From contig OY970325.1 of NCBI GenBank assembly GCA_963717145.1, positions 5,216,001 through 5,280,000 of the forward strand: DNA of 64,000 nucleotides. Direction: 5' to 3'. This document shows, piece by piece, positions 1-64,000 of this stretch. Below the pieces are notes generated by a model. That model saw only the letters and a program-made list of their open reading frames with translations. It had not been told where the DNA came from and ran no database searches. The first letter of the stretch is position 1. Each line of letters opens with the position of its first letter. The stretch is from an uncultured Armatimonadetes bacterium. Its GTDB lineage: Bacteria > Armatimonadota > UBA5829 > DTJY01. A program made the translations under genes and the position numbers.

Positions 1-2
1 AG

Positions 3-3000
3 AGTGCCACGGCCTCCGAGCAGTCTGCCCGAACAGTCGTCACGCTCACTACGTCATCGCTGCCCAATAACCTGCCGATCACCGTGACGGTAACAGGTGT
101 ATCCGATCTCTGGGGCAATCTCATGAGTACCAACAACCAGGCCTCGTTCCGCACCGGTCCGCTTCAGTTGACCGGTTCGAGTATTATCGAGGGGATCCAA
201 TCGGAAGTGTTCTTCAACCGGCCTCTTCTGAGCGCGGACGGGAGCAACTTCTGGTACGACGGATGGCAGCAGTGCGCAGGCATATCAGCCAACTTTGGCG
301 ATGAGACGGTTGTATTACTGACGGGCCCGCCGCTGTATAGAGATGTCTGGGTGACCGGCATTCAGGGCCTGGCAGGCGGCACAGTGGAGGCAGGGGCCTT
401 CATTGTACCCAGACCTCGTGTGCTTGGTGCAGCCTGGGTTGACAGTGACAGTGTGGACGTCGCATTCGATCCGGCTGAGAATTCCCTCTCCCAGGCGAGC
501 GTTCTGGAACCCAGCAGCTACTTCATCAACGATGGTCTGCCGGTGACCGCCTGCACACTTGTGGACGAGTACGGGCCGGTTGTGAGACTCACGACTGGTG
601 TACAGGCTCCGAATCGAAGCTATGTGCTCGGAGTGCCTGGTGCGAGAGGCACGAGTGGGTGTCGATCCTTCGGCGATTGGGTACTGACCTCGTTCAGTAC
701 GCCGAGCATGAGCAGCAACGCTGCTTCACTGGAGTTCGAGCGATCCTACATACGCCTGCAGGCGAACGGGACGGATAGCGCCACCCTGAAGGTGGTGCTG
801 AAGGATGTGTACGGGAACCCGGCTGTTACCGCCAATAATCCCGTCACTATCGCCATTACGCAGGGGCAGAACAGCGCCGTCTTGTCGCAGACCACTCCTA
901 TCACACCTCAGAATGGCGTTGTGACTGTCACGTGCACGGCGACAACCGTGCCGGGTGCGATCGAAGTAACGGCCATGAGCACCGGTCTGCAGACGGTTAC
1001 TCTGCACGGATACGTGACCGGACCTGTTACGGAGGGCTGGCCCTCATTCCTCGGCTTCGATTCTGTCTATTCGTCTCCGGCCATCGCCGATATCGATGGT
1101 GACGGTTCAACTGAGGCGGTCGTCGGCACCCGGGACGGCAGGCTTCTCAGCATCGAGGCTGATGGAACCGTGCTGGAGATCAAGTCCGGTCTGTGCAGCA
1201 TCAGCTACGCTCCGGCAATTGCCAACATGGACTCGGACCCGCAGCCGGAGATCGTGGTTGCCACCGACAGTGACGCCGGCGGGGGGCAGGTCTGGGTCCT
1301 GGACTATGATGGTACTGTGCTTCCCGGCTGGCCGCAGGGAGATGGAGAGCCTACGACCGTTGAGGCCAGCTCGTCACCGGCAGTCGCTGATATCGATGGA
1401 GACGGGTCTCTGGAGATCATCGTAGGGTCCTCCACGATGCAGGTATGGGCATACAACCATGATGGAACAGTGGCGGCAGGTTGGCCACAGAATGCCATGG
1501 ACCCGGTATGCGCTACTCCGGCCATCGGTGACATCGATGGCGATGGCGACCTGGAGGTTGTGGCCGGTGATTACACAGGGTACATCTGGGCATGGAATGG
1601 TGATGGGAGTCCTGTCTCCACATGGCCGTCCGAGCCGCAGTTCGGGCTCGGTTACGCCCTCAGCAGCCCGGCTCTGGCCAACCTCGATGACGATGGCAAG
1701 ATGGAGATCGTCGTCGGTACCTGCCGGCCTGACCACACAGGCTACCTCCTTGCCCTGAACGAAGATGCTTCCTACCTGAGCGGCTGGCCCATCACCATGA
1801 ACACCGGGGTATGTACTTCGCCGGCGATCGGTGACCTCGATGGAGACGGCCTGCTGGACATCGTGGTGGCCGGCATGAACGGCCGAGTGTACGCCGTCAC
1901 TCCATCCGCTGTTCCAGTGACAGGTTGGTCCGCTCCGTATCTGGGAGCTGCTACTCCCTATGATGGTACCTACAGGCAGTCATCACCGGTTCTCGCGGAC
2001 GTAGACGGCGATACCTCGCTCAAGGTTCTGATCGGATGTCAGGATGGCAAGCTCTATGCGTTCAACTCCAACAGTTCTCTCGTAGCCGGATGGCCCAAGG
2101 CGACCGGAGGACCCATGACGTCGACCCCGGCTATCGGCAACCTGGATGGCGACAACTACTGGGACGCGGTTGTCGGATCCGGTGACGGCGGCATCCACAG
2201 GTGGGAGATCGGCCCGGCCGACACCGCATCCACTCCCGCATCCCTATTCCCGTGGACGACGTTCCACGGGGATAACCAGCGCACGGGCGCATTCTGGCAT
2301 ACCGTGGCCAGTCTGCCCAGAATCGGTGACTTGGCCGACTGTGCGGATGGAACCAGGGTGCGTCTTGCCGGCTGCACGGTGAGTCGAGCTTTCGACGCCG
2401 ATCACGTGTTCTACGTCGAATCAGCGGATCGTTCGTCCGGGGTCAGGGTCGCGCCGAAGCCCTGGATGCCTCTGCCTGCACAGGGAGATCAGGTTGACGT
2501 CGTTGGCATCCTTCACACCGGCAGCGGAGTAGAACGGTATGTCGAGGTGCTGTCAATCATGACCACGACGAGTGCCAATGCCATTCCCGAGTCTCTGGGA
2601 ATGAGGAACAACTGGCTGGGCGGAATCAGCTATGGAACTGCATCCGGTATTGCCCAACCCAATCCCCCGAATGGGCCCTGCGATCTCTATAACATCGGCC
2701 TGCTGGTAAACACCTGGGGTGTCGTCACCGCTGTGGAGGACGATTATTTCTACATCGACGATGGCGCTGAGTTGCAGGATGGGAGTAGCAACGTAGGCGT
2801 CTGTGCGAGGTGCTATGGGTTCGCTCCCCCGTACGACGTCGGCGACTACGTTCATGTGATCGGCATCAGTTCCATGAGTGGGGGGCATCCGCAGCTCCTG
2901 GTCAGCAGCATAGCGGATGTGGATGTGCTCTCAGGCACTGTTGTCCAACTCCAGGTATCTCCAGGGTCTATGCTGATCGGGCTGAATCGGGCGACTATAG

Positions 3001-3515
3001 ACCCGGATCCGTCGAGTGTCTTCTCAAGCATTGATAACTGGTCACTGGACGGGAATCTCGTCCGCCGGGATGCATGCACGGGATTGGACGTGTACTATGA
3101 CGCGGAGATGCCTGACGGCTTCGGCTCTGTGCTCATTGGAGAAGGTTACTGGCTGCTCAACCTGGCACAATCGGATACCATTGAGTACCAGGGTGTAGAC
3201 GTATCTGATTCCGATCACTGGCTTAGTCTTCCCAAGACTGGATGGTCGATAGTCTCGCATCCATTCGCCTACAACGTACCTTGGGCAAGCTACCTGGTTA
3301 CCAACGGGAAAGAAACCAAGACATTGACGGCGGCTTCTGGTTACGGGGCAGGTTGGCTGAACTCCTACGGGTACTTCTGGTGCGAGCAGGGAATCTGTGA
3401 TTTCGGTTTGGAGGAGGATTGGGCGTCAGTCCAAGAGTGGTACCCGGGACACGGCTACTGGGTCGAGACTTATGTTGACGGGCTGGCTCTGATCGCGCCG
3501 AGAGTCGATCCATAG
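3..3515 (+). CDS. Large secreted/surface protein with Ig-like (Big_1-type) domain, FG-GAP/VCBS beta-propeller repeats and C-terminal OB-fold-like domains; 5' truncated by window
   Basis: Frame is open from base 3 (SATASEQSARTVVTLTT...), upstream of the listed 84 start; about 8 repeats of SSPAIxDIDGDGxxEIVVG; ANGTDSATLKVVLKDVYGNP Big_1-like motif. Confidence 0.85.
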   Translation, partial: SATASEQSARTVVTLTTSSLPNNLPITVTVTGVSDLWGNLMSTNNQASFRTGPLQLTGSSIIEGIQSEVFFNRPLLSADGSNFWYDGWQQCAGISANFGDETVVLLTGPPLYRDVWVTGIQGLAGGTVEAGAFIVPRPRVLGAAWVDSDSVDVAFDPAENSLSQASVLEPSSYFINDGLPVTACTLVDEYGPVVRLTTGVQAPNRSYVLGVPGARGTSGCRSFGDWVLTSFSTPSMSSNAASLEFERSYIRLQANGTDSATLKVVLKDVYGNPAVTANNPVTIAITQGQNSAVLSQTTPITPQNGVVTVTCTATTVPGAIEVTAMSTGLQTVTLHGYVTGPVTEGWPSFLGFDSVYSSPAIADIDGDGSTEAVVGTRDGRLLSIEADGTVLEIKSGLCSISYAPAIANMDSDPQPEIVVATDSDAGGGQVWVLDYDGTVLPGWPQGDGEPTTVEASSSPAVADIDGDGSLEIIVGSSTMQVWAYNHDGTVAAGWPQNAMDPVCATPAIGDIDGDGDLEVVAGDYTGYIWAWNGDGSPVSTWPSEPQFGLGYALSSPALANLDDDGKMEIVVGTCRPDHTGYLLALNEDASYLSGWPITMNTGVCTSPAIGDLDGDGLLDIVVAGMNGRVYAVTPSAVPVTGWSAPYLGAATPYDGTYRQSSPVLADVDGDTSLKVLIGCQDGKLYAFNSNSSLVAGWPKATGGPMTSTPAIGNLDGDNYWDAVVGSGDGGIHRWEIGPADTASTPASLFPWTTFHGDNQRTGAFWHTVASLPRIGDLADCADGTRVRLAGCTVSRAFDADHVFYVESADRSSGVRVAPKPWMPLPAQGDQVDVVGILHTGSGVERYVEVLSIMTTTSANAIPESLGMRNNWLGGISYGTASGIAQPNPPNGPCDLYNIGLLVNTWGVVTAVEDDYFYIDDGAELQDGSSNVGVCARCYGFAPPYDVGDYVHVIGISSMSGGHPQLLVSSIADVDVLSGTVVQLQVSPGSMLIGLNRATIDPDPSSVFSSIDNWSLDGNLVRRDACTGLDVYYDAEMPDGFGSVLIGEGYWLLNLAQSDTIEYQGVDVSDSDHWLSLPKTGWSIVSHPFAYNVPWASYLVTNGKETKTLTAASGYGAGWLNSYGYFWCEQGICDFGLEEDWASVQEWYPGHGYWVETYVDGLALIAPRVDP

Positions 3516-3550
3516 GCCTGGACCAGGAGTGGATGGGCTAGACCGAATGC

Positions 3551-3587
3551 GGGCAGAGGCACAGCGGAGTTGCCTCTGCCCTTTGTT
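3551..3587 (+). terminator. Rho-independent terminator
   Basis: GGGCAGAGGCA-N9-TGCCTCTGCCC followed by TTTGTT, 35 nt after the stop of the FG-GAP gene. Confidence 0.7.
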
Positions 3588-3775
3588 ATGTGCTGGGAGT
3601 CAGCGTTACATTGGAGTTCAGACCTCCTGCCTGTCGGGACGCCGCCCGTCGCCTTGCGAGAAGCCCGATAGCGAATGGGGGTATGCCGGGGGATGATTGC
3701 ACGGCGGGCGTGTCGAATCTATCCGTGCGATGCGCTCTGCCACTGACACAGCCGCCGAGGGGGACGCGAGGAGAG

Positions 3776-5746
3776 ATGGGGGGAGGAGAGACGCCGGGAG
3801 GATGCCACGGTCTGTCGCTCAGGGGCGTGATCGTCGGGCTCGTCATGGTGGTCGTGATATGCCTGCTGGTCTCCTACGCCGAACTGGTCACCGCCGTCAT
3901 CCTCGTCGGCTCGCAGCAGATGCCGCCCGCGGTCGTCGCCGTGTTCATGGTGATCGTGCTGATGAACGCGGGATTGAGCCGCCTGAAGAGGAGCCTCGGT
4001 CTCAGTCCCGCCGACCTCGTGACGGTCTACTGCATGATGCTGATCGCCGCCATGATCTCCGCCAGGGGGATCGTCGAGAAGCTGCTGACGATGCTGGTGA
4101 CCGCCAACTACTTCGCCGACCCGACGAACCGCTGGCAGGAGCTGTTCTTCCCGCACATCAAGAAGTGGCTGGTCGCGTTCGATCCCGCCGGCGATCCGAA
4201 GCAGTTCGTGGCCACGCGCTTCTTCGAGGGACTCAGGGCGGGGGAGCATATCCCATGGGGCTTGTGGATCGTCCCGCTCGCGGCGTGGGGAGCGCTCTGC
4301 CTGATGGTGCTCTTCGCATTCCTCTGTCTCGCCTCGATCCTCAGGCGGCAGTGGGTCGATAACGAGAAGCTCCCGTTCCCGCTCGTCCAGCCGTCGCTCG
4401 AACTGATCCGCGACTCGGTCACCGGCGGCTCGGTTCTGCGCAACAAGCCGCTCTGGATCGGGTTCAGCCTGCCGGTCGTGGTGTACGCGATCAACGGACT
4501 GCACAACTGGTATCCCAACCTCCCGATGATGCCGGTCGCGCAGAGCCTCGACTTCTTCACGAGCCCGCCCTGGAACGCCTGGGGTGGGGCGCGGATGTAC
4601 TTCTCCTTCGCGGCGATCGGGTTCTGCTTCCTGCTGCCGATGGAGATGCTCTTCTCGCTCTGGTTCTTCTACATGTTCTCGAAGCTGCAGGCGGTCATCG
4701 CGACGTCGTTCGGCATGGAGATGCAGGGCATGCCGATGTATCCGTGTAGCCAGATGATCGGCTATCAGACCGCGGGCGCATACATCGTGCTGGCGATCTA
4801 CATGCTCTACACCGCGCGTCCGCACCTCAAGCGAGTCCTCCGCGCCGCGATGGGCAGGGAGCAGGTCGATGACTCGCGGGAACTGATGCCGTGTCGGACG
4901 GCGGTCTGGGGGCTCGCGCTCTCCTTCGTGCTGATCGTGGCGTGGTGCTGTCTCGCGGGGATGTCGCTCTGGGTCGCGGTCGGGCTGATGGGCATCTTCA
5001 TCTTCGTGGTGGCGCTCGTGATGACCCGAGCCACCGCCGAGGCGGGCCTATTCATGACGGAGGTGTCGTGGCGGCCGATCGACCTCTATCGGATGTTCGC
5101 GCCGGTCAGCGCGCTCGGTCCGGCGAACATCACGATGCTCACGTTCATGGACGCGGGCTTCATGCGCGATCAGCGGGGACTCGTGCTGACCGGGATCATG
5201 GACGCGCTCAAGATGACGGACAGCGCGAAGATCCGCAGCCGATCGTTCCTTCCCGGCCTGATCGCGGCGATCGTTCTGGCGCTCCTGGTGGCGGGCGCGG
5301 CACACGTCTGGCTGCCATACAAGTTCGCGGGGCTGACGATGTACTGGTATCCGTATCGCGGGAACAACCTGTGGGCGATGTGGGACTACCAGGGGCACAT
5401 CACCGGGATGACGCGCGATCTGGGACGGCAGGCGTCGGCGTTCTTCGGGGTCGGGGTGGTGGTCACGATCCTGCTCTCGTACATGCGGGCGGCGTTCTAC
5501 TGGTGGCCGCTTCATCCACTCGGGTACGCGCTCTGCGGCTCGTGGAGCATGGTCGTCCTGTGGTTCTCATGCGCGTTCGTATGGATCGTGAAGGGCTTCC
5601 TGTTGCGCTACGGGGGGATGCGCATGTATATTAGGGCGAGGCCGGTGTTCATCGGGATGATGCTCGGGGAGTTCTTCATGGCGGCGCTCTGGACGCTCAT
5701 CAGCGCGACGACCGGCGCGCCCGTCCCGGAGTTCCCCTGGCCGTAA
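3776..5746 (+). CDS. DUF6785/DUF6784-type polytopic membrane protein (putative transporter), paralog 1
   Basis: Many TM helices; ILRRQWVDNEKLPFP, RATAEAG and WWPLHPLGY motifs shared with the two other paralogs; ATG 3776 follows GAGGAG. Confidence 0.8.
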   Translation: MGGGETPGGCHGLSLRGVIVGLVMVVVICLLVSYAELVTAVILVGSQQMPPAVVAVFMVIVLMNAGLSRLKRSLGLSPADLVTVYCMMLIAAMISARGIVEKLLTMLVTANYFADPTNRWQELFFPHIKKWLVAFDPAGDPKQFVATRFFEGLRAGEHIPWGLWIVPLAAWGALCLMVLFAFLCLASILRRQWVDNEKLPFPLVQPSLELIRDSVTGGSVLRNKPLWIGFSLPVVVYAINGLHNWYPNLPMMPVAQSLDFFTSPPWNAWGGARMYFSFAAIGFCFLLPMEMLFSLWFFYMFSKLQAVIATSFGMEMQGMPMYPCSQMIGYQTAGAYIVLAIYMLYTARPHLKRVLRAAMGREQVDDSRELMPCRTAVWGLALSFVLIVAWCCLAGMSLWVAVGLMGIFIFVVALVMTRATAEAGLFMTEVSWRPIDLYRMFAPVSALGPANITMLTFMDAGFMRDQRGLVLTGIMDALKMTDSAKIRSRSFLPGLIAAIVLALLVAGAAHVWLPYKFAGLTMYWYPYRGNNLWAMWDYQGHITGMTRDLGRQASAFFGVGVVVTILLSYMRAAFYWWPLHPLGYALCGSWSMVVLWFSCAFVWIVKGFLLRYGGMRMYIRARPVFIGMMLGEFFMAALWTLISATTGAPVPEFPWP

Positions 5747-5749
5747 AAA

Positions 5750-5777
5750 GTAGGGAACGTGCCGCCGTGCCGTTCCG
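5750..5777. repeat. Single GTAG-type REP-like hairpin
   Basis: GTAG-GGAACG-tgccgccgtgc-CGTTCC directly after the stop codon. Confidence 0.5.
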
Positions 5778-6052
5778 CAGCCAAGATGTCCCCCTTACGA
5801 AGGGGGACCGGCCTCTGGGCCGAGGGGGTTTCCGCGTGTGGGTGCGCATACAAACCTCCCCCGGCCTGCTGGCCGGCCCCTCCTTCGTAAGGAGGGGCGC
5901 AGACGGCTTCCGGGCCGAGGGGGTTGCCGCGCGCGGGTCCACGAAACGGAACCGCCAAGACGCCAAGGACGCCAAGCGAACCTCCCCCGGCCTGCTGGCC
6001 GGCCCCTCCTTCGTAAGGAGGGGCGCAGACGGCCTGCTGGCCGAGGAGGTTT
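5776..6052 (-). mobile_element. Gene-less (MITE/REPIN-like) copy of the DUF559-element ends plus a further tandem end copy
   Basis: 5781-5833 is the reverse complement of 10977-11030 (one mismatch, one indel); 5852-5898 is the exact reverse complement of 10505-10551; the left-end sequence recurs at 5979-6024. Confidence 0.8.
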
Positions 6053-6056
6053 CAAC

Positions 6057-8207
6057 ATGCGACAGATCGACTACAAGACATATCTCGACAAAGTGTACGG
6101 ATGCTGGATCGGCAAGTGCGTCGCCGGCACGATCGGCGCTCCCTATGAAGGCGCGAAGGAGCTGTTCGACTTCGAGTACGACCCGAAGCTGATCGAGAAG
6201 ATGCTCCCGAACGACGACCTCGACCTCCAGGTGCTCTGGCTGTCCGTCTTGGAAGAGAAAGGGATCGCCTTCACCTCCGACGACCTCGCCGATGCGTTCC
6301 TCAACAGGTGCAAGTACGCGCCCGGGGAGTACGCCTTCTTCAAGAAGAACTATGCCAGAGGCATCCATCCGCCGCTGAGTGGCGCGTACAACAACCGCTA
6401 CTACATCGAGGGAATGGGCTGCCCGATCCGCTCCGAGGTATGGGCCTGCATCGCTCCCGGCAACCCGCAACTCGCCGCCGAACTCGCGGCGAAGGACGGG
6501 GTGCTCGATCACGCGGGGAACTCGGTCTACGCCGAGCAGTTCCTCGCCGCACTCGAGGCCGCCGCGTTCTTCGAGAGCGACATCGGGAAGCTCGTCGAGA
6601 TCGGACTCAGTGTGATCCCCGAGGACTCGAAGATCGCCGGCCTGATCCGCGACGTCCGCGACTGGTGCCAGCTTGTGGGAGACGACTCGGGAGCGACTGT
6701 AGGGGCGTGCCTTGTGCCGCCTGTGACCGTCGACCAGGCGGCACAAGGCACGCCCCTACAGTCGCCTGTGACCGTCGACCAGGCGGCACAAGGCACGCCC
6801 CTACAGTCGCCTGCCGTAAGTGAGGACACCGGCGCTCCGGACTGGCGGTATGTCCGAAGCCAAATCCTGCGGAAGTACGGCCATCCGGACTGCACGAACA
6901 TGTACCAGAACATGGGGATCACGCTCCTGGCGCTCTTCCTGGGAAGGGACTTCCTCGACACGACCATGATGGCGCTCAACTGCGGGTTCGACACCGACTG
7001 CACCTGCGCGACCGCCGGCTCGGTGCTCGGCATCATCCAGGGCGCGGAGTACCTGAGCACGACGCACGAGTTCCCCGAGCAGCGCTTCAAGCTCGGAGTC
7101 GATGCGCCTCGCCGATCCGACCGCGTCCTCGATCTGGCCGAGGATACGTGCCTGATGGGCCTCCATTTCGCCGAGTACTTGAACAGGGATGTGGCGATCA
7201 TTGACGCGCCGAAGCCGCCTCAAATCGAGCGGCCGGAGTACGAAACGGTCAAGGTCTCGATCGATTACCAGGGAGTCCCGGCGATGGGCATCGGTGAGAC
7301 GCGAAAGATCAAGATTCTGTTTGACAACGAGCGCGTCAGCCCAGTCGGGATAGCGGTCTCCCTGACCGTCCCTGATGGCTGGGACGTATCCCCGACCTCC
7401 GCCGATCTGCTTCTCGATCCCGGCGTCAACTCCTGGGAGATCGAGGTGACCGTTCCGGCGGATATTCCGGTGCTGGATGAGCGGAACATGTTCGAGTTGG
7501 GATTCGATTCTTCCGCCGAGAGACCGGAAACCCCTCCCCAGCCCTCCCCGCAACGGAGAGGGAATCGCACTCTCTGCCCCCTCTCCGTTGCGGGGAGGGC
7601 TGGGGAGGGGTTTCCGGCTCGCTACCCATTCGGCATCGTCGGGGCGTCGGTGTGGGAAGTCTTCGGTCCATTCTGGCAGAACATCGGGCTCATCTCAGAG
7701 GGTACCAAGGACGAGATGGCGGATGTCGGCCGGATATACCACCTCAACACGCGCGTCGATCCCGACCGGGAGTACATGACGCTCGACGAGATTCTCGGGC
7801 CGAAGATCACCGGCGACGCGGCGAAGGAAGGGCAGGTCGTCTGCTTCGGCGAGGACCTGATGTCGATGTCGGACGCGGTCGGATTCCAGGGGCCGTGCGC
7901 GGTGTATATGGTGCGGCGGATGATCTCGCCGGAGGACCGAACGCTCGGGGTGCTCGTCGGCCATACGGACGCGTACAAGCTGTGGATCAATGGGGAACTG
8001 ATCAGCCGGCGGGACGACGTCGATTGGTGGACCGCCGAGAACGCGCACATCCACGGGGTGAAGATCAACAAGGGCGAGAACATGATCGTCCTGCAGATGA
8101 TCCGGCGCAGTTCCGAGGCGAAACTGAGCATCCTCTTCGTGAAGCGCGGCTCATGCTCCGAGCACTACTACGACTTCGCGTCGGTGAACCCGCGGCTCAG
8201 GGAGTAA
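6057..8207 (+). CDS. ADP-ribosylglycohydrolase family protein with C-terminal beta-sandwich domains; carries two in-frame palindromic insertions
   Basis: YLDKVYGCWIGK..AGTIGAPYEG, NDDLD and GFDTDC motifs; ATG 6057 after GAGGAGGT. Confidence 0.85.
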   Translation: MRQIDYKTYLDKVYGCWIGKCVAGTIGAPYEGAKELFDFEYDPKLIEKMLPNDDLDLQVLWLSVLEEKGIAFTSDDLADAFLNRCKYAPGEYAFFKKNYARGIHPPLSGAYNNRYYIEGMGCPIRSEVWACIAPGNPQLAAELAAKDGVLDHAGNSVYAEQFLAALEAAAFFESDIGKLVEIGLSVIPEDSKIAGLIRDVRDWCQLVGDDSGATVGACLVPPVTVDQAAQGTPLQSPVTVDQAAQGTPLQSPAVSEDTGAPDWRYVRSQILRKYGHPDCTNMYQNMGITLLALFLGRDFLDTTMMALNCGFDTDCTCATAGSVLGIIQGAEYLSTTHEFPEQRFKLGVDAPRRSDRVLDLAEDTCLMGLHFAEYLNRDVAIIDAPKPPQIERPEYETVKVSIDYQGVPAMGIGETRKIKILFDNERVSPVGIAVSLTVPDGWDVSPTSADLLLDPGVNSWEIEVTVPADIPVLDERNMFELGFDSSAERPETPPQPSPQRRGNRTLCPLSVAGRAGEGFPARYPFGIVGASVWEVFGPFWQNIGLISEGTKDEMADVGRIYHLNTRVDPDREYMTLDEILGPKITGDAAKEGQVVCFGEDLMSMSDAVGFQGPCAVYMVRRMISPEDRTLGVLVGHTDAYKLWINGELISRRDDVDWWTAENAHIHGVKINKGENMIVLQMIRRSSEAKLSILFVKRGSCSEHYYDFASVNPRLRE
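6693..6813. repeat. GTAGGGGCG-family REP doublet with 45-bp tandem duplication, in frame in CDS
   Basis: GCGACTGTAGGGGCGTGCCTTGTGCCGCCTG...CAGGCGGCACAAGGCACGCCCCTACAGTCGC; 45-nt unit twice (PVTVDQAAQGTPLQS x2). Confidence 0.9.
7524..7617. repeat. Perfect 39-bp inverted repeat (CCCCTCCCC..GGAGAGGG family), in frame in CDS
   Basis: CCGGAAACCCCTCCCCAGCCCTCCCCGCAACGGAGAGGG / 16-nt spacer / exact reverse complement. Confidence 0.9.
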
Positions 8208-8300
8208 GGGAGTGTGGGAGTATGGGAGTGTGGGGTATGGGAGTGTGGGAGTGTGGGAGTCCGGATCGCCCATACTCCCACACTCCCATACTCCCATACT
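8208..8300. repeat. Octamer GGGAGTRT tandem repeats in inverted arrangement between convergent genes
   Basis: About 6 GGGAGT(G/A)T units then (A(T/C)ACTCCC)n; related arrays at 9430-9520 and 37495-37515. Confidence 0.8.
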
Positions 8301-8306
8301 CTGCTA

Positions 8307-9206
8307 CTACTCCTCGTCGCCTCTGCCAAAGATGCGGGTCAGGAGGCCTGGCTTCCGGGGACTCTCGACCTCCGCCGGCTCATCGTCCGGCCAGTGGAGA
8401 TCGTTCGCGGCTGCATTCAGTCGGCGGAAGAGATCGTCCGCGGATTCATCCTGCTCGGTCTTATCCATGGAGTCGGCCTCAGATTGCGGCTTCACAATTG
8501 TTACCTGGGCGATCTCGGGTTCAGCCTCAGAGGCGGAGCGCGTCTCTTCGACCACCTCGGCCTCAACAGCGACCACCTCCTCACCTCGGGCTGACCGGGT
8601 CTCCGTGGGTCGAACGTCCCCCAGTGACTCCATGACAGGGGCGGGAGCGTCCACCGTCTGGGCGGAAGTGGTCTGTGCACTCGGCATCTCGACCGGCTCG
8701 GCTTCGACGTGCATCTCGGGCTTCGGCGACTCGACCTGCGGCGGAGAGGTCACGGGCGTCGTGACCGCGGAGACCTCTTTGGTCGGATCAGCCATTACCG
8801 GCCCGCTCGTCGTCCGGAAAATCTCGTCCTGCATCTCGCCGGCAAGCTCGTGTGTCCGGTGAAAGAGGTCGTTCACCCTGGACATGGTCTCTTCCCACTC
8901 GGGAGTGCCGCCGTCTTCGTTCTCCTTGGGGGCAGGCAGCTCCTTCACCAGATGCGTGAACTCGGCGGAGAGCGCCAGGTTTGTGTCCTGCATCTGGTGG
9001 AGCACCGAACTGGCGCGATGGAGCATATAGTTCAACTCGCGCTGGCGTTGAAGTAGTTCGGAGGCGATGTGGTTCATCGAGGTCTCGCGAGTGCGGAAGT
9101 CCTCGACCTGCTGCTGGAGAAGCTTGCTCCGTTCGGCCAGAACAGCCTTGTGCTTGAGCGCTCTGAGCAGCTTGTCCTTCATGTTCTCGCTGAAATCTGG
9201 TGACAC
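8307..9206 (-). CDS. Hypothetical protein, N-terminal coiled coil plus acidic low-complexity C-terminus
   Basis: 299-aa ORF, heptad-like N-terminal half, ends in GLLTRIFG amphipathic tail; GAGGG upstream. Confidence 0.7.
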   Translation of the reverse strand: MSPDFSENMKDKLLRALKHKAVLAERSKLLQQQVEDFRTRETSMNHIASELLQRQRELNYMLHRASSVLHQMQDTNLALSAEFTHLVKELPAPKENEDGGTPEWEETMSRVNDLFHRTHELAGEMQDEIFRTTSGPVMADPTKEVSAVTTPVTSPPQVESPKPEMHVEAEPVEMPSAQTTSAQTVDAPAPVMESLGDVRPTETRSARGEEVVAVEAEVVEETRSASEAEPEIAQVTIVKPQSEADSMDKTEQDESADDLFRRLNAAANDLHWPDDEPAEVESPRKPGLLTRIFGRGDEE

Positions 9207-9429
9207 GAATCATCCCTCGCTTGGTTCCCTGACGACTCCCGTCGTCGGGGATACTGGTACTTATACCAGGATTATCGGCGGTTTCGACGGCTTTTCTGAG
9301 GCGGCACTGCCAGTTCAAGTTTATCACCATTCTCGGAGGATGTAAACAAATGATGCCCGCCGACCCCTCATTCATCTCTACGCGTCACTCGGCCCAGGGG
9401 TTCCGGGTGAAGGAATCCGTCGTCCTGGA

Positions 9430-9520
9430 GGAGTATGGGAGTGTGGGAGAATGGGAGAATGGGAGTGTGGGAGTCCGGAACGCCCATACCCCCATTCTCC
9501 CACACCCCCATTCTCTCCCC
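9430..9520. repeat. Degenerate GGGAGTRT/GGGAGAAT octamer inverted array
   Basis: GGAGTATGGGAGTGTGGGAGAATGGGAGAATGGGAGTGTGGGAGT...CCCATACCCCCATTCTCCCACACCCCCATTCTC. Confidence 0.75.
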
Positions 9521-9532
9521 AGGAGGCATGCC

Positions 9533-10504
9533 ATGAAGAACCTCGCCAGGTTGCTGGTGATCCTTTCGATACTGACGCTCGTCGGGTGCAGCAAGCAGCC
9601 CAAACCATCCGGTCGCATCACGATCGCCGTCATCCCCAAGGGCACGATGCACGAGTTCTGGAAGACCGTCCATGCCGGCGCGGTCAAGGCATCGAAGGAA
9701 CTCGACGTAGATATCATCTGGAAAGGCCCGATGAAGGAGGACGACAGGGACGCCCAGATTGCGGTCGTCGAGGACTTCATCAGCAAGGGTGTCTCGGGCA
9801 TCGCGCTCGCCCCCCTCGACGACATGGCGCTCCGAGCACCGGTCGCCAATGCCACCAGGAGCGGCATCCCGGTCGTGATCTTCGACTCCGGCCTCCAGGG
9901 AAGCGACTTCATGAGCTTCGTCGCCACCGACAATCACAAGGGCGGACAGATCGCGGGCGACTATATGGCCAAGCTGCTCGGCGACAAGGGCAGCGTCATG
10001 ATGCTGCGGTACAACGAGGGATCGAACAGCACGATGCAGCGCGAGAAGGGCTTCCTCGATGCCATCGCCAGACATGCGGGCATCAAGGTCGTCAGTTCGA
10101 ACCAGTATGGCGGAGTGACCACTGAGAGCGCGTACAAGGCGGGCGAGAACCTGCTCTCCCGCTTCAAGGACGTTGACGGCATCTTCTGCCCGAACGAGTC
10201 GACCACCTTCGGCATGCTCCGCGCGCTTCAGGATGGCGGATATGCCGGCAAGGTGAAGTTCGTCGGCTTCGACGCGTCCCAGCAGCTCATCGACGGCATG
10301 AAGAAGGGGCAGATCGACGGTCTCGTGCTCCAGGACCCGATGTTCATGGGCTACATGGCGGTGAAAACCGTCGTCCAGAGCATCCGCGGCGCCCAGGTCG
10401 AGAATCGGATCGACACCGGCGCGAAACTCGTCACGCCTGAGAATATGGATACGCCCGAGATGAAGGCCCTCCTCCGCCCGGACCTCGACAAGTGGCTCAA
10501 GTAA
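9533..10504 (+). CDS. Sugar ABC transporter substrate-binding lipoprotein (RbsB-like)
   Basis: Lipobox LVGC; IAVIPKG..HEFW, VATDN..GG, VGFD motifs; AGGAGG upstream. Confidence 0.9.
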   Translation: MKNLARLLVILSILTLVGCSKQPKPSGRITIAVIPKGTMHEFWKTVHAGAVKASKELDVDIIWKGPMKEDDRDAQIAVVEDFISKGVSGIALAPLDDMALRAPVANATRSGIPVVIFDSGLQGSDFMSFVATDNHKGGQIAGDYMAKLLGDKGSVMMLRYNEGSNSTMQREKGFLDAIARHAGIKVVSSNQYGGVTTESAYKAGENLLSRFKDVDGIFCPNESTTFGMLRALQDGGYAGKVKFVGFDASQQLIDGMKKGQIDGLVLQDPMFMGYMAVKTVVQSIRGAQVENRIDTGAKLVTPENMDTPEMKALLRPDLDKWLK

Positions 10505-11030
10505 GCCCCTCCTTACGAAGGAGGGGCCGGCCAGCAGGCCGGGGGAGGTTTCCGGATGGGCTGCTGGATGCGCTGCCGCTTGCAGGGGGGTGGCCGGAGG
10601 AGGTTAGAGGCTTGACCGAGTTGTTCAACCGGAAGACGGTGACCGCCAGACGTCGAGCACTGCGCGCTATCATGCCCGAGCCGGAAGTCGTCCTGTGGTC
10701 CAAGTTGAAGGGCAGGCAGGTGGACGGCGTCAAGTTTCGCAGGCAGTACAGTGTCGGTCCGTACATCATCGACTTCTTCGCGCCAAAGGCCAAGCTTGCC
10801 ATAGAAGTGGATGGCGACACCCATTCTGCGGAGGGGGCTGGTGAGCGTGATAGACAGAGGCAAGCTTACATTGAGGGTTTTGGCATCCGTGTGCTTCGGT
10901 TCACAAACAGGGAGGTTCTGCGCAACTTAGACGGTGTGCTGGTGACGATACAACAAGCCATCTGCGAGGCCACGCCGGAAAACCCCCTCGGCCCAGAGGC
11001 CGGTCCCCCTTCGTAAGGGGGACATCTCGG
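10505..11030 (+). mobile_element. Candidate element: DUF559 endonuclease gene bounded by ~50-bp imperfect terminal inverted repeats, each with a CCTT-ACG-AAGG hairpin
   Basis: Left GCCCCTCCTTACGAAGGAGGGGCCGGCCAGCAGGCCGGGGGAGGTTTCC; right GGAAAACCCCCTCGGCCCAGAGGCCGGTCCCCCTTCGTAAGGGGGAC; interrupts the binding protein-permease operon. Confidence 0.75.
10612..11016 (+). CDS. DUF559 / Vsr-like endonuclease domain protein
   Basis: RRRALR..MPEPE..LW..L, KFRRQY.VGPYIIDF, LAIEVDGDTH, RD..R, G.RVLRFTN motifs; TTG start after GGAGG. Confidence 0.9.
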   Translation: MTELFNRKTVTARRRALRAIMPEPEVVLWSKLKGRQVDGVKFRRQYSVGPYIIDFFAPKAKLAIEVDGDTHSAEGAGERDRQRQAYIEGFGIRVLRFTNREVLRNLDGVLVTIQQAICEATPENPLGPEAGPPS

Positions 11031-11050
11031 TTGCGCCAGGTTGTCTTGAC

Positions 11051-12031
11051 ATGGAGATTTCGCAGTCAGAGACCAGAATGCGCGTCATGCTCACGTGGCT
11101 CAACCGGCTCGGGCCGGTGCTCGGGCTCGCGCTGGTCTACGGCCTGTTCGCGGCGCTCGCAGGTGAGAGCTTCACCGGCGTGCGGAATATGGAGACCATC
11201 GCGCGTCAGACCGCAGTCGTCGGGACCGCCGCGCTCGGGATGACGATGGTTATCATCGCCGGAGGGATCGATCTCTCGGTCGGCTCGATCATCGCGCTCA
11301 GCACAGTCACGATCGCCTCATGCCTTGCGAAGGGCTTCAGCCCGCTCACGGCCGCATTCGCCGGAATCATCGCAGGACTGATCTGCGGCCTCATCAACGG
11401 TTTCATCATCACCCGCTTGCGAGTCGTGCCGTTTATCGTCACGCTCGGCACGCTGCTCGCGGTTCGGGGCATCGCCAAAGGATTCGCCCACGAGCAGAAG
11501 GTGAACGCGCCGTGGACCTCGCTGAACGACCTGCTCGCCACTCTCCCTCCCGACAAGCACTGGATGATCGTCCCGCCGGGCGTATGGATCATGCTCATCA
11601 TGGCGGTCGGGGTGGCGGTGATGCTACGTTACTCGCGATTCGGCAGGCACGTCTTCGCGATCGGATCGAGCGAGCAGACCTCGAGGCTCTCGGGGATCGA
11701 TGTGCAGCGGATGAAGCTGATGGTCTATGCCGGGAGCGCCGCCTTCGCCGGGCTCGCTGGGTTGATGCAGTTCTCGCGCCTGACCGTCGGCGACCCGACC
11801 GCCGCGACGGGCCTCGAACTCGATATTATCGCCGCTGTCGTGATCGGCGGTGGGAGCCTTTCCGGCGGCGAGGGATCGGTGTTCGGGGCGTTGATCGGCG
11901 CGCTGATCATGACCGTCATCCGATCCGGATGCTCTCAGATAGGCCTCGAGAACTGGGTGCAGGAGATCATCACCGGCGGCATCATCGTCGTCGCGGTAGC
12001 CCTCGATCGCCTGCGCCACCGGGCGCGGTGA
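11051..12031 (+). CDS. Sugar ABC transporter permease (RbsC-like)
   Basis: GGIDLSVGS, PFIVTLG, FGRHVFAIGS, ELDIIAAVVIGG.SL.GG.GS motifs. Confidence 0.92.
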   Translation: MEISQSETRMRVMLTWLNRLGPVLGLALVYGLFAALAGESFTGVRNMETIARQTAVVGTAALGMTMVIIAGGIDLSVGSIIALSTVTIASCLAKGFSPLTAAFAGIIAGLICGLINGFIITRLRVVPFIVTLGTLLAVRGIAKGFAHEQKVNAPWTSLNDLLATLPPDKHWMIVPPGVWIMLIMAVGVAVMLRYSRFGRHVFAIGSSEQTSRLSGIDVQRMKLMVYAGSAAFAGLAGLMQFSRLTVGDPTAATGLELDIIAAVVIGGGSLSGGEGSVFGALIGALIMTVIRSGCSQIGLENWVQEIITGGIIVVAVALDRLRHRAR

Positions 12032-12032
12032 G

Positions 12033-12803
12033 TCAGCCCGCCCCGGAGGTCTCGATGTGTTCCTCACGCAGGCGGATGATCTCGACCTCGGGGAAGCGGT
12101 CCTTGATCCTGTGGGCGATGGCTTCCACGCCGAATAGCTCGGTGAACGTGTGGCTGCCGATGAAGAGATCGAGGCCTGCGAACCGGGCGTATTCCAGCGT
12201 GTAGAGCATCCTCTCGCCGGTGATGTAGGCGTCGCAGCCCCTGTCGACTGCCTCCTTCACGTGATTGGTCCACATCCCCCCACCGGTCACGATGTCGATG
12301 CGCCTGATCGGCCGGTCATGGTTACGCCAGGCGTGGATCGGCTCCTCCAGGACTCCCTCCAGACGCGACTTCAGCGCCTCGAAGGTCATCGGCTCGTCGA
12401 ACTCGCAGACACGGCCGCAGTAGAAGGCTTCTTCCTCCAGGTGCGACTTCTCCACGACGCGAGCGCCGAGTTTCTCTGCGAGCATGACACCGTTGCCGAA
12501 GTCGTCCGCGCCATCGAGCATCAAGTGGAACTGGCAGTGCGAGACGCAGTGCACCTGCATGCGTGAGAGGCAGACCTCCTTCATGCCGTAGAGGGAATCG
12601 AAAGCATCATGATGCGTGATGATGACGTTCACCCGATTCTTGATCGCCTCATCGACAACCTCCGGCGTAAGGTTGGTGCAATAGCCGATCCGTCGGACAT
12701 CATCCACCCCATCGAACCGGAAGATGTGCTCGTTCTGCAGCTTCTCCAGATTCTCGACGCCGAACAGGTCGGTGATGTATTCCCGCAGTTCAGTCAGTTT
12801 CAT
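12033..12803 (-). CDS. Nif3-like dinuclear metal centre protein
   Basis: IITHH, HLMLD, TGGG, YITGE, SHTFTE motifs. Confidence 0.85.
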   Translation of the reverse strand: MKLTELREYITDLFGVENLEKLQNEHIFRFDGVDDVRRIGYCTNLTPEVVDEAIKNRVNVIITHHDAFDSLYGMKEVCLSRMQVHCVSHCQFHLMLDGADDFGNGVMLAEKLGARVVEKSHLEEEAFYCGRVCEFDEPMTFEALKSRLEGVLEEPIHAWRNHDRPIRRIDIVTGGGMWTNHVKEAVDRGCDAYITGERMLYTLEYARFAGLDLFIGSHTFTELFGVEAIAHRIKDRFPEVEIIRLREEHIETSGAG

Positions 12804-13333
12804 GAGTTCCTCTTGGTTTGGAAGTGCTGGGCAATCAGGTCGAGGCCGGGGAAGAGCGGATCGGGCATAACCGACTCCTCGTAGTGCCCGTCGGTGTACT
12901 CGGCGATGATCCTGGTCCAGAAGGCACGGGCGGGCGCATTCTCAAGCATCTCCCCTACCTCCCAGTTGCCTTGGAACAGGTCGAACATGCGTCGGGCGAC
13001 ATACTTGCCGACTCCCTTCCCGCGGAACTTGCGCAGGATGAAGAACTGGCCGATATCGTAGCTGTCTTCTCCAGTCTGACGAACCAGCGAGAACCCGGCG
13101 AGGCGTCCATCTACCCGCACCAGGAATGGGTATCCACGCCAACCCTCGGGCCAGGCGTACTCAGGGTCGCACGGCTTGCCCCAGTACTGCGGAAGCTCGT
13201 CGCATCCGCCGAAGAGGCCGCTCTCCGGGCAATCCCAGCCCATGTGCTCAGACATGTCGTAGATATAGAACCTGATCAGATTCTCGATGACCGGCATGTC
13301 CTCCTCACGGGCCTCGATGATCTCGATGTTCAT
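12800..13333 (-). CDS. GNAT family N-acetyltransferase
   Basis: FFILRKFRGKGVG acetyl-CoA motif; N.PARAFW. Confidence 0.85.
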   Translation of the reverse strand: MNIEIIEAREEDMPVIENLIRFYIYDMSEHMGWDCPESGLFGGCDELPQYWGKPCDPEYAWPEGWRGYPFLVRVDGRLAGFSLVRQTGEDSYDIGQFFILRKFRGKGVGKYVARRMFDLFQGNWEVGEMLENAPARAFWTRIIAEYTDGHYEESVMPDPLFPGLDLIAQHFQTKRNS

Positions 13334-13336
13334 GCG

Positions 13337-14088
13337 CTATCTCCCTTCGGGACGCTTGACCGCCAGGGTCAACATCCGCTTGGAGTCGATAGTGAGTGCC
13401 GACGAGTCGAGGTCGCCCCAGACCGACTCGATGGTGAGGCCGGCCTGCCTCATCATACTCCGCATCTCACGGCTCGGTGTAGACGCGCAGGGACTGACAA
13501 CTCTCGGTTCGGCGACCGTCCGCGTAGATTGTTCGCTCCGTGGCATTGGTACGGCCCGTCGCAGGATCGAACGATCGCTCGGACACTATGATATCGCCCC
13601 GGGAGTTCTCACGCCAGTCGCGTGGCTGGAACCGCCGCATCAGCGACTCATAGCAGTGCGTCTCCAGGAGGAATTGCCCGCCGGGCTTGAGGGCGCGCGA
13701 GATGCCGTCGAGCACCTTCTGGTCCTCCTCGTCGGATTCCAGGTAGCCAAAGGAGGTCCACATGTTGATTGCCGCGTCGAACTCCGAGTCGAAGGCCAGG
13801 TCGCGCATATCCATCTGCACGAGATTGGGCTCGAGGCCCTCTCGTGCGGCGGTTTCCCGGCACTTGCCAAGCATGAACTCGGATAGATCGACGCCCACGA
13901 CTTCCCCGACGCATGAGGTCGAGGAGGTGCCTACCCTGCCCGCAGCAGAGGTCGAGCACCCGCGCGCCGGGCCGGATCGCCATCTTCTCGATCGCGAAGT
14001 CGACCTGCGTCCGGCTCGCGTCGCTCTCGCCGTACATCTCGAACCTCAGAGGGTCTTCCTCAGCGAACAACTCTTCGTACCAGGCCAT
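13337..14088 (-). pseudogene. Class I SAM-dependent methyltransferase split by two frameshifts (~13905, ~13470); pseudogene or sequencing error
   Basis: VLDLCCGQGRH in one frame, GVDLS..DMRDL..FGY..LKPGG in a second, EMRSMMRQAGL..WGD in a third. Confidence 0.75.
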
Positions 14089-14109
14089 GTGCATTCTCCT
14101 TTACCAGGC

Positions 14110-14187
14110 AGTCTACCTGGCGCATGGGAATCTGTCAATCTGCACGAACTCGATGGTTTGACGATCAGATGTGAAAAATGGTACGAT
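14110..14187. promoter_or_regulatory. Divergent sigma70-type promoters (methyltransferase operon / ior operon)
   Basis: Minus strand TTGACA(14138-14133)-17-TAGACT; plus strand TTGACG(14158)-18-TACGAT with TGn extension. Confidence 0.6.
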
Positions 14188-14219
14188 TTGCCAGTCTTGT
14201 GGCCCGTGAGGGAAAGATA

Positions 14220-16133
14220 TTGAAGACGACTGTTCTGCTGTCGGGCAATGAGGCGATCGCCCGAGGCGCATATGAGGCCGGTGTTCGGGTCGCCGCGGGT
14301 TACCCCGGCACCCCGAGCACCGAGATACTTGAGAACATCACCCAGTACGAGACGATCTACGCCGAGTGGTCGCCGAATGAGAAGGTTGCCCTCGAGGTCG
14401 CTCTCGGCGCTGCTCTCGGAGGCGCTCGGGCGCTCTGCACCATGAAGCACGTCGGCGTCAACGTCGCGTCCGACCCGCTGATGACCGCCTCGTACACCGG
14501 CATCAACCGTGGACTCGTGCTGGTGAGCGCCGACGACCCCGGCATGCACAGCTCCCAGAACGAACAGGACAACCGTCACTACGCCCGGTTCGCCAAGATC
14601 CCGATGCTCGAACCGGCCGACAGCCAGGAGTGCAGGGACTTCACCATCCGCGCCTTCGAGATCAGCGAAGCGTATGATACCCCGGTGCTGCTCCGAACGA
14701 CCACCCGCGTGAACCACGGGAAATCGACCGTCAGCCTCTCTGAGCCGCAGGAGCCGGTCTTCGGCAGGTTTGAGTGCAACCTTCAGAAATACGTGATGAT
14801 CCCCGCATACGCGATGAAGCGCCATGTGATCGTGGAGGAGCGGATGATCCGCCTGAGGGAGTTGTCCAACGCCTCCGGTGTCGCCATTGCCCGTAGTGGC
14901 CGTGCCTCTGTGCCGGCCTCCGAGATCACTGGCCGGCACAGAGGCACGGCCACTACGGGCAATGGCGACCTGCACCGCATCGAATGGGTCGACACGTCGA
15001 TCGGCGTGATCACCTCGGGGATCGCATACCAGTACGTCAGGGAGGTGCTCCCGGAGGCGTCGGTACTGAAGCTCGGGATGACCTATCCGCTGCCCGACCG
15101 CCTGATCCGCGAGTTCGCGTCGAAGGTCGAGAAGCTGTACGTCGTCGAGGAACTCGATCCGTTCCTGGAGGATCAGATCAAGGCGCTCGGAATCGAGGTC
15201 ATCGGCAAGGAGCGCTTCCCGATCATCGGCGAGCTGAACCCGAGGCTCGTCGCCGCTGGATTCGACTTGGGTAGGGGCGTGCCTTGTGCCGCCTGTGACG
15301 AGGTACCGGGCGGAGATGGACAGGCCACGGGCGGCACAAGGCACGCCCCTACAACCCAGCGGTTGGAGGGTGATATCCCCGGGCGGCCGCCGGTCCTCTG
15401 CCCGGGATGCCCTCACCGCGGGTTCTACCAGGTTCTGAAGAAGATGAAGGCCATCGTGACCGGCGACATCGGATGCTATACGCTCGGAGTGCTTCCGCCG
15501 CTCGAGGTAATGGACACCTGCATCTGCATGGGCGCATCGATCGGGACCGCGCTCGGCATGAAGCGCGCTCAGTCGCCCGACGACAAGCGCCCGGTCGTGG
15601 CGGTGATCGGCGACTCAACTTTCGTCCACTCCGGGATCACCGGCCTGATCGATGCCGTCTACAACGGCACGGCCGCGACGATATGCATCCTCGACAACTC
15701 CACGACCGCGATGACCGGCGGGCAGGAGCATCCGGCGTCGGGGAAGACGCTCATGGGCAGTCCGGCGCCGAAGCTCGATCTGGCGGCCCTCGCACGTGCG
15801 ATCGGTGTCGAGGACGTGCTGGTGGTCGATCCATACGATCTGGAGGCAGTCGAGAAGGCGCTCAGGTATGCGACCCGGACGGATAAGCCTTCGGTGATCA
15901 TTACGAACAGGCCGTGCGTGCTGAGAGACAGGTCGGAGAAGCCGCCGAAGTCCTCCATCGCGCTGGAAATGTGTACCGGCTGCCAGGTGTGCTTCCGGAT
16001 CGGATGCCCGGCGATGGAGTCGGTGGCGGTCGACGACAAGTTGCGCGCGCGGATCAACGCCAACCTGTGTCAGAGCTGTGGTGTCTGCATCCAGGTATGC
16101 CGCTTCGAGGCCATTGGGAGGCCGGAGGAATGA
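14220..16133 (+). CDS. iorA: Indolepyruvate:ferredoxin oxidoreductase alpha subunit; two in-frame REP-like insertions
   Basis: LSGNEAIARGA, GYPGTPSTE, MKHVGVNVA, RPPVLCPGCPHR, GDIGCY, IGDSTF, C-terminal 2x[4Fe-4S] Cys motifs; TTG start 14220. Confidence 0.95.
   Translation: MKTTVLLSGNEAIARGAYEAGVRVAAGYPGTPSTEILENITQYETIYAEWSPNEKVALEVALGAALGGARALCTMKHVGVNVASDPLMTASYTGINRGLVLVSADDPGMHSSQNEQDNRHYARFAKIPMLEPADSQECRDFTIRAFEISEAYDTPVLLRTTTRVNHGKSTVSLSEPQEPVFGRFECNLQKYVMIPAYAMKRHVIVEERMIRLRELSNASGVAIARSGRASVPASEITGRHRGTATTGNGDLHRIEWVDTSIGVITSGIAYQYVREVLPEASVLKLGMTYPLPDRLIREFASKVEKLYVVEELDPFLEDQIKALGIEVIGKERFPIIGELNPRLVAAGFDLGRGVPCAACDEVPGGDGQATGGTRHAPTTQRLEGDIPGRPPVLCPGCPHRGFYQVLKKMKAIVTGDIGCYTLGVLPPLEVMDTCICMGASIGTALGMKRAQSPDDKRPVVAVIGDSTFVHSGITGLIDAVYNGTAATICILDNSTTAMTGGQEHPASGKTLMGSPAPKLDLAALARAIGVEDVLVVDPYDLEAVEKALRYATRTDKPSVIITNRPCVLRDRSEKPPKSSIALEMCTGCQVCFRIGCPAMESVAVDDKLRARINANLCQSCGVCIQVCRFEAIGRPEE
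14880..14969. repeat. GTAGTGGCC-family REP doublet (perfect 39-bp IR, 90 nt) in frame in iorA
   Basis: GTCGCCATTGCCCGTAGTGGCCGTGCCTCTGTGCCGGCC-N12-reverse complement; same family intergenic at 27410-27480 and 54021-54046. Confidence 0.9.
15271..15352. repeat. GTAGGGGCG-family REP doublet in frame in iorA
   Basis: GTAGGGGCGTGCCTTGTGCCGCC...GGCGGCACAAGGCACGCCCCTAC, arms identical to 6699 and 28908 copies. Confidence 0.9.
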
Positions 16134-16708
16134 GCAATCGCACGACGAACATCAGACTGGCCGGTGTCGGCGGGCAAGGAATACTCGTAGCCAGTGAGGC
16201 GCTCTGCGATGCGCTGCTCGCGAGCGGCTTCGACGTGAAGAAGAGTGAGGTCCATGGGATGGCCCAGCGCGGCGGCACAGTGAACTCCGACGTGCGCTTC
16301 GGGGTCAAGGTGTGTTCCCCCATCATACCGGAGGGTGATGTGGACGTGCTGCTGGCATTCGAGCAGATGGAGGCGCTTCGGTATCTGCCGTCACTCAAGG
16401 CCGGCGGAGTCGTGATTGTGAATCGGCAGCGGATACTCCCGTCGGCGGTCGCCTCGGGGAAGCTGGAATACCCGGCCGACATCGAGAGCCGGCTCGCGGA
16501 CCACGCGGGCGAGGTGATCTCGATCGATGCGCTGGACTTGGCGAAGGAAGCCGGCTCAGTCCGGAGCGTGAACGTCTGCCTGCTCGGGGCGCTGTCGCGG
16601 TTCCTCGAAGTCGAGGAATCGGTGTGGGAGAGCGTTCTCACCGAGCGGTTCAGGAACAAGGGGCTCGAGGCGAACCTGAAGGCCTTTGCGCTGGGGCGGG
16701 CCGTTTGA
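16130..16708 (+). CDS. iorB: Indolepyruvate:ferredoxin oxidoreductase beta subunit
   Basis: GVGGQGI, SEVHGMAQRGGTV motifs; ATGA overlap with iorA. Confidence 0.95.
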   Translation: MSNRTTNIRLAGVGGQGILVASEALCDALLASGFDVKKSEVHGMAQRGGTVNSDVRFGVKVCSPIIPEGDVDVLLAFEQMEALRYLPSLKAGGVVIVNRQRILPSAVASGKLEYPADIESRLADHAGEVISIDALDLAKEAGSVRSVNVCLLGALSRFLEVEESVWESVLTERFRNKGLEANLKAFALGRAV

Positions 16709-16735
16709 GTATGAGTATGAGTATGAGTATGAGTA
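16706..16735 (+). repeat. (TGAGTA)5 simple repeat between iorB stop and paaK RBS
   Basis: TGAGTA x5 then GGAG. Confidence 0.9.
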
Positions 16736-16747
16736 GGAGCGGGAGCC

Positions 16748-18046
16748 ATGATTTGGAACAGAGAAGCTGAGTGCATGCCGGTTGAGGAGCGCCGGAAGCT
16801 CCAGGGCGAGCGACTGCGTCAGACCGTCAGGCGGTGCTACGACAACGTTCCGGTCTATCGGAAGAAGTTCGATGACGCCGGGATCAAGCCGGACGACGTT
16901 CGCTCGATCGACGACCTCAAGAGCCTGCCGTTCACCACCAGGGACGATCTGCGCGACAACTACCCGTTCGGCATGTTCGCCGTCCCGATGGAGGATGTCG
17001 TCCGCGTCCATTCGTCTTCCGGCACGACGGGCAAGCCCAAGGTCGTCGGCTACACGCGCAACGATGTCGAGATGTGGGCCGAGCTGATGGCCCGCACGAT
17101 CGGGTGCGGCGGCGCGGGGAAGCACGACATCATCCAGGTCGCCTACGGATACGGTCTCTTCACCGGTGGCCTCGGAGTCCATTACGGCGCGGAGAAGGTC
17201 GGCGCGACCGTCGTCCCGATCTCGGGCGGCAACACCAAGCGCCAGATCATGATCATGCAGGACTTCGGCAGCACGATGCTCGCCTGCACGCCGTCCTATG
17301 CGCTATACCTCGCCGACACCGCGAAGGAGATGGACCTCGACATCCGCGATTTCCCGCTCAAGTATGGCATATTCGGCGCTGAGCCGTGGACCGTTCAGAT
17401 GCGCAGAGAGATCGAGGCCAAGATGGGCGTCCGCGCGACCGACATCTACGGCCTCAGCGAGGTCATCGGCCCCGGCGTATCGAGTGAGTGCGAGGCTCAG
17501 GACGGCCTGCACGTGTGCGACGACCACTTCGTCCCTGAGATCATCGACCCGGTTACCGAGCAGGTCGTCCCTGCCGGAACGCCCGGTGAGCTGGTCTTTA
17601 CATCGCTCACCAAGGAAGCGTTCCCGATCATCCGCTACCGGACGCGGGATCTCTCGGTGCTCAATGAGAATAAGTGCGAGTGCGGGCGGACTCACTTCCG
17701 CATGGGCAGGATCACCGGCCGGACGGACGATATGCTGATCATCCGCGGCGTGAACCTGTTCCCGAGCCAGATCGAGAGCGTGCTGCTCGAAATCGAGGGC
17801 ACTGAGCCGCACTATCTCATCGTCGTGAACCGCGTTGACAGCCTCGACTGCCTGGAAGTCTGGGTCGAGGTCAGCGAGAAGTTCTTCTCCGACGAGATCA
17901 AGGGGCTCGAAGCGCTGGAGAAGAAGATCGAGCACGAGATCCACAGCGTGGTCGGCATCAGCGCTGATGTCAAGCTGGTCGAGCCGAAGACGATCGAGCG
18001 GAGTGAGGGCAAGGCGAAGCGCGTGGTAGACAATCGGCCGAAGTAG
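16748..18046 (+). CDS. paaK: Phenylacetate--CoA ligase family protein
   Basis: [47 protein letters not shown]. Confidence 0.93.
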
Positions 18047-18078
18047 TGCAGAATCTGTAGTTCAAAGGAGAACGGTAG

Positions 18079-19686
18079 ATGAACACGGGAATACTGGTCA
18101 TCGTTCTGTACGTCGTAGCCATGGTCATCCTGGGCTACTGGGCGATGAGGAAGACCCACAACGTGAGCGATTTCTTCCTCGGTGGGCGGAACATCGGACC
18201 GTGGATGTCGGCGTTTGCGTACGGCACGACGTATTTCTCAGCGGTACTCTTCATCGGCTACGGCGGGAAGCTCGGCTGGGGATTCGGCCTCCACACGATG
18301 TGGATCGTCGCCGGAAACGTGCTCGTCGGAAGTCTGTTGGCGTGGTGGGTCTTGGGAAGACGGACTCGGGAGATGACCTCTCGGATCGACGCGATGACCA
18401 TGCCCGATTTCCTTGCCAAGCGGTACAGCAGTCCGGCGCTCAAGGTGCTGGCTGCCCTGCTCATTTTCATCTTTCTGGTCCCGTACTCCGCGTCCGTATA
18501 CATGGGACTCAGCTACCTGTTCCAGACGGCATTCGACATGCCCTACACTACGGCACTGGGCATCCTGGCGGCTCTGACGGCGGTGTACCTGGTCATGGGC
18601 GGTTACTTCGCCATCACGCTCACTGACTTCCTCATGGGCCTGATAATGCTCTCGGGAGTCGGAGTCATGCTGACCCTCCTGATCGGCAAGGCGGGCGGCA
18701 TCGGTCACACTCTCCAACTTCTCACCGACTGGAAGACCTGCTCCCCTGCCCTGAACCTGCCACCGGGAGCGCCTGTCCCGCCGATCCCGAACTGGCTTAC
18801 CCTGGCGTCTCTGGTCGTCCTGACGAGTCTCGGGCCGTGGGGTCTCCCGCAGATGGTACAGAAGTTCTACTCGATCAAGAGCGGCGACCAGGTGAAGCGC
18901 GCGATGATCGTAGCCACCCTGTTCGCGCTGGTCGTCACCCTCGGCGGCTACTTCACAGGCGCGATGACGCACATCAACGTGCCGAACGCCGCCCACGTCT
19001 CCGCATCGAGTGCATCCACCGGCGACTACACCTCTCCGAAGGACCTGCCGGTGAAAATGAGGGACGGCAAGCCGGTCATTCTGCCGAGCGGAAAGCCCGA
19101 CGTCGACTGGGACAGATGGATTCCGACATACCTGGGGAACAAGCTGCCGGCATGGGTGATACTCGTCATCGCGCTGCTTGTGTTCTCGGCTTCCATGAGC
19201 ACGCTGTCATCGCTGGTATTGGTCTCCAGTTCGGCCGTGGCGATGGACCTCTACGGCGGGTCCATCAATCCAGGGGCTGACCGCAAGACCGTGCTTCTGC
19301 TGATGAGGATACTATGCGGCCTGTTCGTGGCAGTTTCGCTGTATGTTGCCCTCCAGCAGCCGAAGATCATAATCAATCTCATGGCGATATCCTGGGGCGT
19401 GTTGGCAGGCGCTTTCGCGGCCCCGTATTTCTATGGCCTGTTCTGGCGGAGAACGACAACTGCCGGGGCGGTTGCCGGCATGATCGTCGGAGTCGGCGCT
19501 GTGATCACGATCGTCAGGCACTACGGCGATCCGGGCATACCGCTCTCGGCGGCCGTGGCCATTCTGTTGCCCTTTGTCGTTGTGCCGGTCGTCAGCCTTC
19601 TGACGAAACCGATGGGGAGGGCACATCTCGACAAGTGTTTTGGCGATGGGGGCGCTAAGCCGTCACCAGCTCTCAAAGGAGAATGA
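18079..19686 (+). CDS. Sodium:solute symporter family protein
   Basis: DFFLGGR.IGPW, TMPDFL..RY, T.DF.MG, SASMST.SS; about 13 TM helices. Confidence 0.9.
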
Positions 19687-19687
19687 G

Positions 19688-20118
19688 ATGAAGGTCAAAC
19701 AGCTTTCCATATTCCTGGAGAACCAGTCCGGACGGCTCGCCGAGGTAACCGAGGCGATCGGGAACGAAGGGATCAACATCCGGGCGCTCTCGCTCGCGGA
19801 CACATCGGGCTTCGGAATCCTCAGGCTGATCGTGGACGACATAGACAAAGCCCGCGATATCCTCAAGGCCCGGCAGTTCACCGTTCGGGAGACCTACGTG
19901 ATCGCCGTCGAGATCCCGATCGGCCGGGTGGGCTGGGAAGCGTACTCAAGATCTTCGGCGACGCGAAGATCAACATCGAGTACATGTACGCATTCGTTCA
20001 GAAGGCTTCAGAGAACGCGGTCGTCATCTTCCGCATCGACAATGTGGACGAGGCGATCGAGAGGCTCAGGTCCAAGGGAGTGGGAATCCTCTCGGCAGAG
20101 CAGGTGTACGCGCTGTAG
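19688..20118 (+). CDS. ACT domain protein (Bt0572-like), single frameshift at ~19917
   Basis: [14 protein letters not shown]...IAVEIP then shifted frame [10 protein letters not shown]...NIEYMYAF...QVYAL*; parallel to the intact neighbour. Confidence 0.85.
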
Positions 20119-20272
20119 CCACTTCCTCCTAAAGACTTCTCCGGACATCATCCGGGCGGAAGACTTTGAGCAAGAATTCACATATAACCGGCTGCGAGGG
20201 AGGAATCCGGCTCTCTAAGCGCTAATGATTGTGCAAAAGTGCACATTGTTCGCTGGAAGAGCAACTAAGCCT

Positions 20273-20704
20273 ATGAAAGTCGAACAGATATCCGTATTCC
20301 TGGAGAACAAGTCGGGGCGTCTCGGTGATGTGACCCACGCCCTCGCACAGAGCGGAATCAATATTCGCGCCCTTTCGATCGCGGACACCGCCGATTACGG
20401 GCTCCTGCGCCTGATCGTCGATGACCCAAAGCACGCGACCGATGTGCTTACCGATCAGGGATTCACGGTCGCGGCGACCGAAGTCCTGGCGATCGAAGTG
20501 CCGGACAACCCGGGCGGCCTGGCGGGGATCATAGATATTCTGTCCTCCAAGGGCCTGAACATCGACTACATGTACGCCTTCGTCGGGACATCGGGCGAGA
20601 ACGCCATTGTTGTGTTCCGGACCGAACCGGTCGATAAGGCGATAGAGGCGCTCAGGGAAGGCGGCGCCAGGATACTTACGGGAGACGAACTCCACGCGCT
20701 CTAG
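20273..20704 (+). CDS. ACT domain protein (Bt0572-like)
   Basis: QISVFLENKSGRL, NIRALSIADT, PDNPGGL, NIDYMYAF. Confidence 0.9.
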   Translation: MKVEQISVFLENKSGRLGDVTHALAQSGINIRALSIADTADYGLLRLIVDDPKHATDVLTDQGFTVAATEVLAIEVPDNPGGLAGIIDILSSKGLNIDYMYAFVGTSGENAIVVFRTEPVDKAIEALREGGARILTGDELHAL

Positions 20705-20871
20705 AGGGAGGCGACTTCCTCTTGGCATATGCGCCATCGTCGGCGTGAAACGGGCGAAACTTCCGCGCCCGTGTATGGACATCGGTCGTATGACTGCCGG
20801 CCTAGTCGGAAGTGTCCAAGAGTGACACCGGGCCTGCGGCAGCGGCTAAATCCAGATTATGGAGGTCTGAA

Positions 20872-22026
20872 GTGACGCTAGGGAAACGAATCGCAGTAGT
20901 GACGCTCGTCTGCATGGTAGCCGCGCTCTGTGCCGTGAGCGCCCATGCAGCGGCGAAGTCGACGTACCTCGTCGGCGTGGTGCTCGACGTAACGGGCCCG
21001 GCTTCTCCTCTCGGAACCCCTGAGAAGCTGACCGTCGAGATGCTCCAGAAGGGGCTCAACGGAATGGGCGGCATCAACGGCCACCCGGTCAAGTTCATCA
21101 TCTATGACAGCGCCAGCGAGGAATCGAAGGCCGTGTTGGCGGTCAAGAGGCTGATTGAGGCCGACAAGGTAAAGGCGATCATCGGCCCGAGCACCACCGG
21201 CACCACGCTCGCCATCGCCGGCATCTGCCAGAAGGCTAAGATCCCACTGATCTCCTGCGCCGCCGGCATCAAGATCACTGAGCCGGTCCAGTCGTATGTC
21301 TTCAAGACGGCCCAGCCCGATACGCTCGCAATTGCGAAGGTAATCGACTACCTGAAGGCCAAGAAGATCACAAAGGTCGCCTTCATCAACGATTCGAATG
21401 CCTTCGGCGCGAGCGGACTCGAGCAGATGATAAAGCAGGCGGCGACGGCGAAGATCACCATTGTGGCCAAGGAAGCCTTCGGAAGCAAAGACACGGATAT
21501 GACGGTCCAGCTTACTCGGATCAAGGCGAAGAACCCGCAGGCGGTCATCTGCTGGGGCACGAATCCCGGGCCGGCGCTCGTCGCGAAGAACATGAAACAG
21601 CTTGGCATCAAGTCGCCGCTCATCATGAGCCACGGCATTGCGAACAAGAAGTTCATCGAGCTGGCCGGAGACGCCGCCAATGGTGTCATCTTCCCCGCTG
21701 GTCACTTGATAGTGGCAAGCTCGATCCCGAACAAGGATCCGCAGAAGAAGGTCCTGCTGGGCTATGCGGCTCAGTTCAAGAACTTCGCCAAGGTGGACGC
21801 CGACACGTTCGGCGGTCATGCCTGGGATGCCGCCAAGATCGTGCTCAAGGCGATGGGTAAGGTCGGCGACAACCCCGCCAAGATCCGCGCCGCGATCGAG
21901 AACACGAAGGGCTTCATCGGCATCAGTGGGGTGTTCAACTTCACCGCCAAGGATCACAATGGCCTGACCAAGGACGCGTTCGAGATGGTGCTCATCAAGA
22001 ACGGCAAGTGGACTTTGCTGAAGTAG
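20872..22026 (+). CDS. livK: Branched-chain amino acid-type ABC transporter substrate-binding protein
   Basis: Signal peptide, TGPAS.LG, GGING.P, IIGP; GTG start after GGAGGT. Confidence 0.85.
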   Translation: MTLGKRIAVVTLVCMVAALCAVSAHAAAKSTYLVGVVLDVTGPASPLGTPEKLTVEMLQKGLNGMGGINGHPVKFIIYDSASEESKAVLAVKRLIEADKVKAIIGPSTTGTTLAIAGICQKAKIPLISCAAGIKITEPVQSYVFKTAQPDTLAIAKVIDYLKAKKITKVAFINDSNAFGASGLEQMIKQAATAKITIVAKEAFGSKDTDMTVQLTRIKAKNPQAVICWGTNPGPALVAKNMKQLGIKSPLIMSHGIANKKFIELAGDAANGVIFPAGHLIVASSIPNKDPQKKVLLGYAAQFKNFAKVDADTFGGHAWDAAKIVLKAMGKVGDNPAKIRAAIENTKGFIGISGVFNFTAKDHNGLTKDAFEMVLIKNGKWTLLK

Positions 22027-22041
22027 CAGATTGAAGGAATA

Positions 22042-22167
22042 GGGATCTAAGTCCCCGGAAATCTCCCGCGATGGATGCTGAATCAAGTTCAGCATGACGC
22101 GTCGCGCTACCGTCATGCTGAACTTGATTCAGCATCCATCGGGGGGAGGTTCCGGGGCGATCTCCCA
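22042..22167. repeat. Long hairpin with GTCATGCTGAACTTGATTCAGCATC-family core
   Basis: Perfect 30-bp IR 22070-22099 / 22111-22140 plus imperfect outer stem; lies after the binding-protein gene. Confidence 0.85.
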
Positions 22168-22182
22168 TTCAGGATCAAGCAA

Positions 22183-23058
22183 TTGACTAGTTCAGCACAG
22201 TTCCTGCAGTTCCTACTCTCAGGGGTGACAGTAGGCAGCATCTACGCGCTTACCGCAATCGGGTTCACGATCATCTATAACTGCACGCAGGTCGTCAACT
22301 TCGCGCAGGGTGAGTTCGTGATGCTCGGGGCGATGATCGCGGCGGTTCTCGTCGTGGCAGGTCACGTCTCGCTTCCCGTCGCATGTATTGCCGCGGTCGT
22401 CATAACCGGCATCGTCGGCTGGCTTATCGCATCTTCACTCCTCAGACCGCTCAGGACCGGCTCCACGGTTACGCTCATCATCATCACCGTGGGCGCTTCG
22501 ATCCTGTTTCGCGGAATCGCCATGCTGTTCTGGGGCAAGGATGCAATGCCGCTGCCGGCGTTCTCCGGTGAGAACACGCTGCATTTCGGCGGCGCCTCGA
22601 TGCAGCCCCAGAGCCTGTGGGTGCTGGCTGTCACGGCTGTGCTCGTGATCCTCCTGAGGCTCTTCTATCAGTACACTCTGCTCGGTCGCGCGATGAGGGC
22701 CTGCGCATCCTGCAAGCCGGGCGCGAAGCTCGTCGGCATCAACACCAACCGAATGACGATCCTGTCGTTCGTTCTTGGCGGGGCAGTCGGCGCGGTGGCC
22801 GGAGTCGTGATCGCTCCGATGACCATGGCCCAGTACGACATGGGCACGATGCTCGGGCTGAAGGGGTTCTGTGCCGCAATCCTCGGCGGGCTGGGCAACT
22901 TCACGGGCGGCATCGTGGCCGGACTCGCACTCGGCATTCTGGAGGCGATGGGCGCCGGTTTCATATCGAGTGGCTACAAGGATGCCATAGCCTTTGTGAT
23001 CCTTCTCATCATCCTCTTTGCCCGCCCGCAAGGGGTCTTCGGCGGGAAGAAGGGATAG
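22183..23058 (+). CDS. livH: Branched-chain amino acid ABC permease
   Basis: GSIYAL.AIGFTII, NFAQGEF, LGRAMRA, LKGFCAAILGGLG; TTG start inferred. Confidence 0.9.
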   Translation: MTSSAQFLQFLLSGVTVGSIYALTAIGFTIIYNCTQVVNFAQGEFVMLGAMIAAVLVVAGHVSLPVACIAAVVITGIVGWLIASSLLRPLRTGSTVTLIIITVGASILFRGIAMLFWGKDAMPLPAFSGENTLHFGGASMQPQSLWVLAVTAVLVILLRLFYQYTLLGRAMRACASCKPGAKLVGINTNRMTILSFVLGGAVGAVAGVVIAPMTMAQYDMGTMLGLKGFCAAILGGLGNFTGGIVAGLALGILEAMGAGFISSGYKDAIAFVILLIILFARPQGVFGGKKG

Positions 23059-23084
23059 ATAGCATCTGTTGGGTCTCTGTTGGG

Positions 23085-23220
23085 TCGGGAGTTGTACTCC
23101 CGAACCGGAGACTGGTTTGGCGGAGTTCAACTCCGCGTCGGTTCGGCGGGATGGAGTGCAACTCCATCCCGAACGGGGACGGTAGGCTTTCGACTTTGGA
23201 CTTTCGACTTTCGACTAGAC
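23085..23220. repeat. Array of three GGAGT-N3-ACTCC hairpins followed by (GACTTTC/G) heptamers
   Basis: Units at 23085-23103, 23120-23136, 23147-23171; heptamers 23189-23220. Confidence 0.8.
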
Positions 23221-24581
23221 CTGCGATCCTGCGCCTGTTGCCGTTCATCGCGCTCGTCGCAGCCATACTGGCGATACCGAACCTGGTATTCAAGCCGTCC
23301 GAAACGGGCGGCAACTACTACCTCACGGTTCTGATCTACGTCGGGATCAACACGATCCTGGCGGTCGGACTGAACCTGCTCATGGGGTATGCGGGCCAGG
23401 TGTCGCTCGGTCACGCCGCCTTCTACGGTCTTGGCGCGTATGCGTCCGCCGTTCTGACGACCCGTGGCGTCCCTGCCGGTATCGTGGCCCCCGCAGCCGC
23501 CGTGATCGCCGTAATGGCGTCCGCCGCAGCGATCATCTCCATGCTTCGAGCCGAGTCCGGCAGGTTCTTGCTCTCGGTGGGCGGCTTCCTCCTTGCAGCA
23601 GTCTCCGCCGTCCACTTCGGACTCGCACACCCGGTGCCCTACATTCTGCTGGTCGCGGGCTGGATGGTTTCGTATGTTGCATACAGGATGTCGCCGATCA
23701 AACTGGCAGTCCCCTACGCCATCGGAGCGGTGGTCGGGCTCGTCACCTATTGGCTACTCGGACACGCCACGGGCGGCATGTCGCCCTGGTACGCGATGGC
23801 CGCCGGACTGGTCTTCACCTGCCTGATCGCGTATCTTATCGGCTCTCAGGCACTGAAGCTCCATGGACACTACCTGGCGATGGCGACTCTCGGCTTCGGC
23901 GTGATCATCGCCATCATCCTCGTGCAGTGGGAGCCGATGACGGGCGGCACATCGGGGATCTATGGCATTCCCAGCCTGCAACTCGGCAAGCTGGCCCTCG
24001 ACAACGATATCTCCGTCTATTACCTGGTATGGGCGCTGGTTGCGGTAGTGATCGCGTTATCCGCCAACATCGTCAACTCGCGGATCGGGCGCGCGTTCCG
24101 AGCCGTGCACGGAAGCGAGGTTGCGGCGGCTTCTCTCGGGGTCGACGCGACTCGGTACAAGGTGCAGGTCTTCGTGCTGAGCGCCGCCCTGGCTTCGATC
24201 GCCGGCAGCATCTACGCTCATTACGTCACTTTCATCAGCCCCGAGCCGTTCGGGTTCAAGTTCTCGATCGAACTGGTGGTCATGGTGGTCATCGGGGGCT
24301 TGGCGAGCATCTGGGGCGCGGTGTTTGGGGCAGCGACGATAACAATCCTCGGCGAACTGCTGCGCGGGCTGGGAACGACCCAGACATTGGGCGCGGAGAA
24401 GGGCGTCTTTGCCCTGATCCGAGATAGACTCGGTGCTTCCCCCTCAGATTTTGACGTGATCATTTTCGGCCTGATCCTGATGCTCATCATGATATACATG
24501 CCCAACGGCCTGCTCCGGACGATCGTCGACAGCGCGAAGTCTGCCATCCGCCTGGCGCGGAGAAAGAAGGCGGTGGAGTGA
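23151..24581 (+). CDS. livM: Branched-chain amino acid ABC permease with extra ~105-aa hydrophobic insertion; start uncertain
   Basis: GLNLLMGYAGQVSLGHAAFYGLGAY, L.GHYLAMATLGF, SRIGRAFRA, MVVIGGL. Confidence 0.85.
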   Translation: MECNSIPNGDGRLSTLDFRLSTRPAILRLLPFIALVAAILAIPNLVFKPSETGGNYYLTVLIYVGINTILAVGLNLLMGYAGQVSLGHAAFYGLGAYASAVLTTRGVPAGIVAPAAAVIAVMASAAAIISMLRAESGRFLLSVGGFLLAAVSAVHFGLAHPVPYILLVAGWMVSYVAYRMSPIKLAVPYAIGAVVGLVTYWLLGHATGGMSPWYAMAAGLVFTCLIAYLIGSQALKLHGHYLAMATLGFGVIIAIILVQWEPMTGGTSGIYGIPSLQLGKLALDNDISVYYLVWALVAVVIALSANIVNSRIGRAFRAVHGSEVAAASLGVDATRYKVQVFVLSAALASIAGSIYAHYVTFISPEPFGFKFSIELVVMVVIGGLASIWGAVFGAATITILGELLRGLGTTQTLGAEKGVFALIRDRLGASPSDFDVIIFGLILMLIMIYMPNGLLRTIVDSAKSAIRLARRKKAVE

Positions 24582-25375
24582 TGGAGACCTCAGCCGCTTT
24601 GGTCCAGGTGCGGAAGGCACGCAAGGTTTTCGGCGGACTCACAGCCGTCGATGATGTTACGTTCGACGTGGCGCTTGGGCAGTTGTTTGCGGTCATCGGG
24701 CCAAACGGAGCAGGGAAGAGCACCATGCTGAACCTGCTATCCGGCGTCCTCAAGCCGACGGACGGCGAGATCTTCTTCCGGCAGACCGCCACTTCGGGCC
24801 TCCCGCCATACGAGATCGCCGGCCTGGGGATCGCCAGGACGTTCCAGAATGTACAGCTCTTCCCGAACATGACCGTCCTCGAAAACGTCATGGTGGGACG
24901 GCATCTGCGCTCCAGTCAGGGACTCCTGGCGGCCGCGCTCCGTTTCCCCGGGCAGATCAGGGAAGAGCGGCGGATCCTCGAATCAGCGCTCGAGCGGCTG
25001 GACTCGGTCGGGCTCGCGGACAAGCGCGAGGACTCCGCCTCGAGCTTGTCGTTCGGACAGCAGCGGCTCCTCGAGATCGCCCGCGCGCTCGCGCCTGAGC
25101 CGAAGATGCTTCTGCTGGACGAGCCGGCATCCGGTCTCAGTTCCCATGAGACCGAGACGCTCGCGGATTACCTCCTGCGAATCGTCGCCGAGGGGATCAC
25201 AGTCATCCTCGTGGACCACGACATGCAGTTCGTGATGGACATATCCGACCACGTTGTAGTGCTCGACCACGGGCAGAAGATCGCCGAGGGAACGCCGACG
25301 GAGGTGCAGGCCGATCGGAAGGTCATCGCCGCATACCTGGGAGAGGAGGTCCACGGTCATGCTAAGACTGACTAG
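24578..25375 (+). CDS. livG: ABC transporter ATP-binding protein
   Basis: GPNGAGKST, GIARTFQN, LSFGQQR, LLLDEP. Confidence 0.92.
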   Translation: MMETSAALVQVRKARKVFGGLTAVDDVTFDVALGQLFAVIGPNGAGKSTMLNLLSGVLKPTDGEIFFRQTATSGLPPYEIAGLGIARTFQNVQLFPNMTVLENVMVGRHLRSSQGLLAAALRFPGQIREERRILESALERLDSVGLADKREDSASSLSFGQQRLLEIARALAPEPKMLLLDEPASGLSSHETETLADYLLRIVAEGITVILVDHDMQFVMDISDHVVVLDHGQKIAEGTPTEVQADRKVIAAYLGEEVHGHAKTD

Positions 25376-26096
25376 CCTCGTCTCGGGGTATGGCAGGATC
25401 ACGGTCCTCCGCCGCATATCGATGCACGTGGGGGCCGGCGAGATCGTCGCGGTTATCGGTGCGAACGGAGCGGGCAAGACCACGCTCCTCGATACGGTAT
25501 GTGGAGTGCTCCCGGCGCAGTCGGGGTCGATCAAGCTGGACGGGAAGGAAGTCGCCGGGGCCGCCCCGGAGCGCCTGGTGAGGATGGGCATGTCGCACGC
25601 GCCTCAGGGACGCCAGCTTTTCCCCGACATGACGGTCTACGAGAACCTGGTTCTCGGCGCGTACAGAAGGAGCCGCTCCGAGAAGCGAACTCAGATGCGC
25701 GGCGACCTGGAGAACGTCTACTCTATCTTCCCGACGCTGGAGGAGCGACACGGTCAGCTCGCCGGGACGCTTTCCGGCGGTGAACAGCAGATGCTCGCGA
25801 TCGGACGAGCGCTGATGTCGAAGCCGAGGCTCCTGCTGCTCGATGAGCCATCGATGGGCCTCGCGCCGCTCGTCATCAAGGACATTTTCAAAGTCATCAG
25901 CGCACTGCACAAGCAGGGTACGACTGTGTTGGTTGTCGAACAGAACGCCAAGGCAGCGCTCTCTATCGCCCAGCGAGGCTACGTCATAGAGACGGGGCGC
26001 GTCATCCTCGAGGGGACGGCTCACGAGCTGGAGCGCAATCCCGAGGTCCAGAGAGCCTATCTGGGCAAGGGTTACAAGCACATGATAGAAAGCTGA
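25359..26096 (+). CDS. livF: ABC transporter ATP-binding protein
   Basis: GANGAGKTT, LSGGEQQMLAIGRALM, LDEPSMGLAP. Confidence 0.93.
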   Translation: MLRLTSLVSGYGRITVLRRISMHVGAGEIVAVIGANGAGKTTLLDTVCGVLPAQSGSIKLDGKEVAGAAPERLVRMGMSHAPQGRQLFPDMTVYENLVLGAYRRSRSEKRTQMRGDLENVYSIFPTLEERHGQLAGTLSGGEQQMLAIGRALMSKPRLLLLDEPSMGLAPLVIKDIFKVISALHKQGTTVLVVEQNAKAALSIAQRGYVIETGRVILEGTAHELERNPEVQRAYLGKGYKHMIES

Positions 26097-26104
26097 GGAA
26101 GCCT

Positions 26105-27400
26105 ATGCCTATCTGGAACAGAAGATGCGAAACGATGTCGCGTGAAGAGATGGGGCAGTTGCAGCTCGAACGGCTCCAGTCGACCGTCAACCGCGCGTAC
26201 CGGAACGTCCGCTTCTACCACAGAAGGTTCGAGAGGCTCGGGATCGAGCCGGAGGACGTTGGCTCGCTCGACGATCTCAAGCGTCTGCCGTTTACGACGA
26301 AGGAGGACCTCTGCGACGCCTATCCCTACGAGATGTTCAGCGTCCCTCTGAGGGAGATCGTGCGCATCCACGCCTCGTCCGGGTCCTCAGGGCAGGGAGC
26401 GGTCATCGGCTATACGCGCAATGACCTGCGCACGTGGAGCGACCTCGTCGCGCGCGTCGTCAGTGCGGCCGGAGTCACGAAGCATGATGTGCTTCAGGTG
26501 ACGTTCGACTACGGGCTGTTCACGGGCGGCTTCGGGATCCATTACGGAGCCGAGCGAGTCGGCGCGTCGGTCATCCCGGCGTCGGGAGGGAATACCGAGC
26601 GCCAGATCCGCATCATGAAGGACTTCAAAACAACGGTGCTCGTCGGCACTCCGAGCTATGCCCTCCATATCGCCGAAGTGATGGACCAGATGGATGTGGA
26701 TCGGAGCGCGTTCTCTCTGCGGCTCGGGCTCTTCGGGGGCGAACCGTTCCCCGAGCATCTCAGGAGCGAGATCGAGGAGCGCCTCGGAATAAGCGCGACC
26801 GACAACTATGGGATCAGCGATGTCATGGGCCCCGGGATCGCGGGCGAGTGCGAGTGCAAGTGCGGCCTCCACGTGAATGAGGACCACTTCCTAGCCGAAC
26901 TGGTGGATCCCCAGACGCTCGAATCGGTTCCATATGGCGCGGAGGGCGAATTGGTTCTCACAACGATCACGAAGCAAGGCATGCCGCTGCTCCGATACCG
27001 AACCAGAGACCTGACGACGCTGAATCCCGAGAAATGCGTCTGCGGGCGCACCAACGTCCGCATGAGCAAGATCGCCGGCCGCACCGACGACATGCTGATC
27101 ATCCGCGGCGTGAACGTCTATCCCTCGCAGATCGAGTCGATCCTGCTCGAGATCGAGGGCGTCGAGCCGCATTACCGCATCGTCATCGACCGCGTGGCGG
27201 CGATGGACGAGATGACCATTCAGGTGGAGGTATCGAAGGAGATCCTCACCGACCAGATGCGCAGGCTCGCGGAGCTTGAGGAGAAGATCAAGTCCCGGAT
27301 GCATGCCGTCATCGGCCTGACACCCAAGCTGAAGTTGGTCGAGCCCAGGACACTCCAGGATATGGGTGGACAGAAGGTAGTCGATAACCGCAATCTTTAG
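26105..27400 (+). CDS. Phenylacetate--CoA ligase family paralog with degenerate catalytic motifs
   Basis: Full-length similarity to 16748-18046 but SSGSSGQG for SSGTTGKP and GGQKV for GKAKRV. Confidence 0.85.
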   Translation: MPIWNRRCETMSREEMGQLQLERLQSTVNRAYRNVRFYHRRFERLGIEPEDVGSLDDLKRLPFTTKEDLCDAYPYEMFSVPLREIVRIHASSGSSGQGAVIGYTRNDLRTWSDLVARVVSAAGVTKHDVLQVTFDYGLFTGGFGIHYGAERVGASVIPASGGNTERQIRIMKDFKTTVLVGTPSYALHIAEVMDQMDVDRSAFSLRLGLFGGEPFPEHLRSEIEERLGISATDNYGISDVMGPGIAGECECKCGLHVNEDHFLAELVDPQTLESVPYGAEGELVLTTITKQGMPLLRYRTRDLTTLNPEKCVCGRTNVRMSKIAGRTDDMLIIRGVNVYPSQIESILLEIEGVEPHYRIVIDRVAAMDEMTIQVEVSKEILTDQMRRLAELEEKIKSRMHAVIGLTPKLKLVEPRTLQDMGGQKVVDNRNL

Positions 27401-27409
27401 CAGATGGCT

Positions 27410-27480
27410 CATGTAGTGGCCGCGCCTCCGTGCCGGCCACTGAGGTGGTAAGGCCGGCACAGAGGCACGGCCACTACATG
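27410..27480. repeat. GTAGTGGCC-family REP doublet, intergenic
   Basis: CATGTAGTGGCCGCGCCTCCGTGCCGGCC...GGCCGGCACAGAGGCACGGCCACTACATG. Confidence 0.88.
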
Positions 27481-27648
27481 CTATTTCACATCCATTTTGC
27501 TCGAGGAGGTGATCTTACTGCACCTGAGCTTGGTTTCTATCTGATAAGGCGAAACAAGGACAGCCTTATCAGGTAGTGGCCGGTGAATGCCGGCATAGTA
27601 CGAGCGGATTTCGGTCCGCGATTCGAAAATACAGAGGAGGTAAGGAAA

Positions 27649-28803
27649 TTGTTACACAGCAAGAAGCGCATCCTGCTCGCAACGATTGCCGTGCTGATGA
27701 TGGTCTCAGCAGGCATGTTGTTTGCGCAGGGCGGAGGCGCGGCCCCCGCAGCGGCCGCCCCTGGACCGCCTACCATCAGCGTGCATGGCTACATGCAGAA
27801 CAGGTTCTACTTCGGTGAAGGCGCGAATCCCGAGTTCCGGTCGGAGAGGATATCGATCTCAACGCTCGCGACCTTCGCGGACGCCAGCACCGCGTTCGTA
27901 GAGCTGTACTATCATCCATGGGCTCCGGCAGCCGGGCTCTACCTCGAGAGCGCCTATTACGACAAGGTCCTGGCTGACAGTCACCTCAGGGTGGGCAAGG
28001 GCAGAAGGCAGACCTTCGGTATCACACCCGCCTATCCGAACCGGAAGACCTCCAACTACGGGATCGTCTCAGAGGCGTTCACGCAGGACCGCATCCAGGG
28101 TCTTCAGTACTTTGGCACGAAGAACAATCTGGATATCGGCCTGTCGCTGCACACCGCATATCGTCTCGGCACTCGGAACATCGGAGAAATCCCGGGAGAT
28201 AGCCTGCGCAACGCAACCCATCAGGTGCCTCACCTGGCCCTCAGAGAAGCAAACGGCGATCTCAGCCAGAAGCTCCAGGTCTCAGGACGAGTCGGTATGA
28301 ACACGGACGGATGGAAGGCCGGTGTCTCGCTCTCGTTTGCCGGTCTCGACCGGCGCGATGTGACCAACCTCACGACGTCCGGCGCGACCAATCCGCTGAC
28401 TCCCGGCGCAACACCTGCTCTGCTTCCGGTTGGATCAGACAACAATATGAGCCAGTGGGGTCTGGACTTCATGAAGAAGTGGTCATCCGGATTCATGGCT
28501 CAGGGCGAGTTCTACGGGGCCAGCGTCAGTGAGCTGGACTACAACGCGTGGAACGTACTCGCCGGCCAGGAGTTCACCAGCGGGTGGAAGGTCATCCTGC
28601 GGTATGCTCAGCAGAACATGGATACACCGCTTACGAGCAACCCACTCTCATGGGACGTTCAGCAGACCAGCATATCGGTGGTCCAGCCGATCGCCAAGTC
28701 GGTCTGGATCCAGTACGAGTACGAGATCAACACCGAGCGCACGAACACCGGCGGGGACGTCGGGAACGATGTGTTCTTCATTGAGCTGTTCAGCGGGTTC
28801 TAG
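27649..28803 (+). CDS. Putative outer-membrane beta-barrel/porin
   Basis: Signal peptide, alternating beta-strand pattern, C-terminal FFIELFSGF; GAGGAGGT upstream of TTG. Confidence 0.6.
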   Translation: MLHSKKRILLATIAVLMMVSAGMLFAQGGGAAPAAAAPGPPTISVHGYMQNRFYFGEGANPEFRSERISISTLATFADASTAFVELYYHPWAPAAGLYLESAYYDKVLADSHLRVGKGRRQTFGITPAYPNRKTSNYGIVSEAFTQDRIQGLQYFGTKNNLDIGLSLHTAYRLGTRNIGEIPGDSLRNATHQVPHLALREANGDLSQKLQVSGRVGMNTDGWKAGVSLSFAGLDRRDVTNLTTSGATNPLTPGATPALLPVGSDNNMSQWGLDFMKKWSSGFMAQGEFYGASVSELDYNAWNVLAGQEFTSGWKVILRYAQQNMDTPLTSNPLSWDVQQTSISVVQPIAKSVWIQYEYEINTERTNTGGDVGNDVFFIELFSGF

Positions 28804-28867
28804 GAATCCGAGGGAATGGAGTGGTGGAGTGTCGGGATAACGGGCACCTCACCACACGATAGGCGCG

Positions 28868-28897
28868 AGGGCCGGGGGCATCTGCTCCCGGCCCTTA
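28868..28897 (+). terminator. Probable terminator hairpin
   Basis: AGGGCCGGGGGCA-TC-TGCTCCCGGCCCTT. Confidence 0.5.
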
Positions 28898-28905
28898 TGC
28901 TGACA

Positions 28906-28970
28906 ATGTAGGGGCGTGCCTTGTGCCGCCCGTTGCCGCGTGTCGGGCGGCACAAGGCACGCCCCTACAT
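28906..28970. repeat. GTAGGGGCG-family REP doublet, intergenic
   Basis: ATGTAGGGGCGTGCCTTGTGCCGCCCG...CGGGCGGCACAAGGCACGCCCCTACAT. Confidence 0.9.
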
Positions 28971-29039
28971 CGTGATTGGCGGTAGGACTTCCGACGCCCG
29001 AGGGCGAAGAATACCCCAGAGGCATCCGCGAAGATCACC

Positions 29040-31030
29040 ATGGCAGTCGAACCCTACGATCCGCGACTCTTATCCGCAGCAGACACCGCGACCGAGCACG
29101 AATCCGCCCAGGCCGATCCTTCGACAGGCTCAGGAGGCATCACCTGGCGCGCGCTCCTGATCGGGTTCATCGCCATCATCCCCGGCGTCTTCTGGGGCGT
29201 CTACGGCGATGTCGTCTCCCAGACCGACCTGACCTCGACCTCGCTGATGATGCCGCCGGTCCTCATCCTGATGGCGCTCCTCGTCCTCAACGGCATCGTC
29301 AGGCGCATCAGGCCGATATGGGTGCTCGGCCGCACGGAGTTGATCACCATCTACGCGATGCTTACCGTCTCCGTGATCCTCTCCGGCATGGGGATGCTCC
29401 AGTTCCTGATGACATCCCTCGGCGCGGTCCCGCACTTTGCCACCCCCGAGAACGGATGGGGCGCTTACCTCAACATGGTCCCGCACTGGATCATGCCGAA
29501 GCTCTCCGCCATCGACGGCTTCTACGTCGGCAACAAGCCGATCCCCTGGTCTGCGTGGACGAACCCGATCCTCCTGTGGAGCGGATTCCTCTTCGCGATG
29601 CTCTTCTGCATGATGTGCATCAACACGATCCTCCGCAAGCAGTGGATCGAGCGGGAACGGCTCACATATCCCATAGTCCAACTTCCGCTGGAGATGACCG
29701 ACCCGAAGAGCCGGTTCTTCTCGAACAGGCTGATGTGGGCAGGGTTCTTCACCGCCGCCGCACTCGAGACGCTGAACAGCCTCGCGTTCCTCTATCCGAA
29801 TGTTCCCCAGGTGCAGTTGCGGGCGTTCGACCTTCAGCCGTTCTTCAGCACCGCGCCGTGGAATGGGGTGGGGTACTTCCCGACGACCTTCTACCCGCTC
29901 GCCATCGGACTCGGGTTCGTGCTCGCGACCGACGTGAGCTTCTCGTGCTGGTTCTTCTACCTCGTGACCAAGGTGGAGGGAGTCCTCACCTCAGCGCTCG
30001 GCTGGACGGGTGGGGCGGGCGCGATGAGCGCTCCGCCGTATCTCGCCCAGCAGAGCGTCGGCGGGTTTATCGGCATCGGCGTCGTGGTGATCTACCTCGC
30101 GAGGAATCACCTCAGGGACGTCTTCGCGAAGGTCTTCACCCGCGACTCCGGCGTTGACGATTCCGAAGAGCCGATGAGCTATCGGATGGCGGTCTTCGGG
30201 CTGGGGCTCGGATTCCTCATCATGGTGATATTCTGCGTGGCGGTCGGCGTCTCTCCGGCTGTGGGGATCGCGTATCTCGGCCTCTACATGCTCTTCGCCA
30301 CGACGATCAGCCGACTCCGCGCCGAAGCCGGGCCTGCATGGGTGATGGGCCCGGGTGGGACGCGCTCGACAGCCTCACCCGCCCGATCGGGACCGGGGCA
30401 TTCAGCGGGGGAAACCTCGTCGCGCTCGCCTACTTCCACTGGTTCAGCATCGAGATGAGGTGCTGTCCGATGGGCGTGCAGGCCGAGGGGATGAAGATGG
30501 CGCAGGCGACCCGAACGAAGCAGCGGGTGATGACGATCGTTCTCCTCGCGGCGATGGTCATCGGGATCGCGGTCGGATTCTGGGCGTGCCTCGCGGTATG
30601 GTACAAGTTCGGCGCGGGGACGGCGAAGGTCGAGCCGTGGCGCACCGGTATGGGCGCGGCGCCATTCGACCGGGTCACGGACTACATGCAGAACCCGCAG
30701 AGGGCCGATGTCGCGGGCATCCTGGCGATCGTCTTCGGCACGGGGTTCACGTTCCTGCTCAGTCTGATGCGGAGCCGGTTCGTATGGTTTCCGCTCCATC
30801 CGGCGGGATACGTGCTCGCGAACACCGGCACGATGTACTGGCTCTGGTGTCCGTTCCTGCTGGCGTGGATCATCAAGGTCCTGATCATCCGCTACGGCGG
30901 GATCAAGGGCTACCGGACCGCGCTCCCATTCTTCCTCGGCCTCGTCCTCGGCGACTACATAGCCTCGAGCCTCTGGGCCCTCGCGGGCTCCGTTCTCGGC
31001 ATCACCATGTACCGCTGCTTCCCCTGCTGA
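29040..31030 (+). CDS. DUF6785/DUF6784-type membrane protein, paralog 2; single frameshift at ~30352
   Basis: ILRKQWIERERLTYP and RLRAEAG in 29040-30458, WFPLHPAGY in 30338-31030; joined length matches paralogs. Confidence 0.82.
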
Positions 31031-31092
31031 TTTCATACTAGTACTCGTGCTCGTAATCGTACTCGTAATCGCGGTCTTGGGGTTGTCGCGCG

Positions 31093-31545
31093 CTAAGCAG
31101 TAGTGGCGACGATCTCCGACGGGGTGATCGCGGTGATCTCGGGGTATCGAGCGAAGTCGGAGGGATTCAGGGTCACCAGATGAGTGATGCCGTGCGCCAT
31201 CATGAAGGCGACTATCCGTGCATCGTGGGCCTTCTTGCCGAGGACGGAGTATGACTGGACTACCGTCCGCCAACGAGCCGCCATGTCTTCAGGCTCAGGC
31301 AGACAAGGAAAGAGTATCTCGATCTCGTCCATGTGGCCGTCGGCCTTCTCGAGGTCGAACCCCAGTCCATTCACATCCAGCGGCCTGGTAGCCACAACCC
31401 AGGATTCTATCAGCACCTGAGCACACACATGGCAAGGCACACCCGACTTGCGAAGGGAATCCAGCGCCGCTACGATCTCAGGGTTGCTCGGATCGCTCAG
31501 TTCGAAGAACCTGAGGAGCACGTTGGTGTCGATCAGGAAGGTCAC
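31093..31545 (-). CDS. PIN-domain (VapC-like) toxin
   Basis: FLIDTNVLLR, QVLIE, HDARIVA, TLNPSDF. Confidence 0.9.
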   Translation of the reverse strand: MTFLIDTNVLLRFFELSDPSNPEIVAALDSLRKSGVPCHVCAQVLIESWVVATRPLDVNGLGFDLEKADGHMDEIEILFPCLPEPEDMAARWRTVVQSYSVLGKKAHDARIVAFMMAHGITHLVTLNPSDFARYPEITAITPSEIVATTA

Positions 31546-31775
31546 AGCCGGTCCTCATACATATTCTCACGCCTGAGGGCCTCATCGGGGATGCGGACGC
31601 CGGATACCCGCCCGGCAAGGAGTCTCCGCCAGGCTGCATCTTTTGACGAAGTGCGCCGACGCTGAGGCTTCTCAACCGCGAGTTGGATTACCAGCGACTG
31701 GTTGATCGGCAGGTCCACCGGATCGTCGGGAACGATGGTCTTGCCATCATAATGCGCGCGGATTCTCATTGCCAT
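31542..31775 (-). CDS. Putative antitoxin (DUF104/AF2212-like N-terminus)
   Basis: MRIRAHYDGKTIVPDDPVDLP...ALRRENMYED; 4-nt overlap with PIN gene; TGGTATAAT extended -10 upstream (~31794-31802). Confidence 0.75.
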   Translation of the reverse strand: MAMRIRAHYDGKTIVPDDPVDLPINQSLVIQLAVEKPQRRRTSSKDAAWRRLLAGRVSGVRIPDEALRRENMYEDRL

Positions 31776-31810
31776 GGGATTCACCTCGCAAGCATTATAC
31801 CACATCGGCT

Positions 31811-32047
31811 CTGCATCGGTCGGGATACGTGTTGGTGAACACCGGCACGATGTACTGGCTCTGGTGTCCGTTCATGGTGGCATGGTTCGTCAAGGTCCTG
31901 ATCATCCGCTACGGCGGGATCAAGGGCTACCGGACCGCGCTCCCGTTCTTCCTCGGGCTCGTCCTCGGCGACTACATCGCCTCATCCCTCTGGGCCCTCG
32001 CGGGCTCCGTCCTCGGCATCACGATGTACCGCTGCTTCCCGTGCTGA
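31811..32047 (+). pseudogene. Orphan duplicate of the last 237 bp of the 29040-31030 gene
   Basis: Colinear with 30794-31030; 20 differences by hand count (~92% identity); ends at the equivalent TGA. Confidence 0.92.
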
Positions 32048-32281
32048 TGGTCGATGGTTGATGGTTGATGGGGAAACGTCAGCCCTGAGTGTGCTGGTGA
32101 ATGACGTCGTGTATAGAAGGGCGGGCCACCGAAGGGAGGACATTCCGACGACCGCTGACGGGCAGTTCCCGCTAGTTGTGCCTGCCCCCCGTTTCTTGTC
32201 CCTCATTTCTGTCCGGTGAAGGAACTCCTCGGCATAAAGATGAATGCTCTAATCACTAGCTAACCCGCAGAGGTAGGGCGC

Positions 32282-35200
32282 ATGGGCGACAAGCCAAAGA
32301 AGGTTCGGACACCGATACCGGCGGAGATCGAGCGGCAAGTAAAAGTCGAGGCAGGCTTTCGCTGCAGCATACCAAGATGTGGAAGCACGTCAGTCTTGGA
32401 GATCCACCATATCGATGAAGACGCGAGCAATCATGATTCCACGAATCTGCTTGTTCTCTGTTCAATCTGTCACGCGCGTATAACCAGAGGGGAGATCGAC
32501 CAGAAAGCTTGCCGGATGATCAAGCAGGCCATGCTCTCACACGGCGCGTCACAAGATGAGTTGCTCGCTATCAAGGACACCATCTTCTCAGAGATGCGCA
32601 GGCTGGTTGGTCAGCAGGATGTGTCCAGACCTCTTGACGAAGCCGAGAAGGGGAATATCGGAGTCCCTCTTGGCGTCTTGGACTCGAGTGGAAGACCGGA
32701 GAATGGCTTGGTTCCCGTGCGCCCGCCGTTCGCAGATGATCTGAGGATCGACGAGAAAGCGGCTATCATGGACGCTCGGGCGCTCACCGAAGTCGACTAC
32801 ATATTCTTTCGGCGTTACTCGGATGGTCGCTCCTCTGTTATCTCTGCGTACGTTGTCGATAACACCGACGATAGGCTTACTCACGATGGGCTTGCCCAAC
32901 TGCATCGAAAAGTCTGGCTGCGTGGCACAGTCCCCCTGCTCTACGTCTTCCAGCATACTCACATAGACCTGCTCGCCTGTGCAAGAGGAGCGGACTTCTG
33001 GAGAGATGACGAGGACAGATGCCACTACAACCCTGTGAAATGTATACAGATTGCCGGTGACATAACTAATGAACTGAAACGCCTAGCCGAAGGGACGTTT
33101 TGGGAAGACCCGGCCAACAGGGAACTTGCCGATTATACAAAAGCTTCACACCAGTGTTTGATACAGGCCGTTGTCGAGGCGGATCGCGACCTAAGAGGTA
33201 AGGAGAACCCGACACTCCGTCATCTCCTCCTACTGATGGTGCTGATCAAGTACCTGGAGGATCGCCGTGTTTTTCCGGAGGGTCGGCTATCGCAATTCAG
33301 GCCGAGTGCGGAGACCTTCTTCGACATACTCCGAGGTGGCGATCCATCCCAAGTCTACGAATGCCTGGATGCCCTGGAATCCAGGTTTGATGGCGATATA
33401 TTCGCGTTACCCCGCGTCGATATTACCTCTGAGAGACTACACAGCTTCGCTCGTCTTGTTGAAGCGAGAACGATAGGGCACCAGAGATATCTCTGGACCA
33501 GTTTTCATTCGAATACCTGCCGGTGGAGATCATAAGTCATCTGTATCAACGCTTCGTTGAAGGTGGTCATGGGGCAGTCTACACCCCACCGTTCCTCGCT
33601 GCGCTTCTACTAGATCATGCGATGCCCTACGAAGGGCTACGGGGTGACGAACGAGTGCTCGACCCGGCGTGCGGCTCCGGCGTATTCCTAGTCGCTGCTT
33701 TTCGTAGACTCGTCAATCACTGGCGAAGCAAACACGGGTGGAAGCCGCCCGATGTAGAGGTGCTCAAATCCATCGCAAAGCATAGCATATTTGGCGTTGA
33801 GCTTGATGAGTTCGCGGTCAGTCTCACGGCTTTCAGTTTGTCATTGGCCATCTGTGACTCATTACATCCCAACGTTATCTGGGACAGGCTGAAGTTTGAT
33901 CCCTTGTGTCATTCGAATGTGCTACAATCCGACTTCTTTGAGGTACTGCTTGCCTCTAGGTTAGGCAAGCGTACGATTCTGAATGATGAGTTCGATGTAG
34001 TGCTTGGCAATCCTCCCTTCGTGAGCATTCTGTCTGAGGCAGCCAGTGAAGTGAACCGCGTTTCTAGACGAGATACTTCCCGTGTACCAGTCTCCGACAA
34101 GCAGTTAGCTTATCTGTTTCTAGAGCAATCCTTTAGCATTCTTCGCCCTGGGGGTCGAGTCTGCCTTATTCAGCCTGCGGGATTGCTTCACAACAGGATG
34201 GCCAAGGCGTTCCAGCAGGGCTTGTTTCGGAAGCAGACGATCCATGCGATTCTGGATTTGGCTTCCATACGTAATCTTTACGACGGGGCCGATCCCAGGA
34301 CCATCGCAGTCTCGGCCACACACAGCCCGCCAAGAAGCGATCATTGGATCGAGCATCTGGTGTTTCGTCGTACAGTTAGCGTCAGAGAACGGATATGTTT
34401 CGAGCTAGATCACTATGATCGTTTCACGGTGTCCCAGCATGACGCGCAGACCGACCCCTATGTATGGAGGGTGAATCTATTCGGTGGAGGTCGTCTTCTC
34501 GATCTTTCCAGAAGACTAAGAGAGATGCCGACACTGCGGCAGCATCTCGACCATATGACTGAACGCAGGGGATGGGAGTATGGGGAAGGGTATATCGCAG
34601 GAAAGAAGGGCAAGAGATCGAGAGCCCTGTTCCTAACTGGCAAACCGCTCCTGCCAGCAGTGGCCTTCACAGATGAAGGGATAGATCACACCCAGCTGTC
34701 TACCGTGAAGGAGACCACCTTTGCTTCTCCCCGCAGAGAAGCATTCTACACGCCGCCACTTATCTTAATTAAGGAAACAGCCTCTCTTCCCATAGTCCTA
34801 TGGGATGAGGGGCCGATCGCATACGGACATAGGATTGTGGGCATACACGCGCCATCGGCGCAATCAGCCGTCTTGCAGTCTATGTATCAGATGCTCAGAG
34901 AGCGGCATGCTACATATCGGTTCTGTACCGCTCTACATAGTACGGAAGCGGGGATAGACAGAGCTACCTCCATCCGAAAGCAGGATCTGGATGCCCTTCC
35001 ATATCCCGAAAACGCGGAAGAGCTAGCCTTCTGTGATTGGGAGCAGTCACTCTGTGATGACGTCACTGGCCTGATGTTTGACTACTTACTGAAGGGAGAG
35101 GAGTCAATCCTTCTCAGGACAGCGGCAAGCAATGGAGAACTTGATCAGTACTCAGGCACGTTTGTCCAGATGCTAGGAAGCATCTACCCGAACCTCAAGG

Positions 35201-35475
35201 CATCCTTTCCACGGTTCACGAACGGCCTCATCTGCCAACCTTTCTACTTCGACGAACTGCCAGATTTGTCATGGCTAGATGAGCCGATGTCGGGCAAGCT
35301 GGACGCGCTTATCTATGACCAGCGGCAGCATCTGCGAACGGTCCGTGTATTGCGTCTATACCTGGATAATGTGCTGCTGCTGATCAAGCCTGACAGGTTG
35401 CGGTATTGGATCAGATCTACGGCCATTCGTGATGCAGATGAAACATTGCTTCACCTACAGGAGTGGGGTTACTAG
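32282..35475 (+). CDS. HNH-fused N6-adenine DNA methyltransferase (type IIG/Eco57I-like architecture); single frameshift at ~33496
   Basis: C..P.C...LEIHHID...NL.VLC..CH (HNH); YTP, DPACGSGVFL, GNPPF; restoring one G gives YLWDQFSFEYLPVEIISHLY. Confidence 0.8.
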
Positions 35476-36218
35476 TCATGAACAGCGGTTATCCCTACTC
35501 AGCGCCAATCGGGAGGATCACAGCGGGTATTGAGCTGGGCACACTCGCTAACAAGATTATCGATTTCGTTCGCCAGCAGCTGCCAGCATGGAGGGACCAC
35601 CCCGACCGTGATGATGTCCAGTCGGAGTTCCGCCTAACCTCCCAACTCTGTGTATTCCTCAATGCCAGGGCGCGCCAGGCTCGCTTCTCTATGATCCAGT
35701 TCCATCACGAGCTACCGCAGCCCCGGAGTCGAAGCGTCGATCTATCAGTACATCCGTTGGATCCCCTGCAGATCGATGCCCGACTCTTCTCAGTATTTCA
35801 CCCAGTTCTGGTGTTAGAGTGCAAGCGACTTCCCCCTCCAGATCCAAAACGCGAGAGGGAGTATGTGACAGGCGATGCGAACAAGCGGAGCGGCGGCATA
35901 CAACGTTTCAAATTGGGTTTGCATGGTTCTGACACCGATGTCGCGGGTATGATTGGATTTCTCCAGGAGGCCACCGCTCCACATTGGCATAGCACAATCA
36001 ACGGATGGATTCTTGAGCTATGCAACGGCACTCCGGCCGATGGATGTACTTGGAGCAGTGACGAGGTTCTATCGGAGATCGATTGCAGTGTTTCCGGTGG
36101 CGTTACCAGCTACTGCTCAGTTCACTCGAGGACTTCCTCAAGATCAGGCCAGCCTATCACCATCCATCATGTGTGGGTTGCGATGAACCAGCTACAGGGT
36201 GCTTGTAGAACGAGTTGA
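35463..36218 (+). CDS. Hypothetical protein, possible PD-(D/E)xK nuclease
   Basis: E...VDL...LECKRL spacing; REYV..GGIQRFK.G.HG; coupled to the MTase stop (start 35463 or 35478). Confidence 0.65.
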   Translation: MGLLVMNSGYPYSAPIGRITAGIELGTLANKIIDFVRQQLPAWRDHPDRDDVQSEFRLTSQLCVFLNARARQARFSMIQFHHELPQPRSRSVDLSVHPLDPLQIDARLFSVFHPVLVLECKRLPPPDPKREREYVTGDANKRSGGIQRFKLGLHGSDTDVAGMIGFLQEATAPHWHSTINGWILELCNGTPADGCTWSSDEVLSEIDCSVSGGVTSYCSVHSRTSSRSGQPITIHHVWVAMNQLQGACRTS

Positions 36219-36398
36219 TGCCGGTAAGTGGGGTGGTTGGTGGGGCTATCTCAGGGAAAGATGTGACCAAATCGTTCTACAGGGGTTCTGTAGAACGATT
36301 TGACGCCGGTAAGTGGGGTATTTGGTGGAGGTAACTCACGGAAAGACGCCGCCAACGCGGTCTACAGACAGTCTGTAGACGGAGTTGGCGGCGTTTTC
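36192..36398. repeat. 85-bp-period tandem repeat with CTACAG..CTGTAG hairpins (2.4 units)
   Basis: CTACAG at 36192, 36277, 36362; perfect 15-bp IR 36268-36302; long hairpin 36341-36398. Confidence 0.8.
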
Positions 36399-36589
36399 AT
36401 GCCGATTGGGAATCACTGCTGGGGAGTTTGCGCCGTCCGGTAGCCGAGGGAACCCTGCTGAGAGCCGAGTGGCAGGCCATAATATCTAATAGGTAACGAG
36501 TAATGAGTAAGCAGGAGGAACGCGCGCTCATCTTTCGCCGGTCATTACTTGTTACCCATTACCCATTGCGCCTTACCGGGAGGATACCC

Positions 36590-37249
36590 ATGGCTGGAGA
36601 TTATGTTCCACATTCGGAGTTGAAGCTGATCAGTTGGGCGGAGAAGTTCGTGGGCTTCCTGGAGGATCATGCCGCCGAGACCGGCCTGCCTCCCGAGGAA
36701 CTGGCGGCGGTCCGGTCGGAGTTCGATGAGTTCGCAAGCGCCTTTGCCGCGCACGACGCCGCTCGGGTTCACGCAAAGGCAATGTGCAGCGTGAAGGATG
36801 ATGCCCGGCGGCCACTGGTGAACAGACTTCGCTCGATCGCCACGCGCGTGAAGGTCAATATGACCATCGATGCCGAGGTCAAGAACGGGGCACGGGCAGT
36901 CATCGGCAAGTCGCCTCGACACCCGCGGATGGGAGTATCCGACGACCGCCCGCACGCGATCATAGATACCGGGCAGCGGCTGAGGCACATCTTCCGCATC
37001 ATGAACGAGAATACACAGGGCATACACAAGGCTCGGCCGTCGGATGTCGTCGCCTGCGAGCTTTGGAGGCGGAACGGCGATGGGACCGGCGACTGGAAAT
37101 ACGTTGGCGGCAAGTCGGGCAAGCCGTTTGCTATCCTGTATCGCGAGGAGGACTCCGGCAAGCAGGTGCAGTACCGGCTGCGCTGGGTCGGCCGCCAGGG
37201 TGTTAAGGGCGGCTGGAGCGGAATCAAGATCGCGACGATCGCGGCGTAA
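36590..37249 (+). CDS. Hypothetical protein: N-terminal helical bundle plus C-terminal FN3-like beta domain
   Basis: MAGDYVP..E..L..W...F; YRLRWV...G.KG.WS C-terminus; GGAGG before ATG 36590. Confidence 0.7.
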   Translation: MAGDYVPHSELKLISWAEKFVGFLEDHAAETGLPPEELAAVRSEFDEFASAFAAHDAARVHAKAMCSVKDDARRPLVNRLRSIATRVKVNMTIDAEVKNGARAVIGKSPRHPRMGVSDDRPHAIIDTGQRLRHIFRIMNENTQGIHKARPSDVVACELWRRNGDGTGDWKYVGGKSGKPFAILYREEDSGKQVQYRLRWVGRQGVKGGWSGIKIATIAA

Positions 37250-37393
37250 TGCGGAATGCGGATTGCGGAATGGGGCGGGGACGATGGGGTCCCCGCCCAT
37301 CCTGCATTCTTGTCTGAGCCGGACGAAAGACACCGGCATACTCAGGGCTGACGGGGTGGGGGAGCGAACACCTGTGCCCAACATGCTCCTTCG

Positions 37394-37494
37394 AAAGAAA
37401 CTCCCTACTGGGTGGGCGGGCGGGTACAAACTCCGGGAACGGCGACCGCATCCGGAGTTTGTACCCGCCCGCCCACCCAGTAGGGAGTTTCTTT
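37394..37494. repeat. Perfect 43-bp inverted repeat between convergent genes
   Basis: AAAGAAACTCCCTACTGGGTGGGCGGGCGGGTACAAACTCCGG-N15-reverse complement. Confidence 0.9.
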
Positions 37495-37509
37495 TACTCC
37501 CATACTCCC

Positions 37510-39330
37510 TCACTCCTTGCCTCTGACCATCCAGGCCGTGCTGTGCGGGGGGATAGCGAGCCTCTGGGATGAAAGCCCGGTCGCGGGGAATGCCCTGCCG
37601 GGCGACTCGACGCTGACGGCGGTGGGCGAGTCCCAGTGATTGACCGCGACATCCACCTCGTAGCCATCCCCGACGAGGAGGGCGGTCTCGACGCCCGGGG
37701 TCGCGGGCAGACGGGATGCGCGGAGGGCGTCCGACATCTCTCTGAGAGTCGATTTCAGCGGACCGAGGCCGGAGTCCTCGCCGCCGTCGAGGGAGAGCGT
37801 GATGATCGTCGCCCCGCGCTTCTCGGCATCGGCAAGCGCGTCCCGGAACGCGTCGGAGTAGGGCGCATCGGGGACGACGAGCAGCTTGTACGGGTCGATC
37901 TTGTCGGTGCTGGAGAATGCCCAGTCCACGGGGACATCCGCGTCGTGGAAAGTCTGCCAGATTCGTACCAGGCGGCGGTCGAGCGGGATCTCATCGGCAT
38001 TGCGCATCACATACGCCTCGTAGGGCATCACGATGGCGGCTCGTGAGGGTGCAGGCTTCGCGGCGTAGAGGTAGGGCGCGACCTCCAGGAACGTCTTGTT
38101 CGCGTCGGCGGCTTCCTCGGACGCCTTCTTCTGCCAGAGGGGAGCGTCCGCCTCCCGCCGGCCCGTGGCGATGACGCCCGCGCGGTCGTCACGTTCGTTG
38201 TAGCCGTAGTGGAGGGGGAGCAAGCCGCGCGCGGACATACTGCCGAGCATCTCCGACTGACCCCACGGGCGGTGGAACTCGACCGGGCGGGCGGTCCACG
38301 CCTTGTAGCCCGAGTCGAGGTAGTAGATCAGCGCGCCGATCCGCCCCACGGAGGCCGACTTCATCAGATCGGCGTCGGCGAGGACGAACTCGAGGCCGTC
38401 GTCGCCGTCCGGTTCGTCGCCGATCACGTCGAAATCCTTCCAAAGCTCGGGCCGGATCGCCCTTCGACCGATGCCGCCCTGGTTGACTCCGCTCTTGCTG
38501 CCTTCGAGGAGTCCGTGCTGGCGGAACGCGACCATCGTGTAGAGGCCGGGGAACTTCGCCTTGAGCCCGCGAGCGACCTGGCCCCAGCCGTCCGCAATGT
38601 ACTGAGCGCGGAACTCGCCCCAGAGGAGGAGGGCGTCCTGCCTGTCGGTGTCGGTCGACTTCGGCGGCGTATCGGCGATCACCTTGCCGACGTGCTGCTT
38701 CTGGTACTCGATCCATGCGGCATTCGTGTCGGCGGAGTACTCCAGCCAGTCGCCGTTGTAGTCGGCCATGCCTGTCTCATAGATCACGAGCATGAGCGGA
38801 TGATGCTTGCCGTCTGGCCCGAGGATTCGGGGCCACGCGGGATGGTCGATGTAGCGGGCGATCATCTGCGCCTCGTAATCGACCATGGCGGACACCCACT
38901 CGGGATCGCCCCACCGGGCGACGCATCCCGGGCAGAAGTTGGTCGGCGGCGCGCCCATCTCGGTGATCGGCGGCTCATGGCGCTGGGCGAACGGACCGCC
39001 CGCGTGGTAGTTCGCGTTCCACTGATCGGGCATCACCATCAGGCCGAGGCGCTCTGCGGTGGCGTAGTAGTGGTCCCAGACCTCGCCGAGCGAGAGATGC
39101 GTGTAGTCGGTATAGGCGACGGTCCATCCCCGGGCGACGACATCCTCGAGGTCGCGGTCCATGAGCGCGTACTCGGAGGGGAAGTCGTAGTACCGCTCGT
39201 AGTACATCGTGGAGACGAACGGCTTCCCGTTCTGGAGCATGCCGGTGAACGCCTTCGGCGGCTCGGGGATGTCGGCGGCCATCGCGCCGGATATGGTGGA
39301 TATTGCGATCATCAGAATCACCGCTTTCAT
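37510..39330 (-). CDS. Secreted putative glycoside hydrolase (TIM barrel plus GH42-trimerisation-like C-terminus)
   Basis: Signal peptide; NGKPF, W.EFR..., RAAIV, YKLLVVP motifs; operon context. Confidence 0.55.
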   Translation of the reverse strand: MKAVILMIAISTISGAMAADIPEPPKAFTGMLQNGKPFVSTMYYERYYDFPSEYALMDRDLEDVVARGWTVAYTDYTHLSLGEVWDHYYATAERLGLMVMPDQWNANYHAGGPFAQRHEPPITEMGAPPTNFCPGCVARWGDPEWVSAMVDYEAQMIARYIDHPAWPRILGPDGKHHPLMLVIYETGMADYNGDWLEYSADTNAAWIEYQKQHVGKVIADTPPKSTDTDRQDALLLWGEFRAQYIADGWGQVARGLKAKFPGLYTMVAFRQHGLLEGSKSGVNQGGIGRRAIRPELWKDFDVIGDEPDGDDGLEFVLADADLMKSASVGRIGALIYYLDSGYKAWTARPVEFHRPWGQSEMLGSMSARGLLPLHYGYNERDDRAGVIATGRREADAPLWQKKASEEAADANKTFLEVAPYLYAAKPAPSRAAIVMPYEAYVMRNADEIPLDRRLVRIWQTFHDADVPVDWAFSSTDKIDPYKLLVVPDAPYSDAFRDALADAEKRGATIITLSLDGGEDSGLGPLKSTLREMSDALRASRLPATPGVETALLVGDGYEVDVAVNHWDSPTAVSVESPGRAFPATGLSSQRLAIPPHSTAWMVRGKE

Positions 39331-39360
39331 AGTTCGATCTCCTTCGGGAGCGCCGATCAC

Positions 39361-39479
39361 GTTCGGGCTGGAGTTGTACTCCAGCCCGCATAACTGACCG
39401 CGGAGTTGGACTCCGCTCGGACGGGGAGTACAACTCCCCTGGTTAGTGTCGCGTGCCGGAGTACAACTCCGGCACGAAC
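39361..39479. repeat. Array of four GGAGT-N3-ACTCC hairpins
   Basis: Units 39364-39388, 39400-39416, 39423-39439, 39452-39476; bounded by GTTCG...CGAAC. Confidence 0.85.
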
Positions 39480-39486
39480 AGGGTGG

Positions 39487-41552
39487 TTATGTCTTGGTCT
39501 CCAATTTGGCCGGGCTTTCGCCGGACCGAATACGGGCGTACTCGATCAACCCGGCGAAGGGGTTCGCGTCCTTGTAGCCCCCGACGAGCGAGCCGTGGTC
39601 CACTCCGACCTGCAGACCCTCGACCGGCTTCACCGGGAGCCGGCCGATGTCGTTCGAGGCGACGAGCTTCCTGTCCACCCACAACTGCGCGCCCTTCGAC
39701 GTGAGATTGGCGTTGATGCGGGACCATCCCTCGCCGATCGGATACTTCGCCGCGACCTCGGTCAGCGCCCCGTCGATGCGGATCGCGAGCGTGGGGATTC
39801 TATCCCTAAGGTAGAGCGCGTACCCGTGGCTCTCTCCTCCCTGGGCGAGGATGACGCCATCCGACTCGGGCTTCACCATTGCCTCCACGTTCCAGTCGAT
39901 CGCGCCGGGATCGAGGCTCTTGGAGGGTGGGACATCGACGAAATCGCCTTTCGCGAGCTTCAAGACCTTCTTGCCGCCGTCTTCCACGAACGTCCCGCCG
40001 TGGAGCGTGCCATGGTTCCCCTGGCCGGAGAGATCATCAGCGTTCCCCTTGCTGAAGTCGAAACTCAGCACCGGGCCGATCACCCGCTCGACCTTCTCAC
40101 CGACGACCGGCGGCGCTCCGAGTTGGACTCCCTCGGGGTAGCCGGTCGCCTTTTTGAGCCGTGCAAGTTCCTTCCGCATCTCCTTGAGCCTGACCGCATG
40201 AGCCGGATCCTGCGCGAGGTTGTGCATCTCGATGGGATCGGCCTTCAGGTCGTACAGCTCGTCGATGTCGTTCATGTCCGGATAGGTGCAGTACTTCCAT
40301 CGATCCGTGCGGACGCCGAGCATGAGGGGAAGGCCCGCCGCCCAAGACTCGCGGAAGTATTCGTACAGGAACGACTCGTGGCCCGGCTTGCCCTTCAGGA
40401 CGGGGACCATCGAGCGCCCCTGCATGCCCTCGGGGATCTTCACGCCCGCGAGTTCGAGCACGGTCGGCGCAAGGTCGATGTTCAACACAGTGCCGTCCAC
40501 CTTGCTGCCTGCCTTGACGAGCTTCGGGTAGCGCACGAGCATCGGGATGCGGATCGATTCCTCATACATCAGCCGCTTGTCGCCGAGTCCGTGCTCGCCG
40601 ACGAAGTATCCGTTGTCGCCCGCGAAGACGATGATCGTGTTGTCGAGCTTCCCGGCCTTCTCCAGCGTATCGAGCACGCGCCCGATGCTCTCGTCGATCC
40701 CGAGGATCGTGCGGTAGTAGTCCATCATACCCTTGCCGTTCCAGTCACCGCGCTTTATCTCGTCGGGGATCGGCTGGCCCTCGCTCGCGGCCCACTGGTT
40801 GCGCTGCATACCATGGGTGAACGCGCGTCTCATCCACTTCGGCTTGTCGGCGAACGTGTCCTTGAAGCTCGCGGGCTCGGGGATGGAGTCGTCGGCGAAT
40901 GCATCCCTGTGCCGGGGCGCGGGGTGAAGGGCCCGTGCACCGCCTTGTGGGAGAGCACCATGCAGAACGGCTGGGTCCGATCCTTCCTCAGCCACCTGAG
41001 GGCGTAGTCGGTCAGGATGTCGCTCATGTACCCCTTGGCCCTGAACTCGCGACCGTTCTCGTTCAGCTTCGGGTCCTCATAGACTCCCTGCCCGAGGAAG
41101 CTGAGCCAGTAGTCGAATCCCGGGCGAGGATTCGACGTCGGGGCCTGATGCCACTTCCCCACGAACGCGGTATCGTAGCCAGCATCCTGGAGAAGCTTGG
41201 GGAACGTGGGACATGAGGGATCGGGATCGAAGCCCTCGTTGGTGACGACGCCGTGCTTGTGGGCATAGGTCCCGGTCAGGAAGCACGCTCGGCTCGGGGA
41301 GCAGAGCGCGATCGTGACGAACGCATTCCGGACGTGCGCTCCCTCGCGGGCGATGCGGTCGAGGTTCGGCGTCTTGAACCACGACGGGTGACCCATGAAC
41401 CCCATTGCGTCATGGCGCTGGTCGTCGGTCAGGATGAAGAGGATGTTCGGCCGCTCGCCTGCATCGGCCTCATCCATGGAGAGCCCGGCGGCGAGTACCC
41501 CGGCTGTTGCCATCCCCCGACTCAGGAATTCACGTCGTGTGATTGTGGTCAT
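39487..41552 (-). CDS. Tat-exported sulfatase with C-terminal LamG-like domain; single frameshift at ~40922
   Basis: TRREFL, PNILFILTDDQR, CSPSRA, GKWH, GDNG, ELYDL..DP.E..NL; one extra C restores FTPAPRH as in the paralog. Confidence 0.88.
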
Positions 41553-41564
41553 TGTGTTCTCCTG

Positions 41565-43061
41565 CTAATCCTTGCGTTCGCCGCCGGTTACCGGCTCGGT
41601 CTTGGCGGCGGTCACCGGAGGCCGGCCAACTTGAACGCCCTCGGGGTATCCGTTCGCCTTCTTGAGTCGGGCAAGCTCGTCCCGCATCTCCTTGAGCTTC
41701 TCCGCATGAGCCGGATCCTGGGAGAGGTTCGTCAACTCGTTTGGATCGCTCTTCACGTCGTACAGCTCCTCGATGTCATTCATGTCGGGATACGAGCAGT
41801 ACTTCCATCGACCGCTTACAACTCCGAGCATGAGCGGCATGCCCGGCAGGCTCTCCTCGCGGAAATACTCGTAGAGGAACGACTTACGCCCCGCTTTCCC
41901 TTGCAGGACGGGGAGCATCGAACTGCCCTGCACGCTCTCGGGCGACTTCACGCCGGCGAGTTCCAGGAATGTGGCAGCGAGGTCTATATTCAGGACGGTC
42001 CCATCGACCTTGCTCCCCGCTTTCACGAGTTTTGGATAGCGCACGAGCATCGGGATGCGGATCGACGACTCATAGATCAGCCGCTTGGTGTTCAATCCGT
42101 GCTCGCCGAGGAAGTACCCATTGTCGCCCGCGAAGACGATGAACGTGTTGTCGAGGCGGCCGGACGCCTCAAGTTCACTCAGCACTCGCCCGACGCTGTC
42201 GTCGATCGCAAGTAGGGTCCGATAGTAGTCCAGCCCGTTCTTGCCGTCCCAGGGCTTCCTCTCGACCTTTTCGGGGATCGGCTTGCCCTCGCTTTCGGGC
42301 CACGTGCCGGGACCTGCCCCAGAGGTGAAGGCACGCCTCATCCACTTGGGCTTGCCGGCGAACGTATCCCTGTAGTTCGCGGGCTCTGGGAGGGATTCGT
42401 TCGCGAATGCATCCTTGTGCCTGGGAGCAGGGGTGAACGGCGCGTGGATCGCCTTGTGGGCGAGCACCATGCAGAACGGCTGGGTACGGTCCCTTTTCAG
42501 CCACTTGATGGCATAGTCGGTCAGGATGTCCGTCATATAACCGGCGGCCTTGAACTCACGACCGTTCTCATTCAGGTCCGGGTCCTCGTACACTCCCTGG
42601 CCGAGAAAGCTCAGCCAGTAGTCGAAGCCCGGCCTGGGATCCGACTTCGGTGCCTGGTGCCATTTGCCGATGTAGGCAGTCTTGTACCCGGCTTTCTGGA
42701 GAAGTTGGGCGAAGTTGGGGCATGAGGGATCGGGGTCATAGCCCTCATTGTTGACCACCCCGTGCTTGTGGGGGTAGGCCCCTGTGAGGAACGTGGCGCG
42801 ACTGGGGGCACAGAGCGCCAGTACCACATAGGCGTTCCGGACGTGCGCCCCCTCTCGAGCGATGCGGTCGAGGTTCGGCGTCTTGAGGAACGGCGTCTTT
42901 CCCATGAACCCCAGGGCGTCGAAGCGTTGGTCGTCGGTCAGGATGAACAGGATGTTCGGCCGCTCGTCTGCACTGGCCTCACTCATGGAGAGCACGGCGG
43001 CGAGTACCCCGGCCGCGGCAATTCCTCCAGTCATGAAGTCACGTCGTGTAATCGTGGTCAT
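41565..43061 (-). CDS. Tat-exported sulfatase
   Basis: TRRDFM, PNILFILTDDQR, CAPSRA, GKWH, GDNG. Confidence 0.93.
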   Translation of the reverse strand: MTTITRRDFMTGGIAAAGVLAAVLSMSEASADERPNILFILTDDQRFDALGFMGKTPFLKTPNLDRIAREGAHVRNAYVVLALCAPSRATFLTGAYPHKHGVVNNEGYDPDPSCPNFAQLLQKAGYKTAYIGKWHQAPKSDPRPGFDYWLSFLGQGVYEDPDLNENGREFKAAGYMTDILTDYAIKWLKRDRTQPFCMVLAHKAIHAPFTPAPRHKDAFANESLPEPANYRDTFAGKPKWMRRAFTSGAGPGTWPESEGKPIPEKVERKPWDGKNGLDYYRTLLAIDDSVGRVLSELEASGRLDNTFIVFAGDNGYFLGEHGLNTKRLIYESSIRIPMLVRYPKLVKAGSKVDGTVLNIDLAATFLELAGVKSPESVQGSSMLPVLQGKAGRKSFLYEYFREESLPGMPLMLGVVSGRWKYCSYPDMNDIEELYDVKSDPNELTNLSQDPAHAEKLKEMRDELARLKKANGYPEGVQVGRPPVTAAKTEPVTGGERKD

Positions 43062-43077
43062 CTTTGTGCTCCTTAAG

Positions 43078-46074
43078 TTATCGCTGAACCTCCGCGAGGA
43101 CCGGGGTCATCGGGAGGAGGGTGCGGACCTCCGACTTACCGCCGAGGCTGAGCAGATCGACGGCCTTGAGGACGGGATCGTCCGGGCTGGTCCGCTCATA
43201 GATCACATACCTGCGGGAGATGATCTTCACATTCACCGGCTTGCTGAGCAGGTCGACGATGTTGATCACCGTGCGGCCATCGATCTCCCCCGCGAGCCAC
43301 TCGACGCCCCACACGGGCTCGCCGGTATCGGCATCGACCACGCGGACTTCGGGCAATGCATGGGCGTCGTCCAGGCGGTTCATGAACGTCGGCCACATAT
43401 CCTTCTCGGAATCCGCATCATACGGGATGGAGAAGCTCTTCAGCAGGGTGACTTCCGGCTCGCCGAAGGGACGGCCGTACTGGTCCTTCTGCGGCGCTTG
43501 TCCGATCACGATCAGACGGGTCGTCGGGGCGATGCTGATCAGGGCGTCGAACGCGGCCCTCGGAAGGTGAGTCACCTCCGGGAGGACGATCAGGCTGTAG
43601 TCCTTACCCTTGCCCGCCGCGAGCTGCCTCTCCGAGATGAAGTCGACGTTCACGCCGCAGAAGTTGAGCGCGGTGTATGCCCTCCCGACCGCATCGGCGT
43701 ATCCCTGGCTGTGGATCAGCGATGCCATCGAGTAGACGATCGCGACCGGAGAGTCCGCGTTCTGCAGGGCCGTCACCTCATCCGCGAACCGGTTGAGGTC
43801 GAGGCACGTCCGACCGACGGCCTCCGCGCATCCCGGGCGGTCCATGACGTTGCCGTAGAACGGTGCCGTCCAGGCGTAGGAGGGATCGTCCCGGTCGGAG
43901 GCGCGATCCCAGACCCAGATCGTCGTCGCGCCCTGGCCGTGGATCGCTCCCTGCCAGAGGGCGGTGCGGAAGTGCTCCGGCGGGACGTAGTTCGTCGAGC
44001 CGTCGAGCGTGATATGGTTCTCGGAGTTGAAGATCGGCTTCCGGCCGACCGAGCGCTGGAGGTCATAGGCGAGGTTCTGCCCATGCCAACCGAGCGCCCA
44101 TCCGCCGCCCTCGCGTCCCCAGATGATGCAGTCGTTGCCGTTGATCTGCGAGAAATCGGCGAACCGCTCGGCATCGATCCCCCAGGCGACATGCGGGCGC
44201 TGGAGGAGAGTCCATGCCATGACCTTCGTGTGGATCGGGATGTTCGGCGCCATCTCGTGGATGATGTCGGCCATCCACTGATGCCAGCCTGCGAAGCGCT
44301 CCTGGTTGAAGATGCAGTAGTCATAGAACTGGGGCGCGCCGAAGTCACCGTTGCCGGGGAGCGGGACGGACGCGAAGTCGGCGTAGGTCGTTCCGTAGAG
44401 CTTGTTCATCGTCGCCACGTCGCGGTGGACGCGCGCGAGGTACTTCGGCCACATCGCCCTCGTGATCTCGCATCCCTGGCCCCGGTCGAACATCGACTCG
44501 TTCGAGAGGCAGAAGCTGTTGAGCGCCGGCTTGTTCCCGATGATCGGGATGACGGTCCGCATGAACCGCTCCATCACCTGCTTGGCCTCGGGCTCATCGA
44601 CGCAGAACCCGAGGAATCCGCCGCCGCCCTGACCGAGCTTCGGCCACTTGGCCATCGCCCACGCGGGGAAGTAGTGCGGTGAGAGCAGGACGTTCACCAT
44701 GACGTTGTTCTTCGCGGCGTTGTCGAGCACTTTGGCGACATCCCGCGCGGCCTTGAGGGAGATCTCGTCCTCGGTCGGGAAGGTGATCGCCGGCCCGACC
44801 TCGATCTGAATGATATTCACCCCGTAGCCTGGGAAGCGCGGGATGTCCTTGCGCACCTGGGAGAAGTGCCCGTAGCCGCAGAAGAAGACCGGCCCGCGGT
44901 CCGAGTTCCCCTTCGCATCCTTCCTGTCGCCGATGAAGCTGATGCCCTCGATCTCGAGCTTGCCTGTCTTGTATCGTCGAGCGGTCGGGACCGTCTTCGG
45001 ATCGGCGAGGTAGGCCCTCATCTCAGCCATCGCGTTGTCGAGCGAGGCACTCAGGTCCTTGACGGCGAAACCGGCGCGCCGCTCCTCGCCCTTCACGAGG
45101 TCCGTGCGGGTGAGCGGGATGAACTGCTCCAGGAGGGTCTTCGTCGCCGTGGGATAGTCGAGCGGGATCTTCTTCGCGGCGCACTTGGCATAGAGTGACT
45201 TGAAGAGGCCGAACTTCCTCTCGACGGCATCGAGGTCCGCGCTGATCACCTTGGGGCTGAGCTTCTCGATCGTGCGGGAGGCGGTGGCGATGATCTTGCT
45301 GTCTGCGCCCGATACCGTAACCTCGCACTGGAGATTCCTCACCGCATCCTTGCCGGTATTCCATTGCCATTCGATCGAGTTCTGCCCCGGTTTGAGCTTC
45401 TCTATTCCCTGGAAGAGCGTCGTCTTTCCGGCAACGACGGACGCCTCGATTATACAGCCCTCCGGCGCGGAGTCGATTGCGACCGCGAGGAGCGCCGGCT
45501 TGTCGTCGCCCTGGACTTGCCCGGGGATGATCACCGATCCCTCGAAGCCGCCGCCCCTGAGAGGCATTCCGACGGGCCGGAGAGAGATGTCATCGATGGC
45601 GAGTTCCTTGCACACATTGACGATGTTGATCCCGATGTTGACGCCGGTCTGCCCGTCGCCGGCCTTGAAGCGGACCGAGACGCGCCGCCAGTCGTAGGTG
45701 CCCGCCGGGAGGTCCAGCGTGTACGTGCTCCAGTCGGTGAAGTGGATGCCGGTGGCGACTCCCTCGCCGCGGACCCAGACGCTCAGCTCGTACTCGATCC
45801 CCGGTAGAACCCCGACTCCCTGATAGAGGCGGGCGTAGACCTCGGGCGCGAGACTGCTCCTGTTCACGAAGACGAGGCATCGCTCGCCGGAGTGCGGGTT
45901 GGTGGTGCTGGAATGGTAGCTCGCATCGGCGCGGGTGTACCATCCCCAGCCGGGCGAGTCGTTGCCGGGAGCGACTTCCTCGAAGCCGGGGTTGTTGATC
46001 GTCGGAACGAGCGCCGATCCGGTGCAGGGAGAGATCAGGGCGATGCAGAGCAGGATGACGGCGAGACAGCGCAT
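43078..46074 (-). CDS. Secreted GH42-like beta-galactosidase family protein with N-terminal carbohydrate-binding-like domain
   Basis: Signal peptide from ATG 46074; NPGFE; PHYFP.W, LSNE, LN..YGT.Y..F, NSENH motifs. Confidence 0.75.
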   Translation of the reverse strand: MRCLAVILLCIALISPCTGSALVPTINNPGFEEVAPGNDSPGWGWYTRADASYHSSTTNPHSGERCLVFVNRSSLAPEVYARLYQGVGVLPGIEYELSVWVRGEGVATGIHFTDWSTYTLDLPAGTYDWRRVSVRFKAGDGQTGVNIGINIVNVCKELAIDDISLRPVGMPLRGGGFEGSVIIPGQVQGDDKPALLAVAIDSAPEGCIIEASVVAGKTTLFQGIEKLKPGQNSIEWQWNTGKDAVRNLQCEVTVSGADSKIIATASRTIEKLSPKVISADLDAVERKFGLFKSLYAKCAAKKIPLDYPTATKTLLEQFIPLTRTDLVKGEERRAGFAVKDLSASLDNAMAEMRAYLADPKTVPTARRYKTGKLEIEGISFIGDRKDAKGNSDRGPVFFCGYGHFSQVRKDIPRFPGYGVNIIQIEVGPAITFPTEDEISLKAARDVAKVLDNAAKNNVMVNVLLSPHYFPAWAMAKWPKLGQGGGGFLGFCVDEPEAKQVMERFMRTVIPIIGNKPALNSFCLSNESMFDRGQGCEITRAMWPKYLARVHRDVATMNKLYGTTYADFASVPLPGNGDFGAPQFYDYCIFNQERFAGWHQWMADIIHEMAPNIPIHTKVMAWTLLQRPHVAWGIDAERFADFSQINGNDCIIWGREGGGWALGWHGQNLAYDLQRSVGRKPIFNSENHITLDGSTNYVPPEHFRTALWQGAIHGQGATTIWVWDRASDRDDPSYAWTAPFYGNVMDRPGCAEAVGRTCLDLNRFADEVTALQNADSPVAIVYSMASLIHSQGYADAVGRAYTALNFCGVNVDFISERQLAAGKGKDYSLIVLPEVTHLPRAAFDALISIAPTTRLIVIGQAPQKDQYGRPFGEPEVTLLKSFSIPYDADSEKDMWPTFMNRLDDAHALPEVRVVDADTGEPVWGVEWLAGEIDGRTVINIVDLLSKPVNVKIISRRYVIYERTSPDDPVLKAVDLLSLGGKSEVRTLLPMTPVLAEVQR

Positions 46075-46108
46075 TACGGGCCTCCGCAAGGTGGAAAGGT
46101 ATGCCCTA

Positions 46109-46137
46109 AGATACCCGTGCTGAGGCGCACTTGTCAA
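46109..46137 (-). promoter_or_regulatory. sigma70-type promoter of the GH/sulfatase operon
   Basis: TTGACA-17-TATCTT on the minus strand. Confidence 0.6.
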
Positions 46138-46457
46138 ATATTATTGGGCAGCGACATGAGTCGATGGAAGATCCAGAACATGCATTCCGCCCAGCCGGTC
46201 CGCATATCTGTAACCTAGAGCAGGCCCTGCCAGTCCCGCTTACGCCATCGTGCCGCTGCCCAAACTTAGTGTGCCGGTCCATCAGTCGAACAGACATACT
46301 GACGCACCGACAGTCTGACATACTGAAATACTGTGAATCTCTGCGGGTGGTGGATAGCCACCGTCTTCGGCGCAACCGCTGTCCGGAACGGTCTGGTGCT
46401 ACCCAATCAAGGGGTAATGATTCTCGTATCGCAGCCATGGCGATACCAAGCACTAAG

Positions 46458-46486
46458 AGTATACCCTAAACCTACTAACTTGTCAA
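46458..46486 (-). promoter_or_regulatory. Near-consensus sigma70 promoter with no convincing CDS immediately downstream
   Basis: TTGACA-17-TATACT on the minus strand. Confidence 0.65.
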
Positions 46487-46532
46487 CAATGCATCAACGC
46501 TGACGGCAAGTTTTTTCGCCGATCGGCATACT

Positions 46533-47171
46533 CTATTCCGAAGCGTCGGCGTCCTTTCGGCGAGACGGATCTTTGCCCACTGTCGACATGAATGCCTTGT
46601 CTGCTGCGATGATCTCCTCAGCCACCTGTCGCATCGTCTTGTTCTGATTCCTGCACTTGAGCGTCAAATGCGAGTGTGCGGCGGCTTCGCTGAGTGAGAC
46701 TCGCTCCATGAGTATCGACTTCGCGCGCTCGGTGAGCTTTCGGACCTGAAGCGCCGTTTTCGTATCGGCTGCTTCCTTCCGCAGTTCGGCGAACTCGATC
46801 GCTCGCTTGGCGGCGATCGCGATATTAGCCGCCAGAGCCTCTTTGGTGACCGGCTTGAGCAGATAGGTGAAAGCGCCGGCCGCGATCGATCCTTCCACGA
46901 ATTCCGGATCGCTGTACGCGGTCAGTATCACCACCCCGACATCGGCTCGCCGCACAATGTCGCGCGTGGTCTCGATGCCGTCCATGCCGGGCAGCTTGAC
47001 GTCGATGACGGCGACGTCCGGCCGAGCTTCTTCAAGCAGTGACAGTGCTTCTTCCCCGCCCCGCGCCATCGCCACTACCTCGTGGCCCGAGTCTTCGATC
47101 ATCGAGCGGATCCCTACTGCGACCACCGGCTCGTCCTCAATAACCATTACGCGTAACCTCATTGTCTGCAC
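46533..47171 (-). CDS. Response regulator with receiver and ANTAR domains
   Basis: EDE, PD..VID..LPGMDG, LTAY, KP; RKLTERAK.ILM......EA.A...L......N ANTAR pattern. Confidence 0.9.
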   Translation of the reverse strand: MQTMRLRVMVIEDEPVVAVGIRSMIEDSGHEVVAMARGGEEALSLLEEARPDVAVIDVKLPGMDGIETTRDIVRRADVGVVILTAYSDPEFVEGSIAAGAFTYLLKPVTKEALAANIAIAAKRAIEFAELRKEAADTKTALQVRKLTERAKSILMERVSLSEAAAHSHLTLKCRNQNKTMRQVAEEIIAADKAFMSTVGKDPSRRKDADASE

Positions 47172-47184
47172 TCCTTTCGCAGTG

Positions 47185-49536
47185 TCAGAACTCTATGCGA
47201 GCGAGCGTGCCCGGCTCGGATCTCGAGATGCTGAACTTGCCGTGCAGCCCGTGCTCCACGAGAGACGAGACCAGCCCGAGCCCCGACTTCGCCTTGCGAG
47301 GCGTGTTGAAGGTCTTGGGCAGGCCGACTCCATCGTCTGATACTTCCACCACAGTCATTGTGGGGCTGACTGAGACTCTGATCGCGATCTCTCCGGAGTT
47401 CCTGCCCGCCAGTCCGTGTTCGACGGCATTACTCACCAGTTCGTTTGCTATCACCCCGATAGCGACTGCCGTATCAGGAGAGAGAGCCCGGTCACGACCT
47501 TCCACGGTGACGCGGACATCTTCGCTCCGACCGGCAGCAGCCACTGCCGTCTGCGCGACTTCGGTCAGCAGCTTCTTTAGCCGCACTCCGGATGCCAAGT
47601 GCTTTGGTGTCAGCAGCGAATGGACCGTAGATATGGCGCCGATCTGGCCCATGCACCTCTCGAGCGCCCTCGTGCTCTGCTCTCCCTCTTGAGAGGAGAT
47701 GCTCAGCAAGCCTGCGATAGTCTGGAGGTTGTTCTTGATGCGGTGCTGCATCTCCCTGCCGAGGACCTCGAGTTCGAGCGTTCTGGCATGCTCGGCGCCA
47801 TACAGCCTTGCGTTGGCGACGGCGATCGCCAGATGCTCGGCGACCGCCTGCAGTATCGAGCCCTCCCTTCGTCCGAAGACGTCTTCCTTCTGAGACCAGA
47901 TCTTGAGCAGGCCGGTCACCGTGCCCTTATATATCAGCGGGGAAACGGCGACCATTCCCGAGGTGATCTCGCGCTCCTTGTGCTCTATTCGGTAGCTCTG
48001 CATCTCACTTGATTTGGCCCAGGAGTGCATCTCATACGTGGCCTTGAAGGTGCGAAAGTGCTGCTGGGTGAGCTTCTTGCGAGTGTGGACGAGTTCGCTC
48101 CCGCCCTCGAAGGAGTATACGTCCGCAATCTGATTCCCGCCGAATACGACGAGACAGACATCGTCGCAGTCGATAAGCTCTCGCAGTCCCGCCTGGCAGG
48201 CGGTGAATATGCTGGGCACATCGAGGCCGGAGTTGATGGAGAGCGCCATGCGTTCGAGCATCGCCAATCGGTTTGCCCTGTCCGCCACTTCACCCTGGAG
48301 TATTGCATTCTCGATCGCTGCGCCGAGTATGCGCGAAGCCAGGTCGAGAAACTCGATCTGCTCCACCGATAGCTCGCCGGAAGGCGGGCCCGCGAGGCCG
48401 ATGCATGCGTGCTGGCCCAGCATCGATCGGAGGCGCACCAGTGCGAAGGACTTGACGCCTATCTCCAGCACGCTTGCCCGCACGACCTCATCCAGCCGCT
48501 GATCGGTTGCTACATCATCGATGATCTTCACGGATTCCGCCTCGGGACAGACAGCATCCAGACTTGCCAGGATGTGCTCGGGGGCGATCATGATCCCCCC
48601 ACCGCCTATAAGCGCAGATGCCATGTACTCGGTCCCGTCCGCGCTCACCGCGATGATGCCTCCACTGGAAAGGCCGAGGAACGCGAGGATCTGCTCCATT
48701 GCTGCTCTCAGCGCATCGTTGATGCTCTCGGCCCTGGACAGGGTCAGCACTATGCTGCTCAGCACTGCAAGCGCCTCCTGTCGGGCCTGGAGTTTCTCGC
48801 GCAGTTGCATGGTCTCGGTAACATCCTTGGCGATGCCCATATAGCGCACTCCACCGCCGACATTCAGCCTTTCTCCCCTAACCGCGATGTGACGCTGGCT
48901 GCCATCCGGGAGTATCAGGCGATACTGAATGTCCGTCATGGGCACGCCCTGCTTGGAAAGATCACTCAGGATCGACTGGCACCGCTCGATGTCCTCGGGA
49001 TGGACGATCTCGGACATGTGCATTCCATAGACGTTGTCCGGCTCCGCTCCCATCGTCGCTCGGATGGACGGGCTCACATACGTGTGGAATCCAAGCTGGT
49101 CTATGGCGAACATGAACTCCATGGAGTTCTCGACCATGGCCTGGTAGTCTTCGGGTGTGAGAGCGTCGGCCTGGGGATACTGCAGGAAGGTACTCGCTAT
49201 CCTGCAGGTGATGCCGGAGACTCCGGCGTCATTGAGATTGGGACTGAGAAGTATGACCCGACGCTCGGGCTCGGGGTGGAAGAGCATGACTGCGTTGCGA
49301 TAGACGGAGAACCCGCTCGGAAACCGGCCGCCCGACAGGATGGTTTCGCACGCCTGGAGAGCCTCGGACGGATCGAGGCCGGCTATGGACTCGGGGAGCG
49401 ACTTGCCGATGAGGTCGCCGAGACTCGTGGTTTGGACGGCGCGTGCCGGCCCGACGCAGGCGGATTCCCGCGCGTCTGTAATCTTGAGGTTCTTGTCTGC
49501 AATCAGGAGTACCTGTGCGGAGAGAACCTTCTCCAT
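47185..49536 (-). CDS. Soluble PAS/GAF sensor histidine kinase (HisKA_2 type)
   Basis: VHPED PAS, two GAF-like regions, EMQHRIKNNLQ, NELVSNAVEHG, DDGVGLP, GLGL; start uncertain. Confidence 0.88.
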   Translation of the reverse strand: MEKVLSAQVLLIADKNLKITDARESACVGPARAVQTTSLGDLIGKSLPESIAGLDPSEALQACETILSGGRFPSGFSVYRNAVMLFHPEPERRVILLSPNLNDAGVSGITCRIASTFLQYPQADALTPEDYQAMVENSMEFMFAIDQLGFHTYVSPSIRATMGAEPDNVYGMHMSEIVHPEDIERCQSILSDLSKQGVPMTDIQYRLILPDGSQRHIAVRGERLNVGGGVRYMGIAKDVTETMQLREKLQARQEALAVLSSIVLTLSRAESINDALRAAMEQILAFLGLSSGGIIAVSADGTEYMASALIGGGGIMIAPEHILASLDAVCPEAESVKIIDDVATDQRLDEVVRASVLEIGVKSFALVRLRSMLGQHACIGLAGPPSGELSVEQIEFLDLASRILGAAIENAILQGEVADRANRLAMLERMALSINSGLDVPSIFTACQAGLRELIDCDDVCLVVFGGNQIADVYSFEGGSELVHTRKKLTQQHFRTFKATYEMHSWAKSSEMQSYRIEHKEREITSGMVAVSPLIYKGTVTGLLKIWSQKEDVFGRREGSILQAVAEHLAIAVANARLYGAEHARTLELEVLGREMQHRIKNNLQTIAGLLSISSQEGEQSTRALERCMGQIGAISTVHSLLTPKHLASGVRLKKLLTEVAQTAVAAAGRSEDVRVTVEGRDRALSPDTAVAIGVIANELVSNAVEHGLAGRNSGEIAIRVSVSPTMTVVEVSDDGVGLPKTFNTPRKAKSGLGLVSSLVEHGLHGKFSISRSEPGTLARIEF

Positions 49537-49683
49537 GGAAGCGTCTCCAATATCTCCAGTGCAGGGCAGGTCTGCATGCTCATTATACCGCATCTTTCGA
49601 ATTCCGGCTAGACAAAAGCAAATGTGCCGGCCCGTCATGAGACAGGCCGGCACAGAAGATCTCTCAGGACCATCCGGTCCGCG

Positions 49684-50691
49684 CTATTCCTCTTCGATCA
49701 TCTGGTCGTAGAAGCCCACATAGTCGTGCGGGTTGTCGCCGGATCTCATCTTGATCGCCGTGCGGGGATGCATGTTCATCTGCCCGGTTATCATGTACGG
49801 GATCTTGTAGCCCCACTCCATGTCGCCCGCTTGCTCGAGCGGAAGGAAGACGTCCTGGATGCACTTCAACACCGGCCGAAGCTGGAACTTGGGATTCTTC
49901 AAGAATCCGAGCAGCAGTTCGAGCGGGCAGTTCCCCGCGCCTCGGCCCATCCCGTTGATCGTCGCATCGAGCCGGTTCGCGCCGACGATCAGCGACTCGA
50001 GCGTGTTGGCATAGGCGAGCATCTGATTGTTGTGCGCGTGGATGCCGATCTCGATATCCTTGCCCTCGACCGCCGCCAGGAATTGCAGAGTGAGGTCCCT
50101 GATCTGCTCCGAATAGTAGGATCCGAAGCTGTCGACGATATAGATCGCGCACAATGGCTGGTTCGACAGGATTTCGAGCGCCTCGCCGAGTTCACGCTCC
50201 TGCACCGTGGATATCGCCATCAGATTGACCGTCACGCGGTAGCCTTTGTCGTGCGCGTCTTTGATCATGTCGAGGGCCGTTGGAAGCTGGTGGATGTAGG
50301 TCGCGACCCGGACGATGTCGATCACGCTCTCGGACTTCGGGAGGATGTCATTGTGGTAGTCGGTCCGCTCGGCGTCGGCCATGACCGCGAGCTTCAGGTC
50401 GGTCGGATTGTCGTCCACGATGCGCCGCATGCAATCCTCGTCGCAGAACTTCCATTTGCCGTGCTCCGAGGGCGCAAAGATCTTCTTGTCGGCTTTGTAG
50501 CCGAGTTCCATCGCGTCGATTCCGGCGGCAACGCAGGTATCGTACACTGCCTTGACGAATCCATCCTCGAAGCCGTGATCGTTGATGAGGCCGCCGTCTC
50601 GAACGGTGCAGTCCAGAATCTTGATTTCGGGTCTGTATGTCAACCAGGTGCCCTTTGCCAACTGGTCTTTGACATGCTCCATTTTTGCCAT
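49684..50691 (-). CDS. DRE-TIM/HMGL-like aldolase family protein
   Basis: LDCTVRDGG, VDSFGS, GIHAHNN, GMGRGAGN. Confidence 0.85.
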   Translation of the reverse strand: MAKMEHVKDQLAKGTWLTYRPEIKILDCTVRDGGLINDHGFEDGFVKAVYDTCVAAGIDAMELGYKADKKIFAPSEHGKWKFCDEDCMRRIVDDNPTDLKLAVMADAERTDYHNDILPKSESVIDIVRVATYIHQLPTALDMIKDAHDKGYRVTVNLMAISTVQERELGEALEILSNQPLCAIYIVDSFGSYYSEQIRDLTLQFLAAVEGKDIEIGIHAHNNQMLAYANTLESLIVGANRLDATINGMGRGAGNCPLELLLGFLKNPKFQLRPVLKCIQDVFLPLEQAGDMEWGYKIPYMITGQMNMHPRTAIKMRSGDNPHDYVGFYDQMIEEE

Positions 50692-50867
50692 AGTGCTCTC
50701 CTGCCAATCGAATGTTAAGAATACGTCATATATTCGCACAAAACGCCGGTTCTGTCAATACCGAGAAACGGGAGACCTTAGACTTTGGACCTTGGACCGG
50801 CCACCCGGATCGTGGGAACTAGAGTCCAACGTCTAGGGTCTAGGATCTACCGCCACGGAGGAATCGC

Positions 50868-52352
50868 ATGAATGTCGATGACAACCTGAAGCTCTTCTAC
50901 GAGAAGCTGAAGGAGATGTACAATCTGCAGTGCATCGAGGCGCTGCTCGGATGGGACCACCAGGTCTACATGCCGCCGCAGAGCGCCCAGGCCCGGGCCG
51001 ACCAGCAGGAGTATATCTCGTGCCTCGCCCACCAGCGGGCGACCGACCCTGAGTTCTGTCGGGTGGTGGATGAACTCGCCGAGGCGCGTGAGAGCCTCTC
51101 GGAAATCGATCAGGTGAACGTTCGTGAGATCAAGAGAGGACTCGACATCGAGCGGAAGCTCCCCGAGGATTTCGTGGCGGAATTCGCGCAGGCCTCCTCG
51201 ACCGGTTACAGCATTTGGGCAGAGGCGCGCCCGAAGAACGATTGGTATGCCGTCGAGCCGGTCCTGGAGAGGATCTTCCAGTTATCGAAGCGCAGGGCGG
51301 ATCTCGTCGGCTACGAGGAGCATCCCTACGACGCGCTACTCGACATCTTCGAGCCCGGCATGAGGCTCTCACAGGTCAAGCCGCTCCTCCTTGATCTGGC
51401 CGACCAACTCAAGCAGATGATCCCACCGATCGCCGAGAGATTCAGCGGCGAGGGAAAGCTCAAGGGCCACTTCGATAAGGACTGCCAACACCGGTTTGTA
51501 TCCAAGGTCGCGAGCGATCTCGGCTTCGACTTCCAACAGGGACGGCTCGATACGACCGCGCATCCCTTCATGACGTCCATCGGCCCGCATGACTTCCGGA
51601 TCACGACTCGCTACAACGAGGGCAACTTGCTCGCCGGGCTGTACGGAACTATGCACGAAACCGGCCACGCCCTCTACGAGATGGGCCTCCCGAAGGAGCG
51701 CGCCGGCACTCCGAGGGGTGAATCGGTGTCCCTCGGGATCCACGAGTCGCAATCGCGGTTCTGGGAGAACCTAGTCGGCCGGTCCCGCGAGTTCTGTGGG
51801 CACCTGATCGGAGTAATGAGGGAGTTCTTCCCGGAGCAGACCGGTGCATTGACCTGCGACGACCTGTGGAAGCGCGTGAACCAGGTCGAGCCGAGCCTCA
51901 TCCGCGTCGAAGCGGACGAGGTCACGTACAACCAGCACATCGTGATCCGCATGCTCCTGGAGGAGCGCCTTATCACCGGCGACCTGAGCGTATCCGATCT
52001 CCCCGGCGCGTGGGATGACCTCTACGAGGAGTACCTGGGCGTCCGATCGCCCGACGCGAAGGACGGCGTGATGCAGGACATGCACTGGTACACCGGCGGG
52101 GTCGGCTACTTCCCGACGTATTCGCTCGGGAACCTCTACGGCGCTATGATGATGCAGACGGCCCGTGAGGCGCTCCCGGATATGCCGCGTCAGATCGAGC
52201 GCGGGGAGTTCGCACCACTACTCGCCTGGCTGAGGACGAACGTCCACCAATACGGCATGACGTTTCGCGCCGCCGACCTGATTCGCCATATCACCGGGCA
52301 CGACCTCAGCGATCAGCCGTTTGTCGAGTATCTGAGAGCCAAGTTCATGTAG
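50868..52352 (+). CDS. Carboxypeptidase M32
   Basis: HPF, RITTRY, HETGH, HESQSR, IRVEADE, GYFPTY. Confidence 0.95.
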   Translation: MNVDDNLKLFYEKLKEMYNLQCIEALLGWDHQVYMPPQSAQARADQQEYISCLAHQRATDPEFCRVVDELAEARESLSEIDQVNVREIKRGLDIERKLPEDFVAEFAQASSTGYSIWAEARPKNDWYAVEPVLERIFQLSKRRADLVGYEEHPYDALLDIFEPGMRLSQVKPLLLDLADQLKQMIPPIAERFSGEGKLKGHFDKDCQHRFVSKVASDLGFDFQQGRLDTTAHPFMTSIGPHDFRITTRYNEGNLLAGLYGTMHETGHALYEMGLPKERAGTPRGESVSLGIHESQSRFWENLVGRSREFCGHLIGVMREFFPEQTGALTCDDLWKRVNQVEPSLIRVEADEVTYNQHIVIRMLLEERLITGDLSVSDLPGAWDDLYEEYLGVRSPDAKDGVMQDMHWYTGGVGYFPTYSLGNLYGAMMMQTAREALPDMPRQIERGEFAPLLAWLRTNVHQYGMTFRAADLIRHITGHDLSDQPFVEYLRAKFM

Positions 52353-52385
52353 TGTCCGACCGGTCCGACATCCAAGGAGGTACCA

Positions 52386-53150
52386 ATGAGCCCATTTGTT
52401 GCAGGCCGCGAGTTCCTCAAGGCCCACGTGTGGAAGGAGTTCAGCGACCAGAAGCTTGTCACCGGCCAGAGTATGGGAGCGCCCAGACCTGATCCCGAGA
52501 AGCCGTTCCCGAGCGACGCCCGGCTGATCGACCTCGTCGATCCCGCCGACTTCACGGTTGGCGACGTCCCGATCAAGGACGTCATCCGCCGCAGACGAAG
52601 CCGGCGGAAGTTCACAGACGAGGCGCTGTCACTCGAAGAGTTGTCGTACCTGCTCTGGGCGACCCAGGGCGTTACGAAGGCCGCGAACCTCCGAGACGGT
52701 GTCCTCACGTACCGGACGGTCCCGGCGGGAGGCGCGCTTCAGCCGTTCGAGACCTACCTGGCCGTCAACCGGGTCACCGGCGTCGAAGCGGGCCTGTACC
52801 GATACCTCCCGATGGAGCACAAGCTGCTCTTCATGCGCTCGGATCCCGATCTCATGGAGAAGGCTGCCCTCGGGTGCGCCGGTCAGGACTTCGTGGCGAC
52901 GAGCGCGGTCGTCTTCATCTGGACGTGTCTCCCGTACCGCAAGGAATGGCGGTATTCGGTCGCCGCGCACAAGATCATCGCCCAGGACTCCGGCCATCTC
53001 TGCCAGAACCTCTATCTCGCTGCCGAGTCGGTCGGCGGCGGGACGTGTGCGATCGGGGCATACTTCCAGGAGGAGATGGACACCCTTCTGAGCGTCGACG
53101 GCGAGGACGAGTTCACCATCTACGTCGCCCCGGTGGGGAAGGTCGGGTAG
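52386..53150 (+). CDS. SagB/ThcOx family dehydrogenase (nitroreductase fold)
   Basis: RRSRRKF, LSYLLWATQG, RTVPAGGA, GLYRY, GH.CQNLYL. Confidence 0.9.
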   Translation: MSPFVAGREFLKAHVWKEFSDQKLVTGQSMGAPRPDPEKPFPSDARLIDLVDPADFTVGDVPIKDVIRRRRSRRKFTDEALSLEELSYLLWATQGVTKAANLRDGVLTYRTVPAGGALQPFETYLAVNRVTGVEAGLYRYLPMEHKLLFMRSDPDLMEKAALGCAGQDFVATSAVVFIWTCLPYRKEWRYSVAAHKIIAQDSGHLCQNLYLAAESVGGGTCAIGAYFQEEMDTLLSVDGEDEFTIYVAPVGKVG

Positions 53151-53221
53151 TGAGCAGTAAATGGTGAACGGTGAGCAGTGAGTTCCGAGACCGTTCACCG
53201 TTTACTGCTTACCGTTCACCG
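53150..53221. repeat. Heptamer (GTGARCR-like) inverted array between convergent genes
   Basis: GTGAGCAGTAAATGGTGAACGGTGAGCAGTGAG...CCGTTCACCGTTTACTGCTTACCGTTCACC. Confidence 0.7.
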
Positions 53222-53224
53222 GCC

Positions 53225-53686
53225 CTACTCCGCCCAGTGGAAGCACGAATCCCCGAGCAGCGTCTGGATGTAGTTGATCTGGCCGTCGTGATAGGTCATG
53301 TGGCTGATCGGCAGGAGGATCGCCTCTCCGATCCGGAACTTCGCGCCCCAGGGCATCGTGACCTCCCTGTCCAGGTCGGCCTCGCTCAGCGAGTCGAGTA
53401 CCAGGCAAGCCTTCTCGGCGCTCTCGATGACCAGCTTCCCGAGCGCTTCCAGGGTCGTCGCCTGATCCACTCGCTTGTTGAACTCCTCATCGGGCGCCGC
53501 ACATGCGATGGCGACTCCGAGCATGACATTGCTCCGCGCGATCTCGGCGAGGATATCCTTGGCGGTTTTCGCACATCCCGCCGGGCAGAAGCAGAACTTA
53601 TCCTCGGGTATGTACTTCGCGTCCTTCACGATAAGTTCGGCCTGGCGCATCGTCCCGCCCTTAGCCATCTCGATGATCGAAGCCAT
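53225..53686 (-). CDS. DinB family protein
   Basis: HMTYHDGQINY C-terminal motif; helical, 153 aa; GGAGG upstream. Confidence 0.8.
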   Translation of the reverse strand: MASIIEMAKGGTMRQAELIVKDAKYIPEDKFCFCPAGCAKTAKDILAEIARSNVMLGVAIACAAPDEEFNKRVDQATTLEALGKLVIESAEKACLVLDSLSEADLDREVTMPWGAKFRIGEAILLPISHMTYHDGQINYIQTLLGDSCFHWAE

Positions 53687-53710
53687 TCTCTCTACCTCCT
53701 TCAGAAATCC

Positions 53711-53888
53711 TACTCATACTCATACTCATACTCATACTCATACTCAATCCGGGGCGAAGCATTGGCGATTCTGTCCCGAAGTCGGCGCAGTCCGAAGGGC
53801 CAATGCTTCGCCCCTACATCCTGGGCGGAGAACTGGCGATTCTGTCCCGAAGTCGGTACAGTCCGATTGGCCGATGTTTCGCCCCTAC
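53711..53888. repeat. (TACTCA)6 followed by two tandem ~71-bp GGGGCGAAGCA..TGCTTCGCCCCTAC REP-like units
   Basis: SSR 53711-53746; units 53751-53817 and 53823-53888 share CTGTCCCGAAGTCGG core. Confidence 0.85.
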
Positions 53889-54137
53889 ACCCGGAGATGT
53901 CTGGTCTAGCGCAGCTTTCTTCTGCGGCAACTACGGTATATATACCGTGCTGTACTTGCCGCATAGTGCGGTAAGTCGCGCACTCCCCCAGGACGTGCCG
54001 TTGCCGCCGTCCCGCCGGATGGCCGGCACGGAGGCACGGCCACTACGGTTTTCGTCGCACCGGCCTGCTTGTCCTGCGAGGCAGGGAAACGGATGGTTTA
54101 CAATCCCGGGCGCTTTCCACTATCATTGTCCCACGCA

Positions 54138-56117
54138 ATGAACACCCCGACAGCACCCGGAACCGATACGGCAACACGATACGACCGCGTCACACCGCGC
54201 GCGGTGATCCTGTCGCTCATCCTTGCGGTCATCAACGACTACTGGCTTGTCCAGATCGAGGTCGTGCGCTACTCCTTCGCCACCTATGCCGCGCCGTTCT
54301 ACAACTGCATCTTCACCCTCCTGGTCGTCACGGCGGCGAGCTTCCTTGTCAAGCGGCGATTCCCGCGGCTCGCGCTCAGCCGGGTCGAGCTGATAACCGT
54401 CTACGTCATGCTCTCGATCACCAGCGCCGTCTGCTCCCACAACATGATGGAGGTGCTCGTCTCGCTGATGGGCTACGCGTTCTTCTTCCAGACGCCGGAG
54501 AACGGGTGGGGCAAGCTCTTCATCGACAAGATTCCGAAGTGGCTGACTGTAAGTGACCCGGAGAGCCTGAAGCACTTCTATTACGGGCACTCCACGCTCT
54601 ACGATCCGGTCAACTACACTCCGTGGATCGTGCCGGTGCTCTCGTGGTCGGCGTTCTCGGCAGTCCTGCTCTTCACCATGCTGTGCATCAACAGCATCCT
54701 CCGCAAGCAGTGGGTCGAGGCCGAGCGGCTGACCTTCCCGTGTATCATGCTCCCCCTCGAGATGACCGAAGAATCCGGCTCGCTCTTCCGAAACCGCTAC
54801 ATGTGGATGGGGTTCGCCATCGCCGGTTTCCTCACGTTTCTGGCCGGCCTCAACTATCTCTATCCATCGATCCCCTGCGTTCGGATCGTGCGCCAGAACT
54901 TCGGGCAGTACATCGTGAACCCACCGTGGAATGCGATCGGCGCGATCATCGTCGGCTTCTACTTCTGGGCGATCGGGATCGCGTTCCTGATGCCGCTCGA
55001 GCTTTCGTTCTCATGCTGGTTCTTCTACTGGGTCGTCAAGATGGAGATAGTCGGCACGCGGATCCTGGGCCTTAACGAGCTGAATGTCGTCGGCGGGAGC
55101 TTCGACCGGACCTATCCGTTCCTGATCTCGCAGTCCTACGGCGGGTACCTCGGCTTCTTCGCGATGAGCATGTGGTCGAGCCGCCGCTACCTCAGGCGCG
55201 TCTTCCGGACCGCCTTCCTCGGCACGAAGGAGGAGGACGAGTCCCGGGAGGCCCTGAGTTACCGATCGGCGATCCTCGGCCTGATCGGAGGACTGCTGTT
55301 CCTGGGCACATTCGCCTACCGAATGGGCATGTCGATCCCGATCATCATCGCATTCTTCGTGCTCTATCTGACATTCGCGATCATCATCAGCCGCATCCGG
55401 GCCGAACTCGGCTTCCCGACTCACGATATGCACCAGATGAACCCACCGTACCCCATCACGACGGCTTTGGGCACGGAGAACATCGACGCGCAGAACCTGG
55501 TCGGCTTCTCGCTGTTCTACTGGTTCAACCGCACCTACGCGAGCCATCCGTCACCGCACCAGTTGGAGGCGTTCAAGCTGTCGGAGCGAGTCGGCAATCC
55601 CGCGAGGCAGATGTTCTTCGCCGTCATGATCGCCGGCATCTTCGCGCTCCCGATCGGATTCTGGAAGCTCCTGCACACGTACTACCACAACGGCGGCGCG
55701 ACGGCCAACATGGAGATGTGGGCGCTCACGTTCGGAAGCGAGGCTTGGAACAGGCTCGGCACGTGGATCAAGCAGCCGACCCAGCCGAGCGTGCTCTCGC
55801 TCGGGTTCGTTGGCGTCGGGTTCGCGATTTCGACGATCCTCGCGTGGCTGAGAATGCGGTTCTTCTGGTTCCCATTCCATCCGCTCGCGTATGCCCTCGG
55901 CCCGAGTTGGGGGATCGCGCAACTCTGGATGCCGATCTTCATCGGGAGCACCGCCAAATTCCTCGTGCTGCGGTTCGGGGGACTCAAGCAGTACCGGAAG
56001 GCGATCCCTTTCTTCTTCGGGCTGATCCTCGGCGAGATCACGGTCGGAAGCCTCTGGACGATCATCGGGATCGTGCTCGGCATCCCGACCTACGACTTCT
56101 GGCCGGGGAAGATGTAG
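54138..56117 (+). CDS. DUF6785/DUF6784-type membrane protein, paralog 3
   Basis: ILRKQWVEAERLTFP, RIRAELG, WFPFHPLAY. Confidence 0.82.
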   Translation: MNTPTAPGTDTATRYDRVTPRAVILSLILAVINDYWLVQIEVVRYSFATYAAPFYNCIFTLLVVTAASFLVKRRFPRLALSRVELITVYVMLSITSAVCSHNMMEVLVSLMGYAFFFQTPENGWGKLFIDKIPKWLTVSDPESLKHFYYGHSTLYDPVNYTPWIVPVLSWSAFSAVLLFTMLCINSILRKQWVEAERLTFPCIMLPLEMTEESGSLFRNRYMWMGFAIAGFLTFLAGLNYLYPSIPCVRIVRQNFGQYIVNPPWNAIGAIIVGFYFWAIGIAFLMPLELSFSCWFFYWVVKMEIVGTRILGLNELNVVGGSFDRTYPFLISQSYGGYLGFFAMSMWSSRRYLRRVFRTAFLGTKEEDESREALSYRSAILGLIGGLLFLGTFAYRMGMSIPIIIAFFVLYLTFAIIISRIRAELGFPTHDMHQMNPPYPITTALGTENIDAQNLVGFSLFYWFNRTYASHPSPHQLEAFKLSERVGNPARQMFFAVMIAGIFALPIGFWKLLHTYYHNGGATANMEMWALTFGSEAWNRLGTWIKQPTQPSVLSLGFVGVGFAISTILAWLRMRFFWFPFHPLAYALGPSWGIAQLWMPIFIGSTAKFLVLRFGGLKQYRKAIPFFFGLILGEITVGSLWTIIGIVLGIPTYDFWPGKM

Positions 56118-56218
56118 GCCGGAGTTCCGTCATGCACCGCTTGACGCTGTCCCCGAAATACCGGATAATCACTTATGGAAACCAACTCCGTGTTGGAACA
56201 CGTCATGGAGGATATCCG

Positions 56219-57334
56219 ATGCGTATAACTCTCGTAATACTGGCTCTGCTCAGCATAGTCACAGCGGCCTGCGCGGCCGATGGTCAAGCATTCCTCGGCA
56301 TGTTTGCCGAGACGAGCATCATGCAGATCGCGGGCATGCCCGAGATGCCGCCCATTCCGCCCGGCATCGAGATGCCGAACATCCCCGGCATGGAGGGGAT
56401 GATGAGCATGGGCAAACCCGTCCGATCGTTCACCGTGAGACTCTGGTCGCCTGGGATCGCTCCGGAGGGCGCAACGGCAGGCATCGTTCCGCCCGAGGGC
56501 CTGAAACAGGGGAACAGACTCGACCTCGAACTCTATCGACCCAAGGCCGAGAAGTCCGAAACCGGCGGTGAGACCGGTCCGGGCCAGGATGGGGGCAAGA
56601 TTCCCGACTTCACGATCAAGTACTACTGGGGATCGTCCGCCACAGTCAGGCCCGGCCAGCCGAAGATCATCAGCTCGAAGTCGATGACCGCTGAAGCGAA
56701 ACAGCTTATGGAGAAGGAGCGACCGGCGGCCAGGGGAGGCTCATCCTACTTCTACAAGCCCGACTGGACCACCGCATACTGGCCGACCAAGAAGCAGCCC
56801 GGCAAGATCGCCAAGGATGCGGCGCTGCCCGGGAAGTACGCCCTGACGACCAGCTACACCGGCAATGTCGAACTCGATTGCCCGCCGAACGTCGACTTCC
56901 TCGCGCCGATCAAGCTCGTCAGCCCGAGCCTGGCGGATCCGGTGGATCTCTCCGGCGTCTTGACGCTCAAATGGAAGCCGATCCCGAACCTGCTCGGCTC
57001 TCATGCCGTCATCATGGGCATGGAGGGCAAGGACACGCTCATCATGTGGAGTTCCGCCGAAATCTGGCGCGACGATATCATGTCGGTCGACTGGGGCTAC
57101 CTCCAGATGGCGGAAGTCCAGCAGTATGTCAAGGACCAGATCATGATGCCCGGCGCGCAGACGCAGTTTGTCGTCCCCGCGGGCATCTTCAAGGAGAGCG
57201 ATATGGCCTCGCTAACGATGACCGGTTATGGCCCGGGCGCGGCTCGAATGGACACTCAGCCGCTGCCCCGCATCCAGACCAAGACGAAGCTCACAGTCCA
57301 GCTCGGCGGCAAAGCCGTCGGGGAGATGAAGTGA
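56219..57334 (+). CDS. Secreted hypothetical protein with Met/Pro-rich N-terminal segment
   Basis: Signal peptide MRITLVILALL; GGAGG RBS; TTGACG-17-GATAAT promoter at 56141-56169. Confidence 0.75.
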   Translation: MRITLVILALLSIVTAACAADGQAFLGMFAETSIMQIAGMPEMPPIPPGIEMPNIPGMEGMMSMGKPVRSFTVRLWSPGIAPEGATAGIVPPEGLKQGNRLDLELYRPKAEKSETGGETGPGQDGGKIPDFTIKYYWGSSATVRPGQPKIISSKSMTAEAKQLMEKERPAARGGSSYFYKPDWTTAYWPTKKQPGKIAKDAALPGKYALTTSYTGNVELDCPPNVDFLAPIKLVSPSLADPVDLSGVLTLKWKPIPNLLGSHAVIMGMEGKDTLIMWSSAEIWRDDIMSVDWGYLQMAEVQQYVKDQIMMPGAQTQFVVPAGIFKESDMASLTMTGYGPGAARMDTQPLPRIQTKTKLTVQLGGKAVGEMK

Positions 57335-57339
57335 CCATG

Positions 57340-57408
57340 GGCTGTAGGGGCGCGCCTTGTGCCGCCCGAGATAGGGCTGCGGGCGGCACAAGGCGCGCCC
57401 CTACAGCC
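57340..57408. repeat. GTAGGGGCG-family REP doublet with compensatory change
   Basis: GTAGGGGCGCGCCTTGTGCCGCCCG...CGGGCGGCACAAGGCGCGCCCCTAC. Confidence 0.9.
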
Positions 57409-57431
57409 TAAGTGTCTAAGAGGAACTCATC

Positions 57432-58941
57432 ATGGCGGATGAAACCAGATTGACGAGACTCGAGCCCGGCATGCCGATACTCATCGGCGGCGACCGGGTC
57501 GTGCACGTCTCGCAGGAATTGGCGGACAGGTTCCGGCCCGGTGACAAGCTGATCGTCGTGCGCAAGACCGGCGAGATACTGCACATACCCGCGGCCGTCG
57601 ACCAACTGGCGACCGAGGCCGTCAGCCGCGCCCTTCAGGCATTCCGTGACCAGCAGAGCGCATCGGACGAGCAGTTCACGCTGTTCTACAATTCGTTCGC
57701 AGGCCGCCTCGCCGACGACGCGGTATGGAACGAGATCGCCAGGATCAACGTGCAGGATGTCGATCGCGCGAAGTCCAAGGGGCGCTCGACCACGCGCCTC
57801 GTCGCCGGCGACAAGATGCGTCGGGACATGATCGCCGGACTTGCACAGTGGGCGGAACTGGAATCGCGACGTGACAAGGTGACCGGCCGGGTCGAGCACG
57901 AGGGCTGGGTCGTCGAGGAGGTCGTCAGCCCGTGCGGGGTCGTCGCGTTCGTGTTCGAGGGGCGGCCGAACGTCCTGGCCGACGCGACCGGCGTGCTCCG
58001 GAGCGGCAACACCGCCGTCTTCCGCATCGGAAGCGACGCCCTGAACACGGCACAAGCGATCATGGAACTCGCGCTCCGGCCCGCGTTGATCGACGCCGGA
58101 CTGCCCGAGTATTCCGTCACGCTTCTGGAGAGCGCCGAGCATTCCGCCGGATGGGCGCTCTTCGCCGATCCCAGGCTCGCGCTGGCGGTCGCTCGCGGAA
58201 CGGGCCGAACGGTCGATACACCTGGGCGCCATCGCCCGGGAGGCCGGGAACGACGTGAGCCTCCATGGAACCGGCGGCGGGTGGATCATCGCCGATACCC
58301 ACGCCGACCCCGACAAGTTCGAACTCGCGGTCTACAATTCCCTCGACCGCAAGGTCTGCAACACGGTCACTGTGATCTGCATCCCCCACTCGCGGGCGGG
58401 CGATCTCGTCCCGAAGCTCTTGAGCGCCCTTCAGAAACGCGGCGAGAAGCTCGGACACGGCTACCGGCTGCACGTCGCTCACGGGAGTGAGGACATAATC
58501 CCCAAGGAGCTGTTCACCACCGAGACCGAGGTCCTCCGGGCAACCGGCGCGGTGCACGAGTTGACCGCGACCGTCTGGCCCGCCGATCAGCTCGGCCACG
58601 AGTGGGAGTGGGAGCAGACGCCCGAGGTCACGGTGGTCGCGATCCACGATCTCGATGAGGGTATCCGGCTCTTCAACGAGCAGTCGCCGCTGATGGTGGC
58701 GTCGCTGATCAGCGAGGATGAGGCCGCGCACGAGAAGCTCCTACGGGAACTGAACGCGCCATTCATCGGGAACGGCTTCACTCGCTGGGTCGACGGCCAG
58801 TACGCGCTCTGTCGCCCGGAACTCGGGCTCTCGAACTGGCAGAACGGCCGGCTCCTCGCCCGCGCCGCGGTCCTCACCGGCGACGGTGTCTTTACCGTGA
58901 AGTTGAGGGTCAAGCAGTCCGATCCGGACGTGCATCGGTAG
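57432..58941 (+). CDS. Glutamate-5-semialdehyde dehydrogenase (ProA)-like aldehyde dehydrogenase; single frameshift at ~58221
   Basis: P.GVVAFVFEGRPNV, RSGNT...R.GSDA, ARG, HGTG, VCNT, TR..DG...ELG.S; removing one C gives VDTLGAIAREAG. Confidence 0.75.
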
Positions 58942-59003
58942 TCCGTAGGGGAGGCCTTCGACGGCCTCCCGCCCGCCTGTGGACCGATTGGAGGGTTGAC
59001 GAC

Positions 59004-59231
59004 ATGGCTTCTTCGCCCAGTATGCCGGCAAAGCGAATTCCGTGGAAGATCGCTCTACGGGTCTTGTTCTTTGTCGGTGCTTCCTACCTGGCCTTCAGAA
59101 GATGGACACAGTGGCAGAACGGCGATTCGACTGCCGTCCTGTTCGCCATTGTCTGGGTGCTTGTAGCCCTGAGTCAGTTGCTCCAGATAGTGTACCCAAA
59201 CCTGCTATCGAAGCCTGATAGGCCCGAGTGA
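59004..59231 (+). CDS. Small two-helix membrane protein
   Basis: 75 aa, two hydrophobic segments, GGAGG upstream. Confidence 0.55.
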   Translation: MASSPSMPAKRIPWKIALRVLFFVGASYLAFRRWTQWQNGDSTAVLFAIVWVLVALSQLLQIVYPNLLSKPDRPE

Positions 59232-59368
59232 CTGCTTCCTCACCACCGAATGGCGAGGCTATCGATGTCCAAACAAGCTGAAGCAAGCTAGTTTGAGTCC
59301 GAGCTTGCCTCAGCTTGCTTCTCGTACCACTGGCCTGGGGATTTGATGCCCAGGCAGTCGAGGACCAT

Positions 59369-61516
59369 ATGCATTTCGCTCTCATAGTCGCCCTGCTCGC
59401 AATATCAGCCGCACACGGAGGGACCATGGACACCCTGAGGACCGAGTTCGCCAATCCGGGGAACGACTACCGCGCGATTCCGATGGAGTTCGACTATGCC
59501 AAGCCAACCGAGTTCGCCGACAAGCTCGTCGATGGCAAGTGGGGTGGGGCGCACTTCAACTACCCCCACGGCGGTCCGGGATACCTCCGCGACGAGGCGG
59601 GATGGGACCAGTACAAGGCGGCGGTGGCGGCGTGCCGGGAGCGCGGGCTGAACGTCTGGATCTACGACGAAATGGGCTACCCGAGCGGCCGCGCGGGCGG
59701 CCACGTCCTGGAGGGCCATCCCGAGTACGAATCCCAGGGCCTCTTCTATGACTCCAGAGACATCGCGGTCGGCAAGGATGGGCAGACGATCGAGTGGCGC
59801 GTCCCCGAGGGCGCGCCGTTCTACGTGGCGGTCGCGCAGGTCGATTGGGGCGGCGGTCTCTACGACATTACCGAGGTCACGGACAAGGTGACGGACGGCG
59901 TCCTGAAGATGGAGTTGAAGCCCGGCAGTTGGCGGCTGATGGCGTTCGTCCAGAACCGCCTGCGGGAAGGCACGCACGCCTCGATCGCATTCGGGCCATA
60001 CATCAACATCATGGATCCCGATGCAGTAAGAAGCTTCATCGAGATCACCCACGACGCCTTCTATGCCCACTGCGGCCCGGATTTCGGCACTACGATCAAG
60101 GCCGTCTTCAACGACGAGGTCTCGCTGATGAGCGGCTTCCTCACCGATGACGCGCAGCCCCATCCCGCGGTCGCCTGGTATCACGGCCTGCCGGAGATCT
60201 TCCGGAAGCGGACCGGCTACGACATCCGCGAGTGCCTGCCCGCTCTCTTCAACAACGTCGGGCCGGATACCGCCCGGAAGCGATGTGATTACTATTCAGT
60301 GATCGCCCAGCAGGTCGCGGAGTCGTTCTTCAAGCAGGTCCGCGAATGGTGCGAGGCGCACAAGGTCGCGTCCACCGGCCATCTGCTGTGGGAGGAGTCG
60401 CTGATCTTCCATGCCAACTTCTACGGCAGCGTCTTCCCCTCGCTGAAGGAACTCGACTGGCCGGGGATCGACGTGCTCGGCGCGGGATATGGGAACACAT
60501 CCGGCTCGCACGTCGAGGGCGGGCCGGTCACCCCGAAGCTGATCGGCTCGGCGGCGCACATCTATGACAAGAAGCGCACGATGTCCGAGTCGTTCTGCTT
60601 CGTCACCGGCAAGACGCCGATCGAGGAACTCCTCGCGCACATCGCCTGGCAGCAGGTGCTCGGCATCAACAGCTTCACGACGCTGAGCATCAACGACCAG
60701 TACCCGGCGGAGTCGTTCCGCCTGCTGAACGACTACACCGGCCGCCTGAGCTACATGCTCACACAGGGACGCTTCACGGCGGATGTGGCGATTCTCTACC
60801 CGATCGCCTCCGTGTGGGCCGACTTCAAGCCGACGAACCGCCATGTCCACCACCTCGACGACAACCCGAAGGCTAAGGATGTCGATGACGCCTGGCGCGC
60901 GATCTCCCAGGAGGTGCTCGCCTGCCAGCGCGATTTCGACTACCTCGATGAGGATGCGGTCCGGCGCGCGAAGATATCCTCAGGCAAGCTGATGATCGGG
61001 AAGAACGCCTACTCGGTCCTCATCCTCCCGCACGTCACGACGCTCGACTACTCGACCCTCAAGCGGATCAAGCAGTTCGTCGATGCCGGCGGGACGGTGA
61101 TCTCCTACGAGACGCTCCCCTACACCCGCGCCGATGCAGGCCCGGCGGATGAGCATCGCGCCCTCGTCGACGACCTCTGGGATGGCAAGGGCGTCATCCA
61201 TACCGAGACCATGCCCTCATTCCGCGAGGCTCTGAGGTCGAGCGGCACCCCCGACCTCGTCATCACTCCATCGACTCCCCATATCTACTACCAGCACCGC
61301 ATCCTCCCCGCAGGCGACATCTTCTTCCTCGTCAACAACTCGACCGACCCCGTCACCGGCGACTTCGCCTTCCGCGCATCCGGCAAGCCTGAGGTCTGGA
61401 ATCCCCAAACCGCCGAGACCTCCCCCGCCGACGCCTCGAAGAAGAACGGCATGACCACCCTCCACCTCACCCTCCCGCCGAGAAGCGGGAGGTTCGCGGC
61501 ATTCCGGGGCCAATGA
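59369..61516 (+). CDS. Secreted glycoside hydrolase, GH106 (alpha-L-rhamnosidase)-like
   Basis: F.NP...YR, WIYDE.GYPSG.AGG, FNDE, PGID, SE.F, FFLVN, W.P.T motifs. Confidence 0.75.
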   Translation: MHFALIVALLAISAAHGGTMDTLRTEFANPGNDYRAIPMEFDYAKPTEFADKLVDGKWGGAHFNYPHGGPGYLRDEAGWDQYKAAVAACRERGLNVWIYDEMGYPSGRAGGHVLEGHPEYESQGLFYDSRDIAVGKDGQTIEWRVPEGAPFYVAVAQVDWGGGLYDITEVTDKVTDGVLKMELKPGSWRLMAFVQNRLREGTHASIAFGPYINIMDPDAVRSFIEITHDAFYAHCGPDFGTTIKAVFNDEVSLMSGFLTDDAQPHPAVAWYHGLPEIFRKRTGYDIRECLPALFNNVGPDTARKRCDYYSVIAQQVAESFFKQVREWCEAHKVASTGHLLWEESLIFHANFYGSVFPSLKELDWPGIDVLGAGYGNTSGSHVEGGPVTPKLIGSAAHIYDKKRTMSESFCFVTGKTPIEELLAHIAWQQVLGINSFTTLSINDQYPAESFRLLNDYTGRLSYMLTQGRFTADVAILYPIASVWADFKPTNRHVHHLDDNPKAKDVDDAWRAISQEVLACQRDFDYLDEDAVRRAKISSGKLMIGKNAYSVLILPHVTTLDYSTLKRIKQFVDAGGTVISYETLPYTRADAGPADEHRALVDDLWDGKGVIHTETMPSFREALRSSGTPDLVITPSTPHIYYQHRILPAGDIFFLVNNSTDPVTGDFAFRASGKPEVWNPQTAETSPADASKKNGMTTLHLTLPPRSGRFAAFRGQ

Positions 61517-61531
61517 GGCAGAGCTGGCGCA

Positions 61532-62731
61532 CTACAGACCCTTGCACGCTTCTTTGGTCACGTCCAGTCCCGCGAACGGTTTCACCTGTCGAATGTCCGG
61601 GATGCGTACCCCTTCCCAGATGTAGGTCGGGCTGCCATCGTAGACCAGGTATAGCTCGGCCACATAGTCATACTCGCGCTTGAGGAGGGCCTCCCGGTTT
61701 GCCTTGATCTCGGTCTCAATGGCGTTGACCGCTGCGGCGTCCATTCCGGCATCGCTTGCGATCTGTTTCCACGGCGCATCACCGGCGGCGCGCTGACCCA
61801 GGTATTCAGGGAACGACTTCGGGAACCTGTCTCGGATGACGATCTGCACCAGGTCCTCGTTGAGCTCATCCTCGCCGTGCATCGATGTGAACTTGTCCTT
61901 ACCGTCGACCTGACGCTTGTAGAGGATGTAATGAACGTCGAGTTGGGGAGTCTGACCGTCCGGTGTGGCCGTTCGCAGGAACGATATGATGGCCGATTCC
62001 GCGCGCTTGGCGAACGGGCACTGGCTCATGACCAGTAGGTCGAGAGTGTTCGTCCTCCGCTCCGCGAACCGTGTCACCTCTATCTCATCGCCGGCCTTGA
62101 GGTAGCCGGTCACGACTGTCGGTTTGCCGATTCGCGATCGCAGGTTGTCGAGCAGAGAGCCCGTGACCTTGTAGGAGTAGGAAGCGTTCCGGATGTATAC
62201 GTTGCCATCAGCGGCGGATAGAGTTCCCGCGAACGTCACCGTATCCCAGACCGGGTGGGCCTTCGCCTCATCCAGCTTCGTCATGAGCGACTTGAGAGCT
62301 GCGAACTCCTTCTTCGCCGTATCGCTCAGCTTGCCGAAGTCCGCCGCGCTCACCATATCGGCTGCCTTCGATGCCAGGGAGACTCGCCAGGAATCGATCA
62401 GCGCAGAGTCTTTGACGGTAATGGTCCACTCCACATCGGTCGCGATTCGCTCGAGTTTGGCGGTGAATTCGGTCCTACCTCCTTGTGCGCTCAGACTCCG
62501 CTGAGCGGCGTCCACCAACAGCGAGAACTCCAACGGTGCAAGGCTCAGTTCATAGCGGAGCCCGCTGCTCGCTAATCCCGGATCCGACGCGGCCCGTACG
62601 CAGACAGCGGTAGCGAGAGCGAAGGATCCCAGGACCGTCACAACGACAATCCACCTGGACCATAATCTCCGCCGACCGAGGAGCATATTGCGGGCCATTT
62701 CGCCCAGTGAGTTGCTATGGTGAACAGACAC
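61532..62731 (-). CDS. Membrane-anchored/secreted protein with C-terminal thioredoxin-fold (GILT-like) domain; start uncertain
   Basis: [23 protein letters not shown] motifs; N-terminal TM helix. Confidence 0.55.
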
Positions 62732-63722
62732 AGCAAGTTCCAGTGGGGCCGCTGCGGTTACAAGTACCCGTGTCGGAGGTTACGCCGCAGGAACCGTGTG
62801 ATTCGGCGATGACCCGGCCAACACATATGTTGCTGCATGGCGTTTCGGCTGACTGGCACACCGCACTTGTGTGCACCGCAGGACCTGCTGGACCCTCAGT
62901 TCCCTGTGGTCCGGTGGGTCCGGTAGCACCAGTGGCCCCGGTAGGTCCTTGCGGGCCCTGAGGTCCTTGCGGACCTTGCGTCCCTTCTGCACCTGTGTCG
63001 CCCTTAGCCCCCGCAAGCCCTTGAAGTCCCTGTGCTCCGGCATCACCCTTGGGTCCTTGCAGGCCTTGCGGTCCCTGCGGACCGGGTTCACCCTGAGGGC
63101 CCTGCAACCCCTGCGTCGCCGCGGTCACCTGCAATGACCCATCCGCGAATTGGACACCGCCGGTCGATCTGATCACACCGATCACGTCCAGTGCTGTCAG
63201 GGGACTCCCGGTTCCGATCCCCAACGACCCGGTGACGTACACGTTGCCGATAAACCGGCCCGCCGGTCCTGCGCCAAGGTTAGTGACCTGGAACGCCGGC
63301 AGGTCGCTCGACGCACTCCCTGCGAACGGCAGTGAGAGGTCTGCCGCACGTATTGCATACGGCGCGGTCGTCAGCCGTGTGCGAGGGCAGAGCTCCGCCG
63401 AACTGAGAGGCTGCATGCCGAGCCAGTATTGCCTGTCGAACGGCAGAGCGATCGGTGTCACCGCGCCGAGGTTGACGTTGAATACACCGCCGCTGGTCTG
63501 AACGCTCTGAACCTCCTGCCAGAGCGCCGTGCCCTGTCCGCAGGTTCCCACATCATACAGGCGGAATGTCACGCTCTGCACGCCGTCACTCACCGGCTGG
63601 CCGAGCGAGTTGGTCAGCTTGCCCTGTAACGTGAGTATCCTCGGCACGTCACCGAGAACTCCAGCGGCCAACAGATGCGACAAAGTTAGCAGCATCACGA
63701 ATGGAACCAAGTGTGTCTTCAT
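62715..63722 (-). CDS. Secreted collagen-repeat protein with tail-fibre-like N-terminal module and Cys-rich C-terminus
   Basis: Signal peptide; QGKLTNS.G.P..., F.LY, LW.E, PRTRLT..PYA..A; about 25 GXY triplets; 8 C-terminal Cys. Confidence 0.8.
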
Positions 63723-63776
63723 ATTCCGTTTCTCCCTACTCGAACCCTTGATCGGACATAGTTGCCGAGCCGGATG

Positions 63777-64000
63777 CTACAGCTTCATGATGAACGCCAG
63801 GGCATAGAACGGCGGGCAGTTCTCATGAGGCTGGTTGCCGCCCGTTGCGCCCGTCTGTACACTCTCGGGACGCTGCACGCCATCCTGGCCGCCATTACAC
63901 CCGGCCCAAGCATGGCCGCTCTCAGTATGCGTATGCGACGGCATCTCGGCCACGGTCAGGGTATGTTGATGCTCTCCGCCGGTGAGCATCGGACTCCCCT
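63777..64000 (-). CDS. C-terminus of tail-collar/short-tail-fibre-like protein, truncated by window edge
   Basis: GGEHQHTLTVAEMPSHTH...TGGNQPHEN.PPFYALAFIMKL. Confidence 0.75.
   Translation of the reverse strand, partial: GSPMLTGGEHQHTLTVAEMPSHTHTESGHAWAGCNGGQDGVQRPESVQTGATGGNQPHENCPPFYALAFIMKL

Follow-up and report, generated by a model that had tools for sequence, protein, structure and literature searches.

A gene for a small nuclease of the DUF559 family, enclosed by two inverted, structured repeat modules, forms a discrete insertion of ~520 bp (positions 10505 to about 11027) between the binding-protein and permease genes of an ABC transporter in an uncultured Armatimonadetes bacterium. 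The window, i.e., the whole stretch of DNA that was analysed, comprises 64,000 nucleotides of a genome that is one closed contig. The association of such genes with such repeats is non-random and recurs across phyla, the stem type of the repeats follows the clade of the protein, and the cognate hairpin is amplified where the cognate gene is present. The cassette points to a possible enzyme partner of bacterial repeats that have long lacked an explanation.

The features of the locus are listed in Table 1. An initial, sequence-only reading had placed the DUF559 ORF between inverted hairpin ends, the left end following directly on the stop codon of the binding-protein gene and the TAA of the nuclease gene lying in the right hairpin, and we were able to confirm all of this. 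The stop codon of the binding-protein ORF is the TAA at 10502-10504, and the orthologues of this gene (60-82% identity) have the same W-L-K-stop ending. The permease gene lies 546 nt past that stop; in eight relatives, the first aligned permease residue was found -7 to 118 nt past it. The junction was uninterrupted in eight of the nine relatives with an orthologous binding protein, and DUF559 was there in none, showing that the gene is not syntenic at this locus. At the orthologous locus in these relatives, which are not of the same species, the repeats were absent as well as the gene; in the genome of the window, empty L-R pairs were found at other loci. The binding-protein/permease junction of ABC operons is a classic position for REP elements, and effects of the cassette on operon expression are open to study too. 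Of the public sequencing runs, seven contained 4-8% of the sampled words, and no RNA run was among those listed.

Table 1. Features of the DUF559 cassette, its neighbours and the gene-less units in the window
Feature	Position	Strand	Details
Sugar-type periplasmic binding-protein gene	9350..10504	+	PF13407, E 3.7e-66; native stop abuts the cassette
Left (L) module	10505..10551	+	Hairpin, nested hairpin, G-box; from sequence
Cassette leader	10552..10611	+	Includes a ribosome-binding site for the nuclease gene itself, GGAGGAGG (10596-10603)
DUF559 / Vsr-fold PD-(D/E)xK nuclease gene	10612..11016	+	PF04480; 134 aa, predicted TTG start
Right (R) module	10975..11024	-	Inverted; from sequence and fold; includes the gene's stop codon
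ABC permease gene	11051..12031	+	PF02653, E 1.5e-49; split from the binding-protein gene by the insertion
Gene-less R-L unit	5788..5898	-	Inverted; 20 nt between modules; one long hairpin
Second, partial unit	5904..6051	-	R remnant without hairpin, interior with CGCCAAGA repeats, L at 5979-6024, extra box at 6030-6051

Small nucleases of the DUF559 family are very widespread, and to our knowledge almost no function has been assigned to them. The frame in the window is open across 10492-11016, and the start codon is most likely the TTG that lies 3' of the GGAGGAGG motif; the two closest homologues start at the equivalent position, with TTG or GTG. The leader upstream of it is single-copy in the genome by blastn. 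The protein matched the PF04480 profile over positions 3-108 of 109 (E 1.1e-29; 102.9 bits, cut-off 20.6), contained all 16 invariant columns of a 12-sequence alignment, and has both the E-x-D-G-x-x-H core and the R-F-x-N motif. Residues E65, D67, G68, H71, R96 and N99, which we take to be catalytic, were invariant in all 12 aligned sequences, ours included. By sequence it matched PDB entry 3HRL (E 1.3e-17), and the structure model (pLDDT 80.5) superimposed on the same entry with a TM score of 0.94 (rmsd 1.5 Å). The stop codon (11014-11016) falls within the right hairpin (CCCCCTT-CGT-AAGGGGG), in its loop region, and the R module encodes the last ~14 residues of the protein, of which residues 124-133 are predicted to be disordered (pLDDT below 50).

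The L module opens with a hairpin whose stems, CCCCTCCTT (10506-10514) and AAGGAGGGG (10518-10526), enclose the loop ACG; then come a nested hairpin, CGGCC-AGCA-GGCCG (10528-10541), and a G-box, GGGGAGGTTT (10542-10551), that mirrors the purine arm. Folded as DNA with ViennaRNA, which considers Watson-Crick pairs only, it gave two adjacent hairpins at -18.4 kcal/mol (z -3.9). Read on the minus strand, the R module has the stem GTCCCCCTT, the loop ACG, the stem AAGGGGGAC, a nested hairpin and the G-box GGGGGTT. Compared with L, two bases are absent from each of its three strands (TC, GA and AG), i.e., there is three-way co-variation. The two ends of the cassette are imperfect inverted repeats, with an alignment score of 44 (shuffle mean 19.7, maximum 28). 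Under the mirror, or purine-motif, rule, by which G faces G and either A or T faces A, the L box GGGGAGGTT and the R box GGGGGTT have one mismatch each, at the outer base. To judge from these letters, the G-box would be a triplex-compatible mirror block; it could also act in a G-quadruplex or in recognition by a protein.

The initial reading had described two copies of the element, the second being a gene-less copy with both ends at 5776-5898, inverted overall. Arm complementarity bears out this second copy: positions 5852-5898 are 100% complementary to 10505-10551, and positions 5776-5848 are 88% complementary to 10963-11035. As DNA, the unit at 5788..5898 folds with -42 kcal/mol (z -6.1). 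However, the family is not limited to two members: at a minimum length of 30 nt, the genome contains 25 L modules and 56 R modules. Over 46-47 nt, 21 of the 25 L modules are 100% identical, and 20 of the 25 pair with an R module in the geometry of the cassette; a generic finder returned 23 inverted '+-' pairs. Modules also occur singly and in tandem, and most pairs enclose 9-57 nt. Among about 20 L-R pairs, one is filled with a gene, and this is the one gene-bearing copy of the L/R cassette in the genome.

The picture of one filled unit beside gene-less relatives thus stood, but the proposal that the latter arose by interior deletion did not, since most of them have a conserved interior of their own (~50 nt, with (TCTTGGCG)n). 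We found no nested series of gene remnants among the gene-less units, and alignment of the 150 nt inward of every R module with the cassette gave no match apart from the cassette itself; the deletion-derivative model was rejected. Weak tblastn matches to residues 113-134 represent the translated R module rather than remnants of the gene, and the hit at C1:2982323 (E 0.018) had no DNA homology inward. A 243-nt L-R interior at C1:4529225-4529466, considered as a possible second cargo gene, proved to be the usual interior split by a ~150-nt palindromic element, with no gene. No target-site duplication or flanking direct repeat was visible by eye in the 21 units listed.

Homologues of the nuclease elsewhere have flanks of the same kind. 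At 98 DUF559 loci, an inward-facing triplex-type module was present on both sides in 51, on one side in 21 and on neither in 26, and modules were enriched beside the genes, with 123/195 proximal windows positive as against 1/195 shuffled and 17/181 distal windows. The shuffled and distal windows replaced a 'wrong orientation' control, in which 25 upstream windows and 34 downstream windows were positive; with further modules and arrays close to many genes, that control cannot serve as a null. The asymmetric L...R pairing was also found at the two closest homologues in relatives (54-55% identical, one of them in another family), and the L-gene-R orientation held in 3/3 genomes examined. With short stems, the mirror rule did not discriminate from a direct-repeat rule (109 versus 86 of 195 windows). 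A stricter test at loci with asymmetric stems was moderately informative (mirror rule 67/195 windows, direct-repeat rule 41/195); most windows obeying the direct-repeat rule have a mirror-symmetric GGGAGAGGG core, so that the two rules are indistinguishable there.

The stem type of the flanking hairpin co-varies with the protein tree, a relationship that the sequence-only reading had put forward for checking. Stem class changed 20 times on the tree, compared with a mean of 30 and a minimum of 24 on shuffling (0/300 shuffles reached 20), for stem classes that were set after inspection of the data and genomes that, being related, are not independent. The clade of our own protein (SH-aLRT 89; 11 rows) spans five named phyla plus the window's lineage, and almost all of its members have AAGG-type stems. 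Among 41 relatives, the L hairpin occurred in four, with 25-34 copies each, and all four have DUF559; the R core reached five or more copies in six, all with DUF559, versus 8 of the 35 others. In five genomes of other phyla with the closest homologues, one of which (G042) is flagged as unpublished, the R core was present in 86, 12, 45, 11 and 21 copies. Counting either the L hairpin or the TMECO motif, DUF559 was found in 9 of the 11 genomes with five or more copies, versus 5 of the 30 below that number. Three outcomes had been named in advance as refuting a link between gene and repeats, i.e., no enrichment beside DUF559 genes, homologues without flanks, and vertical synteny, and none of them was observed.

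The repeats are not of a new kind: they fit the intrastrand-triplex design published for the BoxC/PIT/TM_ECO repeats (Holder et al., 2015, NAR, PMC4666352). Such repeats were already known decades ago; in vitro they form triplexes, and they are markers of unstable loci. The likeness extends from the order of parts, in which a hairpin of a C-rich and a complementary G-rich arm around a short loop is followed by another loop and another G-rich block suited to a purine-motif triplex, to an intergenic, dispersed and highly conserved occurrence, with a copy number that differs sharply between related genomes. Both L (CCCCTCCTT-ACG-AAGGAGGGG) and R (CCCCCTT-ACG-AAGGGGG) have the complementary arms and a loop within the 3-6 nt of the design. 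They do not match the TM_ECO consensus, CCCTCNCCC N3-6 GGGNGAGGG N3 GGGNGAGGG, because their stems (CCCCTCCTT, CCCCCTT) differ from CCCTCNCCC and their second loop is a 13-nt nested hairpin rather than 3 nt; L/R is thus a variant of the class and not TM_ECO itself. Unlike the published repeats, the L/R units are inverted pairs, one of which holds a nuclease gene. The main text of PMC4666352 states that mobility functions were never found near TM_ECO sites in its survey, and contains neither DUF559 nor ycjD. Our genome has 58 sites that match the published TM_ECO pattern exactly, and these belong to a family separate from L/R. Besides L/R, the genome contains two triplex-type families, one of about 64 modules of the GGGAGAGGG type and one of about 48 of the CGGGGAGGG type; neither has a DUF559 gene residing in it, and both pair the other way round, with the hairpins inward. 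Among the openly accessible main texts searched, no paper linking DUF559 to triplex-type repeats was found, those mentioning DUF559 being judged by title or abstract.

In REP/REPIN systems, a REP-associated tyrosine transposase (RAYT) is encoded beside inverted palindromic repeats. The parallel with these systems that had been drawn from the layout holds, in that a filled unit accompanies many gene-less units in an arrangement not due to chance, within a family that lacks a RAYT. Common to both are short palindromic repeats, inverted pairs, many copies, an enzyme gene flanked by repeats, and a repeat type specific to the enzyme lineage. However, the enzyme here is a PD-(D/E)xK nuclease of the Vsr fold and not an HUH/Y1 transposase, and the L/R modules have a third, mirror-repeat strand and lack the GTAG-type 5' motif found beside the Y1 genes of this genome. 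None of the eight Y1_Tnp (PF01797) matches in the genome is flanked by L/R modules, the nearest L/R pair being 1 kb from one of them; each is flanked by a different repeat family, and RAYT was therefore rejected as the mobiliser of the L/R modules. The units also resemble IS/MITE pairs, in which terminal inverted repeats are shared by one gene-bearing and many gene-less units; the gene-less units have the ends alone in common, as is the case for many MITEs. They differ from these in having DUF559 as the sole enclosed gene, with no transposase family in the L/R units, in showing no target-site duplication by eye, and in having ends that are structured hairpin-plus-box modules.

The explanation that we favour, although tentatively and with somewhat less than even confidence, is a selfish DUF559 cassette with gene-less L-R pairs as its non-autonomous partners, the nuclease acting on the modules. 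Gene and modules would be one unit, inherited and horizontally transferred jointly, and the gene-less pairs would correspond by analogy to the REPINs that accompany a RAYT. What the nuclease does to the modules, and how these are copied, we infer as follows: the enzyme may recognise the module in folded form, be it a hairpin, a triplex or a cruciform made by a pair, and may nick or cut at or beside it, after which host repair and recombination would place copies of module pairs, and now and then of the gene-bearing unit, at new sites. Pointing away from the cassette model are the interiors of the gene-less units, the lack of a visible target-site duplication, the gene-free triplex families, the repeats without a matching small DUF559 in three other genomes (G006, G026 and G035), the single gene-bearing copy in this genome, and the 26/98 loci without a module by the rule used.

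A wider proposal is that DUF559 nucleases, as PD-(D/E)xK proteins of roughly 110-130 residues, are the missing enzyme partners of the BoxC/PIT/TM_ECO repeats, the two together making up a distinct class of phylum-spanning minimal mobile elements. The nuclease would recognise non-B DNA (a triplex, hairpin or cruciform) at the ends of its own element, and would drive its horizontal spread as well as the amplification of the gene-less pairs. We regard this as possible, albeit doubtful. If true, the pairing would give a testable role to both DUF559 and these repeats, and would add a second enzyme class to a nuclease-plus-palindromic-repeat lifestyle so far represented by RAYT/REPIN, i.e., a nuclease-based counterpart with a different chemistry. 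As a test case, this genome offers eight RAYT/REP systems as internal controls beside one intact gene-bearing cassette, together with about 20 near-identical gene-less pairs and two gene-free triplex-type families.

The pairs might instead spread or persist without DUF559, with a free-standing gene like that of a homing endonuclease targeting the pair centre; the filled pair would then be a homed site and the gene-less pairs empty targets. The gene does lie precisely between the two boxes of an L-R pair, and the nearest solved structure of known function is the I-Bth0305I catalytic domain (3R3P; E 6.7e-5, TM 0.79), which shares the nuclease fold and comes from a gene devoted to its own propagation. 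The gene-less units, with their own conserved interior not derived from the gene, are as expected for such targets, as are module families that lack a resident gene, in this genome and in three others: G026 and G035 have TMECO-type motifs (5 and 13 copies) without a small DUF559, and G006 has 25 L-type hairpins but a different stem type at its single DUF559. Nevertheless, we consider a homing origin unlikely. Only one of about 20 L-R pairs is filled, even though 21/25 L modules are identical; in unrelated phyla, amplification of the same hairpin type coincides exactly with the presence of the cognate protein clade, which is more easily explained by repeats that arrive with the gene; and, whereas 3R3P is by its PDB title the catalytic domain of a homing endonuclease, the DUF559 protein is a free-standing one of 134 aa with no intron or intein context.

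It is less probable again, to the point of being quite improbable, that gene and repeats have no functional link, with DUF559 serving the host as a Vsr-like repair or methylation-guard nuclease similar to Caulobacter VsrA, and folded repeats gathering around small horizontally acquired genes or acting as terminators or insulators. VsrA is a DUF559-domain protein that, according to PMC12907096, causes an SOS response upon deletion of a solitary cytosine methyltransferase, and that is proposed there to be a T:G mismatch endonuclease. It belongs with our protein to the same superfamily and fold, and in both cases the gene is stand-alone and unlinked to a methyltransferase, as the same text reports for vsrA. 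Vsr itself was a fold match (1VSR/1CW0, E ~0.02; 1VSR, TM 0.55), and the repeats are numerous throughout the genome, for the most part a long way from any DUF559 gene. Against this, the Pfam Vsr family (PF03852) gave no match at E 0.001 or below, only PF04480 and PF18741 being reported, and the neighbouring genes encode transporter components, i.e., the binding protein and permease, and not a methyltransferase. Moreover, modules flank the gene on both sides in fixed inward orientation at 51/98 loci, compared with 17/181 positive distal windows, stem type tracks protein clade across phyla, and within 3 kb no other gene in this genome lies inside a same-family inward-facing module pair. A role in mismatch repair would account neither for the inverted modules at each end of the gene nor for the way in which they co-vary with the protein.

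Finally, an invertible switch, in which the segment flips at the inverted modules and toggles either the nuclease gene itself or transcriptional read-through towards the permease gene, is very improbable: a survey (PMC9881135) found an enrichment of 'DUF559 domain-containing protein' (odds ratio 14.3) among its predicted programmed-inversion targets, but that prediction rests on inverted repeats at genes, which suffice alone to produce the enrichment, and the neighbouring ORFs scanned include no recombinase or invertase gene, while most module pairs enclose a span (9-57 nt) unsuited to a switch.

Two observations on other members of the nuclease family bear on the cassette model. The closest homologue in genome G008 has an in-frame TAG, which counts against it. 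In its favour, a second DUF559 gene in our own genome, at C1:890862-891205, likewise lies between inverted ends, and these are common to about nine gene-less palindromes of another family.

The sequence-only reading had described a DUF559 gene inside inverted ends, abutting the stop codon of a sugar-binding-protein gene, and this layout was confirmed. The two cassette ends are imperfect inverted repeats, with a score of 44, when shuffled sequences gave a mean of 19.7 and a maximum of 28. The DUF559 frame likely starts at the TTG at 10612, preceded by GGAGGAGG at 10596-10603; the start residue is the same in the two closest homologues, where the codon is TTG or GTG. The R module encodes the final ~14 residues of the protein, a stretch that the structure model shows as disordered. 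The protein retains every invariant alignment column, and its gene, whose interior is single copy, is one of only two DUF559 genes in the source genome (G000; 5.37 Mb in a single contig, C1). The cassette is real and belongs to a widespread pairing, apparently unpublished, of DUF559 nuclease genes with folded repeats of the BoxC/PIT class; no paper linking DUF559 to such repeats was found in the literature searched.

Features of the cassette and examples of gene-less unit interiors (bare coordinates, window; C1, genome coordinates)
Feature	Position	Basis
Binding-protein ORF (PF13407)	TAA at 10502-10504	sequence and Pfam
L module, 47 nt	10505-10551; first base directly after binding-protein stop	sequence
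DUF559 frame (PF04480, E 1.1e-29)	TAA at 11014-11016	sequence and Pfam
R module, inverted	10975-11024; hairpin loop region contains DUF559 stop	sequence
Permease gene (PF02653)	start 11051	sequence and Pfam
Gene-less unit interior, examples	5950-5978; C1:645472-645522; C1:984737-984787; others	

Binding-protein orthologues with 60-82% identity occur at readable loci in nine relatives, none of which has DUF559 at that locus. The permease orthologue lies directly next in eight of them, its first aligned residue falling -7 to 118 nt past the stop, and in G038 the permease is absent from the binding-protein locus. The terminal W-L-K-stop shared by the orthologues places the start of the cassette directly behind the native stop codon; the uninterrupted permease junction in relatives, lacking DUF559, makes the gene non-syntenic here. 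Vertical, syntenic inheritance was thus not borne out, and the cassette is an insertion. In the region 9350-9600 the listed binding-protein ORF (start 9350) is probably overlong: alignment to orthologues sets in only at residues 34-80, and the palindrome of 8-nt repeats falls within the first 60 codons. Palindromes at 8185-8310 and 9422-9524, built of 8-nt periodic repeats (GGGAGTGT/GGGAGAAT and complements), are inverted relative to each other (70 nt, 74%) and enclose a ~1.1-kb segment whose ORFs gave no Pfam matches.

Each module consists of a C-rich arm, a 3-nt loop, a G-rich arm, a 13-nt nested hairpin and a G-rich box, i.e., CCCCTCCTT-ACG-AAGGAGGGG ... GGGGAGGTT in L and CCCCCTT-ACG-AAGGGGG ... 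GGGGGTT in R. The box mirrors the purine arm, with T permitted opposite A, in keeping with the pairing rule of an antiparallel purine-motif third strand. A 2-nt indel, present in each of the three segments (TC, GA, AG), separates L from R, and the segments therefore co-vary. The published "intrastrand triplex" pattern of BoxC/PIT/TM_ECO repeats, as given in the text of Holder et al. 2015 (PMC4666352), is CCCTCNCCC N3-6 GGGNGAGGG N3 GGGNGAGGG. L and R share this three-segment design, with stems that depart from the consensus and a second loop that is expanded and self-pairing; they are a putatively triplex-forming variant of it. Alternatively, the box may form a G-quadruplex or serve purely as a protein-recognition element. 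In fold predictions, L or R as single-stranded DNA gives two neighbouring hairpins with the box unpaired, and an L-R pair a single long hairpin (-42 kcal/mol, z -6.1).

Counting modules no shorter than 30 nt, the source genome contains 25 L and 56 R copies. Of the 25 L copies, 21 are identical across 46-47 nt and 20 are paired with R in the cassette geometry (boxes inward, hairpins outward). Spacers are 9-12 nt (nine pairs), 20-21, 41, 51-57 (six pairs), 100, 108, 242 and 423 nt, the last holding the DUF559 gene. Many R modules that seem to stand alone lead into the interior shared by most gene-less units (below), and then into a degenerate L. A generic finder of triplex-type modules (stem of at least 8) detected 215 modules in this genome, against zero in a megabase of shuffled sequence; they fall into four groups: L, R, GGGAGAGGG (TM_ECO-type, ~64) and CGGGGAGGG (~48). 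The latter two families have the opposite pairing geometry (65 pairs with hairpins inward) and no resident DUF559 in this genome, where the sole gene within a same-family inward-facing pair of up to 3 kb is DUF559. A perfect 39-nt inverted repeat at 7524-7617 is a hairpins-inward pair from the CGGGGAGGG family (stem CCCTCCCCG/CGGGGAGGG), the third triplex-type family here. L or R modules flank none of the eight Y1_Tnp (RAYT-like) matches in the genome, each of which has a different repeat family at its flanks, in several cases with GTAG-type motifs. With regard to the known mobiliser of REP elements, L/R is therefore an orphan.

A gene-less copy of the same element had been proposed at 5776-5898. 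Both ends do recur there, 20 nt apart, with 100% complementarity to the cassette ends in one arm and 88% in the other, but the interior was not derived by deletion. Most gene-less units share a ~50-nt interior of their own, i.e., TCTTGGCG (CGCCAAGA) octamers in two or three tandem copies and then GGTTCC, and of all R modules in the genome only that of the cassette has homology that extends into the gene; we therefore rejected the idea that these units are the cassette minus its interior. No target-site duplication was apparent by eye in the listed unit flanks. This evidence, together with the two triplex-type families that lack a DUF559 gene and pair in the opposite geometry, is against a simple MITE reading. 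At C1:4529225-4529466 the unit interior is broken by a ~150-nt palindromic element with ends GCGGATTTGTAATCCAGC, a repeat nested in a repeat.

Of the 41 genomes compared (G000 included; all relatives lie outside its genus), 14 carry small stand-alone DUF559 genes; the remaining weak PF04480 matches are parts of large proteins, mostly open frames of 1000-1740 aa. Of 18 DUF559 loci from these genomes, 13 had a flank inverted-repeat score above all 30 shuffles, and the inverted arms are hairpin-plus-box modules. The closest two homologues, at 54-55% identity (one in G008, one in G031 from another family), are preceded by an L-type module and followed by an R-type hairpin, as in the cassette. G008 carries a second DUF559 gene flanked by TM_ECO-type modules, and across that genome there are 30 L-type hairpins and 148 TM_ECO-type motifs; this makes two DUF559 genes, each with its own amplified repeat family. 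Many copies of the L hairpin (26, 25, 30 and 34) were found in four of the 41 genomes, all with DUF559. With a threshold of at least five copies, chosen because each gene itself supplies up to two motifs, the R core CCCCTT-N3-AAGGGG marked six genomes, all with DUF559 (versus 8/35 of the rest), and the L hairpin or TM_ECO motif marked 11, nine with DUF559 (versus 5/30), related genomes being non-independent. Motifs without a small DUF559 gene occur in G026 (5 copies) and G035 (13 copies), and G006 has 25 L-type hairpins, yet its sole DUF559 gene has another stem type.

A scan with the cassette protein, at one genome per species, added 80 loci from many phyla (33-55% identity). Like flanks at other homologues were indeed found: among the 98 loci, inward-facing triplex-type modules lie on both sides in 51, on one side in 21 and on neither in 26. 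Modules occurred in 123/195 proximal windows, 1/195 shuffled windows and 17/181 distal windows. Stems vary widely (e.g., AAGGGGGAGAT, AAAGAGGGG, GGGGAAGG, GGGAGAAGG) and the box mirrors each; in several lineages the second loop again contains a nested hairpin. The co-variation of stem with protein phylogeny, a check also proposed earlier, was upheld on a tree of 76 rows, 56 of them labelled (22 of the 98 were dropped for in-frame stops or lengths below 85 aa): five stem classes required 20 changes, whereas shuffled labels averaged 30.0 and never needed fewer than 24 (0/300 reached 20), with classes set after data inspection, labels shared among kin and modest tree support. The cassette protein falls in a clade of 11 rows (SH-aLRT 89) that spans its own lineage, Acidobacteriota, Pseudomonadota, a candidate-phylum bacterium and Myxococcota, and nearly all members have AAGG-type stems, often with an identical ACG/CGT loop. 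Five genomes of those other phyla hold 86, 12 (G042), 45, 11 and 21 copies of the R core, against 0-1 of the reversed pattern; the G042 count, like locus L058 of the wider sample, comes from a genome flagged unpublished. Gene and repeat type therefore travel together, with the repeat amplified where they land.

We tentatively prefer, at somewhat short of an even chance, a reading in which the DUF559 nuclease would mobilise the repeats. That the nuclease instead homes into the repeats is rather doubtful. By sequence, the sole solved relative is 3HRL, an "endonuclease-like protein" (E 1.3e-17), which is also the best fold match of the structure model (TM 0.94; pLDDT 80.5), ahead of the catalytic domain of the homing endonuclease I-Bth0305I (E 6.7e-5), 5hmC-specific restriction enzymes and Vsr. 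The presence of Vsr among these predicted fold matches would suit a repair nuclease unlinked to the repeats, a proposal based on a 2026 paper on Caulobacter VsrA, a DUF559-domain protein that, according to that work, triggers an SOS response in cells lacking a solitary cytosine methyltransferase (PMC12907096); the 51 loci with inward modules on both sides, set against 17/181 distal windows, make it distinctly unlikely, and less likely than mobilising or homing. Also less likely than those two, and very improbable, is that the inverted modules form an inversion switch. In a 2023 survey, predicted programmed-inversion targets are enriched for "DUF559 domain-containing protein" (odds ratio 14.3), an entry given no comment in the section concerned (PMC9881135); we read it as an independent trace of inverted repeats flanking DUF559.

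A partial parallel to the cassette exists in E. coli K-12 (locus L029, NC_000913.3, 1351040-1351410). The 3' end of ycjD, an annotated DUF559 gene, overlaps a degenerate CCCTCTCCC hairpin, and within ~170 nt downstream lie a duplicated ycjD 3'-end fragment and then a canonical BoxC motif, which together resemble what is left of another cassette end; no module was evident upstream. Holder et al. 2015 (PMC4666352) state that mobility functions were never found near TM_ECO sites, and their main text mentions neither DUF559 nor ycjD.

The second DUF559 gene of the source genome (C1:890862-891205; element C1:890825-891260, outside the window) is 39% identical to the first and lies between inverted ACTGGGTGGG(Y)GG copies. 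Its ends also bound about nine gene-less palindromes of ~90 nt (ACTGGGTGGGCGGGCGGGTACAAACTCCGG ... inverted); one copy is found 600 nt downstream of this second gene, another in the window at ~37383-37500. In the G-rich arm of these palindromes, a four-tract motif of G-quadruplex type takes the place of a triplex module. The Y1_Tnp (RAYT/IS200-like) matches lie at C1:242007, 827258, 1557731, 3783917, 4205435, 4479024, 4878242 and 5159789, and the hairpin-repeat families beside them have up to 261 genomic matches, an unusually rich REP/RAYT set for one genome; the family beside C1:827258 is present in the window at 6693-6810.
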